Positions 1 to 64,000 of a DNA stretch of 64,000 bases are shown here, one piece after another; position 1 is the stretch's first letter, and each line of letters opens with the position of its first letter. The position numbers and the translations under genes are program-made. The stretch is from assembly GCF_011386835.1 (NCBI RefSeq), contig NC_088791.1, positions 88,846,001 to 88,910,000 of the forward strand. Reading direction: 5' to 3'. This DNA is from Chrysemys picta bellii (lineage: Eukaryota). Below the pieces are notes generated by a model. The model did no database searches. It worked only from the letters and a program-made list of their open reading frames with translations, and was not told where the DNA came from.

Positions 1-1351
1 AACCCTAAAACAGCCCAAACTAGAAAAAGTAAAGTATGCACAAACAGGAAACATCGAAGCTCCATGTCAAGTGTAAATCATCAGTGTACCTGCTCTCCTC
101 CTCCTGTGTAGACAGAGTATGGAGTATATTGGGTATTGCTGACCATGTGCACTTTCATGCATGGACCGAGGCACTGAGTGGCTGAGCCCTCAACCCAAAT
201 TGTACAGTGGCCGAAGAACATAGTAATGTGGTCTGCATGCAATCGGAGCTGGTGGGACATCAAAGTGGGGTTTTGCGTTACCCTCTTACCAGCTGGTTTA
301 ATGCTGAGAAGATGTCTTCCTGGTCACTATTCTCAAACAGAACATGTTCTATTGGACCTGGAGAGTTGCTGGTACTGGAAACAAAGTTAAAACATGACGG
401 CTGAATGTTTAGTCAGCCAATACCAATTGGTAGGTGATTTCTGATCTAGAAGGAAGGAATAGATAGAAAACAAGAGAAGATAGCCCAGTGGGAACAGTGG
501 CAAGGCAAAGAAGGGTTAGCAGCACTTGAATGTCACAAGGCTATGTTCACAGGACAGGGTGGTCGTGTTATCAGCTGACAGGGCTTTAACCTATATATCC
601 ATTGGTGCCACTTATTTGAGGTACTAGAACCAAAACACACAAGTGTGGCATTTTGTATTTGTGTGTGTAACGGGGATTAGTTAACAGGAATAACTGAGCT
701 ATAATGTGAGTTAACTTGGCAGTGAAGAAAATCCCCAACATTTAACCATTTTGTCTACTCCAGACAAAATATCATATATTTGCCATATGATTACACCTAA
801 TTATCCTGCTAAGGATTTCTTTGGGGCCATTATCTTTGGTTAGACCTGCCTGAGCATTGTGCACGGTGAAGTGTGTCACCAGACTGGTGGAACTGCTCCG
901 AGCAATAGTGCAGCAGAAAGGACAACGAGGGTGCATGACCCTATGTGAATGCCAGTGCAGATGTGGGGTTTTGATGGTAGCTGGCAATATACAAGTATTA
1001 GGACTGGTCTATATGTAAAAGTTTAGCCAGAATAGCTATATCACACCTATAACCTACAACTATGTGCGCAAAAGCCCTACGTGTAGAGGCAGTCATTCAG
1101 GAAAACATAAGATACACTGGCAAAAGAATTAGCAGATGTAAAGACTAACCTACAATAGCAAGTTTAAGGGTAGTCAGACTTATGGACCCACAATATCTGA
1201 GGCTTTTAATGTAATGATCACATACTAGTTTCTGCACAGAACAGGTGCCTCATTCAGCTCCAGGATGGATGGTGGTTCATGGAATAAATCCGTGGTGAAG
1301 GAGTCTGTTGTCATAGAACCTCTTCATCATTTCTTGAAGAAGTTGAAAGAT

Positions 1352-1883
1352 TGCCAAGGCCCCCTGGGTCTCACTGAACACTGACAAATGCATAGCTGGA
1401 CACCAAGCTGGCTCACCTGTGTTAGTATAGTTAAATAGGTGTTAGATTTATAGAGGTGTGTTTAGTATTTGGACTTTATGAAATGCTTGTAAGTTGCTGC
1501 ATTCTTTAATCTCACTTATAATATCTTTATCCTATGCTATAAGATAATATTTAAGTGTTTGCTTTGTAACTATAAAAGTGTCTGCTCTAAAACTATAAAC
1601 TGGCACACTCAGGATGGAAGCATTACCAGGTGTGAAGTACAAGTTCTTTGGGACTGGGAGTAACCTGAATATTGTGGTGATTTTTGGTGTAAGACACCAT
1701 CTAACACAAAGGCAGGCTTGCTTTCGGAGGCTTGCTATAGTGCTTTAGGAGTTCACACTGGTTACTTAGTTGGTGAAATGTAATTATAGAATGTACAACT
1801 AGTTTGTGGTTCTTGCCTTTTTCCTTGACAGTGTGCCCTGAGGTTGGCACTCATGCTTCTGAGCTACTCTAGGCAGCTTAACA
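1352..1883 (+). mobile_element. Probable 3' LTR of an LTR retroelement (ERV/Gypsy-like)
   Basis: TG...CA ends (TGCCAAGG...TTAACA), preceded by a purine-rich tract (GAAGAAGTTGAAAGA) and a long stop-riddled reading frame (~720-1200). Family not identified. Confidence 0.4.
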
Positions 1884-1939
1884 GTGTATACTATCTGAAG
1901 TACTGGTACAGGCGAATCTAGACCAGCCCATAATTAAAG

Positions 1940-2440
1940 TGCCTGCCCCTCAGCTAAGGGGCCAAGGGGAACCACTAAGCCCAGGCTGCAATTGATTATG
2001 GGGGACAAAAAAGGAGAAAACAGAATTTTGAGTGAGGTCTAAGGCTGAAAATCAGGGATCCGGAGGAGGTACCAAACAAAGGAGCCCCGACAACCCCCAC
2101 TGCTATTCAAAGGAGTCTAGAAAGTCAGTGGACACCACCCAGAGGAATTCTTCCCAGCGACATGAGCAGACAAAGGACGGGAAATAGGCCTGGCAGTTGC
2201 AGAATACCCCCATCCAGCTTCCTCCTCCTGGTATGATGCATGGCCATCTTGGCCAGCGCCAGGAGGAGGTTGGTGAGGAGGTCCCATGACTTTGCAGGGC
2301 CACGGATGAGGTGTGCAAGGAACGGGAGGTGTGGAGAAAAGTGCAGCCAAAATCTCAGTAAGACGTTCTGGAGGAGTCAGAAGAGGGCTGCAACCTGACA
2401 TGCCCCAGGTAGATGTGTGCCATGGTCTCCGGCAAACAGG
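1940..2440 (-). mobile_element. Tx1-like non-LTR retrotransposon, 3' end of ORF2 (decayed)
   Basis: Minus-strand translation ETMAHIYL...LLQNVLLRFWLHFSPHL...KSWDLLTNLLLALAKMAMHHTRRRKLDG...FE*QWGLSG resembles the C-terminus of Tx1-clade ORF2. It has a frameshift and stops. Confidence 0.7.
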
Positions 2441-2514
2441 GGTCAGTATAGTTAGTGAACCGCATCAGGTGAAGGTGTGTAGTCAATAAGGCAGGGATTA
2501 CAGGAAGAGAAGGG

Positions 2515-2975
2515 AAGGGCTCGTGGTTACGACAGTTGAATGCTACCCTAGAGAACTGGATTCTATCCTGGCCTCTCTCATAGAGTTCCTATGTGATGCT
2601 GAGCTAGTCACTTAAACCACACTTTTTAGAGGTGGTCATGAATTGTGTGTTCCTTATTTTTTCTGTGCCTTACTTGAGCCCTTTGGTCTGATTTGCAGAA
2701 GTGCTGAGAGCTCATAATTGCATCTGAGCAAAATGGGAGTTCTGGTTGAATATATTATGCTAAGTACTCTGAAAAATCAGGCCCTAGCCATCTGGAATCA
2801 GGCACCCAAAATCAATGGATGTTTTTTTCTTTAATCTCTGTGTTATTTGGCTCCTCATCAGAGAAATTGGATTAATCATGTCACCTCAACTCATGGGGAA
2901 TTCTCGAAGATTAATTAATATTTGGGGAGCATTAGGATACTTTTTGGTGATGAAAGCCTTTGAGAAATGAATAAT
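2515..2975 (+). mobile_element. MIR/CORE-SINE-like element with a short internal insertion
   Basis: tRNA-like head (GTGGTT...GGATTCTATCC...AGTCACTTAA) and a degenerate CORE-like tail. Old and diverged; boundaries approximate. Confidence 0.45.
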
Positions 2976-4426
2976 TCTGTGTTCAGAGGAAGGTCTGAAG
3001 AGTGTGTAGCAAATAAAAATATTTTCAATAGATTTTTTTCTCCCTTGTTCAGTTCAAATGTTATATCAAGACTGTATTTTGGCAGTGTGTAACATACTGT
3101 TCTCATTTATTATGTTAATAGACATGTCACATTTTAGACATATTTACAGCTGGGTCTATCACTTGCTATCTGTCCATTACTTTGTATTATGGGAAAAGCT
3201 GAGTTTCTATGGGAAAGTTCTAGTTTTTGCTCCCTGTTGGGGAAAAATAATCTGTTATTCAAAATACAAGAAATCTTAATGTAAGAGTTACCAAGATGAA
3301 CGAAGGATATTTATTATTGTATTACTATTGGTTTGTATGTTTTTTTTATGTTAATAGTAAATACTGCAATGTTACAGTATTTTAAAATTCTGCAGCTTGA
3401 AAAGGAGTGTCCGTTAGATGGCAGTAGAGGATAATAAATGAGAAAGGATGACGCATTTTATTTTCATCAGTGTCCTGGGACCCTTAGTGATCATTTTAAT
3501 CCATGCTTTCTAAAGATCTGCGGACTCATAGTTAAATTGTGTTATAGTAGAGCATGGTTAGCATTAAGATGTATTGACTTTTTTACTGTCACGTGTGTAT
3601 ATCAAATTATAAGTATTGTTTCCCGTTTTCTTTAAGCAATTTCAAAGCGTTTCCCACATAAAATAATTCTTTCTACTTATTAGTTATATGAATGAGTTCC
3701 TTTTCCTGACGTGGAAAATTACTCTGATGTTCTGCTTGATGATTTGTACAGCCATTCAAATCACTAGTCGACTACTTAACAGTATGGTACTGCAACGGGA
3801 ATGGAAAAGGAACATACCTCCCAATGAACGAACGTAATGAACGAAAGAAAATAATACAGTATCCGATAATACAAGAAGGTCCTGCTCTATATTTGGATGA
3901 AATACAGTACATTTGCACTCATCACATTACTTTTCTTTTCGCACACTTGAGATAATGGCGGCGAATGCTGGGGAGCAGGAGAGAGGTTGATGTGTCACGA
4001 AACCTGATTGGTCAGATTTTACCGCAGACTGCAAATCCATAAAAATCAAAGGAGCAGTTTGAAACCAAAATAGGCACAAAAGTGAAGCAGTTTTACCAGA
4101 AGGTCCTCCAGGAGGCAAAATACGGTAATGGCAAATGAAAAATGCCATTTGACAGCCGATCTTATTTTAAACAAGTCACAGAGACGCAGACGCCAGGTAT
4201 TGCCAGAAAATCAGGGTTTCCGTTGAATTAATAATTAGTAGAGGTAGGATTTGATAATCTGCCAAAGCCTGAAAAATGATGATATATATCTATATATTGC
4301 GGAGTCTAAATGGAGCAATTCTCAGACAATGGCGAGCGAAAGGGCCGGGCTAATAACCCGCTACTTTTCTTCTAACTCAAGCATCATGAAAACCGAGACT
4401 AGTGGAGGAGGAGAACGGAGAATAGA

Positions 4427-4464
4427 CCCCGCCCTTGTTTTTCTTGACAGTTTTCAATCAGGTC
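4427..4464 (+). promoter_or_regulatory. Orphan histone H4-type promoter element (GC box plus site II-like motif); no H4 ORF follows
   Basis: CCCCGCCC at 4427-4434 and GTTTTCAATCAGGTC at 4450-4464, close to the vertebrate H4 subtype element GGTTTTCAATCTGGTCCG. Confidence 0.45.
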
Positions 4465-4574
4465 GTCTCCCATGGATCTCAGCCTCGAGTGATGATTCAT
4501 TGCAGAAATATAGTCTATCTAAACTGGAGCCGGGGAACTGTAGGCGAATGGCATAATTCCCAATTTCTTACTCT

Positions 4575-4702
4575 TTACCAGCAATCTGTTCACAGCCTTG
4601 GTGCTCTCAGAGCTACTCTGTTTGGGCAGCAGCCGAGGCATAGCAAGCTATATCTCCTAGGAAGGGATAACCGAGGACTTTCCCGTCCAGGGTAGAAAGC
4701 TT
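4575..4702 (-). pseudogene. H2B: Decayed histone H2B C-terminal fragment
   Basis: Minus frame reads S-V-I-P-S-*-E-I-*-L-A-M-P-R-L-L-P-[12-nt del]-K-Q-S-S-S-E-S-T-K-A-V-N-R versus H2[35 protein letters not shown]. Clear nucleotide similarity to the intact H2B at 8056-8190. Confidence 0.55.
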
Positions 4703-5732
4703 AGTTAAAACTATTCCTAGCAGTAACTTCCGCCTGGAAAGCCGGGGGGAAATGGCGAAACTGCGGATGAGTTAGAGACCAAAATACCTTTTCTATCTAG
4801 CTAGTGGGGCCGTGATTTGACACATTGATTAGTTTAAAAAGTCCACTCTGTTAACAGATGAGTTAGTGATAACCCTCCCCTGTATTTCCTCCTAAAGACT
4901 ATTCATAACTACTTAGACAGTCTCTACCCCTTCGGGTCGGGGGGTGGAGGTGGGAGTTTCAGTACTTCGGTATAAAATTATGTTCCCCGGGGGGAAGAAA
5001 AGGTTGTGTCCTAATGTCTAATGATTTGTGTCCTAGTTTTCCACTCATTACGGTCACTTATTACACCAAGTAGATTATTGTGAACAGAAATAGATTAGGC
5101 CGTAAAATAGAAATTTTATCCTTTTACTGGGCAAGTATTGCAACGCAAGTGATTACTGTTTAAGAATTCCTTTGGTCTGGCGTGTTTAAGGTTTCAGGCA
5201 GGACGAAAGGAGACTAAAGGGAGGAGTGTTCTCAGTCTGAAAGCGGGGTTAGGGAATTAAAGGATCATCCAACCCTCCAAATAACCACAAACTGAAACAT
5301 GAAACTCAATGAGAACGGGGAGATTTTCGATACATTCTGTGATTTAGCTATTACCCTTCCCTGCCTCCAGAGGTGGGTGTTCGGCTGTCAGAGAAATAAG
5401 GAGCGGGAATGACATTCATAAACTGGCCATTTTGAAAGAAGTAGTGAGACATGGAGCCGCCGATATACAAGAACAAGAAGCTGAGGTGGTAGCGAAGGAA
5501 AGGTGGAGTCTGTATCTTGATGAAGTTGCGGAGAGAGGAAACCGCAGAAATGTTCGGTGCTGGGCGGTCCGAGATTCGTAAATTTCAGGGAAATGAGCTG
5601 TGGTGCCGCTACATTCGGAAAAGCCGTAAGCGCTATGATAGTGGTGTGGCGGGAAGGGCGGTATTTCAATATGACAGAGCGGGCTTTTCAAATTTTCAAA
5701 TCACCCAACGAGAGATAGCTCGTTCCCAGCAG

Positions 5733-5763
5733 CCAATCAAAAAGGAGAGTTTGCCTATAAATA
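5733..5763 (+). promoter_or_regulatory. H3 promoter: CCAAT box and TATA box
   Basis: CCAAT at 5733-5737 and TATAAATA at 5756-5763, ~75 nt upstream of the ATG. Confidence 0.85.
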
Positions 5764-5818
5764 TAGTTAGTGCCAGAACAACGGTTTCTTTTTCTCCGTT
5801 TTCTCCCAGAACTAATAA

Positions 5819-6247
<429 letters not shown>

Positions 6248-6279
6248 AGGCTGCTCAGCCATCTTCCAAATGACCCAAA

Positions 6280-6320
6280 GGCTCTTTTAAGAGCCACTAC
6301 ATTTACACTTAAAGGAGTTG
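6280..6320 (+). terminator. Histone 3' stem-loop and U7-binding HDE of H3
   Basis: GGCTCTTTTAAGAGCC at 6280-6295; AAAGGAGTTG at 6311-6320. Confidence 0.95.
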
Positions 6321-7153
6321 TAGCATGCCTATAAGTGTTGTTCGGAGATGGTACACTATTGTAGGTAAGCTGCTTTCTAATATAATGAATGGCGTTTTCC
6401 AGTTCTGTAAAATGCACGTATTCCCTGTTAACTTCTAAAGGAAAACTGAAATATAAAGTTGCTATTTAAAACTTTGGCTTCAAGTTCCTTTCCCACTGTG
6501 AGGTGATTATCTGACAAACTTTAGAAATATTTCATACAAATACCCTTTGCAATTCGAAGAACCTGTAAACAAGCCACCAATGAGTTATTGTGGGGGTGGG
6601 ATATAGGAATGATAAGCAGGAGATTTGAACAATCCCTTTGTAAAATCAAGCCAATCTAATTGGAAACAGAACACACACGCGATCTTTTTCGAAGAGGGAT
6701 GAGAGACAAGGAAAGCGATATTCTTGTGTCGTGTTATCCTCCTTAACGCCGCATATTAAGCCAGGTACATGTTCGAGCAAAAGAATCTATCAGGATGGAA
6801 CTAGGCAAATTTAATCCTTTCACTTATTGCAAGTAATTACTGTTTAAGAACTCCTCCAGTCTTTCATCTATTTAAGACAGGACTGAAGGAAATTAGATCC
6901 CTCATGAGGGCGCAGTGCCCCACCGTCTCAGAGGGAAGAATTACTGAAGGTTAGTTGTGCCGCCCTCTAAATAGCAGCAATTTAAAACACAAAATACGAG
7001 GATCGAGAGAGGTTTCAGCCCATTCTGTGGGTTAACTATTATCCCCGCCCCTTCTTTATCTCCGGGGATTTGTGTGCGTGACGGTTGTTCAGCAGTAAGA
7101 GAAAGAGAGCAGGGATGACATTGACTAGCCAGCTTATGGCGACCGCTTTCTAT

Positions 7154-7404
7154 CTGTGCTTCCAGAGCTCGGCCGTTGTGGCCCGATAGGACGCCAGCGA
7201 ATTGGTGGGCTCTTTGAAAATACTAACTTTAACCTGTGTGCCAGTCACGCCAAAGACAGTCACCTCCTGCCCAAGGACATCCGGTTACGCCGGCGAAACA
7301 GTGGTGAAAGGGTTTACAGGCTGCTCAGCTCAGCTCTCTTCTGCAACTTCCAAACGACCCAAAGGCTCTTTTAAAAGCCACTACATTCACGCTGAAAGGA
7401 GCTG
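7154..7404 (+). pseudogene. H3: 5'-truncated H3 pseudogene with mutated stem-loop
   Basis: Matches the H3 3' third (RFQSSAV...LFENTN...PKDI) with a stop and indels. Its 3' UTR resembles that of the intact gene; the stem-loop GGCTCTTTTAAAAGCC (7364-7379) has a C-A mismatch; HDE AAAGGAGCTG at 7395-7404. Confidence 0.9.
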
Positions 7405-7974
7405 TAACACCCCCATAACTTGTAACATTTTGTTATTTTTTACAAAATGTTAACAGTCCCAAATAGTAATATTCAGATAAACTAGAGAGGGAGAGGGAAA
7501 GTTAGCTACAGGAACTTAAAGAATGGTAGAAACAATGAGGCAAACCTACTATCCTTCAGGCAGATAAGCAGATAATTCATGGAGCCAAAACTTTAGTCGA
7601 GCCTCTAGGAATATTCTTCGGTTAAATAGAGTACTGAACAGTATAATCTGGTAATATGTCAAATGTTATTTACGGGACAAACCGTTTAGCCATATTTTAT
7701 GTTTCTTGGAGGTGACACATCACCGAACTATTGGTTGGGAGGGGGAGAAACGAGAAGGACGAGGAACACCTACATTTTTCCTTAAAATTTGAAACCCCGA
7801 TATAGTTTAAATTGACAATGCCATTTACTAAAACGAAATCAGTCCCCCCTCTATATAGGGAGCATATGAAAAAATGCTTTAACAAGTCGCCTGAAACTAA
7901 AACACAAATACAGATTGTTTTAAAAAATACACTGTTGGAATTTGAAGAACACAAGCAACAGCAATTAGTGATAT

Positions 7975-8017
7975 CAGAGCTCTTTGGGTGAGAAAGTGGA
8001 TGGCTCTTAAAAGAGCC
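7975..8017 (-). terminator. Histone stem-loop and HDE of H2B
   Basis: Plus strand GGCTCTTAAAAGAGCC at 8002-8017 (minus GGCTCTTTTAAGAGCC); minus-strand AAAGAGCTC ~15-20 nt downstream. Confidence 0.95.
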
Positions 8018-8055
8018 TTTGGGTTATAGGTGTTGATAGTCTCACAGCAAACTAT

Positions 8056-8457
<402 letters not shown>

Positions 8458-8536
8458 TTAAAGTACTCGACGTAGACTAGTCTTCAATCTCTAAACACCC
8501 AGCAATAACAGTATAGAAATAGTAGCGGCCGCCCCT

Positions 8537-8780
8537 CTATTTATAGAAGCCTTATGCAAATTAGGCGTTTCCCTTTCCTCTTTTCTTATTGGACGTGAGA
8601 ATCAAGAGCCGTCCCCTCCGGCACATTGTACCTGTCTATTGGTCAGAGTTAGATCCACATTACCATTGGCTGTTCAGACAATAACTATTTGTTAACCTAT
8701 CATAAATCGTTTAACTCTCTAAAGCGAAGTGGTATGAGTGCGGGCTGGAGAGTATCATTTCTTGGTTGTTTTTTTATAAA
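8537..8780. promoter_or_regulatory. Divergent H2B/H2A-type promoter
   Basis: H2B TATA (minus TATAAATAG, ~8537-8545), Oct-1 octamer ATGCAAAT at 8554-8561, three CCAAT boxes (ATTGG at ~8588, ~8639, ~8665), and a plus-strand TATAAA at 8775-8780. Confidence 0.85.
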
Positions 8781-8808
8781 GTAGCTGTGTGTTACAGCAC
8801 AATTTACG

Positions 8809-8865
8809 TTGCCCGGCCAGGGAAATTAAGGAAGTAAAGTGAGGTTTAAGAACAAGTCTCGCTTC
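8809..8865 (+). pseudogene. H2A: Histone H2A N-terminal relic (divergent partner of H2B)
   Basis: ttg ccc ggc cag gga aat taa gga agt aaa gtg agg ttt aag aac aag tct cgc = (M)PGQGN*GSKVRFKNKSR versus H2A MSGRGKQGGKARAKAKSR, 28 nt after a TATA box at the expected position. Confidence 0.6.
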
Positions 8866-9809
8866 TTGTGTCCCTTCTCTGAGTCTAGTGAAAACATGCT
8901 AATGCAAAAATAACTTATCCATCCCTTTCTGTTCTTTCACAGCAATAATTAAGAGCACCCTTTAGAAAGTGCATTAGGATATTTACCAGAGTTGTTTTGG
9001 ATTAACAAAGTAAGAAATTGTACACACACATCTTCCTTTACAGGTTATTTTTGCCGTTGCGAAACAATATAAATATATAAACAACCGATGAATCTGACTG
9101 GAAACCAAATAAAAATCCCTGGGAGGTAATCTGTCGTTTTCTCCAAATCGCCCACTCCGAATGGGCGAAGGAAAGTCTATGTAACACTGAATCCCCCTTA
9201 AGGGAAAAAAAAAGTCTTTACTGGCCAATCCTTGCACAGAGTGGGGTTTTTAAACTACAACTGGTTTAAATCCACTTTCAAAGAGGGCAGAAAGTGAACT
9301 TTTGTTTAGAAATCGCCGTTTCCTATCACACCCTGTTCTCTAGCCCCCCCGACAAAGAGACTGAAGCTGAGACAGCAGTAATGATCATAAATATCCTTTC
9401 ATAAACAAACTCCTGCCTTCCCTTACACGATAGCTATTAGCGCTCACTCCCCTAACAGCACAATTTATAGAAAAGATGCTCGGCTCCAACAGAGTGCTGC
9501 TTTAGTTTGCTTGTAATTGCATCTTCCAAGTTCCAGGTCATTTTCTTTATTCTTTCAAAAAATATATATAACACCATAGATTTAAAATCCCCCCTCCCTT
9601 GTTGATTTATAGTAGGGGTGGTAAAATTACAGTAAGATATAATATAAGGAACGACCGTCTCCAGGGGCTGTTTCATGTTCCTTCCTAATGATGCACAAAC
9701 ATAAATTTTATTTGTCCCCCCCACCCCCTTTACTGTGGTTCTTGTGGCTAGTCGAATGCTGCTTTTCTTTGAAAAGGCACCATGACATTAATAAGTGAAT
9801 CTAGTGTTT

Positions 9810-9850
9810 CAGCTCTTTTTGGGAAAGGATGGGTGGCTCTTAAAAGAGCC
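9810..9850 (-). terminator. Histone stem-loop and HDE of H1
   Basis: Plus strand GGCTCTTAAAAGAGCC at 9835-9850; minus-strand AAAAGAGCTG at ~9810-9819. Confidence 0.95.
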
Positions 9851-9884
9851 GTTGGGTTTTTTATAGTAAGTATCTCACGTCATT

Positions 9885-10550
9885 TCACTTCTTCTTAGGC
9901 GCGGCCCTCTTAGCCTTCACCGTTTTGGGTTTCGTCGGCTTGGGCTTGACAGCCTTGGGCTTCACCGCTTTCGCCTTAGCCGGGCTCTTAGCTGCCTTCT
10001 TAGGCTTGGCGGCTTTCACCTTTTTCGGGCTCTTAGCAGTTTTTTTGGCCGCTGCAGCAGGTTTCTTGGCTTTTTTCGGGCTCTTTTTCACGGCCGCAGC
10101 CTTTTTGGGTTTCTTGGCGGCGCTGGCGGGCTTCTTGGCAGCTGGTTTCTTAGGTTTTGCCGCTGGCTTTTTCTTCGGTGCCTTTTCCTTGATCTCACCA
10201 GGCTTTTTGCTGAGCTTAAAGGAGCCCGAGGCACCGATGCCCTTAGTATGAACTAAAGTGCCCTTGTTTACCAGACTCTTGAGCCCCAGCTTGATGCGGC
10301 TGTTGTTCTTCTCCACATCGTACCCTCCGGCTGCCAGAGACTTCTTAAGAGCGGCCAACGAGACCCCTTTGCGCTCCTTGGAAGCGGACACCGCCTTGGT
10401 GATCAGCTCGGTCACGCTGGGACCCGCGGCCTTCCGGGCTTTGGCTCCTCCAGCCGCCTTCTTCGGCTTTTTAGCTGGAGCCTTTGAAGCTGGAACAGGG
10501 GCTGCAGCAGCAGCTGCTGTCACTGCAACAGCGGGCGCAGTTTCGGACAT
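9885..10550 (-). CDS. H1: Linker histone H1 (replication-dependent somatic type), 221 aa
   Basis: MSETAPA...[71 protein letters not shown] plus a Lys/Ala/Pro tail with SPKK motifs. True ATG is 10550. Confidence 0.98.
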
Positions 10551-10605
10551 GGTCACACCGTTGATTTACAAACGCTCTACACACGGCTCCCTACAGTAGA
10601 TGCCT

Positions 10606-10705
10606 TATATTTATAGAGACGAGCTGCTCTCTGATTGGTGAGTTTAAGAACCCGCCCAGCTGCAAGGCAGACAGAGCCCTTCTCCCCGCTCAGTTTGTGT
10701 TTCTT
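10606..10705 (-). promoter_or_regulatory. H1 promoter: TATA, CCAAT, GC box, H1/AC box
   Basis: Minus-strand TATAAATATA ~10606-10615, CCAAT 10634-10638, GGGCGGG 10651-10657, AAGAAACACA ~10696-10705. Confidence 0.88.
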
Positions 10706-13700
10706 CGGAGGAAATAAAATGTATTTTTTACAAAATATCTGCCACAGAATCATCCCATTTTACAATCATGAGAAGGTGAAATAGGACATTTTCATCTGTC
10801 AGTATTTTCTGTTGAAAATAATAATACAGTGTTAAAAAAGACCCAATAAATCTTGCGTCCTGCAGCTTGATGGACCTCCGGAGAGAGAAAGTTTTGTTTT
10901 TCTTTGTAAATTAAAAATGTTCTTTTAGCAATAAGATCAGAAAAAGAATGAAATAATAATCTTTAGAGGGTCTTCTCCAAATCGTATAAGAAAGTGAGTG
11001 ATTTGTGTCAATGTTCTCATTATACACAGATTTAAAAGAGACAGAGGTAGCACAAACTCCCACAAACTAGATTTCAGCTTTGCTAACCAAGGTCTATAAC
11101 CCTTGACTACTAGGAAATAGTACTAAGTTAACTTAGTGGATCTTTCCAGACCATCTAATCTAAAGTTCTGTGAGGGCTGTTTACTTCAAATAATATGTGC
11201 TTTGTGGTATTATCCCCCACAAATTAGCTATTCTTGGTACAAAACCCAGATTCTAGTTCTTATAAAATAGGAAAGGGATGCATACTTTAGCCTGATAACC
11301 AATGGGGATATAAAAATATTAAAGCATAATCACTGGTTATTTTTTAATTCTAAATTACAAAGAAACAAATCTTGCTCTAGGTAAAAAAAAAAACAGGGAT
11401 TATTTTTTTCTGTAAAATAATTAGAAATCATCCATTAATCTGAAAAAAAAAATAATGGCAGATGTGAAAGTGTGTGTGGTGTGTGAATCTCTGCAATTAA
11501 AATTATCTGAAAATACAATTCCTGTACCCCTTTAGCTTTCTAAACTAGGGACAAACAGTGGTTGTTTCTGGACAATCCACTTTGCTAGGTCTCAAATCAG
11601 TGCATAGGGACATTCCTGTATGTAAAGAAGTCTGTGTCAACAATACCTAGCTGTTTGTAGAAATTGAATGATTGTACTCAAATGAATCTGAATAAACTAT
11701 ATTAGCAATGCCATTCATGTTTCTTTCCTTAAAGAAACACTTTATATTTATTCATTCATGATTGGCTCCAGTGCTTGACTCATGTAATAAAGGAGTGTTG
11801 TATCCATTAGGATTTAAAGCCCTGCTTAATAGCATCACATTCATTCAATGAATATATTCCCTTTGGAGACAAATCTCTGGAAGGGAGAGATTGGCATATG
11901 AAAGGCATAACACCCTTTGAGCCCGTGGAGACAGAGATGTTAGTAGGCCCTGAGAAGGGTTTCTATGGACCAAGGCAGAATCTCTTTTCTTTAACCTTAT
12001 CCTGACCACAATAGGTAAGGTACTTGGAGCACCATGGAGTCTCTGGTGAGCTGTTGCCTTCAATCTGTGTCTTTTAAGAGGTTGTGGATAATGAGGTTTG
12101 GGTTAGTGTAACAAAAAACTTAGTCTTTCCCTCTGTTCTCACAGTACAATGCAATTAGTTGGAAGCATTCTTCTCTTCCATTTTTCTATTTTTTTGTTTA
12201 TTCTTTCTTTTTTTCCTCTCCCTTCATCAGTGGAGTCCCCAGCCTAGGTCACCCTAGCCATGGAAGAGGGTATGTATGTGAATGGGGCAATGTGGGAAAT
12301 CTCATGAATGGTGAATCAAATTCCCCCAAAAATACACACTCCTTTTTTCTGACAAACACACATTTGCACACGTGTTCCCATCCCTAAAAAATTTGGAAAG
12401 TTCCCCTTTTGTTATTTATTAGAATAAATGAACCACCAGTTCTGAAGGAACTGCAGGGGCTGTGAACGGTTCCTGGCAGGGGAGGGAAAACCAATAGACA
12501 TGGCACCTCCACTTTTATCAAAGTGTGCAAAAGGTAGCAATGTCTTTTTTTTCAAACGCAGCCTTACTTTGTTGTGTCATGGAGAAACTCAGCAGGTCTG
12601 TGGGTATATATGATGGCTCGTATCTCAGTCACAAGGTAACCTAATAAGGATATGTGGGCACTTCCAGGTTTAGTAGCCAGAGCACAGTGGCTTGCCCTTC
12701 TGTGGTTGACATGCATGGAAATGGAAACTCGAAGCAGTGCACATTCCCCTGTGATGCAGACACCAATTAGGAGTGTGTGGCCTGGGGTGCTTACAGAGAG
12801 ACTACTCTCGCCGAGACCTTTTCTACACATGAGAAAGTTGGCATGCGTGGTCCCAATAGTAACACACTTCACATCCCTATTCTAAAAGGCTCCTAATGGT
12901 GAAGCAGTGATCACACTAGACAATAAAAAACAAACAAACAAAAACACTTAACCTCCCTATGGTATTCCACTCTGCCAATTTCCATAGGTACCACGGCAAT
13001 ATGGATGGGGATCACTGATGCAAAAGCCTTTGAGAGTGCCAATAGCCACCAGAGGGAAGAAGCTTTCCATTACTGCAAACATGAACTAGGTTGGCAAGGG
13101 CAACCTAGAGGTGAAAGTGTTCTGTCGCCCATTACCAATCCCATGGACCATCCACTCTCAATGGGGAGCGAGGGGGGGGGAGGGGAATTATTGGAATGGT
13201 TACAGCTAATAAATAATAATATTTCAAAAGTCATAATTTATTTAGATAAAGAAAAGAGATGGTAATGTACCCCAAACTTATTGGTGCCTCCAACGTAACA
13301 GATCCAACACTGGTGGGATCAATTTTAAATTATTCTTGCTATGTAAATAAATATCACATCTTTTAAAATTATTATTATTGATTTGTTTGTTGTTTCAATG
13401 ATGAAGCATGAGTTTATATTATTTGCTGAATAGCCTGGTATGTTGCCCAGTACTGTAATGCTATGTAATGACAGACACTGAGAAGGGCAAATCTCAAAAG
13501 GTTCAACAATTTGGTTCAGTCTATGCAAGTATTAAATAGTCTGGATATTTTTCTTAATATCAAATCTGTTTAAGCCCCTTCCCATGGACCTTCTCCCTGG
13601 CACCCCTTTGCTGTGAGGAGGTTTCTCCTTCCTATCTGATAGCAGTACCTTGGAGGACAAGCTTGACCACTCTTGCTAGCTGATGAAAGGCAATGAGTTT

Positions 13701-13924
13701 ATGACAAATCAAAAGAATTGAGCTTGAGAATCCAGAGACAAACCTTAAGAAAACATCAACAATAAAACCACAATCTCCCCTGGGAGGGGAATACTTCCCT
13801 TTTAGCATCTCACCTGAATATTCACATGAGAGATTGGTGATGGGAAGTAATAGTCCTAGAAGAGGAATACATCTCACGGCTGCCATGCAAATGTTGGCTA
13901 CAATGCTGAACTTGATGAGACAAG

Positions 13925-14770
13925 TGTAAGGATGTTGTGTTGATAAGGAGCATGTTCAGGGCCAACAGGAGAAGAGATGCTAATGAAACTGTCCTGGGGC
14001 CTGATCAATTCAGGGGAGTTACAAACCAGCCTACCTGGCACAGGCTCTGCTAAGGAGAATGAGACAACCCAGATCCACCTGTGAGTAGTTAATTACCTAT
14101 GTGGCTGGGTGGCAGAAATGCCTGGGCCTAATACAGGTGTATGAGGGCTCAATTAGGTGGTTCTAGGACACAGAGAAGAAGCTCATGATGAAAGGGGCTT
14201 TCCAGGGAAGGTGTTTAGAGCTCTTACTAGAAAAGAGGGCTTAGGAAAGGTGTTCCTGGAGGCAGCAGATTCTGAAAGTGCTATGAGTGCAAAAGCCTAG
14301 GAAGATTAGTCCCAGTGAAAGGCCCTTAGTAGATAGTGGCAAGCAGTCCAGGTTGTTGAGGAACTACATGCTGCTTGAGAGGAGACTATAGCTGTTTGAC
14401 ATCTGCATGGATCCTGAGTCCAGGAACACCTTCCCAGCTGATGGTAAGAGCCTACTTCCAGAAGAGGATCCTTGGTTGAAAGGGCCTTAGGGGTGACAAG
14501 CCTGGACAGAGAAGCTGGATGGACTCAGATGGAGGCAGATAAACTAAGCTTAACACACATGTACCCTGGGTAGGGCAGTGGGGGTGAAGACCTGCTTGCA
14601 AATCTGTGTGGCCAATGATTAAATAAAACTAGACCCTTGAAGTACCATTCGCTATATACAAGCCTCACTGAACTTAGTGATAGCCTGAAAGAGGAAACTG
14701 AGGCAGGGACAGACCCTGTTGCTCCCCACCAAGCTGCCAGAGGTTATGCAGGTTAATGTCAGTATTGACA
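13925..14770. mobile_element. Probable solo LTR
   Basis: TGTAA...TGACA ends flanked by the 4-bp direct repeat CAAG; internal AATAAA near 14625. Family not identified. Confidence 0.45.
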
Positions 14771-15014
14771 CAAGGGGAAGCTCTGGGAGTAAGTGCCCAT
14801 GCTATAACAGAAACCCTCTTACAAGAATAAACAGTTAATGCGGGTCTGAGATTTAATATCAAGTTATTGATGGCTTACTCCCTTTTTTGTTAACCATTAT
14901 ACCACATGCTCAGTTTGCAGTAGACTTGAATGTCCTGCTTCACAAGCCAGGAATTTAGATCCTTTCTGGATGGAGCCACCCCCCACAGTTAGAGAAATAC
15001 AATTCTTTAGGTGC

Positions 15015-16156
15015 TGTGACATTGTGCAGTCTATATGGCTTTATAAAAACATAAAAAGAAGTGAATATAATGTAACTGGAATATGCTTCATGCAAAAGGT
15101 CTCTTGTAAGGTATCATTACAAAGCTTATAATCTACTGAGTGTGATCATCCTATTTGTATAAATGTACCACTCTTGTATCTAAAACTAGAAATATAACTC
15201 TGAGGGCCTATTGTAATTATGCAAAGTGTGGGCCATTAATAGTGGTTTGGAATCTTGATGACTCCCATTAACCAGGACCATTGTCTGCAGATGGCTGTAT
15301 TTACCTGTTAGTCTTCCTGTATATGTGTGTGCTGGCAAGTGGGTAATGAAGTCTTGCAGTGATATGTGATCATGTCACCTGAACTGGAATCCATCTTTAA
15401 CCTGGTGCTTTTCCAGTGGGGGGTGGAAACCCAGAGGGACAAAGGGTTCCCACCTTATGCAAAAGATATATAAAGGGGTGGAAGATAACAAGGAGGGAGA
15501 GGAGCCATCATGAAGAATCCCCTAGCTATCACCTGAGCTGGAACAAGAGCTGTACCAGGGGAAAGAATTGTGCCCAGGTCTGGAAGGTGTCCAGTCTGAG
15601 AAAAAATTTACTGAAGCATCTCTGAGGGTGAGATTATCTGTGTTCAGTTTGATTAGACATAGATTTGCGCATTTTATTTTATTTTGCTTGGTGACTTACT
15701 TTTTTCTGTCTGTTACTACTTGGAACCACTTAAATCCTACTTTCTATATTTAATAAAATCACTTTCTACTTAGTAATTAACTCAGAGTATGTATTAATAC
15801 CTGGGGGAGCAAACAGCTGTGCATATCTATCAGTGTTAGAGAGGCGAACAATTTATGAGTTTACCCTGTATAAGCTTTATACAGGGTAAAACCGATTTAT
15901 TTGGGTTTGGACCTCATTGGGAGTTGGGCATCTGAGTGGTAGAGACAAGCACACTTCTGTGAGTTGTTTTCAGGTAAACTTGCAGCTTTGGGACAAGTGA
16001 TTCAGACCCTGGGTCTGTGTTGGAGCAGACGGGAGTGTCTGGCTCAGCAAGACAGGGTGGTGGAGTCCTGAGTTGGCAGGGAAAACAGGAATAAAAGTAG
16101 TCTTGGTACATTAGGTGGCAGCTGCCAAGGGGGTTTCTGTGATCCAACCCGTCACA
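15015..16156 (+). mobile_element. Solo LTR (~1.14 kb, Gypsy/ERV type)
   Basis: TGTGAC...GTCACA termini, perfect 5-bp TSD GGTGC, internal TATA (GATATATAAAG) and AATAAA. A second copy lies at 45905-47085 in the opposite orientation. Confidence 0.9.
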
Positions 16157-16369
16157 GGTGCATCAACATGGGCATGTATACAAATCACTCTACATTCTCA
16201 CTTTCTCCTGAAGAAATCCTCTGAGTTGGGGGTAATGTGTATGATTAGTTCTAAATATCTTTTCAAATAAGAGGTGATGTGGAGGTCACTGTCTCTCACA
16301 TAAACAACCTCGAGATTGTAGAACCTCACTCTCCTGAAATGTACACAATGATTATCATGTGTACCAGGT

Positions 16370-16570
16370 GATGCTCTTATATACAGCTTTCATCAGTAGA
16401 TCTCAAAGTACTTTACAAAGGAGGTCACTATCATCATCTCCTTTTTACTGATGGGGAAACTGAGGCAACAAAGATTAATTAACTGGGCAAGGTCACCCAG
16501 CAGACAACCTGCGGGGAGAGCTCAGGTCTCCTGAGTCCCAATCCAGTGCTCTGATCCATTAGACAACACA
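16370..16570 (-). mobile_element. MIR-like SINE fragment
   Basis: ACTGATGGGGAAACTGAGGCA...CAAGGTCACCCAG is the reverse complement of the CORE signature. Confidence 0.55.
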
Positions 16571-17871
16571 GAACCTTGAACCAAAACCCAGCCAGGCACT
16601 TCAGACACCAAATATCTTGTAATAAACAAGGGTACGACCAATCTTTACCCAGTGAGGACCGTGCCTCCTAACTTTCCCTTATGCGGAGCAGAGAGTTCCT
16701 CTTCTTTTTGTCCCAAAGTCTGCATTCTTCTCAGAGAAATACACTGCCCCCTAATCAAACTTCACTGGCACCTGGAACAAGCACACTCCATTCAATGCTG
16801 ATTAGTTGTGGCAGAGCTAATCTTATTGTAGGAACTTTAATTTTGAATTTACTGATATGCTTTGCATTTCCAGGGTGATCAGCCATCCGGGTTTACTGGC
16901 TTTTGTCCTGATTGTGCAGAGCAGTCCTAGTGTCCCAACAGGTTCTACTGGCACAAGGGGTTTGATTATTCACCCTCTCCCTATTCTTCCCCTGCAGCCA
17001 TTTGACCTAGTTCTTTCTGGAATAGGCCAGAATGCACAACCTTCAAGGTGCTGTCTATACAAATATTTTTAGAGTGCTGGTAGGACTCACTACCCCCAAG
17101 TCTGTCAACCCGGGCTGGGGGGCTTGGTCCAAAATGCTGCATAGACCCACACTCTGAGAACAGCATTTAACGAGTCAAGGAAAGAGATAGAGGTGGCGGC
17201 AGCACTGGGGCCCAATCAAGGCAGCCGGGACCTAATGGCCTATATGGTTGGGTTTAAGTGACAGAGAAGTGGGAAGTGATGGGTTAGAATGTGTGAGTGG
17301 CTGGTGCGGAACTGTAATTAGCTGCTTGGGTGTGAGAGAAAGTAATGCGGCTGTCTGGAGAAAAAGAAGGTAAAACGCATAGCAGGGTGAGTAGAAGATG
17401 CCTGACTGGGGGAGAGGAAAGCCAAGGTAGCCATCTCAGAAGATGAGAGAAGCAAAACAGGAGCAGGCACTTCTTCCTCCAGCCCAGCCTAGCTGTCAAT
17501 ACCTTGCCGTGCATGCATCAAGCTCTCAGTAGAGACAGCTCTGCCTCCTGCCACATTTGAAAATAAGACTTTGAAGAAAAAAAAAGAAAAATATGTACAT
17601 TTAGAACATTTATCAATTTCCTATAGTTACTGACCACATGTTTGCAATAACAAGTCAAAATTTACAACACTCTAAGCACTGGAATCTTCTGAGCAACTAT
17701 GAACCTGAGATTCTTTTACATTTCATTGCTCTAGAGATGGGTAGAGCTCTATGGTACTGAAGAAAGCAGATGCTCTTCTGTCTCTTTAGCCTGGGGTTGG
17801 TTTCTTCTCTGGCACTGCAGTACCTTTTTATAAAACAAATAGGGGAAGAGTATATCCTGACTGGTCCTTTT

Positions 17872-18159
17872 CAGTGGTCCCCAACGCAGTGCTTGTGGGT
17901 GTCATGACGCCCGCCAGGGCATCTATGCGGGCCTGCGTACTGGCCGGCGGACGAGCATCCGCTGAAATGCCGCCAACAAGCAGCACCAGCCAGAGGCATC
18001 GCCACCGAAATGCCGCCGATTTTCAGTGGCATTTCGGTGGCGACGCCTATTGATGTTGCCGCTTCTCAGTGGCATTTTGGCGGATGCTCGTCTGCCGGCC
18101 ACAGTCCGCGGTGGCTCGTCGTCTGGCGCCCGCCAGACAAAAAAGGTTGGGGACCACTG
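17872..18159. mobile_element. hAT/Charlie-type MITE
   Basis: Perfect 14-bp TIR CAGTGGTCCCCAAC/GTTGGGGACCACTG with an internally palindromic GC-rich body. No clear TSD. Confidence 0.75.
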
Positions 18160-18799
18160 TTTCACATAGTTACTGTCTCTCATGCCCAGAAAGTCAATCA
18201 ATCAGAGAGATGTCCACCACCACCATTACCACCCTTGTCATTTTTCCCAGTCAGTAAAGGAAGGTGTTTTGTTTATTGACAAAACAGGAGAGTCTTTACT
18301 CTGGTATCTGTTCTTTCAAAGTACTCTCCTTTCCCAGTTCACTGTCCAATTAATCTTATCCCTGTCCCATCTCCATGACTCCATGCCCATTCTCCCAGCA
18401 AACAATGCCAGTTCGGGTGTTAGGAGAAACACAATTTCCCTCTGTTCTATTAGCATTCAATGGCAAAGGCTTTGCTGGCATCTTGCTGAATATCACTATC
18501 CATTACTCCTATAGCCTCTCATCATTAAGGTGGTCAGATCCTTCCTTTCTCTTTCTCAGACACTCCTACCTACCCACACAAATGGAGCTTTCCAGGTGAT
18601 GATGCTATCTGCTCTTTTAAGGGAGAAACTCTTCATCTCAATACAGTCAAGTAGTATAAGGGTTGTTATAGACAATGGAAAAGTCCTTCTGAGACCAAAC
18701 CAAGGTACTATGTCCTTGTTTTACCATAGTATCTAAAGGTTCTTTTACCTGGACTCCCCTTTACCTCTCATTTGAATTATCCAATTATATATTCTTACC

Positions 18800-19075
18800 T
18801 GTGGCAGACTCACTGACAATCTTCTTTCAGGGCTACCACTAGGTCTCTGCATAATGTTCCCAGACCTGGGCCTGGATGTCTTCAGGCAAGATTGTCAGGA
18901 ACTGTTCTAGAATTACTAGTTTCATGGTCTGCTTCTTGGTATGGATCTCTGGTTTCAACCATTTATGAAGCTGTCTGTAAACCGCTCCGGGTCCTTCAGC
19001 ATCTTGGAAGAGGAAAAGCCTAAAACACTGATGTCTTTGTGTGCAGCTGATGTACCACAGAAGGATTGCTTCCAC
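18800..19075 (-). pseudogene. Decayed SCAN-domain exon of a ZSCAN/KRAB-ZNF-type gene
   Basis: QRHQCFRLFLFQDAEGPGAVYRQLHKWLKPEIHTKKQTMKLVILEQFLTILPEDIQAQVWEHYAET* matches the SCAN consensus with a short deletion. A stop and frameshift follow, then AG|GTAAGA at ~18800. Confidence 0.88.
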
Positions 19076-20175
19076 TGCCTTATTGTAGTTACCTGCTTCT
19101 CTTGTAATCCGGCCTCTATAAGCCTATTGTGCTTTTCCTTTGAGATATGACAGCAAAATTTAGGCCCCTCTTTCAAAGATCTTGAGATATATCTCAGTAC
19201 CATCTTTCATTGTGAGCCTACATAGTTTCAGGGCTTCTTAGACTTGCGTCAGTGATGGCCCCAGCACGAGGATTCCATAAGACCAGCAATACTTCTTGCC
19301 ATTGGTGATTTGGATGCCATTATATCACCTCCCATTGGTCATTCACAGTTCGTTGTGGTTTCAGCTATCTCATAAATCCGCAATGGTCTCAGCCTGGACT
19401 CAAAGAGAGAGATTTCCTGCATGATCCAACCTTTTTTTCACTGCCTCAAAGCCTAGTAGATTTTACTTCTCTGCCTTTACATTGCATCATCTGCTGAAAG
19501 GAGCATTTTCTGCCATAAACCTTGTTCTGAAGTCATAACCTGCCTCAGGGCGGTCTTATTTCAGGTTCAACTTCCATTGCTACTGCATTTCTCTATCTCA
19601 TGCCTGCATCTGGAGAAAGATGTACAGACTCTGAATTTGTGTATTCATTTGTCTTACTTAGGTCACTACAACCGGTCCCATCCCACTCCTGATGCAGCAT
19701 GAGTTGGGTTGCTTATTGTGAGCCTGTGAGTGACATTTTGGAAACTGCAAGTCTGTCGATAGAGAAGAAAAAGTTCACATCCACTGAGATCCTTTTCCTA
19801 AAGTTCATGTGGAATGAAAAACACATGGAAATTATATATACACACACAACTTCATTACAGCAAAAGGAAATCAAACCTTTTCTCAGGCCACCATTGGTGA
19901 ACCATCATCCCCCTTTAAAATAATCACTCACGATATCCTCTGAAAATCAGATATTACTCATATAAAATACCCAGATTTTAGACCTTGCACTCATTCCCCC
20001 ACTGTTGATCACATAAGCTCAGCACAAAGAGGAAGGCAAACATAGCGTCTATACAGAATGGCAGCAATCTATCCAAGCATACTGAAACCTCACTGTAACG
20101 GACACCTTGGGGGAGACGATCACTATTCGTTATAGTGGAAGTGACAGAGACCATTATGTTATAATTAATTCTTCA

Positions 20176-20340
20176 TAAGGCTACAAGTCAGTCATAAAGG
20201 TCATGGATTGTGTGATTTTACGTGACCTCCGTGACTTCAGTCCTGAGCAGCAGGGCCTGGGCTTCTGTGATTTATTGTTTATTGCCCGCATCCTGTCCGT
20301 GACTTTTACAAAAATACCCATGACAAAAATCTTAGCCTTA
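20176..20340. mobile_element. Short non-autonomous DNA element (TAAGGCTA...TAGCCTTA ends)
   Basis: 8-bp terminal inverted repeat and repeated CCGTGAC/GTCAT motifs. A related fragment lies at ~23640-23750. Confidence 0.6.
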
Positions 20341-21450
20341 ATGATGCATAATGGATTCCATTCTAGCCCTGTTGTCAGTTACTCATAAGTTTCTGAAATT
20401 GTCATCTTTTCAATGATATTTTCCACGCTGGGTCTCTGCCCAAAGGTGGTTTGTAAAGCCTGCAGGGAAAACAGCTCATCCATTTTTAATCATAAGTTGG
20501 GGGGACCCTTTACTCATTATATATGTGACACTTTCAAATGTCTTACAGCCAAAATAGCTGGAAGTTGAAAGATGAAAATTGACACAGAAATAGTCCTCAC
20601 TGAGGAGTAATAATTTTCTTTGTTTCTTGGTTTTATTTAGGCTCAATTTTAAGTCTGAAAACTGTGCACCGCCAAATGTGAGGAGATGAAGGTGGCTGCT
20701 TTGTTTTGGCACACAGGAAGGATTTGAAGCGCCGGCTTATGGATAAGCCATGCAGTGAAGCACAGAGAAGCTAAGATAGCTGCACAGTGAAGAGATTACC
20801 CTGCTATATTGCTGCCAATCAGTAGGGACAACAGGGGCTGAGCTTCTGAGCATCTTGTAATACATAAAGGGGCAGAAAAAGGTCTCCTGTGGACTTTAAA
20901 AGATGCCCAGAAGGAACCCCTGTTCTGATGTATCTTAGCAGCTCTGCAGCTGGGGACTTCCCCCAGTCCCTCATTTCTCTAGATGCACAGGACAGGGTTA
21001 GAACTGCTCATTTAAAAAAAAAAAATGATGAAACAGTTTGATGAACTTCTGCCAGAATTTGTTGAGCTTCCAGGGATCCTTGCTCCCAGTAAAATTGGGC
21101 AGAGAATGGTAATTCCATTTCACAAAGAATTTCTTTCTTGTTGTTGGTTTTCGTTCTGAACCATAACAAATCCACATTTTGAAACCATCCACACACAAAA
21201 ATTATCATTCTCCCATCACTTCTATGTGGGACATTCTAATGGTCCCTAGCCAAACAATTTCTCATTATGGAATTTACCCATACTGTTTTCAATTCTTACT
21301 TACTTTTTGCAAGTCAATAGAGCACTGAAGAATTTGAGAGTGGATCTTCTTTTATGTTTATTTTTATCTTTTAAAAAATCCCCAGGAAATACCATAGGAA
21401 ATGTACTTTAATAGAATGTTAAAGTTGCATAGTTCAACATTGCTTAGTAA

Positions 21451-22468
21451 GGGTATGTCTACCCTAGAAATTGCAGCTGTACCGCTGTAGTGTAGAAGAC
21501 GCTAGAACAGGGGTGGGCAAACTACGGCCAGTGGGCCGGATCCGGCCCCTCAGGGCTTTGGATCCAGTCCGCTGCGCCGCCGGCACCACATCCCTGCGGC
21601 CCCCGGGGGGTGGGGGGGACACAGGGCTCCGTGCGTTGCCCTTGCCTCCAGGCACTGCCCCCCTGCAGCTCCCATTGGCCGGGAACGGGGAACCATGGCC
21701 AATGGGAGCTTTGGGGGAGGTACCTGGAGGCGCAGCAAGGGCAGCGCATGCAAAACTCTCTGCTCCCCCTTCCCTCCTCCCAGGGGCCACAGTGCTTCCT
21801 GGAGCGGCGCGGGGCCGGGGACAGGGCAGACGTGCAGGGAGCCTGCCCTGGTCCCGGTGCGCGCTGCTGCCACCCCGGAGCTTCTTGAGGTAAGCGGGGC
21901 CGGAGCCTGAGCCCCACCTGCACCCCACCCCCCAACTCCCTGCCCTAAGCCCCCTGCCTGCACCTTGCACCCCAACTCCCGGCCCTGAGCCCCCTCGTAC
22001 ACCCCACACCCCTCCTGCACTCCAATCCCCTGCCCTGAGCCCCCTCCTGTATTCTGCACCCCTCCTGCACCCCAACCCCCTTCCCTGAGCCCCCTCATAC
22101 ATCCCCACCCTCCTCATCCCCAATCCCTTGCCCTGAGCCCCTTCCTGAACACCACACCCCCTCCCACATCCTGCACCCCAACCCCCTGCCCCGGTCCTGC
22201 ATACAATTTCCCCACCCAGATGTGGCCCTCAGCCCAAAAAGTTTCCCACCCCTTGCTAGAGCAATGGAAGGGGTTCTTCCGTCACTGTAATAAATCCACC
22301 TCTCTGAAAGGCAATCACTAGGTTGACAGAAAATCCTTCCATCAACCTAGCAGTGTCTACACCGGGGGTTAGGTCAGCTTAATTACATCACACAGTATGG
22401 GCATGAAATTTTGCACAGCCCTGAGCAATGTAGTTAAGCCAATCTACCTTTGTAGATTAGACCAGTCC
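21451..22468. mobile_element. Harbinger-type MITE interrupted by a hAT MITE
   Basis: GGGTATGTCTAC...TAGACCAGTCC ends, flanked by TAA/TAG. Confidence 0.6.
21508..22254. mobile_element. hAT MITE with GC-rich internal tandem repeats
   Basis: CAGGGGTGGGCAAACT...AGTTTCCCACCCCT TIRs; degenerate 8-bp TSD (CGCTAGAA/TGCTAGAG); CCCTGCACCCCAA-type repeats explain the many spurious GC-rich ORFs here. Confidence 0.8.
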
Positions 22469-22561
22469 TAGAGAAAAGCTGAAGTTAAGGTTACAAGTGC
22501 AACTTTAACTCTACTCCTTTGGTGAGTGTTATGATACAGACTTTAATCCTATGATTATTTA

Positions 22562-22813
22562 GGCCTTGTCTGTACTACAAATGCTTTGTCGGTACAGCTA
22601 TACCAGGAGGGTCCCCTATTGTAGACCACAGTTTATTCCGACAGAAGGAGCTTTCTGTCGGCATAATAACACCATCTCCCTGAATGATGTTAGCTATGAA
22701 GCACTCTTATGGCAGCATAGCTGCATCTACACTGTTGTTTTTTTTTGCCAGCACAGCTGTGTCGGTCAGCCAACATAGTTATGTCAACAAAACCTTATAG
22801 CGTAGACCAGTCC
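22562..22813. mobile_element. Harbinger-type MITE
   Basis: GGCCTTGTCT...GTAGACCAGTCC ends, flanked by TTA/CTA. Confidence 0.6.
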
Positions 22814-23130
22814 CTACTAACAAAAATAATCTAACATAATATACTTTTTTCTACAATTGTAGATAAACATTTGTAGGGGGCTTCTAATACTGTGTATTCC
22901 TTTGCATATGCCACATTCTCTATGAAAGTCTTTATTTTTTTTTTCTGAAAAGTACAGAGTAAATTGTATTTACACCATTTACTACAGATTATGGGCGAGA
23001 CTTGCCACTCCATTACACCACTTTTGTCTTGGTGTGACTCTCCTGAAATCCAGTTTAACATCTTTAAAATATGGTGACAACTCACCATACTTCCTCTCTC
23101 TGTGAGTATGAGGCATCAAAGGAAAATGCT

Positions 23131-23216
23131 CTCTATATAAAAAGAACAGGAGTACTTGTGGCACCTTAGAGACTAACAAATTTATTAGAGCATAAGCTTT
23201 CGTGGACTACAGCCCA
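23131..23216. mobile_element. Penelope-like element terminal fragment
   Basis: GAGTACTTGTGGCACCTTAGAGACTAACAAATTTATTAGAGCATAAGCTTTCGTG, recognised from memory as the high-copy turtle Penelope/Neptune terminus. Confidence 0.55.
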
Positions 23217-24388
23217 ATAGACGTTTTACTGAAAACCAGATGAAAATAATCCAAGACACTGGGATATAAGGACCCTGTGGCTCTGCCCCTGGATCATAGG
23301 CCCAATTCCTACTGCGGGTAGTCTCATCATCCCCACTCCCTCATCTTCCAGGGGTAGCAGCAGAGGTTCCCTCTCATCCTTGGTGAGACAGAGGTGGCAA
23401 AATGGTCTAGCCCATTACTTATCCCAGCAGCCAGAGTGTAGCTGTTTTGGTGGGTGAGTGGTCCACACCCTCTGCCCTCTTCTTCTTCCACACATAATCC
23501 TCCCCTGGGTGGTGCTGACAAAACAATGGGTTTGGTAGTTAATATCCCATTGAGATGAAAAGGGCTGTTCACACATCTCGGAGCTATTGTTTCAAGATGC
23601 CTGTAGATTCAAGCAGCCACCTGATCACATTGTTGAGCTTTTCTTTACAATCATAACAGCTACAGACTTAACTTTCATTACCCCCGCCCCCTCAAAAAAA
23701 AAAAAGTGAGATATTGATGCAATCACATGACTCCAGGGGTCAGGTTCCTAGGAATGAGCCTAAAGTCCTTGTTCCTTTATCGATACTTTCCTGTACTCTA
23801 CAAACAGGCAGTCAGCTGAAAGGCCCTGCAGACTGGCAAACTACACTTGAACAAACTCATCTCCTGGGCGCATTAGGTTTCAAATAGATAGGAGGTAGGA
23901 GAAAAGCAGATTTGTAAGGATTGTTAGTTGGTGTCTAGAGAACATCCAGAGCACATGACAGGGTCGGTGAATTCCAGAAATCTCTTACACACTGGAGTGG
24001 GAAGGAACTCCACTGTTCAGGCTGGTGTAAGGAAAGTGGAAAAGGAAGGTGGAGAGAGCTGTACAGCCAGTTTTCAGCCAACAGAGGGTGCAAATACCAT
24101 GGCTAGCTTTTTGCCAGCTCTCTTAATCCAGGTCTTTCTCGGCCCAGAAGCACTGGCCAATCATTCTGTTCTTTTTTTCTTCCTCTGCCCGGAACACTAG
24201 ATGCCTTTCTCTGGGGGATGCAGCCTTGGCTGCAGGAGAGAAGGTGAGTGAGTGGCCTATGTGGTTGCCTGAATAATGAAGAAATCAGGGATCAGGTTTC
24301 CCAGGCTGTCACACACACTTTTATTGACACACTGGCTTTGACAGACAAATGCATTCCTATCCAATTGTTTGTGAGGGCAGAATTTAGG

Positions 24389-24411
24389 TGGTGTGTGTGT
24401 GTGCGCATGCG

Positions 24412-24452
<41 letters not shown>
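24389..24452. repeat. (GT)n-GCGCATGCGCAT-(AC)n compound microsatellite
   Basis: Read directly from the sequence. Confidence 0.95.
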
Positions 24453-24457
<5 letters not shown>

Positions 24458-25941
24458 CTACCCGATTGAAGAAACCCACAACTGGCTGTGAAGGCCCCTT
24501 TCTACACAAGCAAAGGATGGGAAGGTTTCCAAAGACACCAGAGATTGCTTTAGCTATCTGTCAGTCAAGCAGAGGTATAGGCAAGCAGCAATTGACTGGA
24601 AGATCTGTCAATACAAGTTAAAAACAGTTCAACCCCACCCTTTCTGGTGCTGAGAGGAAGGGTGGAGTCTGTTTGAATATAGAGCTCCCTCCCTGCAGTG
24701 GCAACTTTAGTTGTCTGCAAATTCTTTAAAGGGAAGGATTTGTTCAGCTGAGTCACTCCCTCAATCAAAGTTCTGCCACTAGGTCAAGAAACCTTGGTAT
24801 CATTCGAGCCATGAAAACTGGTGAGGATGTATATGTGCCCAGACAAGGTAGACATTTACTGGAAAAGGGGAGATTTTTAATTTATGGTTTGTGGTGGTGG
24901 TGTTACAATTGAATACACAACAGTATGTGAGGGTGACAGACAGGCTATGACAAATTACCGACCCATGTGATAAATAAATGTACTGTGCCTCTGCCAACTA
25001 GTCTAGCTCCCCAGGGACTTATTCAAACATTCTGAACCCATGAGCAGTTTCCAACAGCCTTATTAACTTTCCTAACCTCCCCAGACCCCCTCAAATGTGG
25101 AATTCCCAGCCCCTTCCTCCCCTCCCCCTCCCCCCAAAAAAGACACCTGCCTGATGCAGAGAAGATTCATCCTGGACTATTGACAGTTTAGCTATACATG
25201 AAAATGTCATGTCTTTAAACTCTGATACCGTATCTCACATCCTGTTGATTAGGCAAGAGGGGAAGGTTGATTCCTACCATTTGCTTCTAGTCCTAGACGG
25301 GCCTGAAATAATGGGCTTGGAGATCATGACGTATTTAGTTCCCTAAAAGCTGTTTTAGGTGATTTGTGGGGATGTATTACATGTGTTAGTTACATTTTTC
25401 TCTCCCTCTCAGCTTGATACTTTGGTCTCGTTGCAGGCTGGGTTCTGTTCTGCACATCACTAGGCATAGCCCAGAACAGGGGCTTCAGTGGGGGAATGGC
25501 GACTTAATGCCATCTCTGTGCTGCCCAAATGTTGAGCTGTTCCAGGGACCAGTGGGGTTCTTAGGCCTTGTCTACACTACGAGAGTAGTTCGATTTTACT
25601 TGCATCGAATTTTTGTAATCGATATTGCAAAGTCGAACGTGTGTGTCCACACTAAGGACAGTAATTCGACTTTGTGCGTCCACACTAACGGTGATAGCGT
25701 CGACATTCGAAGCGGTGCACTGTGGTCAGCTATCCCACAGTTCCCGCAGTCCCCTCTGCCCATTGGAATTCTGGGTGTAGCCGGCAATGCCTTCTGGGTA
25801 ACAAAATGAGTCGAGGGTGCTTTTGGGAAACTGTCGTCATCCGTCCATCACTCCCGCCCTCCCTCCCTGAAAGCGCCGGCGGGAAAACAGTTCGCGCGCT
25901 TTTCCAGTCATTGACAGCGTGGACGCCACTGTACTCCGAGC

Positions 25942-27225
25942 ATGGAGCCCGCTGCGACCATCGCTGCAGTTGTGGCCGCTCTCAACGTCTCGCAGCTTAT
26001 CATAAAGGTTTCCCTGAGGCAGATGCAGAAAAGTCAGGCGAGGAGGCTACGGCACCGCGGTGATGTCCTGAAGTCTGAGAGTAGCACAGACCTGTCAGAA
26101 AGCAGGCGACCCAGCGCCGAGGACATCACAGTGGCAATGGGTCATGTTGATGCCGTGGAACGGCGATTCTGGGCACGGGAAACAAGCACTGAGTGGTGGG
26201 ACCGCATAGTGCTGCAGGTCTGGGATGAATCCCAGTGGCTGCGAAACTTTCGCATGCGGAAGGGAACTTTCCTGGAACTTTGTGAGTTGCTGTCCCCTGC
26301 CCTGAAGCGCAGTGACACCCGGTTGCGAGCTGCACTGAGTGTACAGAAGCGAGTGGCCATAGCCCTGTGGAAGCTTGCAACGCCAGACAGCTACCGGTCA
26401 GTCGCGAACCAGTTTGGGGTGGGCAAATCTACCGTGGGGGTTGTTGTGATGCAAGTAGCGAAGGCAATCGTTGATGTACTGCTGCCAAAGGTAGTGACCC
26501 TGGGAAACGTGGAGGCGATCATAGATGGCTTCGCAGCGATGGGATTCCCAAACTGCGGTGGGGCCATAGATGGAACTCACATCCCTATCCTGGCACCGGA
26601 CCACCAGGCCACCCAGTACATTAACCGAAAGGGATACTTTTCCATGGTGCTGCAAGCACTGGTGGACCACAGGGGACGTTTTACCAACATCTACGTGGGA
26701 TGGCCGGGCAAGGTTCATGACGCTCGTGTTTTCAGGAACTCTGGTCTGTTTAGACGGCTGCAACAAGGTATTTACTTCCCGGACCACAAAATAACTGTTG
26801 GGGATGTGGAGATGCCTATAGTCATCCTCGGGGACCCAGCCTACCCGCTAATGCCCTGGCTCATGAAGCCCTATACTGGCGCCCTGGACACTGAAAAAGA
26901 ACTCTTCAACTACCGGCTGAGCAAGTGCAGAATGGTGGTGGAGTGTGCTTTTGGCCGTCTCAAGGGGAGATGGAGAAGCTTACTGACTCGCTGTGATCTC
27001 AGCGAAACCAATATCCCCATTGTTATAGCAGCTTGCTGTGTGCTCCACAATCTCTGTGAGAGCAAGGGGGAGACCTTTATGGCGGGGTGGGAGGTTGAGG
27101 AAAATAGCCTGGCTGGTGATTACTCACAGCCAGACAGCCGGGCGATTAGAAGAGACCAGCGGGAAGCGCTGTGCATCCGGGAGGCTTTGAAAGCAAAGTT
27201 CCTGAGTGAGCAGGGTAACCTGTGA
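25942..27225 (+). CDS. Harbinger DDE transposase (HARBI1-like), intact, 427 aa
   Basis: WLRNFRM, HTH region (ALWKLATPDSYRSVANQFGVGKSTV), GAIDGTHIP, GKVHDARVF, ILGDPAYPL, RMVVECAFGRLKGRWR; no stops or frameshifts. Confidence 0.96.
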   Translation: MEPAATIAAVVAALNVSQLIIKVSLRQMQKSQARRLRHRGDVLKSESSTDLSESRRPSAEDITVAMGHVDAVERRFWARETSTEWWDRIVLQVWDESQWLRNFRMRKGTFLELCELLSPALKRSDTRLRAALSVQKRVAIALWKLATPDSYRSVANQFGVGKSTVGVVVMQVAKAIVDVLLPKVVTLGNVEAIIDGFAAMGFPNCGGAIDGTHIPILAPDHQATQYINRKGYFSMVLQALVDHRGRFTNIYVGWPGKVHDARVFRNSGLFRRLQQGIYFPDHKITVGDVEMPIVILGDPAYPLMPWLMKPYTGALDTEKELFNYRLSKCRMVVECAFGRLKGRWRSLLTRCDLSETNIPIVIAACCVLHNLCESKGETFMAGWEVEENSLAGDYSQPDSRAIRRDQREALCIREALKAKFLSEQGNL

Positions 27226-27980
27226 CTTTATAGTTTGTGTACTGAGAAGCTAAACCTGCCCCCGTTTCTTTACCCAGGTAATGTTGACTATCCTATCCAG
27301 TTACATACCCCCTTCACCCCCCCTCCAACACACGTGTCGAAATAAAAATAGTTCTACTTTGTTAAAGCACACCGTTTTCTTTAATACTGTTTTCGCGGGA
27401 ATTTTTTAAAACTGGGACGCAGACTGTGGTGCGGGGCGGGTGTAGTGTTGTGACGCGAATGCAGCTTCTAAACTCAAGGATTGACAGGCTCCGCTGTGGT
27501 GGGATGCTTGTTTCAACGGAGCCTGTCAACCCTCCTGATCGGGACTGTGTGTATGGGGGGTCTATTTGACTTTGTGGCAGGGGGAGGATGGTTACAGATC
27601 CCATGCTGTGTGGCTCTGTGATCCTGCCTAAGGACCGGCGCTTAAGATCTGTAACTGCCCTCCCCCGCCACAAAGTCACAGAGCAACCCACCCCCCCCCC
27701 CCCCAACATTACATCAAAACAACCTCCCAGACTAACCGGGGCAACTAGTCACTGCATCACTGCACTGTGTATGTGCCCTGCTGCTGTGCCTGCCCCCGAC
27801 TATGTACCCTGCCAAAGGAGACTGTCCTGTCCAATTACCAACCCCCTTTCCCCTCCTCCTCCAAAAGAACATGATTGAAACAGTAGTTAACAGAAACGAA
27901 TTTTTTATTATCAACTACACATGGCATTGGGAGGTGAAACTTGGACGGGGGCTTGTGTCAGGCGGGAAGGAAAGAACTTT

Positions 27981-30027
27981 TCAAATTTTGGGAAATGAGA
28001 GCCTTCTGCTACTAGAGCTCTCTGCAGGGGTGGAGTGAGACTTAGCAGGGACTCTGCCGCCTCTCCTTCTTTGCACTTTGGGTGAGGTGGGTATGGGACT
28101 TGGTGGCGGGGGAGGGCGGTTAGAGATGGACTGCAGCGGGGCTCTGTCCTCCTGCCTCCGTTCCTGCAGAACATCCACAAGGCACCGGAGCGTGTCCGTT
28201 TGCTCCCTCAGTAGTCCAAGCAGCGTTTGAGTCGCCTGCTGGTCTTCCTGCCGCCACCTCTCCTCCCGATCCATGTTGGCTTGGTGCATTCGGGTCAAGT
28301 TCTCCCGCCACTGGGTCTGCTGTGCTGCCTGGGCTTGGGAAGAGGCCATAAGCTCAGAGAACATGTCCTCCCGTGTCCTCTTCTTCCTACGCCTAATCCG
28401 CGCTAGCCTCTGGGAGTGTGATTCCAGGCTAGGTTGTGAGACAGTCGCAGACGGGGCTGTGGAAATGGGAAAAAGGGAGTGAATTCCTCAGAAAGATAAA
28501 TGTAGTTGTGAACAAAGAACATAGTCTTTCTCTGTGAACAAGACCATGCACAGCACCTTTCACATGCGCACTCAGCACAAGGTCGAATTCTCGGCCTTCG
28601 CATTCAGTGCCTGGGGTCTTGAACAGCACATTTGAGAAGCGAGGCAGCACAACGGAATTTCTGTTGCAGGCAGACATGGTAAGCCGTACACTTGTGGCAG
28701 TTTAAAACTTTTATATTACCACTGGCCTCATTTCACATTTAAATCAATGTCAGTCCCTGCTGCCAGCAATCCGGCAAGCGGGAACTCTGCCCCTGTCCCA
28801 CCCCCTCGCGGCTGTCCCCGGGAACGATCCCTTTCGGCTGCCCCTCTCCCGCCTCCACCGCGTGGCTGCAAACCAGCGGTTACAGTTCTGTAAAGGAACG
28901 GGAAAGCAGTCCCAACACTAACATTCCCCTACCTAATTAAAAGCAGGTCACCATGGCCGACATCACCCTGATGAGGATCTCCGAGAGCGACAAAGAGAGA
29001 ATGCTCCGGGAAAGCCTCCAAAGACCAGGGCCGTATGCCACCCTGCTGTGCAGAGCAATGATCCCCGAGTACTTGATAATCTCGTGGCGCGGCAACGTGT
29101 CGTACTTCGGAGGACCCAATAAGGCCGCTCTCCCCAAGAACCTCATGCAACGGCTTTCAAGTTACCTCCAGGAGAGCTTCATCGAGATGTCCCAGGAGGA
29201 TTACTGCTCTATCCCCGGACACATAGACCGCATTTTACTGTAGCTGCAGTAGCAGGGAATAAACAGTAGAGCGGCTTGTGCAGGACAATCACTGAAAACC
29301 GGACATTGCTAGATTTCTTTTCAAAACTTGCACTGCCCCTTACTAAACCGTTAAGCGCCTAGGGCACACTAATCATGAACAACCCATTCTTTTAATTGTT
29401 AATATTCCTGTTTTGTTAAAAATAAATGTTTAGATGTTTACAACACTTACTGGCTGATCCTTCACCAGATTCTGTGTCCGGGGTAACGGCTGGGGACGCT
29501 TCGTAGGGGATCTCTGTAAGGGTGATGAAGAGATCCTGGCTGTCGGGGAAATCAGCGTTGTGAGAGCTGCCGACTGCCTCGCCCTCCTCATCTCCTTCCT
29601 CATCTTCCCCGTCCCCTAACATGTCCGAGGAACCGGCCGTGGACAGTATCCCATCCTCAGAGTCCACGGTCACTGGTGGGGTAGTGGTGGCGGCAGCACC
29701 GAGGATGGAATGCAGTGCCTCGTAGAAACGGGATGTCTGGGGATGGGATCCGGAGCGTCCGTTTGCCTCTTTGGTCTTCTGGTAGCCTTGTCTCAGCTCC
29801 TTGATTTTCACGCGGCACTGCGTTGCATCCCGGCTGTATCCTCTCTCTGCCATGTCTTTAGAGATCTTCTCGTAGATCTTTGCATTCCTTCTTTTGGATC
29901 GCAGCTCGGAAAGCACGGACTCATCGCCCCACACAGCGATGAGATCCAAGACTTCACGATCAGTCCATGCTGGGGCTCTCTTTCTATTCCCAGACTGCAC
30001 GGCCATCACTGCTGGAGAGCTCTGCAT
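27981..30027 (-). CDS. Harbinger Myb/SANT-like DNA-binding protein, two exons join(30027..29451, 28456..27981), 350 aa
   Basis: Exon 1 has RKRAPAWTDREVLDLIAVWG...CRVKIKELRQGY (Myb/SANT, trihelix type) and an acidic tract, ending at CA|GTAAGT. Exon 2 follows TTCCACAG|, with basic RRRKKR and a coiled coil. 577+476 = 1053 nt, in frame. Confidence 0.92.
28676..29243 (+). CDS. Third Harbinger gene of E1: ~99-aa BEN-domain-like protein, join(28676..28678, 28947..29243)
   Basis: ATG|GTAAGC donor at 28676-28684; CTAAT...AAGCAG| acceptor at 28946; open exon VTMADITLMRISESDKERMLRESLQRPGPYATLLCRAMIPEYLIISWRGNVSYFGGPNKAALPKNLMQRLSSYLQESFIEMSQEDYCSIPGHIDRILL*; AATAAA at 29421. Homologues at the same position in E2 and E3. 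The BEN call is by eye. Confidence 0.75.
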
Positions 30028-31089
30028 CGTTGCCAGTGCTGCTGTGCTCGCCACGATGTCCAGACAGGAAATGAGATTCAAACTGGCCAGACAGGAAAAG
30101 GAATTCAAATTCAAATTTTCCCGGGGCTTTTCCTGTGTGGCTGGTCAGAGCATCCGAGCTCGCACTGCTGTCCAGAGCGTCAACAGAGTGGTGCACTGTG
30201 GGATAGCTCCCGGAGCTATTAGCGTCGATTTCCATCCACATCTAGCCTAATTCGACATGGCCATGTCGAATTTAGCGCTACTCCCCTCGTCGGGGAGGAG
30301 TACAGAAGTCGAATTAAAGAGACCTCTATGTCGAACTAAATAGCGTCGCAGTGTGGACGGGTGCAGGGTTAATTCGATTTAACGGCGCTAACTTCGACAT
30401 AAACGCCTAGTGTAGACCAGGCCCTAGAGTAAGTTACAGTATCCCAGGGGCTGTGCTAGTTTATACTGCCTGCAACAGCTTCATATGGAATAGCCAGAGT
30501 ACAGCATGCTCTAGCCACACTCCCTGCTGCACCAGGCCCACTAGCGACATACACCTATGGCATGGGCTGCAATGGGAGTTGTCTGTTATACCTCTGTAGG
30601 ACCAGGGGGGAATGCATTGCATCAGGGGAATTATCAGCTTGGGGAGGATCTAACTGGGTTGTCCCCTCTTTCCTCCACCAGAGAAGCATAAAGGCTGTAC
30701 CACGTCCCAGAATCAGAGCCCTGATAACCAAAGCACCTGGTTTTGTATGGGGAGGGATACATAAAATCGTGTGTGCGTGTGTGTACTCTGCTCATACTTC
30801 CCCACATTCCAATTAACTTCACTCTCATTAACTCCCTTGATGTGCAGCTCACTCATTAACCAATTATTTTTTCCTGTGATTAACATTGCTAACTAGAGGA
30901 TCTAATTCAGTTCTTCTTAGACAGTCTCTGCCTAATATGTTAAATAAAGACTATGCAACATTCTTTGATCATGGAACAAAGGAAACGGTTACATTCCATA
31001 TTGCAAAACCAGCACATAGTTCGGTAGGATGGGCAGTCTTTGATGTGAATAGGCCTATGACTGAAACAGCAGGGGATGCTTCAGTCAGG

Positions 31090-31822
31090 ACTAAGTTTTG
31101 TCAACAAAACTCCAAAAGTATCGCCAAAGGGTGTTCACACTTGCTCCCTCTGTCGACAGATCATGTCCTCATTGTACGCACCATCATCAACAGTGTGAGC
31201 AATGTACTGTGGGTCTGTATCCCACAGTGAAGTGTTGTGGGAAGGCGGAGCTGATCCCTGCGCATTTTGGGAGGATTCCCTCGGAGTTCTCCCACAGTCG
31301 CCTCAGCCCGGGAGCATCATGAGTAGGTCTGGGAGCTCTCTGTGCTGAGGAATGGCAAAGCAGCGCAGCAGTCTCTCCTCTCCCCGCCCTGCAGCAGCAG
31401 TCTGCCTGCAGCTGTGTTCCTTGTGTAGGGCAGAACAAGGGCATTCCAATGATTTGCTCTTTGTTCCCCACAGGGAGCAGCACACTCAGCTGTCAGATAC
31501 TTCCGGCAGCTTTGAAAGGGGAGGGGCACATGCTTGCAGGGCAGCAGAGATCAATACACTGAGCAGAGCAATGAGGGCAGGCATTGTGGGATACTGGCGG
31601 AAGCCAGTTCTGTGGACAAAACAAACAGCAGTGTCAATACTGGCTCTCTGTGGACAATAAAGGGAGTGGGAAAAACAAAAGTATCTCCTAGGGGTGGAAG
31701 ATTTTTGTTGCCAAAACCGGGCGTTTTTCCCAACAAAAGTCCCATTGTAGTGTTTAAGCTCTCCCTGTTTTGTCCCCAAAAGGCAGTTTTTGGCGACAAA
31801 ACTTGGTAGTGTAGACAAAGCC
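31090..31822. mobile_element. Non-autonomous Harbinger derivative (left TIR eroded)
   Basis: Right TIR TAGTGTAGACAAAGCC, GTCGACAAAAC-type subterminal repeats, and TATCCCACA/TGTGGGATA motifs shared with E1-E3. Confidence 0.65.
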
Positions 31823-33849
31823 TGAGATGCATTGTCAAAGCTGGAGGAATTTGCCCCGCACCCACCTGAGCTGCCATCTGACTCCATCCAAAACTGACAG
31901 GCTCTCATTTTCATGAATATCAAATGTAGGCACCTGATCTACCTTAGCAAATCCATCCTAAACTCAGTTGTGGCCCAGCAGAGCTGTAACATTCTTTGCC
32001 TGTCTAGTCTGGCTGAACTGTAACATGTTCTTTTAATCTGATTAGTACCTAATTTCCACATGGCCCAGAGATATAGGCATGGAGGGGACTCTGCAGTGCA
32101 TCTCTCCCACACATGTGGAACAGGGATTCAGAAGCTTCTGTGGTAAAGTCTCCCACTGCTTCCCACTTATTTTTTTTTTCTATTGTAACACAGGGTCATG
32201 GCATGGATCAGGTTGAAAACCAGTGCAATGGGGGCAGGGGACCAAGGAAGAATGGGTGGAAATGGCAGGGTGCACATTGTCCTTCCCACTGAACCTGCAG
32301 ATTTCCCCACGGAAAGGCAACAGCGGCTCTGGCAGTGTTATCTTTTGTATACACCCACTGTGCACTGGGGACACTCCTTAAAGGGGAGTTCCAGGGCCGT
32401 CACCAGCTCTGGAACTCAGGATTAAGTTGCATCTGTGTAATTCCCACCCTGTGCTGGTTCAGTGCATCCATGTTAGGGTTCGGCACCATTCTAACCACAC
32501 TGATGTAACTATGCTGATGCGAATTTCCTTAACGTGGGCAGGCGCTAAATTTTCCTGATGGGTGAAATGATTCCTGCATATATGTAAAGTTAGTACAGCA
32601 TTATGGAAGACTTTGGGATAAAGAGCACTATGGAAAGGTAAGTGATTGTTATGTTTGTGTGTGCTTCACACCTTCACAGCCATAGGGGTTGAATTAGCAT
32701 ATATGTTAGGAAATAAACAATTCAAACGGAGAGTTTAAATACACCGGTTATTTCCCTTCACGTCATGGAGAGATGAATCAGATGTCTGTTCCACTAAACG
32801 TAAGGTATGACCATTTGGTATTCTACTAATATTCAGTCTCATGTTCTTATTGCTGTTCCCAACTGATTATCACTGTTCCAAATGCACAGTTACTTCCAGG
32901 GCCCATTACATTTTTATCTTGTAAGATAAGAGCAAACAGTCAGTAACTGTTCCATTGCTCCAGAACTATTCTGATTGGAGGATGCCAGTGCCTGAGTGGG
33001 CATGATGGCCTTTAAAATCCCCAGCAGTTCTCAGATCAAAGCATCACTGATATATATCGGGGACAGGGGGTACGCACTCAGATCCTTTGGCAAACATGGC
33101 GAGATGTCTGTCATGAATCTAGCAGGCAAGTAATATATAACTATGCTACGTAGCTTTACCTTCCTGGTTATTGTCACTCTGCAAGGGCTGCTCACAGACA
33201 TAAGTACAGCTCTGATGAGCTTCTTTTAAAATAAATTAATGGGTTTCCAATATTTTATCTTTTTTTTTTTTTTTTTTTAATCCAGTCATTGAGTGTATTG
33301 ATCTTTCTTGGTTACTAACCGTATAGGCTGAGATTTTCAAAGGAGGTTAAGGTGACTAATTGAAATAGGATTTGGGTACTTTGGGCGCCTTTGAAAATTC
33401 CACCATAGAGAAATGGAGGTCCAAGAGGACCCAATGACAGGAAAGATGGTCCAGTGGTTAGGGCCCAAACCTGGGACCCCAGTTCAAGTCCCTGTGTGGC
33501 CTTGGGTAAGTCACTTGGGATATTAAATGCCCACTGCTGGCCCAGGTCAGCTGACTCAGGCTCTCAGGGCTCAAGCTATGGAGCTGTTTAATTGCTGTGT
33601 AGACGTTCAGGCTCAGGCTGGATCCTGGATGTTGGAACCCTGCGGCCAGAGCCCAGGCTCCAGCATGAGCCTGAGAATCTACACAGCAATTTGTAGCCCT
33701 ACAGCCTGAGTCCCACAAGCCCGAGTCAGCTGACCCAGGCCTGCTGTGGCTATACCATGGGTCTTTTATTCCAGTGGAGACGTGCCCTTGGTCTCTCTGT
33801 GCCTGCGTTCCCCATTTGTAAAATGGGGATAACAACATCATTTCCCTAC

Positions 33850-35701
33850 TGTAACGATGCTGGTTCTGGCAGGATACTTCTGAGAGTGTCAGTTCAGGAC
33901 AAATTGCTTAAAGCAGGGCAGTTACAGCCCAAGGCTGGGGTTCCTTTGCACACCAAGGCAAGGCAAACCAAACCAGCCAACCAGAGAAGACTTCAGTTTT
34001 ACCCCACTGGCTAACCATAAGTCATACAAGCAATTCCCTCAGACACTCCAGTTTCCCAGTATCACCACCAGTGCCACTCGTTATGGGGACAAATGGTTAT
34101 GAAAACCAATACCCCACTGAAAGAAAAGAGATTCTCTCGATCCCAAAGAACCAAGCCCCAGACCCAGGTCAATATACAAATCAGATCTTACCCACAAATT
34201 ACGCTGTTGCCAATCCTTTAGAATCTAAAATCTAAAGGTTTATTCATAAAAGGAAAAAGATATAGATGAGAGCTAAAATTGGTTAAATTGAATCAATTAC
34301 ATACAGTAATGGCAAAGTTCTTGGTTCAGGCTTGTAGCAGTGATGGAATAAACTGCAGGTTCAAATCAAGTCTCTGGAGTACATCCCCAGGTGGGATGGG
34401 TCATTCAGTCCTTTGTTTAGAGCTTCAGTTTGTAGCAAAGTCCCTCCAGAAGCAAGAAGCAGGATTGAAGACAAGATGGAGGAACTGCAGCAGCTTTTTA
34501 TATTATCTTGCCATGTGGTCTCTGCTTCCTTTGTTCCAAAGACAAGCATTCCAGCACATGGCATAGAAAAACTTCAGAGTTCTGTCCATAGGCATGTCCC
34601 TGCATGCCTTGCTGAGTCACAAGGTGTATCTGCCTTCTCTCAATGGGTCAGTTGTATAGATGATGGTCCTTAATGGGCCATCAAGCAGGCTAGGCAGTGC
34701 TGATACCAAAATGCCTGAGGTGTCACCCAGAAGCAAAGCACAAGTTTGAAATATAGACAATATAGAGCCAATACTTATAACTTTAAATACAAAAATGATA
34801 TATACATACAGATAGCATAATCATAACCAACAAATCATAACCTTGTCTTAGACACCTTATTTGACCCCCTTTATACAAGATTTGGTGCCACAATAGGATA
34901 GGGTTACCATACGTCCGGTTTTTCCCGGACATGTCCGGCTTTTTGGTAATCAAACCCCTGTCCGGGGGGAATTGCCAAAAAGCCGAACATGTCCAGGAAA
35001 AATACCGCTGGCCGGGCACTTCCCCTCCCGGGCTCTGGCTGCTGTGCTCCTCCCGACTCTTCGGCTCTGTTTAAGAGCCAAGCTGCCCGAGCGCTACCGG
35101 CTTCGGGCAGCCACCATGCCTCCGGACCCTGAGCCACTGGCTGAGCACTTCCCCTCCTGGGCTCCGGGGGCGCAGGGTCCAGGGGCATGGGGGCTGCCTG
35201 AAGCCGGTAGTGCTCGGGCAGCTCTGCTCTTAAACAGAGCCGAAGAGTCAGGGGAGGAGCACAGCAGCCGGAGCCTGGGAGGGGAAGTGCCCGGCCGGGG
35301 GCACAGGGTCCGGAGGCATGGGGGCTGCCCGAAGCCCGAGCGCTACCAGCCTCACAGTTTGCCGGGCAGCCTCCAGACCCTGCGCCCCCGACTGGGCGCT
35401 TCCCCTCCCGGGATCCAGCTGCGCTGGGGAAGCACCGGCCGGGGGCGCAGGGTCTGCGGGCTGCCCGGCAAACCGTGAAGCCGGTAGCACTCCGGTAGCC
35501 CTTTTCGCGTGGCTGGGAGGGAGGAGGGGGAGTGGGAGCGGGAAGGGGCGGAGTTGGGGCGGGGCCGGGGTGGGAAAGGGGCGGGGCCAGGGCCCTGTGG
35601 AGTGTCCCTTTTTTTTTATTTTTTAAATATGGTAACCCTACTATAGGACCTTGTTTGCAACAATAATCTATATGGTCCCAGTTCATGTCAATAATGTCAC
35701 A
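33850..35701. mobile_element. Solo LTR inserted in MIR, itself interrupted by a hAT MITE
   Basis: TGTAAC...GTCACA termini with perfect 5-bp TSD CCTAC. Confidence 0.85.
34899..35640. mobile_element. hAT MITE (TAGGGTTACCATA TIR)
   Basis: TAGGGTTACCATA/TATGGTAACCCTA; 8-bp TSD CAATAGGA/CTATAGGA; internal GC-rich repeats. Confidence 0.88.
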
Positions 35702-36199
35702 CCTACCCTACAGGGGTGCTATGAGGATAAACACATTAAAGATTGTGAGATGCTGAGATATTACAATAAGAGGCAGCAGAACATGACCTAAGTAACTAAG
35801 ATAGGTAGACCTGGGTAGCATATAGTGTAATGACAGTGGTTCTGTTGTTAAAGATGAATTTATCATTGTATGCTCAGCTTCTCTTTCAGGTCATTCATTC
35901 CTTCATGTGGATTGAGGGGCTTGTTTCACTCGGTTTGGTAACTGCTGTTATTTTGACCATGTTTCAGGGGGTGCTGGAAAGGTTCCTATTGCACATGCTT
36001 CTTTAATCCCTGTTGGAGGTAAATGCTGAATCCTTTAGTATCTGATGTGGCACACTATGATGTGTAGCAATCCTTATTTTTCTCTGTCTCCTACATATTT
36101 TTAATTTAAAAATACATCATTCCCTGTTTGAATAAACTTCCATCTACAACACGTTTTACCTCTTATGCTTAACAATCTGTCCCAATTTGTTTATTTAGC

Positions 36200-36320
36200 T
36201 CAGACACTCTGGTTTCCTTCCCCAGATCTGAAGAAGAGCTCTGTGTGGCTCAAAAGCTTATCTCTCTTACCAACAGAAGTTGGTCCACTAAAAAATAGTA
36301 TCTCACCTAACTTGTTTCTT
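36200..36320. mobile_element. Penelope-like short fragment; an inverted relative lies at ~37445-37545
   Basis: CTGAAGAAGAGCTCTGTGTGGCTCAAAAGCTT...GTTGGTCCA and its reverse-oriented relative. Confidence 0.45.
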
Positions 36321-39004
36321 CCATCTATGTCATTCACTGAAGGAGACTGTCACAGCTTCCCGGCTCTTTGAGCTCTGGTCAAGTGAAAAAGTTCTCCTCT
36401 GTGGTTCAATGAGTCATGTTTCTGTTGGTGCTGTAGGTAATCTCTTCCTCTCTCAGGTATTTTATGCCACAGGCCTGTACTAAGATATTTTTTCTTCACC
36501 CAGCTCTTAATGTAGCACTGAGAAAAATATCCTCCCAGTTCAGCACCTATGAAAATAAGGGGAAGTCCTGGAAGGCTATAGATGGCTCTTTGTTGAACAG
36601 TTATGCTAATGGAGATTGCACTCTGACAAAGAAGGACTTAGAGTCATGGTGAATGGTTGACTTGAATTCAGCATTTGTGGTGACCTTGGTGCTAATCACC
36701 AATAGAGGAGACTGTTGTGCATCGGATAAAGGGGGCTGAGATTTTGATCAGGGACTCAAGGGAGAGAGGTAGCACATTGAACCCTAGGTATTATTCTGCT
36801 GTCTTGTAATGTAATTTCTGAGCATTAGTGAAAATTGGAATAAAAGTAACCGAGTACATTTTGCTGTCACAGGATCTGATCCAAGCATTTAATTTCAGCC
36901 TTTTGTAGCCTTCTAGATGAATCTGGCAAATTTGGCCCGGGCTTTTTTAGGGTTTCAAGTTTTGAGAAAATGCTAAGTAATTTTCAGGGGGTGTGGTCCC
37001 TCACAAATTGAACCCGCCCCAGTTCAAGGCAGTTGTGTGACTCCAGATCATCACATTTTGCACAGCTCTATGGTATCTTTAACTTTTCAGGTAACAGGCT
37101 CATTGAACACAGCATGAAGTTAAAGAGAGTGGCCACGATTTTCAGAAATGGCTAGAGATTTGGGATGCCTCCATTTTTGGGAGCCCAAACTAGCAACACC
37201 TTAAAGAGGTCTAATTTACAGAAAGCGCTGGCCATCCTCCCTTTGAAATCAGGTGTCTCAAGTTGAGTATCCAAAATCTCTAATTAGTTTCATGATTCAG
37301 TATTTGAAGGCAAACCAGTTGCCTACTGTAACTGTTGATCTTTTGATGACCAAATATTTGTGATAGATTGTCAGCCAAGCCACCTTAGGTTTTGCCCTGA
37401 ATATGCCTGCTAAATCCTAATCAGTGTGTTCTTCCTGTGTTGGTCCCAGGATATTAGAGAGACAAGGTGGGTGAGGTAATATCTTTTATTGGACCAACTG
37501 CTGTTGGTGAGAGAGACAAGCTTTCGAGCTTACACAGAGCTCACCCACGCTGTCTGTGCTAAGTCCTGATTTATGTTATTAGTAGTATTTGTTTAGCAGT
37601 AGCATGTAGAGGCCCCAATAAGGGATTGGGATTGTGCAAGGCACTGTACACACCCAGGCCATGTCGATACTACAGACACTACAATGGCAGAGCTAAGGCA
37701 CTGCATCTGTACCTCAATAGCACCATAGCGTAGACGTTTCCTAGAGTGACAGAAGGGTTTTTTCCATTGCTGTAGCTAATCCACCTCTCCAAGTGATAGC
37801 TGGATTGCTGGAAGAATTCATCCATCGAGCTAGTCATGTCTACACCAGGTGTTACATCAGCTTAACTAAGCACTGAGCGACATAGCTAGCTCAGATTAAA
37901 TTTTAAGTGCAGACCAGAACACGTAATGAAAAGATGGCCGTTGCCCCAAAGAGCTTATAATTTAATATACATCATCTTCTTCACTATGTTTTCCTTTGGC
38001 ATTTTGCTCTTTCTTTTGTCTGGGATCTTTCCCTCTCTATATCCCCATTGCATAAAACCAAGGAGTTTGCTTCCGGTGCTGTTTAAATGGAGGCCATCCA
38101 ACCAGTGCATCCCTGAAAGAAAAGCACTGCTCCACAAACCAGCACTCATTCACTCTCTATAGTTCTGCTTTATTCAACAGCGGCTCTGTCAGAATCCCTG
38201 CAAAGAATGTTGTGTTCTGTTCTAGGGTCAAGTCTCCAAAGTCATCTGACATTCTGCCCGTTAAACCAGCTGGCTGTTTCATTACAATCTTAGCACATTC
38301 ATTAACCTGGCATGTTATTTTTCATGCTGCCTTCTTTCCCATTCTGCTCTTCTTCCCGCCTTAGTCTACAACAGTTATCTCCTGCACTGACCTTTTGATA
38401 AATCCTCCCCATTGCCTGATCTTTCTTAGTAGCTCCAGCTGCCATTCCTATCCACATGGCTTCTCCTTGAGAAGGGTAACTTGCTTGCACATTATGCAGA
38501 GGAAGACCCTTGCATCTTGTCACAGCATGAGCATCATGTATCTACATCACTTATGTTAGTTCAGTGGCTGCTGCCATTCCTTGTTGTTGTACCTCTGGTC
38601 TCATGGAGTGCTTCCACTGGAGGTGGATGAGGGAGACATTTCCACGTGTGCCCAGATTGTTGCTACCATGCTGATGTCCCCTTCCAGGACTCAGTCAGTC
38701 TCACCTTCTCTTATCTGATTGCACCTGGATCTGGATTTTTTCTGGCATTGGCTTGTTCTTCAATTCTTCCCTCTTTCTTCCCGAATGAATTCAGCACTGG
38801 TGGACAGCAAAGTCTTCCATTGATCCACAGGGCTGACAGTGGCAGTGCAGGCTTAGCCACCCTGTCCTGCCAAAGGGTAATTCACTCTTGGATCCATTCA
38901 CTCTTTGGCCTCTCTGCAGTTATTCCTGGAACTGCCGACAAGACTGGTAACTGTTACCATAACTGACAATAGTTAGGCTGCTGGTGTGCTGAGACCACTG
39001 CCTG

Positions 39005-39200
39005 TCATGATGACCAATATTGTCTCACTGTTTCCTTGTATTCCCCCATCTGTCTATATCCATCTGTTGTCTTATACTTGGATTGTAAATTCTTTAAGGC
39101 AGGAACAGTCTTTTTGTTCTGAGTTTGTACAGCGCCTAGCACAATCGGCTTCCGCTCCATGACGGGGGCTCACAGGTGCTACAGTAATAAAAATAAATGT
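39005..39200 (+). mobile_element. L2-like LINE 3' tail
   Basis: GATTGTAAATTCTTTAAGGCAGGAACAG...TGTACAGCGCCTAGCACAAT...AATAAAAATAAAT resembles the L2 3' end. Confidence 0.6.
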
Positions 39201-39292
39201 TGGTGGCCTTTTGGATAAGGGAACTTGTTAATTAAAAATGGATTGAAACCACCAATTTATTTCATGTAAGCTACTGAAGGACAGTCAGAGGG

Positions 39293-40102
39293 CTAAATTC
39301 CCTGTAAGCCCTGCTGTCACACAGCAGCCTATTTAGCGCTGCACAGGCGCTCAGGCAACCCGCCTGGCCGGGACCTGCCCCAGGCCGGGGGAGTGGCAGC
39401 TGGAATGCAGCCCCAGCAGGACCTGCCGTGGCATCCAGGGAAGGGGTGCCTATCCTGCAGCCCCAGCCCAGCCCCAGCCTGGACCTGCCGCAGCTCCGGG
39501 AGGGGCGCCTATCCCTCGGCCCCAGCCCTAGAGCTGCCACAGCAGGGAAAGGCGCCTCTCCCCCCCCCATCCTCCCCCCACCCCCCTAGCCCAGGAGCTG
39601 CTGCAGGGGGAAAGAGAGATGGGGGAGCCCTCACTCCACACTGTAGCCCCGAAGCACCCTCCAGCACTCCAAACCCCTCATGCCCAGCCCCACCCCAGAG
39701 CCCTCACCCCCCCCCCCCACACTCCAACCCTCTGCCCCAGCCTGAGACCCGCATCCCTGGCCCTACCCCAGAGCCCACACCCCCAGCCGGAGCCCTCACA
39801 CCCCTGCACCCCAACCCTTTGTCCCAGCCCTGATCCCCTCATCCCCAGCCCCACCCCAGAGCCCACACCCCAACCCTCTGCCCCAGCCCTGAGCCCCCCA
39901 GCCCTGGCTCTACCCCAGAGCCCACCCCCCCAGCCAGAGCCCTCACCTCCCCCCCGCATCCCAACTCTCTGCCCCAGCCCTGAGCCCCCCCCACCCACAC
40001 ACACTCCAAACCCCTCGGCCCTATGTGACACATCGCCTTCATATTGATGCACATAACAAAATTCATTCCGCACATGTATGGGAAAAATTAGAGGGAACAC
40101 TG
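39293..40102. mobile_element. hAT MITE with C-rich tandem repeats
   Basis: Right TIR AATTAGAGGGAACACTG; left TIR eroded; 8-bp TSD TCAGAGGG/CCAGAGGG. Confidence 0.75.
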
Positions 40103-40230
40103 CCAGAGGGTAACAAATTTTGATCAGTAACAACCTAGTTCACTACCTACTTTACTACCTCCCTAAATATGCCTCTTCCCAAAAGATTAAATCACTGGTA
40201 TCCTTTATCATTATGTAAGTGAGTAATGAT

Positions 40231-41515
40231 CAGGGATCCTAGAAATCCATTTGCTGCAGAAAAACATGGGATTTGCGTTTTTACTGAGAATTTTTAGTTT
40301 TTACATTTTGTGAAAAAATAAAAACATGTACAGTATTAATTATTAACTAAATTAACTGAAAGTACAAGTCACTTATTCAATGTGTGCAGCCTCCCGCTCT
40401 TGTGGTTGATTTTTGAATGCACTTTAAATTTACATAACTAAATGTACTTCAATAAACTGGTTCCGGAGTATAGAGGTTACTCAACGGTGTATAGGGTTCA
40501 TATTTTAATGTATCTCAAATTTCACTTCAGATGCTGAAAACTTTAAAAATCACCGTGTCACTGAGTTTGGCAGGACAAATTTCATGTTGATGGCAATGTG
40601 TTGTTCTGTACTGTATGCAGTAAGGCTATAGATTACGTTCAAAGGCAGACAATTGTAGAACACATGGAATGCACTAAACATAAAGTGAATTAAAAAAAAA
40701 TGAAAACAAGAGACTGAAACAGCAGGGCCATCGACAACAGTAAAGAAACAACGCACTGTGATTGGATCATTCCAGCATTTTACAAATGCCAAAGAACAGC
40801 GTGAAACTGTCACTTCTGATTTTGTTCAAATGTGTGTAAAAGCAGACATTCCTCTGCATAAAATTTTACTTGGTGTCAGAGTTTTTTGAGCAAGCACCTT
40901 AAGAGAGGTGGTGCCATTTCCAAGTCAGAACAATTGTATTGCCATTACTTACCAACTCTTTGTGCAGAGAAAAAACAGCACCTTCTCAATGGCCTGAAAG
41001 GAAACTTAATTGCCGTGATCACCAATGAAACAACCGACTTCCAAAACAGACCAGTTTTCAGCATTTTATTTCAGATGCTCAAGACAGACCCTCCTAAGCA
41101 TGGTGGGCATTACCCCACCACAGCTTGTAAAGACAGCATCCCTGGGAAAAATTAATCATGCAACCGTTTCACAAGCCTTGATTTCTTCTCTGGTGGAATT
41201 CAGTATCCCACTTGATTGAATATAAGCATTTGTAACAGACAGTGCGAGCAACCTGGCAAAGGCTTGGAATGAGGTGCTTTGCTACCTGTGGTCATTTAGT
41301 CACTCTGGCGGGAAATACTTGGCAAGATACCTTTAAGCAAGTGGGTCGCTTTGTCACTTTGATGAAGTCACTGTTAGTGAAACTCCAGCTTATGGTGCAC
41401 GGTTCTTGAGATACCTGAATGACCAGAGTGTTGATTTGCCAGCACTTCCACCCGAACCAGTTGTGACCAGGTGGAATACATGGCTCAATTGTGTAATGAT
41501 TGATGGCACTGGTAG
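40231..41515 (+). mobile_element. Decayed hAT transposase remnant of the CGGBP1-related group
   Basis: Pieces DFVQMCVKADIPLHKI, FLSKHLKRGGAI...YLP, IAVITNETTD...VFSILF, INHATVSQ, AFVTDSAS, PPEPVVTRWNTW, with stops and frameshifts. Confidence 0.7.
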
Positions 41516-42697
41516 GCTTCAAACTTGCTTTAAAACTGTAAATCTATCAATAAAACATTGTATTCAACTGATACCTATTTATATTGTGGCTAGGGAAACT
41601 AAAGTTCAGTTTTTCATTTTAATTGAGGAAAAACATAGGGGTTTATGTTTTTTTATTGGAGAATGTTGTGAGATTTTGTTTTAATCACAGAAAAGTAGGA
41701 TCCCTGGTACTGCTCCAGTTCATTTTCAGATGTGCTACAATCAAGGCTATGGAGGTCGGGCAAACTCTCTCATTTGGCTGTGAAGGGATGCAAGGTCAGT
41801 ATGTGACTGTGACAATCCCTGGAAGAGAAGAGTTCCTCTCACTCTGTGAAGTGCAAGTGCTTGGCCAGCTGTGGCTTCATGTTGGTGAGCACAGGTCCTG
41901 CATCTAAGTTCATGTGGTTTTCATGAACATAACAGGGATATGTGTCCTGGAGTACAAAAAGAATCAAACATTGGAATTTCTACTATGAATTCCTATTCTC
42001 ACTACCTACTATCCTAAAGAAGAAAAGATTCCTACTGAGGAGTAAGTTTGGGGGAAAGGAACCATTCATTCATGACATCCCAAGCTGTGGAAACTCTCCT
42101 ATGAAATGATTTAGAAAGGAAGAGCATACAAAGCACACTATTAGATATACAAAAGGCTGCAGCCTGATCAGCGATGGAGTGGTTAACACAGTGGCTCAGT
42201 CTGTAGTCTCCGTTTGTTGGGAATATAGGAAAGTGCCTAACTTGGAGGAAAACCCCAGTAAAGTCAGGTGATGTGAGTATGCATATTTTTACCTCATGAA
42301 TTTGAACTAAAACTTTGCCTGAGTTCCAAGAATATGATCCATAACTAGTTCTTGTAGCTGTAGTTTGCTGCCAACCTCAGGAGACCTGGCCTAGGCCAAA
42401 CTCCGCACTTAACTTCAATGGAGTTACCTCAGGACTGAATTTGGTCACCTCTCTAAAGCAAGGGGGAAAGTTATATCCTAGAGGTGGGTCATGTAGTTTC
42501 CTGGGGAATAGCACATATCACACTGATCTTCAGCACTCCTTTCCAACATATTCATTACAAAGCACTATTGACAGCAACTTTAAAATGTATTTCTACTCTG
42601 ATGAGTTACTGTGAAACTGTATGGCCTTCCAGCTTTGTTTCTCAGCCATTTCGAGAGCAAATGTATTCAGTTAACCAGGAAAAGCAGTACCCCCTCT

Positions 42698-43021
42698 CAG
42701 GGCCGGCTTTAGGAAGTGCAGGGCCCAATTCGAATACCCAGCGGCGGTCCGGGTCTTCGGCAGCACATCAGTGGCGGGTCCTTCACTCGCTCTGGGTCTT
42801 CTGCAGCACTGAAGGACCCGCCGCCAAAATGCCACCGAAGACCCCTGGAGCGAGTGAAGGACCCACTGCCGAAGACCCGGACCGCCGCCGGGTGAGTAAA
42901 AATTAAAAAGGCACCTAAGTTAGGCACTCTTCTTTAGGGCGCGGAGCCCTCTTAGGCGTGGGCGCGGGGCACTTTTAGGTGCGGGGCCCGATTCGGGGGA
43001 ATCAGCCAAAAGCCGGCCCTG
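42698..43021. mobile_element. hAT MITE (CAGGGCCGGCT TIR)
   Basis: CAGGGCCGGCTTT/AAAGCCGGCCCTG; perfect 8-bp TSD CCCCCTCT. Confidence 0.9.
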
Positions 43022-43946
43022 CCCCCTCTCCCACTCCAAATTTCCAAACTTCAAATTTAACCTGGAATCTGAGAATCAAGCTGGACTCTTCTTGCACATC
43101 GTCACCAGTGATAAAGGATCAGCCAGCAAATTAGCCCATTTATTACATTTTTATAACCCCATAGCAATCCATCAGTGACACCTAGGAGACTCCATTGCGA
43201 TCAACAGAACTTGGCAGTTAAGGAATAAAAATCTGCAAAATAAACCTGGTTTTAGTCATTAAAGTAACAACTCGCTTCCTAAAGGAGGAAATCACCTGAG
43301 TAAGGGTCATGTTCATACATTTACTTCAGGGCAGAACTGCATTTTAATGCAGTTGGCAGGATCCCGTGACTACAACCAAAGGTCAAATCAAATGTCACAC
43401 TGCCACCAACAGTAATAACTAGACTGGCAGCCATCTTGTGAGAGGAGGAGAGAATTGGCTTGAGACACAATCCTAGATTGCAGAGGTAAAAATGCTACAG
43501 TGTGAAGTTTACTGCAGTTCCTGTTGCTCCTGCCCCCAGGTCTCCTGCCACGTCATCTCTATCCTGATCTGAAGCAACCTGTGCACAAGTGACAGAATAT
43601 TAGATCCATCACATAATCACCATGAACTCAGGCAGTCTTTTTGTATTTGTGGTGCAACGCTGCCATCACATGGCCATTCTAATTTAAACAACAACAATTT
43701 AAAATGTTCCTTTCCCATAAGATTTAACATTATTTAGCAGAGCCATCTAGGAACTTGTCAGGTGATGCGGCTGTTAGTTTGTGCACACACTGACCCTCAC
43801 CACAGCAGTAAGGATAGAATTCAGATCCTCATGTTCAAAAAGTACAGGACCTCACTTCTTGAACTAAAAATGAATCTCCTTAGCTATCAGCACTACAGGG
43901 CTGGTGGCACACAGCTGAGCAGCTTTGAATCTATTCTCTGGACAGT

Positions 43947-44716
43947 TAGGGTTGCCAACTTTCTAATCGCACAAAACTGAACACCCCTGCCCCACCCCTC
44001 CTCTGAGGCCCCGCTGTGCCCCTTCTCTGGGGCCCTGCCCCCGCTCACTCCATCGCCACCTCCCTCTGTTGCTTGCTCTCCCCCACCCTCATTCACTCGC
44101 TCATTTTCACTGGGCTGGGGCAGGAGGTCGGGGTGCAGGAGGGGGTGAGGGCTATGGCTGGGGGGTGCGGGCTCTGGGGTGGGGCTGGAAATGAGGGGTT
44201 CAGGATGCGGGAGGGGGCTCTGGGCTGGGGCAGGGGAGCGGGTGCAGGCTCTGAGAGGGAGTTTGGGGGTGGGGGGAGGATTCAGGCTGGGGCGGAGAGT
44301 TGGGGTGTGCGAGGGAGTGCTGGCTCCAGGCGGTGCTTATCTCAGGGGCTCCAAGGAAGTGGTGACATGTCCCTCAACTCCTAGGCTAGGGGTGGCCAGG
44401 CGGCTCTGCGCAGTTCACGCTGCCTCTGCCTTCAGGCACCGCCTCCGCAGCTCCCATTGGCTGCAGTTCCCGGCCAATGGGAGCTACAGAGCCGACGCAC
44501 AGGCGGGGGCAGCATGTGGAGCCCCCCTGGCCACCCCTACCCCTCAGAGCCAGAGGGACATGTCGCCGCTTCTGGGAGCCGCATGGAGCCAGATAGGGAG
44601 CCTGCCAGCCCCACCACCTGGACTTTTAACGGCCCAGTCAGCTGTGCTGACCAGAGCTACTAGGGTCCCTTTTCAACTGGATGTTCTGGTAGAAAACCGG
44701 ACACCTGGCAACCCTA
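43947..44716. mobile_element. hAT MITE (TAGGGTTGCCA TIR)
   Basis: TAGGGTTGCCA/TGGCAACCCTA; TSD degenerate. Confidence 0.8.
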
Positions 44717-45904
44717 TAAGACAGCCGAGGGGCTAGCCATTTCATTATAGTAGTATGTACTGTAGTCTGAATCTTCTTCTGTTTGAATCATATAATCCAC
44801 AACCTTAGTCAACCAAAGTAAATTAAAAGATGCCAAGTGACTTCATTGAGTTTTGGATCAAGTCCCTAATTAAGTGATCTGTCTTCCCCTGGAGGGCAGC
44901 TGTCTCCTAATTAAAGGAACAAACAAATTACACATTCTGCATCTAAAGAGGTGAATCAAGTCCATGTGGTGTACATTTAACCTTGTCCCATCGCATTAAA
45001 TAGCGAGTCTGGGCTGTGTGCAGAAAAGGGTTAAACCCCAGACTAGATCCTGTTATATGCACAGCTGTTTATTAGCATGTGTTACACAAATAGAGAGTGG
45101 TGTGATCCAGAATGTGAAGTCTTTCCTCTTCAATAACTGAGGCCTGGTCTACACTGGCAAGTTTCTGCGCAGTAAAGCAGTTTTCTGCGTTGTAACTCCC
45201 GAGGTGTACACACCACCAAGCCACTTAGTGCACAGAAACTGCGCAGTTGCAGAGCTGTAAAAAACCCCACCCTGACGAGAGATGTACAGCTTTCTGCACC
45301 AGGGCTACAGCGCCACGGTGCCAGTGTAGACACCCTGGTCGATTACAGCGCTGTGACTGGCCTCCGAGAGCTGTCCCACAATGCCTGTTCTCACCTCTCT
45401 GGTCATTGGTTTGAACTTTACTGCCCTGTCCTCAGGTGACCAACCGTGAGTCCCACCCCTTAAATTCCTTGGGAATTTTGAACGTCCCCTTCCTGTTTGC
45501 TCGGTGATGCATGCAGTGGTCTCAGCGTATCTTTCCAGGTGACCATGCCTGCTCCACGCACCAGGCAATCCCCCGCTTGGAGCAATGCTGAGCTACTGGA
45601 CCTCATCAGCATTTGGGGAAAGGAGGCTGTCCAGTCCCAGCTGCACTCCAGCATTAGGAATTATGATACCTATGGACATGATGCATGACAGAAAGGGCCA
45701 AGACCTGGTCACACTGCAGTGCAGGGTCAAAGTGAAGGAGGCGTGGGAGGCAAACCGCCACTCTGGTGCTGCGCCCATGAGCTCCCAGTTCTATAAAGAG
45801 CTGGACACGATACTCAGTGGCAACCCCACCTCCACTGCGAAGGCCACTGTGGATTCTTTGGTGCCTCATGTGCCAGTTGAGAGTGGACTGAGCCAGGAGG
45901 AGGA

Positions 45905-47085
45905 TGTGATGGGTTGGATCAAAGAAACCCCCTTGGGGCTGCCAATGGATGTGCCAAGACTACTTCTGCCCCTGCTTTCCCTGCCAGCTTCAGACTCCAG
46001 CACCCTGTCCTGATGAGCCAGACATGCCAGTCTGCTCCAACACAGACCCAGGGTCTGAACCATGTGCCCCAAAGCTGTAGACTTAACTGAAAGCAATGTA
46101 AGAAGTGTTCCTGTCTTTAACACTCAGATGCCCAACTCCCAATGGGGTCCAAACCCCAAATAACTCTGTTTTACCCTGTATAAACTTTATACAGGATAAA
46201 CTCATAAATTGTTCACCCTCTATAACACTGTTAGAAAGATATGCACAGCTGTTTCCCCCCTTCCCCCAGGTATTATTACATACTCTGGGCTAATTAATAA
46301 GTAAAAAGTGATTTTATTAAATACAGAAAGTAGGATTTAAGTGGTTCCAAGTAATAGCAGACAGAACAAAGTGAATTACCAAGTAAAATAAAATAAAACA
46401 CACAAGTCTAAGCCTAGTACAGTAGTAAAACTGAATATAGATAAAATCTCACCCTCAGAGATGTTTCAATAAGTTTCTTTCACAGACTGGATGCCTTCCT
46501 AGTCTGGGCACAATCCTTTCTCCTGGTACATCCCTTGTTCCAGCTCAGGTGGTATCTAGGGGATTTCTCATGATGGCCACCTCTTCTGTTCTGTTCCATG
46601 CACTTATATATCTTTTGCATAAGGCGGGAATCCTTTGTCCTTCTCTGGGTTCCCACCCCCTCCTTCTCAATGGAAAAACACCAGGTTAAAGATGGATTCC
46701 AGTTCAGGTGACATGATCACATGTCACTGTAAGATTTCATTACCCACTTGCCAGCACACACATATACATATACAGAAAGATTTACAAGTAAAACAGAGCC
46801 ATCTGCAGTCAATTGTCCTGTTTAATGGACGTTATCAAGATTCCAAATCACCATTAATGGCCCACACTTTGCATAATTACAATAGGCCCTCAGAGTTATA
46901 TTTCATATTTCTAGTTTCAGATACAAGAGTGATACATTTATAAAAATAGGATAACCACACTCAGTAGATTATATGCTTTGTAATGATACCTTACAAGAGA
47001 CCTTTTGCATGAAGCATATTTTAGTTACATTATGTTTACACTCATCAGTATACTTTCATAAAATGATACAGAGTGCAACGTCACA
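45905..47085 (-). mobile_element. Solo LTR, same family as 15015-16156, inserted in E2 Myb exon 1
   Basis: TGTGAT...GTCACA ends, 5-bp TSD GAGGA/CAGGA; reverse-complement similarity to the 15-kb LTR along its length. Confidence 0.9.
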
Positions 47086-47338
47086 CAGGAAATCTTGGAT
47101 GAGGATGTGAAGGGGGAAGGGGACCCAGAGGCAGAGGATGACTCAGAGGTCAGAGATGCATGTAGCCAGGTGCTCTTCTCTACCCCAGAGGAGGCTAGCC
47201 AGTCACAGCTGTCAGATCTTGGCGAAGCGCAAACAGGAGAGGAGGCCCCTGGTAAGTGGCTTTGATTTGGGGAATCGTTGAAGTGATTTGTTGGGGGCAG
47301 AAGGGTTGAAGAAAGCAGGCTTGTCTCCCACCACATGC

Positions 47339-47799
47339 CTAGCCTGAGTGGTGGAACAGGGTGTTGATTGACTCCCTCACTTCAAGGGAATCTCCGTCAG
47401 AGATCTCCATGAAACTCTTATGGAGATACTGGGCAATCCGCTGCCGCAGGTTCTTTGGTAGAGCTGCTTTGTTTCTTGCCCCATTGAGGGTAACTTTCCC
47501 ACGCCACTCTGCCATCACGGGGGGGGGGGGGGGGGGGAGAGAGACCATTGCTGCACACAGGCGAGCCACATAGGGGTCAGGGCAGAAGCCGCACTCTTGG
47601 AGAAGACCCTCCCTTGATTCCCTGCTCACCTTCAGCAGCGAGATATCTTCCAAGATGAACACAGCCTGTGGAAAATGTGGGGACAGGAATGATTATAAGG
47701 CCCCCCCCTACAGTGCTGGCTCTCCCCAAGAGCCACGTGCCCAGTGTACAGTACAGTCCTGGAATACGGATTTTCCCTGCCCCTGAGGTTACTCACCAT
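47339..47799 (-). CDS. Third Harbinger gene of E2: BEN-domain-like ORF, join(47799..47797, 47665..47339)
   Basis: AAATG|GTGAGT donor, TTTTCCACAG| phase-0 acceptor, open exon AVFILEDISLLKVSRESREGLLQECGFCPDPYVARLCAAMV...WRGKVTLNGARNKAALPKNLRQRIAQYLHKSFMEISDGDSLEVRESINTLFHHSG*. Confidence 0.7.
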
Positions 47800-48651
47800 T
47801 TGGGGGGTCTTGTGGTTCATCTGTGCTTGCCTGGGGTCATCCAGTTAGTGACTGGTATGTGAAGAGTGAATGTGTTTTAAATCAGTGGTCTATGTGTTGC
47901 AAACAATACTGTTTCTGTAAAATGTTGCATTTTGGCTTCACAGATACGACCTTGGGAGCCCACCCTCCCTCTTTGTTATTGCCGGCTGAACGGCTGCGCA
48001 GAATTAGAAAGCGGCAACAAAAAGAATTAAAGAGGACTTTCTGCGTGATGTCATGATGCACTCCGCAGCCGAAAAACAAGAATTGAAGGATTGATGGGAC
48101 AGCGAGAAGAGTGACCAAAAGGAGAACGTGGCGTGCCAGAACGAAGCCACACAGTGGCTCTTAAACATTATGGAATGCCAAGCAGACACGCTCCAGGCAC
48201 TACTAGCACGCCCACCCTCCCCTGCAGCCGCTGACGCATGCGCCCCCCCAGACACCGCCAGCACACCCTTATCAACCTCCTGGCTCCAATCTGTACCCGC
48301 TGCAGACCACTCCTGCCCCGTCACAGTCCAGCCCTGCAGACTCCCAGTACCCACTGCACTCAACACCAGTCCCTCTGCAGTTTAACCCTGCTGAAGAACA
48401 GTACTCACTGCACTGTACTCCAAAGGACAAGGTTGGATATGATACCTGGACATACACAAATCTTTAACCATCCCAGGACCCCGCCTCCTCCTGGGACCCT
48501 CCCTTCCCCCATCCACCTCAGTGCTGATGTGCAAACAGAGCCCTGCAAAGCAACAGGCAATTTTCTTACACCTTCACAGTGCATCGTCTGCATCAATCAC
48601 AATCACCGCCTAGCATTACAAGCACTGCACTCCTGAGCATAGCAACAAATA

Positions 48652-49877
48652 TTAGTGGCTTTCAGCTTCAAATTGCTGCCTCAAGGCATCCCTGATCCTT
48701 ATGGCCCTGCACTATGCCCCTCTAATAGCCTTGGTCTCTGACTGTTCAAATTCAGCCTCCAGGCACTGAGCCTCAGTGGTCCAGCCCAGAGTGAAGCTTT
48801 CACCCTTCCCTTCACAAATATTATGAAACATACAGCACATGGCTATAAGCATAGGAATATTGTCATTGGCCAGGTCCAGCCTCCCATATAGACAGTGCCA
48901 GCGGGCCTTTAAAATGCCAAAAGCACACTCCACAGTCATTCTGCACTTGTTCAGCCTGTCGTTGAACCGCTCCTTGCTGATGTCAAGGTGCCCCATGTAT
49001 GGCTTCATAAGCCACGGCATTAAGGGGTAGGTGGGGTCTCCCAGGATCACAATGGGCATTTTGACTTCCCCTACGGTGATCTTCTGGTCCAAGAAGAAAG
49101 TCCCTGCTAGCAGCTTCCTGAACAGGCCAGTGTTCCAAAAGATGCGTGCGTCATGCACCTTTCCAGACCAGCCTGCGTTAATGTCTGTGAAATGTCCACG
49201 GTGATCCACAAGCACCTGGAGAACCACAGAGAAATACCCTTTCCAATTAATGTACTCAGTGGCTAGGTGGTCTGGTGCCAGAATTGGAATATGGGTGCCA
49301 TCTATTGCCCCTTCACAGTTAGGGAAGCCTGTTTGTGCAAAGCCATCCACAATGTCACACACGTTGCCCAGAGTCACAGTCTTTCGGAGCAGGATGCGAT
49401 TAATGGCCCTGCATACTTCCGTTAACATGAGTCCAACAGTCGACTTTCCCACTCCACACTGGTTAGTGACCGATCAGGAGCAGTCTGGAGTAGCCAGTTC
49501 CACAGTGCAATCGCCACGCACTTCTCCAGCGGCAGGGCAGCTCTCATTCTCGTGTCCTTGTGCCACAAGGCTGGGGCGAGCTCATCATACAGTCCCATGG
49601 CTTTCCTTCTCTGAAAATTCTGCAGCCACTGCTTATCATCCCAGACGTGCATGACAATGTGATCCCACCACTCAGTGCTTTCCCAAGCCCAAAAGCGGCA
49701 TAACACTGTGGCCAGCACCTCCATGAATGCCACAAGCAATCTCGTGTCATAGTTACTATGCGTGGGGAGATCAATGTCGAACTCCTCTTGCCTTTGTAGT
49801 TTAAGGAATAACTCCACTGCCACTCGTGACGTGTTAAAGACAACGAGCAACATATTGGTCAACAGTGCGGGATCCAT
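48652..49877 (-). pseudogene. E2 Harbinger transposase pseudogene
   Basis: MDPALL...WWDHIVM...GAIDGTHIP...KVHDARIF...ILGDPTYPL...MTVECAFG; frameshifting deletions near 49450-49700 and a TAG at 48712. Confidence 0.9.
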
Positions 49878-52800
49878 TCTTGCAGACCGAAGAGGCAGAG
49901 TGCGCAGTACACAAGGGTTGAAAGATGGTGCCAAATGCAGACAGAAGCACAGGGATTGCTGCCATGAGAAGCAATGCATCATGGGGCATTGGAACAGGAC
50001 CCAGGATGCCCCGCGACCTCCTCCACCTTCCCACAACTCTTAGCGGCGGAAGAGGAAGAGATGCTCTGTGGGATAGCTGCCCAGAGTGCACCGCTCCGAA
50101 TACCGTTGCAAGTGCCGCAAGTGTGAACACGCTATTGCACAGGCAGCTGACAGTGTGAACACACAACAGCAGTTTCCTTTCAGCGCTCTCCGAGCGGCGC
50201 TATAACTGCCGGCACTGTAACTCTGCCAGTGTAGACATACCCGGAGCAACAATAGGGAATAGGAGGTTTAGTAATTGCCCTAACACTCTGTGTAACACTG
50301 CTCATTTGCTAGTCTGTCCTCCCCTAAACTGAGCCTGTGGGGGTAAGAATGTAGCTGCTTAACCTAAAAATAGACCAACCTTGTATGATGATTGAACAGG
50401 ACTGAGTACAGACAGTGTCTAACCCAAAGGAAAATCACCAAACTCCTTTCAATTTCCAGCCTAATATAGATTTTAGATACTGTAGTTTGAGGTTTCTCCA
50501 TTTGCAAGGCAACAGAGACCTAATTTTGAACACACAAGTAATTGTTAGAGGTGGTTATTTCTTACTTGAAATCTTTGAAGTGTCAATTTTGAAGGATACT
50601 AAAGCAGGGGTATAACTTCAAGCCATGTTTCCATGAGACTGCTCCCATGTTTAACATTACACACCTGCTTATGTACCTTCCTAGATCTGGGCCTCAGTTT
50701 CCTTAATCACCTAAGGCCAGAGTGATACCCTTCCTCACACTAGTCCTGTACTCCACAAGTAGCCCCACTAACTTCAAGGGAACTATTCACTGTGTAAGAT
50801 TCTATTCAGTGCAAGTGCATCACAGCCTGGCCCTTAACTATATAAATCATATGTATCTATTAGCTGTATTTACACACAACTGTCTGTGCCAGACATCACT
50901 TACCTTTGGACCCGATTGACGTAATGTTTATGTTGGTAATGAGAAATGCCATTGGCTGTTTTGCAAAGGCAACGTACTCCCCTGGTTCTGTGTATTGAAC
51001 TTCTGCTTTTGTTCTTTCCTTTGGTTGTCTTTTAAGTAAAGTCAATAACAGCCACCTATGGGACTGCTAATGTGACTGATTTACAGAGATGTTGAGCACC
51101 ACAGCACCCACTGACTTCAACGAATGTTGAAGGTGGTCAATGCCTCTGAAAATCAAGCCCTATGGCCATAACGCTGCCAAAAGCACTGAGGGAGGCATAT
51201 TTGATAACTGCACTTAACAGCCTGATACCAAAACTTTCAGATTGTCTTCTGTACCAAACATGGTGTTAATTTTTGCTTTATATAAAGGATTCAGAGTATG
51301 AAGTTGGAAAAAGCAAAACGAAAACAAAGAGCTTTTCACCCGATCCAGGCCCCTTTTCCAAAAATATTTGATTTTTCACGTATAGGGTATCTTGCTGGTG
51401 TTAATCCAATTTTGGAGCATCCAAAGATAGACAATTGCTTCTGTGAAGAAAAGTCACTATTTCTGCCCCAGGTCTGAAAGTGACACAGTGGATCTTACCA
51501 GAGTATTTTTTCCAACCCTAATCTTCTATGATTCTGTGATTCTGCCCTTACAATAGAGATGGAGGCCTCAATTTTCCTGCAGTAAGTGGTAATTAATGTC
51601 CATTTCTCTGTGATTTTTCACCAGTGGAAGAGGAAAACTATGATTCAGTAGGTGGCATAAGTTATGTTTGTGCACTGTACTTGGTTATTTCCATATGTTC
51701 CCATCCCAAGACAAACAGCACTCCTTTATCCTATTTAATCAGTAACTAATTATTGAATCTTCTGATGGATATTGACTGGTAATTTATGTAATGTAGCTCT
51801 CCTGGAACTCTGTGGAAAACAAATTCAACAGAAACCCTACAGACTTGCCAAGTCTCACTCAAGGCTAGATTGTAAATGTGACCTACATTGCCATTCAGCA
51901 AAGTATGGGGACATAAGCCTCCCTGTCTCCACACACCCACACCCACTTTCCTCTGTACAACCATGCAGGATCTACCTGGATCCTGAGTCTGGGTAAGGGG
52001 GCGGGGGGGAAGCAGGGGCTGTCTGAAACTCTTTTTCTCCCCTCCACTAACAAGTGAGTGGTGAGGGGGCCTTGGCAAAGCCATGACTCCCCCGCACCAT
52101 TCCGAACATCCCCAGCCAAGAGAACTGGCTGGACAGGAGCTGGCAAGTGTGTTGTGTCTGGCAATGGCCTGACAAGTACACTCCCTGTGCCTCTCACTCT
52201 GTGTGAAACCGGAGATCTGGAGGAAATGTGATTCAGAGCAGTGTCTTTGAGTTACAGTGACTTCCTGGGGTGGTGCAGCTCCGTGCTTCCCCTTCCACAG
52301 GACTCAAAGTAAACTCACCATCTCACTCTGTCTTAGAGGAGACTCTTTCATTCAGGACTCATTTTAAGACATTTTCATAGTATCTCCTAATCATGAAAAA
52401 TTTGCTGTGTATTTCAGTGAAGCATCTTGTTGTTGCACGTCAGCTATTCCCGGCTGCCAGAATGGCCTCCTGCAGCTGTGAGCAGCCAGGTATAAATGAG
52501 AGCCCCCTTTGGCCTATTCTAACTTACATCAGGAGTTGACCTGGCCCCTGGCTGGTTCCAGAATTGGGGAGCTACAAAGGTGGCATACAGCCACCATTAC
52601 TCCGCCATACCAAGTCAGCCCCCAGCTCGGCACAGCCAGGCCCAAGAATCAGGGACTGTATTTACTGGGGGAGGGAGGAGGACTTAGATAAAATAAAATA
52701 AATATACATAGACTGAGGTGCACTGGTAGAGCGGTGTGGTGACAAGAGACTGGAATAGAAGGTGTCCTGAAGCTGAGCCTTTAGGAACATAGACCAAATT

Positions 52801-53626
52801 GTGTGTGGACAAAGCTGGCATAGTGCATTACTCAAAATGCACTATGTCTGGCTGTTACCAGCCCTCTCACTCCCTCATTTTTATAAGACCTAGATTTAAG
52901 TTTTTTCCCCAAAACAAGACAATGCTAAATGTTTAAAACACATAAGAAACAAATAGCTGAGTGCGTTACCAGCAATGTTTCTGTGTTGTTTGCTTTTATG
53001 ATCATTCACAATTTCAGTTTATAATCATGCAATCATAGAAACGTAGGGCTGGAAGAGACCTCGAGAAGTCATCAAGTCCAGCCCCCTGCGCTGAGGCAGC
53101 ACCAATTAAAAGTAGACCATCTCTGACAGGTGTTTGTCTAACCTGTTCTTAAAAACCTCCAATGATGGGGATTCCGCAATCTCCCTTGGTAACCTATTCC
53201 AGTGCTTAACTATCCTTAGGCCTTGGCTACACTTGTGAGTTGCAGCGCTGTAAAGCCGCCCCCAGCGCTGTAACTCACTCCCCGTCCACACTGGCAAGGC
53301 ATTTGCAGCGCTGTATCTCCGTGGCTGCAGCATTGCATGTACTCCACCTCCCCGAGAGGAATACCGTGTATTGCGCCGCCGCTGCAGCGCTGCGGCACCA
53401 GTGTGGCCACCCAATGCGCTATGACTGGCCTCCAGAAGTATTCGGCAGTATCCCACAATGCCAGTTCTAGCCACTCTGGTCATCAGTTCAAACTCTACTG
53501 CCCTGGCCTCAGGTAACCAACCATGTGACCCTCCCTTAAAATTCCCCGGGAATTTTAAAAATCCCCTTCCTGTTTGCTCAGCCAGGCGTGGCGTGGAGTG
53601 CTATCAGTGAATCTTTCCAGGTGACC

Positions 53627-55393
53627 ATGCCTCCACGTGCCAAGCAAGCCCCAGCATGCAGCAATGGCGAGTTGCTGGACCTCATCAGTGTTTGGGGGGA
53701 GGAAGCTGTCCAGTCCCAGCTGCGCTCCAGCCGTAGGAATTACGATACCTTCAGGAAGGTATCAAAGGACATGATGGAAAGGGGCCATGACCGGGATGCC
53801 CTGCAGTGCAGGATTAAAGTGAAGGCGCTGCGGAGTGCCTACCGCAAAGCCCGCGACGCAAATGGCCGCTCGGGTGCTCCCCCCATGACCTGCCGATTCT
53901 ACAAAGAGCTGGATGCGATACTTGGGGTTAACCCCACCTCCACTCCGAGCACCACCATGGATACTTCAGAGCCGGGGTGGGAAGAGGAGGAGGAAAATGG
54001 GAGTGAGGGTGGTGAGGCGGATGGAGACACCCCGGAATCCCTGGAGCCAAGCAGCCAGGAGCTCTTCTTGAGCCAGGAGGAAGGTAGCCAGTCGCAGCAT
54101 CCGGTACTTGGTGGAGGACAAACAGAAGAGCAGGTTCCCGGTAAGCGGGTTTTTTTTCGGGAAGGAATTTTTTCGGTGCGGGCTCTTTGGGAGAGGAGGG
54201 TTAGGCATGCATGCCTAGATGTGGAATAGTGCATTGATGTGGTTTATCACATCGCGGTAATCGGCCTCGGTAATCTCTTCGAATGTCTCATCCAGAACGC
54301 GTGCAATGCGCTTGCGCAGATTTATTGGAAGAGCCACCGTGGTCCTTGTCCCAACCAGGCTAACGTGTCCACGCCACTGTGCCGCGAGGGGCGGGGGGAC
54401 CATTGCTGCACACAGGCAAGCTGCATATGGGCCAGGGCGGAAGCCGCATTGCAGTAGAAGACCCTCCCTTGCTTCCCAGGTCACCCTCAGCAGCGAGATA
54501 TCGTCCTGTGGAAAATGTTGGGACAGTGTTCAGTGTAGGTGCCCCCTGCAGCTGTCGGCTCTCCCCAAGGCACAGAAACCCAGAGGACAGCACAGCCCTG
54601 AAACAATCAGTCCCCCTTACTCACCATTTTGAGGCTCCCGTGGGTTATGTGTGCTCTGTTTGGGACGGGAAAATTATGCTATTGTGTAGACCCTGTGTGT
54701 GCCTTCCTTCAGTGCGGCGGAAATCATTACTCTGTCTGCTATAAACAATGCTGCCTCTGTTAAATGTTGCATTTTGCCTATACAGCTGCAACAACCTTGA
54801 GACCTCAGCCGTCCCTCTTATCGCCTGCTCAGAGACTGCAAAGACTCAGGAAGAGACGGCGAAAAACCAAAGAAGACCTGCTGCAAGAAGTGATGCAGCA
54901 ATCTATTAAAGAGAATGAAAAAGCACAGAACTGGAAGGAGACAGAAAGCAGGATCCGCCAGAAAAACGCAGCGCACCGGCAGCAAAGCACAGATCGGCTC
55001 ATAAGCATCCTGGAGCACCAAGCAGACGCTATCCAGGAGCTCGTAGCCATGCAAAAGGAGCAATACCGCAAACGCCCCCCCCCACACACACAGCCCTTGT
55101 CCCAAAACTCTTTCCCTTGTGCCCCACTGTTACCTCCAACCCACTTTCCCCAACTTCCGTGTTCTTCACGCCACCAGCTGTCTCCAACACTAGTATCTTC
55201 ACCACCCAGCCCTGAAAACCATGACCCTTACCCTCTGCACTCAACCCCCATCACCATGCAGTATAGCTATTCTGAAATGCAGCACTCACTGCACAGCACA
55301 CCAGACAGGGCATACACGAATCTGTACCGTTCCCCACTCCACCCCCTTGCCCTTTCTGATACCCAAGCAGTTGTGTTTCTTTTCAATAAATAA
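53627..55393 (+). CDS. E3 Myb/SANT-like protein, join(53627..54140, 54786..55393)
   Basis: MPPRAKQAPACSNGELLDLISVWGEEAVQSQLRSSRRNY...CRIKVKALR; donor CCG|GTAAGC; acceptor TATACAG|; phase-1 intron keeps the frame. The conserved Trp appears as Cys (PAC versus PAW). Confidence 0.8.
54215..54627 (-). CDS. Third Harbinger gene of E3: BEN-domain-like ORF, join(54627..54625, 54505..54215)
   Basis: AAAATG|GTGAGT donor, TTTTCCACAG| phase-0 acceptor, open exon DDISLLRVTWEAREGLLLQCGFRPGPYAACLCAAMVPPPLAAQWRGHVSLVGTRTTVALPINLRKRIARVLDETFEEITEADYRDVINHINALFHI*. Confidence 0.72.
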
Positions 55394-55564
55394 ATTTTCT
55401 TTTCAATAAATGGATTTTTTGGCTTTGAAAACATTCTTTATTAATGCATAAAGTAAAAGATTCCTTAGCCCAGGAAATAAACAGACTCTGCAAGTCTGCT
55501 TAGCAAACACTGCTTCCTAAAGATTGGAACTACTGCACTTCACTCCCGTGCAGGGCACCAGATA

Positions 55565-56818
55565 TCACTGCTGGTTTTCAGCCTCAAATTGCTCCCTCAA
55601 GGCATCCCTAATCCTTGCAGCCCCACGCTGGGCCCCTGTAATAGCCCTGCTCTCTGGCTGTGCAAATTCAGCCTCCAGGTGTTCAACCTCAGAGGTCCAT
55701 GCCTGAGTGAAGCTTTCACCCTTCTCTTCACAAATATTATGGAGGGTACAGTACGCGGCTATAACCGCGGGGGTGCTGTGTTCGGCCAAGTCCAGCTTCC
55801 CATACAGAGATCACCAGCGGCCCTTTAAACGGCCAAAGGCACACTCCACAGTCATTCGGCACCAGCTCAGCCTGTAGTTGAACCGTTCCTTGCTGCTGTC
55901 AAGGCTCCCTGTGTAGGGTTTCATGAGCCACAGCATTAACGGGTAAGTGGGGTCTCCAAGGATCACAATGGGCATTTCAACTTCCCCTACTGTGATCTTC
56001 TGGTCTGGGAAAAAAGTCCCGGCCTGCAGCTTCCTGAACAGCCAAGTGTTCCGAAAGATGCGTGCGTCATGCACCTTTAATGGCCAGCCCGTGTTAATGT
56101 CAATGAAACGCCCACAGTGATCCACAAGCACCTGGAGAACCATAGGGAAATACCCCTTCCGATTAACGTACTCGGATGCTAGGTGGGGTGGTGCCAGAAT
56201 AGGAATGTACGTCCCATCTATTGCCCCTCCACAGTTAGGGAAACCCATTTGTGCAAAGCCATCCACTATGTCCTGCACGTTACCCAGAGTCACGGTTCTT
56301 CTGAGTAGGATGCGATTAATGGCCCTGCAAACTTGCATCAACACGATTCCAACGGTCGACTTTCCCACTCCAAACTGGTTTGCAACTGACCGGTAGCTTT
56401 CTGGAGTTGCCAGCTTCCAGATTGCAATAGCCACTCGCTTCTCCATTGGCAGGGCAGCTCTCAATTTCGTGTGCTTGCGCCGCAGGGTGGGGGCGAGCAC
56501 CTCACACAGTCCCATGAAAGTGGCTTTTCTCATCCGAAAGTTCTGCAGCCACTGCTCGTCATCCCAGACTTCCATGACGATGTGATCCCACCACTCAGTG
56601 CTTCTTTCCTGAGCCCAAAAGCAGCGTTCCACGGTGCTGAGCATGTCCGTGAATGCCACAAGCAATTTCATGTCATACGCATTACGCGGCTCGATAGCAT
56701 CGTTGGACTCCTCGCCCTCACTCTCACTGTCACTTTGGATCTTAAGGAATAGTTCGACAGCCAAACGTGACGTGCTGGCGAGACTCGTCAGCATACACCT
56801 CGGCAGTTCGGGCTTCAT
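55565..56818 (-). pseudogene. E3 Harbinger transposase with a single premature stop
   Basis: 418 in-frame codons from MKPELPRC; the only lesion seen is TGA at 55811-55813 (GRW*SL, probably CGA>TGA); the frame continues to AENQQ*. Confidence 0.9.
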
Positions 56819-57670
56819 TTCCCGCAGACAGATCACGCTGCACAGAAACTGTTGAAAGATGGCGCCAAAGGTGGACGGAAACAAAGGGATTTCTGGGATG
56901 CGAAGCAATGCATCACGGGGTGTTGGGAGAGGACCCAGAATCCCCCGCACCCACACCCCCTTCCCACAACCCACGGCGCCAGAATGGGAAGAGGTGCTCT
57001 GTGGGATAGCTGCCCATAATGTACCGCTCCCAATGGCACTGCAATTGCCGCAAATGTGGCCACGACAATGCGCTGGCAGCTGTCAATGTGGACAGACTGC
57101 AGCCCTTTCCCTACTCAGCTGTACGAAGACAGGTTTAACTCACAACGCTGTACATCTGCAAGTGTAGCCAAGGCCTTATAGTCAGAAAGTTTTTCCTAAT
57201 CTCTAACCATAATCTCCCTTGCTGCAGATAAAGCCCACTGCTTCTGTCCTATGGTCAGTGGACAAAGAGAACAATTGACACCCCTTAGCAGATTAGAGGA
57301 CTGTTAGCAGATTCCTCCATCAGTCTTCTTTTCTCATGACTAAAGATAACAAGTTTTTTTAACCTTTCCTCAAAGTCAGGTTTTCTAAACATTTTAGTGT
57401 TTTTGTTGCTCTCCTCTCTGTAGTATTTGGGAATGGCTGCTTATGAGGTGTGGCTCCTTTAAGAAACCAGGTAGTGGAGCCAGGCGGAGGGAGCGGCGGG
57501 GTGACAATGGGGGTCATGTAGAAGAGGAACCCAGAGGGGATACCAATAAGACCCCAAAATAAAGTTTGTTCTTGTTTGCATTTAAACCTGTGTGGTCTTC
57601 AAGTTATTGCAATATCACACTCTGGACTCTCTCCAATTTGTCCACATCTTTTCATAAGTGTGGCACCCAG

Positions 57671-57973
57671 CAGGGGCGGCTCCAGGCACCAGCGCAGCAA
57701 GCCCGTGCCTGGGGTGGCAAGCCACGGGGGGCGCCGTGCCGGTCGCCGTGAGGGTGGCAGTCAGGCAGCCTTTGGCGGCATGCCTGTGGGAGGTCCGCCA
57801 GTCCCACGGCTTTGGAGGCAATTTGGCGGCGGGTACGCCGAAGGCGCGGGACCGGCAGATCACACGCAGAAACACCGCCGAATCCACGTGACCAGCGGAC
57901 CGCTTGGAGGTGTGCCGCCGAAGGCCACCTGACTGCCGTTCTTGGAGCAGCAAAAAACATAGAGCCGCCCCTG
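57671..57973. mobile_element. hAT MITE inside CR1
   Basis: CAGGGGCGGCTC/GAGCCGCCCCTG; perfect 8-bp TSD GCACCCAG. Confidence 0.9.
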
Positions 57974-58185
57974 GCACCCAGAATTGGACACACACCCCAG
58001 CTGACTCCTCACCAGTGCCCAGTGGAGCACAACAATTACCGCCCATGTCTTCCATACAACACTCCTGTTAATATACCCCAGAATAATGTTTTCCTTTTCC
58101 ACAACTTCATCACATTGTTGACTCCTATTCAATTTGTGGTCCACTATAACCCCCAGATCCTTTTCAGCAGTACTAACACCTACAC

Positions 58186-58804
58186 CAGGAGTGGGCAAAC
58201 TTTTTGGCCGAAGGGCCACATCTGGGTATGCAAATTGTATGGTGGGCCATGAATGCTCAGAAAATTGGGTTGGGGTGTGGGAGGGAGTGAGGGTTCTGGC
58301 TGGGGATGCGGGCTCCAGGGTGAGGCCAGAAATGAGGAGTTCAGGGTGCAAGAGGGGCTCTAGGCTGGGACAGGAGGTTGGGGCGCAGGGGGGGTGGGGC
58401 TGGGGATGAAGGGTTTGGGGTGTAGGAGGGTGCTCTGGACTATGACTGAGAGGTTTGGAGGGCAGGAGGGGGATCAGGGCTGGGGCAGGGGGTTGGGGCA
58501 TGGGGCGGTAGCTCAGGGGTGCAGGCTCTGGGAGGCGCTTACCTCAAGTGGCCAATGGGAGCTGCAGAGGCAGCACTTGGGGCAGGGGCAGCATGCAGAG
58601 CGGAGCCCCCTGGTTGCCCCTTTGCTTAGGAGCCAGAGGGAGGACATGCCGCTGCTTCTGGGAGCCGCATGGAGTGGCCCCCAACCCTGCTCCCCGGCTG
58701 GAGCACCAGAGCGGGGCAAGCCCCAACCTCCACTCCCCAGCAGGAGCTTGAGGGCCGGATTTAAACGGCTGGCAGGCCCACGGGCCATATTTTGCCCACC
58801 CCTG
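58186..58804. mobile_element. hAT MITE inside CR1 (related to 21508-22254)
   Basis: CAGGAGTGGGCAAA/TTTGCCCACCCCTG; TSD ACCTACAC/ACCTAGAC. Confidence 0.88.
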
Positions 58805-60581
58805 ACCTAGACACTGAGTCCTCATGTTGTAGTTTTGCGTTTGATTTTTCCTTCCTAAATGTCATATTTTGCACTTGCCTTTATTGAATTTCATCTTGTT
58901 GAATTCAGACTCTCTCTCCAATTCACAGAACTCATTTTAAATTCTAATTGTGTCCTCCAAAGTGCTTCCAACCCGTCTCAGCTTGCTCTTTGTGATGGGG
59001 TCCCTGTGGTGCAACCTGGAATGCAGGACTGTTGAGCCCTCCAACCCCACCAGCCTGGGCTGCCTCTCACACTGTGAGGCTGATGTCAAGCTACAAGCCT
59101 CTGACAGGCACTGAACTTATCCTCTAGGGGCTTACAAATTGATTATTTAATCATTTGTTCCAGTATCGTCCCATGTATCAAATTTAGGCTGACTGGTCTA
59201 TAATTCCCCAGGTCCTCTTTGTTCCCCTATTTAAAGAGAGGTACTATACTTGCCCTTCTCCAATCTTCTGGCACCTAACCTGTCCTCCATGAGTTCTTGA
59301 AGATAAATGCTAACGGTTCTGAGATTGCTTCAGGTAGCTCCTAATGTATCCTAGGATGAATTTTATCAGGCCCTGCTGACTTGAAGACATCCAATTTATC
59401 TACATATTCTATAACCTGTTCCTTCCCCCTTGTTTTTAATATTAATTGTGTTAAGTATCTGTCACCTTTAACCTTTTTAGTGACAACTGAAGCAAAATAG
59501 GCATTAAACACCTCAGCCTTCTTGATGTCATCAGTTATTATCTTTTTCCCTGCTAAGTAGAGGACCTACACTTTCCATCATCTTCCCCTTGCTCCTAATG
59601 TATTTAAAGAACTTCTTCTTATTACCTTTTATGTCTATTGTTAGGAGTAACTCATTTTATGCTGAGCCTTGCTGATTTTGTCTCTACGTGCATGTGCTAC
59701 TCTTTTGAACTCCTCCTTAATAATTCATCCATCTTTCCACTTTTTGTAAGATTCCTTCTTGATTTTCAGGTCATTACAGTGCTCCTTATGGAGCCATATT
59801 GGCCTCTTCCTATCTTTCCTTTGCATCAGGGTAGTTTGCAATTGTGCCTTTGATATGGTCTCTTTAAGAAACTGCCAGCTCTCCTGAACTTCTTTTTCCT
59901 TTAGAGTTTTTTCCCATGGGATCTTGCCTACCAGCTCTTTGAGTTTTTTATAGTCTGCCTTTCTGAAGTCCATTGTTCTTATTCTGCTGCTCTCACTTCT
60001 TCCTTTCCTTACAATCATGAAAAGTGTCATTTCATGACCGCTTTCACCCAAACTGCCTTCCACCTTCAGATTTGCTACCAATTCCTCCCTGTTGATTAGA
60101 ATCAAGTCTAAAATGGCTATCCCCCTGGTTACTTCCTCCACTTTCGGGAATAAGAAGTTGCCCCCAATACACTCCAAGAATTTATTGGAATGGGCAGGTC
60201 ATGAAACAGTGTCGCTCTAAAACTTTACAGACTTGGCCACTGATCCTGCAATGTGTTATGTGTGGGCAGAGCCCTGCAGAGACGTGCTGAATTCAGTGGG
60301 ATTCTGCATGGACATGGAATTCTACCCTTGTGCAGTTCCCCACTCATTATTGATCTTTCTTCCCACTTGATCAGTCACAGGGACCTTTAATTATTTGTTT
60401 TGCCAGATAAGAGCCAATGGTCACAAAATGTTCCTCTTTTTAGAACAATTCTGATTGGAGAATATTGGTGCTCAAGTGAGTTTAATACCCCCCAAAATAC
60501 CTTCCATCTCTCAGAACAGAAGAGTTGTTTATTTTTCAGACAAATACAGGACAAATACAGTGAAAAGGTCACTATCCAACC

Positions 60582-62632
60582 ATGTTACACATCCTCTCCC
60601 TGCTGCTTATCCTAGCCCTGAAGGGACTGTCTACAGATGAAGGTAAATGTTATTTAGAGATTATTCTTTTATTTCCCCCCTCCCTGTTATCTAATTATTT
60701 TAGTGGGAAGCAGGGCCGGCTCCAGGGTTTTGGCCGCCCCAAGCAGCCAAAACCAAAAAAAAAAAAAAAAAAAGCCGCGGCAGCGATCGTGATCGCGATC
60801 TGCGGCGGCAATTCGGCGAGAGGTCCTTCACTCCGAGCCGGAGTGAGGGACCGTCCGCCGAATTGCCGCCGAATACCTGGACCTGCCACCCCTCTCCCGA
60901 CCGGCCGCCCCAAGCACCTGCTTGAGAAGCTGGTGCCTGGAGCCGGCCCTGGTGGGAAGGATTCCTATAAGCAGGCCAAGTCCACCACTACCAGACACAG
61001 CTACAGAACCATGTTGCTGTACCCTCTTACATGCCATCTGTTTTCTCTGATATCATTGACAGTCTTGATCATGATCCTGCAAGACGCTCTGAGCTCCCAA
61101 ATGCAGACAATGGGATGCACTCCCCTATCCCAAGATCTTCTAGCTAAAATGTTTCCCTGAAAAGAATTTTACAATATTGTCAGCTATTCTTTCAGCTTGT
61201 ATCTGGGAAAGTGCTCCCATAAGAATTTCTCTGCCAGTGCAAACAGGGTTTGTCATTCAAAACTTTAAGCTCACCTGCAGTAAGACAGGATATTCCTGAT
61301 TATTTTCTGCAGTCCCGGAAGTGGTACTTGAAGGTGTAGCATCCCAGTCCAGCATCTATGACAAATACGGAAACCCTGGCAATGCCATTGATGGGTCCCC
61401 GTCCAGTGATTACCTGAGAGGAAAATGTAGTCACACGGACTTAGATATTAATCCATGGTGGACACTGGATTTGAGAGCGAGGGTTCAAGTGTTCAGAGTA
61501 AAGATCACCAATCGAGGAGACTGTTGTGAAGAGCGGCTAAACGGGGCTGAAATCCGAATTGGGAGCTCGCCGGAGAGAGGTGGCAGAACGAATCCCAGGT
61601 AATATGCTCTGATGGTCTGAATGAAAGTGCTTGAGCGCATAGAAGGAAATGGAGTGGAAGTGATTAGAACAGATCTCAAATGGTTTTGTTGTTCATAATG
61701 GTTTTAACTAAGCTATGCTCAGTTCCCATTGACCAGTACAACTGCCTGTGTTCATACCGTGTGTGTGTGTGTTTAACATGCTTTAAAATGGTTTCTATCA
61801 AGTATGATGTGTAATTGGGGTTTTAGAGGCTACAAACAATTTCCTCACCTCTCCTGCTAGTAATTGCATGATCAACTTTTTGCTCTCTTAAGACCCTTGA
61901 TGCAGCACAAACCCCAGCATTCATGCCGAGTCCTGCATGGTACTATTGTGTGTGAGCACACAGGTCCAAACTAGTAGCTCCTGAATCAAGATTGGGCCTT
62001 TAATTAGACTTTCACAGTTTCTTTCTCAGAATTGCTTTCCCATGGGACATTGATGTAATGAATTTACAGGATTGATTTAAAGAAAGCTGTTGTTTAAAAT
62101 GATTCAGCATCAGATTCTGCCACTCTTATGAGTGTTTCCTGGAAACTCCTTGAGGAGTGAGGTACTACCCAATGTGAGTAAAGGTGGCAGAATTTGGCCC
62201 TAAAGATCCTCATGCCAAACTTGTAGAATCAACCTTATCTCTAGCACTACTACAGCCGACACTAGAGTAAATAGTCTGCTTGTGTTGTTCTGCCTTAATA
62301 GTAATTCATTGTTTAACAAATAACTGAGGAAAAATAGGATGATGATTACATTTATTTGCTGAATTATGGGGCCAGTTTGTATTTTTCATTCCCCCCCCCC
62401 CCCGGTGATCTGAGCTCTTGTTGTTGTCAAAGTATAATAATAATGGCTATTAATCTGCTTCATTTCCAGATGTGCCCATATTGACTCCATGGGCCGTGGG
62501 GAAACACGCTCATTTGACTGTGAAGGAATGCAAGGGCAGTATGTGACTGTGACCATCCCAGGCACAGAAAAATACCTCACGTTGTGTGAAGTCCAAGTGT
62601 TTGGTCTACCAGTAAATTCTTCTGGTAAGTAG
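60582..62632 (+). CDS. Secreted single-domain F-type lectin (fucolectin-like), join(60582..60642, 61313..61598, 62470..62632), ~169 aa
   Basis: Signal exon MLHILSLLLILALKGLSTDE|(phase 1). Domain exon has AIDGS (Ca site), CSHT...NPWW and ITNRGDCCEERL, an exact H-x26-R-x-D-x4-R fucose motif. Last exon CAHI...CEGMQGQYVTVTIPG...LTLCEVQVFG. The 3' end is uncertain: either GK* at 62632 or splicing at G|GTAAGT (62624) to a later exon. Confidence 0.88.
60711..60951. mobile_element. hAT MITE in the fucolectin intron
   Basis: CAGGGCCGGCTCCAGG/CCTGGAGCCGGCCCTG; perfect TSD GTGGGAAG. Confidence 0.9.
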
Positions 62633-62978
62633 AGCATTGCCCCAGTGGAATGTATTGACTTGTATTCAGCTGCATGGCTCCCCTTGGCTGGAGAGAATCA
62701 GATCTACATAGAAGTGTGTACATGCACCACTGCTTTCTGATCAATGGAATTAAACATACTCAGGTGTGTGGTGTGCTGAAAAGGACACACCAGAAATGTG
62801 AGAAAGCTTTTTCTGCTGCAAAGAGAGTTCTGATGAGGTTTGTGAGTGAAGTCTTCAATTTGACAGTGACCACTGAGACGGTAAACAAAGTGTGAGATGC
62901 CTGGAACTGTGTAAAGATTGGCATGAATGTTGTCCTACATTTTTAAAGAACAGTTTGTGTCTGTCTTTGGCTTTCTCT

Positions 62979-63676
62979 GGCTGTGCCCATACTAGCACTT
63001 TTGTTAGTAAAACTTATGTCGCTTGGGGCTGTGAAAAAAACACACCCAGATGGACATACGCTACACTGACAGAAGCATAGGCACTGACTTCTGCTCGCGC
63101 TGGTGGGTGCTCGACCCGCCTCTGCTCCTGGCCCTGCCCCGACTTGACCCCTGTCCCGCCCCCATTCCAACCCTGTCCCCAAAGTCCCTGCCCCAATTCC
63201 GCCCCCTTCCTGCCCCTATTCCGACTCCTTCCCCCAATCTCCACTCTGGCCCTGCCTCTTCCCTGCCTCCTCCCCTGAGCGCTCCACGTTCCCACTCCTC
63301 CCCCATCCATCCCTCCCGGTGGCAAGTGCAGGGAGGTAGGTGGAGGAGCGGGGACGCGACGAGCTCAGGGGAGGAGACAGAGGAGGAGGTGAGGTGGGAT
63401 GGGGGCTGGGGAGGGGAGCTTGGCTGCCAGTGGGTGCAGAGCACCCATTAATTTCTCCCTTTGGGTGCTCCAGCCCCGGAGCACCCATGGAGTCGGTGCC
63501 TATGGACAGAAGCTCTCCCCCTGACATAGCTACCACCGCTCATTGGGGGTGGTTTCATTATGACAATGGGAGAGCTCTCTCCCGTCGGCTTAGAGCGGCT
63601 ACCTGGGAGACTTTACAGCGGCGCAACTGCATCATTACAGCTGTGCTGCTGTAAGGCCTCTAGTGTAGACATAGCC
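62979..63676. mobile_element. Harbinger-type MITE containing a nested hAT MITE
   Basis: GGCTGTGCCCATACTAG...CTAGTGTAGACATAGCC ends. Confidence 0.65.
63076..63504. mobile_element. hAT MITE (CATAGGCAC TIR)
   Basis: CATAGGCACTGACT/AGTCGGTGCCTATG; perfect 8-bp TSD GACAGAAG. Confidence 0.9.
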
Positions 63677-64000
63677 TCCGTTTCCTTCCATCTTTTTCCT
63701 TGGCTTCCCTTGTGTTCTGTGCCTTATGCTTGGGTTCTGGCTTTAGTGGCTGCTTCTGGGAATTTTTGTTTGTTTGTTTAATTTTCCTTCTCCGTTCTCA
63801 CATACTCATTTTAAAAAAACTCCAGTTCCTGAAAGACAGCAATTTATTACTTGATTTTTTTTCTGCTTCCCAGCTGTTGATGTTTACAGATGTCTACAGA
63901 TATCCTGAAACTGACTGTGCACAAAATACTGTCAAATACACAAAGGGCTTGCACTTACTCTCATTGGAGTCAGTGACAAAACCCTCCTGGACTTAGTGTA

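Follow-up and report, generated by a model that had tools for sequence, protein, structure and literature searches.

Harbinger transposons of sauropsids probably contain a third protein-coding gene, here called ORF3, alongside the genes for the transposase and its Myb/SANT partner. ORF3 is read from the same strand as the transposase and sits within the intron of the Myb/SANT gene, which is transcribed convergently; structure and profile comparisons predict that its product is a single divergent BEN-fold domain of roughly 96-100 aa. PIF/Harbinger elements are the textbook two-protein DNA transposons, combining a DDE transposase with a Myb/SANT-like partner (e.g., zebrafish Harbinger3_DR), and to our knowledge all reconstituted systems consist of a transposase and a Myb partner. 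The published Harbinger surveys compared here describe two proteins only and mention neither a BEN domain nor a third ORF. No paper describing a third Harbinger gene of the ORF3 type was found in the literature searched, in agreement with the novelty claimed in an earlier note on this DNA.

ORF3 within the Harbinger elements of the window

The window, i.e., the whole stretch analysed, comprises 64,000 nucleotides of Chrysemys picta bellii contig NC_088791.1 and holds three Harbinger elements, E1, E2, and E3. Each resembles canonical PIF/Harbinger elements in having a DDE_Tnp_4 transposase, a Myb_DNA-bind_4 partner and terminal inverted repeats, but differs from Harbinger3_DR in carrying a third conserved gene antisense within the Myb intron. 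The transposase of E1 is 63-66% identical to those of E2 and E3, in keeping with the proposal that E1 belongs to another family; the transposase of E2 is split into two ORFs. Element E1 (25565-30424, + strand) is bounded by terminal inverted repeats of 16 nt (GGCCTTGTCTACAC... at 25565-25580 and its reverse complement at 30409-30424). The triplets beside it, where a 3-bp TWA target duplication would be expected, are TTA and CTA, which differ from one another, and repeat-derived contig depth begins at about 25474.

Both genes by which a PIF/Harbinger element is recognized are present in E1. The transposase ORF (25942-27225, + strand) encodes 427 aa with a DDE_Tnp_4 match (PF13359, E 3.3e-37). 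The Myb/SANT gene is read from the - strand: the coding part of exon 1 (29451-30027) contains the Myb_DNA-bind_4 domain (PF13837, E 1.1e-21) and ends at a donor AG|GTAAGT (29451|29450), followed by a phase 1 GT..AG intron of 994 nt (28457-29450) and the coding part of exon 2 (27981-28456, stop at 27981-27983). Splicing of its exons is seen in contigs from four runs, each belonging to a different study, with joints from about 28451-28456 to 29451. This intron encloses the whole of ORF3 on the opposite strand, from the ATG through its intron and exon to two AATAAA signals. The antisense nesting described in the earlier note is thus backed, for E1, by RNA-derived junctions.

The ORF3 exon itself is stop-free, 288-324 nt long and on the transposase strand in all three Harbingers of the window, and its positions match those claimed previously, as do, to the base, the ATG|GT sites that precede it and its AG acceptors in phase 0. 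In E1, the putative start codon (28676-28678, + strand) stands at the extreme end of exon 1, with A at -3, G at +4 and the donor GTAAGC next to it. The proposed intron of 268 nt (28679-28946) contains a branch-point-like sequence (CACTAAC) and a pyrimidine tract, and its tandem acceptors (AAG|CAG|) give two possible exon starts, 28944 or 28947, each in phase 0; of these, chimeric gene models use 28944 ('...QVTM...'). The coding exon (28947-29243, stop TAG at 29241-29243) encodes the predicted 98-aa BEN-fold domain and has an internal ATG at 28953 in the context ACCATGG. An AATAAA sequence follows at 29258-29263 and a further one at 29421-29426, within the Myb intron; the latter lies 178 nt past the stop and corresponds to the signal noted earlier at about 180 nt. 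In E2, the gene occupies 47339-47799 on the - strand (ATG 47799-47797|GTGAGT, intron 47796-47666, exon 47665-47339), and in E3 it occupies 54215-54627, also on the - strand (ATG 54627-54625|GTGAGT, intron 54624-54506, exon 54505-54215). The gene would begin with a short 5′ exon whose last three bases are the start codon (ATG|GTRAG), continue with an intron of 120-450 nt and finish with a single coding exon, which would open at a strong acceptor in phase 0 and extend to a poly(A) signal located, in E1, before the Myb exon.

This arrangement is shared by four Harbinger lineages: the E1 subfamilies, the Malaclemys family L040, E2/E3, and an old lineage recognized by the peptide VTLCDITLL. All have ATG|GTRAG, a purine at -3, a pyrimidine tract, an intron of 120-450 nt and a phase-0 YAG. 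The ORF3 introns of E1 and L040 are unalignable by blastn, and within the E1 clade the 9-mer of ATG plus donor is 100% conserved vs. 84-92% identity in the intron around it. E2/E3 and the old lineage have no ATG within the exon, and their ORF3 thus depends on the upstream ATG.

Coding potential and predicted fold

The ORF3 frame is the only stop-free one across the ten lineages or copies tested, with stops in the other five frames in nearly all of them. The peptides of E1, E2, and E3 share 39-56% identity and 26 invariant columns. As reported earlier, NKAALPKNL is the same in E1 and E2 while 6 of its 9 codons differ synonymously, and the W-R-G-x-V motif behaves likewise. When E1 is compared with E3, the ORF3 proteins are 41% identical, a value intermediate between Myb exon 1 (48%) and Myb exon 2 (30%), and the transposases are 63% identical. 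Between active E1 subfamilies, dN/dS is 0.16-0.29 (Fisher P 4e-7 to 7e-5), a ratio that is low partly because synonymous change in ORF3 is 2-4-fold in excess of that in the Myb gene. Differences between these subfamilies fall mainly at third codon positions (e.g., 10/7/23). Against the Malaclemys family L040, E1-type copies give dN/dS of 0.16-0.18, and the frame is open even across lineages at synonymous saturation (dS above 1.3). Old decayed copies have stops and dN/dS of 0.56-0.82, which fits neutral decay. The purifying selection proposed in the earlier note is therefore borne out: sequence comparison indicates that it has kept the ORF3 protein in all turtle Harbinger lineages examined. The synonymous excess is unexplained. 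CpG decay was considered as its source and rejected, with transitions to transversions at 18:22 and only 10 of 40 changes in CpG context. Nucleotide identity in the exon (82-89%) is no better than in the flanking intron (84-92%).

Part of the same data would also suit a passenger, namely a host BEN-like exon that was picked up by the element, has no role in it and looks conserved through the youth of its copies. The E1 family is very young (>100 copies share the same top score and have no stops), and intact ORFs within it therefore prove nothing. More than 15,000 candidate places for the ORF3 exon were found at first look in the Chrysemys picta bellii genome, many copies being intact. ORF3 dN (0.065-0.15) is close to, and only slightly under, the non-coding distance (0.08-0.24). 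Moreover, BEN-like relatives occur in host-type proteins of fish, coelacanth and frog with no Harbinger adjoining. A passenger would not, however, be expected to keep its frame open beyond a dS of 1.3, to retain the start codon and splice signals, or to show so strong a third-position skew. The decay of dead copies and the presence of the exon next to a transposase in alligator as well also speak against this origin, which we consider highly improbable.

The BEN fold is compact and mainly helical, spans about 90 residues and has a short hairpin ahead of the G-K-x-x-L segment. The AlphaFold model of the ORF3 protein, which agrees with this fold, has a pLDDT of 96.2, and its top Foldseek matches in the PDB are BEND3 BEN4/BEN3, NACC1, and BANP (BEND3 BEN4: TM 0.73, rmsd 2.1). 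In an exhaustive VIA structure search of 48,161 chains, the top five matches are all BEN domains (BANP Z 8.9, BEND6 7.8, BEND3 BD1 7.8, NACC1 7.2, Bsg25A 7.2) and the next match has Z 4.3; 78-95 residues align with the BEN structures at 9-19% sequence identity. Many entries among the AFDB clusters are named 'BEN domain-containing protein' (probability 1.00), two fish family members bear the same name in UniRef, and the top feature clusters of an ESM-atlas language-model search carry PF10523. Profile-profile comparison by hhalign of a 46-sequence family alignment with five turtle BEN domains, BEND3 included, gives 86.8% (E 4.3e-6, 75 columns) and aligns the G-x-x-G/N-K-x-x-L-P/D core. The BEN assignment made from the sequence alone thus finds support in fold, profile and language-model searches, but not in the Pfam BEN model, whose gathering score is 23.2 bits. 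Of the 46 family members, 14 match it weakly, all below threshold (best E 0.0026), P0028 reaches 20.8 bits, and no non-BEN Pfam family matches more than one member. The three window peptides gave no match to Pfam BEN even at E up to 10. PF10523 run over the whole genome found BEND3-type genes and no Harbinger exon, and a profile search of PDB sequences, unlike hhalign, returned no BEN chain, only chance-level TFIIA matches at E 0.1 or higher. ORF3 is consequently best described as a divergent BEN-fold family rather than as a PF10523 member by the curated cut-off. An exact look-up of the ORF3 sequence gave no record; a word-indexed protein search with the 96-aa ORF was likewise empty, its length window having excluded the longer chimeric models to which close relatives belong.

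A further explanation places the conserved signal in another feature of the same DNA, either an alternative Myb exon on the opposite strand or a cis-acting intron element. It can point to a minor - strand joint from 28456 to 28933, seen in one run at a depth of 26 vs. 258-479 at the main junction, which implies a - strand exon overlapping ORF3, and to antisense ORFs of 69-121 aa in E1 and E3. Yet the other five frames are interrupted in nearly all lineages, and it is the ORF3 frame that folds at a pLDDT of 96, has clear relatives and is matched by 116 database proteins in a profile search. The frame-stop test and these 116 matches bring this explanation close to refutation, and it is scarcely credible.

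Transcripts, fusions and captured exons

The RNA data are contigs of four runs (four studies), labelled 'RNA?', in which rare forms are lost, so that a missing joint does not prove absence. In the contigs that show the Myb splice, the ORF3 junction 28678^28947 does not occur and both sites are crossed unspliced. The first exon ending in ATG that the earlier note had proposed is therefore sustained by the retention of its signals in four lineages, but its splice is absent from the contigs of the four runs. Two candidate records of splicing were set aside. Logan contig L041 (protein P0032, 'MDDITLW...'), at first a candidate cDNA, turned out to be unspliced DNA; the 'M' of P0032 is discounted because prokaryotic gene calling had taken a TTG as its start, and the same caution extends to P0018, P0020, and P0037. 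The Chelonia model P0012, which has a join of the ATG exon to ORF3, was not counted, since it spans 32 kb and comes from the earliest draft assembly of Chelonia mydas (GCA_000344595.1).

Several gene models join the exon to other sequences. The transposase N-terminus is joined to it in P0013 (RefSeq 'LOC128825970 isoform X2', Malaclemys), P0009, P0005, P0036, and P0040, so that ORF3 might be an alternative 3′ exon of the transposase gene, yielding a short protein of transposase N-terminus plus BEN-fold domain, like truncated regulatory isoforms known from other transposons. The exon is on the same strand as the transposase and downstream of it, and in Logan contig L065 it follows the transposase immediately. 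The donors, however, vary between models. That of the P0013 type is weak and differs between lineages (CAG|GTCTGG in E1, GAA|GTCTGG in E3, CAC|GTCTGG in E2), while ATG|GTRAG is conserved across all of them. No joint from the transposase to 28944/28947 was found in contigs of the same four runs, and several of the models derive from old decayed copies or ab initio annotation. We regard the isoform as unlikely. Since in some models the exon is fused to the N-terminal part of the transposase or to exons of host genes, the protein described earlier as 'stand-alone' can only be inferred to be so.

Other chimeric RefSeq or gene models end host transcripts in the ORF3 exon: TEDC1, a protein kinase, PFKFB, Rab-3C, and a glycine transporter. 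The Malaclemys model XP_053865786.1, the sole RefSeq model encoding little but ORF3, begins about 1.2 kb outside the element and splices directly to the exon. These gene models establish ORF3 as a strong 3′-terminal exon that captures host-gene transcripts. It could be argued that trapping is itself the relevant activity, the exon ending host transcripts and fusing the BEN domain to their products, with no promoter inside the element; the number of chimeric models, the outside start of XP_053865786.1, the lack of the internal splice in RNA contigs and the conserved KDM4-like fusion described below all agree with this. Against it, fusion would be in frame only one third of the time and would bring the element no obvious benefit, and a Kozak-like ATG conserved exactly at the donor is useless to a pure trap; E2/E3 and the old lineage, with no ATG in the exon, rely on that upstream ATG. 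Trapping as the whole activity of the exon is accordingly a very remote prospect, and a gene of the element's own is the preferred reading.

One capture appears to be ancient. A single-copy turtle host exon (G000:C25:9412733-9413020) is 74% identical to a gecko exon, with dN/dS of 0.16 at dS 1.0. On the same strand, the turtle exon is preceded at a distance of 1.4 kb by a decayed transposase and, further upstream, there are KDM4-like exons, and a Gekko japonicus model combines JmjN, JmjC, and the ORF3-type BEN-like domain. A Myb remnant at this locus was hinted at by tblastn (E 0.074) and not supported by the Myb profile, and was rejected. From gene models and synteny, it seems that an ancient ORF3 insertion survives in turtles and geckos, where it supplies the C-terminal exon of a KDM4-like gene. 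Exon capture has also given rise to other host-transposon fusion genes, among them KRABINER and other host-transposase fusions, as well as SETMAR. The gecko model and the turtle exon beside a dead transposase resemble such spliced captures, but the part captured in the KDM4-like gene is the domain of an accessory gene and not a transposase DNA-binding domain.

Relatives, possible function and meaning

The order of transposase followed by ORF3 on the same strand is also present in one alligator copy (locus L066) and in Logan contig L065. In a tree, the ORF3s of turtle Harbingers form one clade (support 100/98) within a sauropsid clade. Host-type proteins of fish, coelacanth, and frog contain related BEN-like domains with no Harbinger in the vicinity. 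At the locus of one fish relative (L059) no Harbinger genes were detected within 10 kb, and a link between Harbinger and the fish family was therefore not found. The best named structural match to ORF3 is residues 186-280 of the Xenopus laevis Protein Pat (Xpat, O73622): the two predicted models superpose with TM 0.91 and rmsd 1.2 over 96 residues at 26% identity (E 1.7e-7), and the domain is C-terminal in Xpat, as in the fish relatives. A host protein of 293 aa, Xpat belongs to germ-plasm particles for which the presence of RNA was not demonstrated, and it has been tied there neither to a transposon nor to DNA binding (PMC3827131).

The fold is common to ORF3 and the BEN proteins BEND3, BANP, NACC1, BEND6, Insensitive, and Elba/Bsg25A. 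Like Insensitive, ORF3 is a small protein consisting of essentially one BEN domain; unlike these proteins, it is encoded by a transposon, falls below the Pfam threshold and is nearly neutral in charge. By analogy with Insensitive, Elba, BEND5/6, and BANP, it most likely serves the element as a small accessory factor that targets DNA or chromatin. By binding the element's DNA or chromatin, it could tune expression of the transposase and Myb genes or transpososome assembly, or counter silencing. Net charge is -2 to +3 in transposon copies and +16 in the host exon, and the fish relatives also differ from the transposon copies. With near-neutral copies, DNA binding is not assured, and a role as a protein adaptor may apply instead. 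Complex prediction of ORF3 with the transposase, Myb exon 1 or Myb exon 2 scored 0.00, which is uninformative either way. Accessory genes are found in other DNA transposons, such as mudrB of MuDR and TnpA/TnpD of En/Spm. ORF3 resembles these in being an extra element protein, confined to part of a superfamily and with a function hard to infer, but it has another superfamily, another fold and another layout (antisense in the intron of the partner gene).

The observations can be joined in a broader reading, which we offer as a rather doubtful conjecture. Sauropsid Harbingers would be three-gene transposons whose Xpat-related BEN-fold factor acts in the germ line and targets or shields the element, and whose exon has repeatedly seeded host genes, including a KDM4 demethylase-BEN isoform predating the turtle-lepidosaur split. 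The synonymous excess in ORF3 would then record an RNA-level arms race, e.g., escape from small-RNA silencing in the only segment transcribed from both strands.

If ORF3 is a true gene, something would be missing from models of Harbinger targeting, regulation and protection against silencing, at least for reptiles, which harbour the family in great numbers. It would also explain concretely where a divergent branch of BEN proteins came from and tie that branch to Xenopus Xpat, the biochemical role of which is still open. The chimeric Rab-3C, TEDC1, PFKFB, and kinase models indicate that a transposon-borne terminal exon is rewiring host genes now, and the KDM4-like gene of turtle and gecko that the same seems to have occurred in the deep past. 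This is a kind of host-transposon fusion in which the transposase is not involved.

ORF3, its gene structure and its acceptor

The window holds three long Harbinger elements, E1, E2 and E3, the first of a different family from the other two. E1 (25565-30424) is bounded by 16-nt terminal inverted repeats and encodes a 427-aa DDE_Tnp_4 transposase on the forward strand (25942-27225), with the Myb/SANT gene convergent to it on the reverse strand. In four runs, each from a different study, contigs join ~28451-28456 to 29451, and the Myb intron limits were therefore set at 28457-29450 (reverse strand; donor AG/GTAAGT, acceptor a pyrimidine tract plus CAG). All features that the earlier note had reported inside this intron are present on the forward strand: a start codon abutting a donor (ATG/GTAAGC, 28676), tandem phase-0 acceptors (exon start 28944 or 28947), a stop-free exon, ORF3, closed by TAG at 29241-29243, and AATAAA signals at 29258 and 29421. 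E2 and E3 carry corresponding parts on the transposase strand, and the three ORF3 exons lie where they had been placed. Their peptides are 39-56% identical.

Several further observations concern these elements. E2 (47339-50036) is degraded, its transposase being split into two overlapping frames (48712-49452 and 49422-50036), and a poly-C expansion gives its ORF3 an extra run of prolines. In run X10, a minor joint with CT..AC ends (28456-28933, reverse strand) has a depth of 26 compared with 258-479 for the main Myb junction; it implies an alternative reverse-strand Myb exon that overlaps ORF3 in antisense. E1 also has a perfect 14-nt subterminal inverted repeat (AGCTATCCCACAGT / ACTGTGGGATAGCT, within 25728-25747 and 30195-30208), ~165 and 215 nt inward from the two element ends. 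In two runs, contigs connect 30202 back to 25747 with 11 additional letters; they may reflect derivatives with internal deletions or rearrangements.

Four lineages have an ATG/GTRAG with a purine at -3 and, 137-448 nt farther downstream, a pyrimidine tract with a phase-0 YAG: the E1 subfamilies, the Malaclemys family L040, E2/E3 and an old 'VTLCDITLL' lineage. The ORF3 introns of E1 and L040 do not align by blastn. The 9-mer of ATG plus donor does not vary within the E1 clade, against 84-92% identity in the surrounding intron. No ATG occurs close to the 5′ end of the coding exon in E2/E3 and the old lineage, which thus require one upstream; the E1 clade has an additional ACCATGG three codons inside the exon. 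From these signals we infer a putative two-exon gene whose own 5′ exon terminates in ATG. Of the model as first proposed, the conserved start, donor and acceptor signals stand; the junction 28678^28947 was not found in the contigs of four runs, which cross both proposed splice sites unspliced.

The acceptor is used in annotated transcripts: many turtle models terminate in the ORF3 exon through a junction reading '...QVTM...', among them TEDC1, a protein kinase, PFKFB, Rab-3C isoform X3 (Chrysemys) and a glycine-transporter-like protein (Mauremys). It is strong enough to capture host transcripts. In Malaclemys XP_053865786.1, the first exon (L040:8001-8078) lies in a MITE-like sequence resembling a Harbinger end, ~1.2 kb outside the autonomous element; its splice passes over the whole transposase straight into the ORF3 exon. 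Harbinger ends may carry promoter activity. Other models, such as LOC128825970 isoform X2, join the transposase N-terminus to ORF3, but the donor varies from model to model and is not preserved between lineages, and we rank this form as a cryptic or minor isoform.

Selection on the ORF3 frame

E1 belongs to a very young family with many copies (15,575 candidate places in the genome at a first look); of 150 copies scored, more than 100 tie for the top score and have no stops. Intactness within the family is therefore uninformative, and the argument for coding rests on comparison between lineages. The ORF3 frame is the only one open in all ten lineages or copies compared; the other five contain stops in nearly all of them. 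Among young E1 subfamilies (E1 and loci L051, L052, L053, L055 and L056) dN/dS is 0.16-0.29, and differences by codon position are 10/7/23, 6/6/19 and 13/13/26 (Fisher P 4e-7 to 7e-5), in agreement with the purifying selection claimed earlier; the synonymous differences quoted for NKAALPKNL and WRGxV are likewise present. E1-type copies compared with L040 give 0.16-0.18 at a nearly saturated dS of 1.1-1.5. Copies of the old decayed lineage give 0.56-0.82, values that fit dead elements. E1 and E3 share 63% of amino acids in the transposase, 48% in Myb exon 1, 41% in ORF3 and 30% in Myb exon 2; conservation of ORF3 is thus comparable to that of the Myb partner.

In nucleotide identity the exon fares no better than the surrounding intron (82-89% vs. 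84-92%). Between E1 subfamilies ORF3 dS is 0.34-0.53 (28953-29240 against L051-L056), or 2-3.7 times Myb dS for those pairs of elements and 2-4 times the distance measured in flanking non-coding sequence; dN is close to that of Myb. Very close element pairs lack this excess. CpG decay is ruled out as its source: the changes are rich in transversions (18 transitions to 22 transversions) and mostly outside CpG (10 of 40 in CpG context). Three causes are possible: the ORF3 segment may coalesce earlier because subfamilies recombined, synonymous change may have been selected for, or the remainder of the element may be constrained at the DNA level.

A divergent BEN fold

The earlier assignment to the BEN domain holds for the predicted fold, which matches BEN structures; the Pfam BEN model (PF10523) has no match to the ORF3 peptides. 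An HMM of the three peptides recovers 116 proteins among 1.84 billion representatives. Close matches are the turtle chimeric models, and distant ones make up a large family of fish, coelacanth and frog proteins that end in the domain, preceded in some by a coiled coil and in others by KRAB zinc fingers, SAP-SPRY or ATF7IP domains. The fusions to C2H2 zinc-finger, hnRNPU-like (SAP-SPRY) and ATF7IP-like proteins may be either real or annotation joins (P0084, P0097, P0089 from the frog Pelodytes with KRAB, P0072 from Hoplias and P0064 from Denticeps). Pfam BEN appears below threshold in 14 of 46 family members, any other family in at most one, and UniRef names two fish members 'BEN domain-containing protein'. 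With the family alignment, AlphaFold yields a model of pLDDT 96, whose best Foldseek matches in the PDB are BEND3 BEN4 (TM 0.73, rmsd 2.1), BEND3 BEN3, NACC1 and BANP. Exhaustive alignment against 48,161 chains places five BEN representatives in the first five positions (Z 8.9-7.2), with the sixth match at Z 4.3. AFDB clusters and a language-model search also return BEN, and hhalign against five BEN domains of the same turtle genome gives 86.8% probability. The predicted protein is accordingly filed as a divergent BEN-fold domain outside PF10523 by the curated cut-off. Among named proteins it best matches Xenopus Pat, at the C-terminal domain (TM 0.91, 26% identity); Pat is a germ-plasm protein and forms particles that have not been shown to contain RNA (PMC3827131).

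These results show ORF3 to be a gene under selection that encodes a BEN-fold protein and sits, in antisense, inside the Myb intron. Consistent with the novelty claimed, full-text searches, with Repbase outside their scope, returned no paper linking Harbinger with a BEN domain or a third ORF, and neither appears in two recent surveys of Harbingers. Judging from single-BEN proteins, the product would be an accessory factor directed at DNA or chromatin. Net charge is -2 to +3 in Harbinger copies, compared with +16 in the host exon described below and +3 to +15 in fish relatives. Beside these basic proteins the transposon copies are close to neutral, and a role as protein adaptor, as for BEND3 BD1, is therefore a live alternative to the DNA- or chromatin-directed factor.

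Age, spread and a host copy

A Harbinger transposase followed by an ORF3-like frame on the same strand also occurs at an alligator locus (L066) and on a Logan contig (L065). A tree of 74 domains unites all turtle Harbinger ORF3s in a single clade (support 100/98), nested in a sauropsid clade (100/96) together with the alligator sequence and a host exon shared by turtle and gecko; the proteins of fish, coelacanth and frog occupy the opposite side. The host exon (G000:C25:9412733-9413020) is single-copy in the turtle genome, has an open frame and is 74% identical to a gecko protein, with dN/dS 0.16 at dS 1.0 against Gekko kuhli. Its gecko orthologue is the C-terminal exon of models P0035 and P0119 (JmjN, JmjC and BEN-like domains).

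A decayed Harbinger transposase (residues 76-373, with stops; G000:C25:9410527-9411325) precedes the host exon by about 1.4 kb in the same orientation, and farther upstream are exons matching a Gekko japonicus RefSeq model with JmjN, JmjC and ORF3-like domains. These KDM4-like exons fall within the host region G000:C25:9401499-9413020 (loci L061-L064). The host exon is apparently part of a KDM4-type gene, since the next gene downstream in Gekko kuhli carries PHD and Tudor domains. A Myb remnant was looked for at the turtle locus and not confirmed, and no transposase remnant was seen at the gecko locus. Synteny and gene models make it fairly probable that an ancient Harbinger inserted here and that a host gene captured its ORF3 exon as an alternative last exon, which the host then retained.
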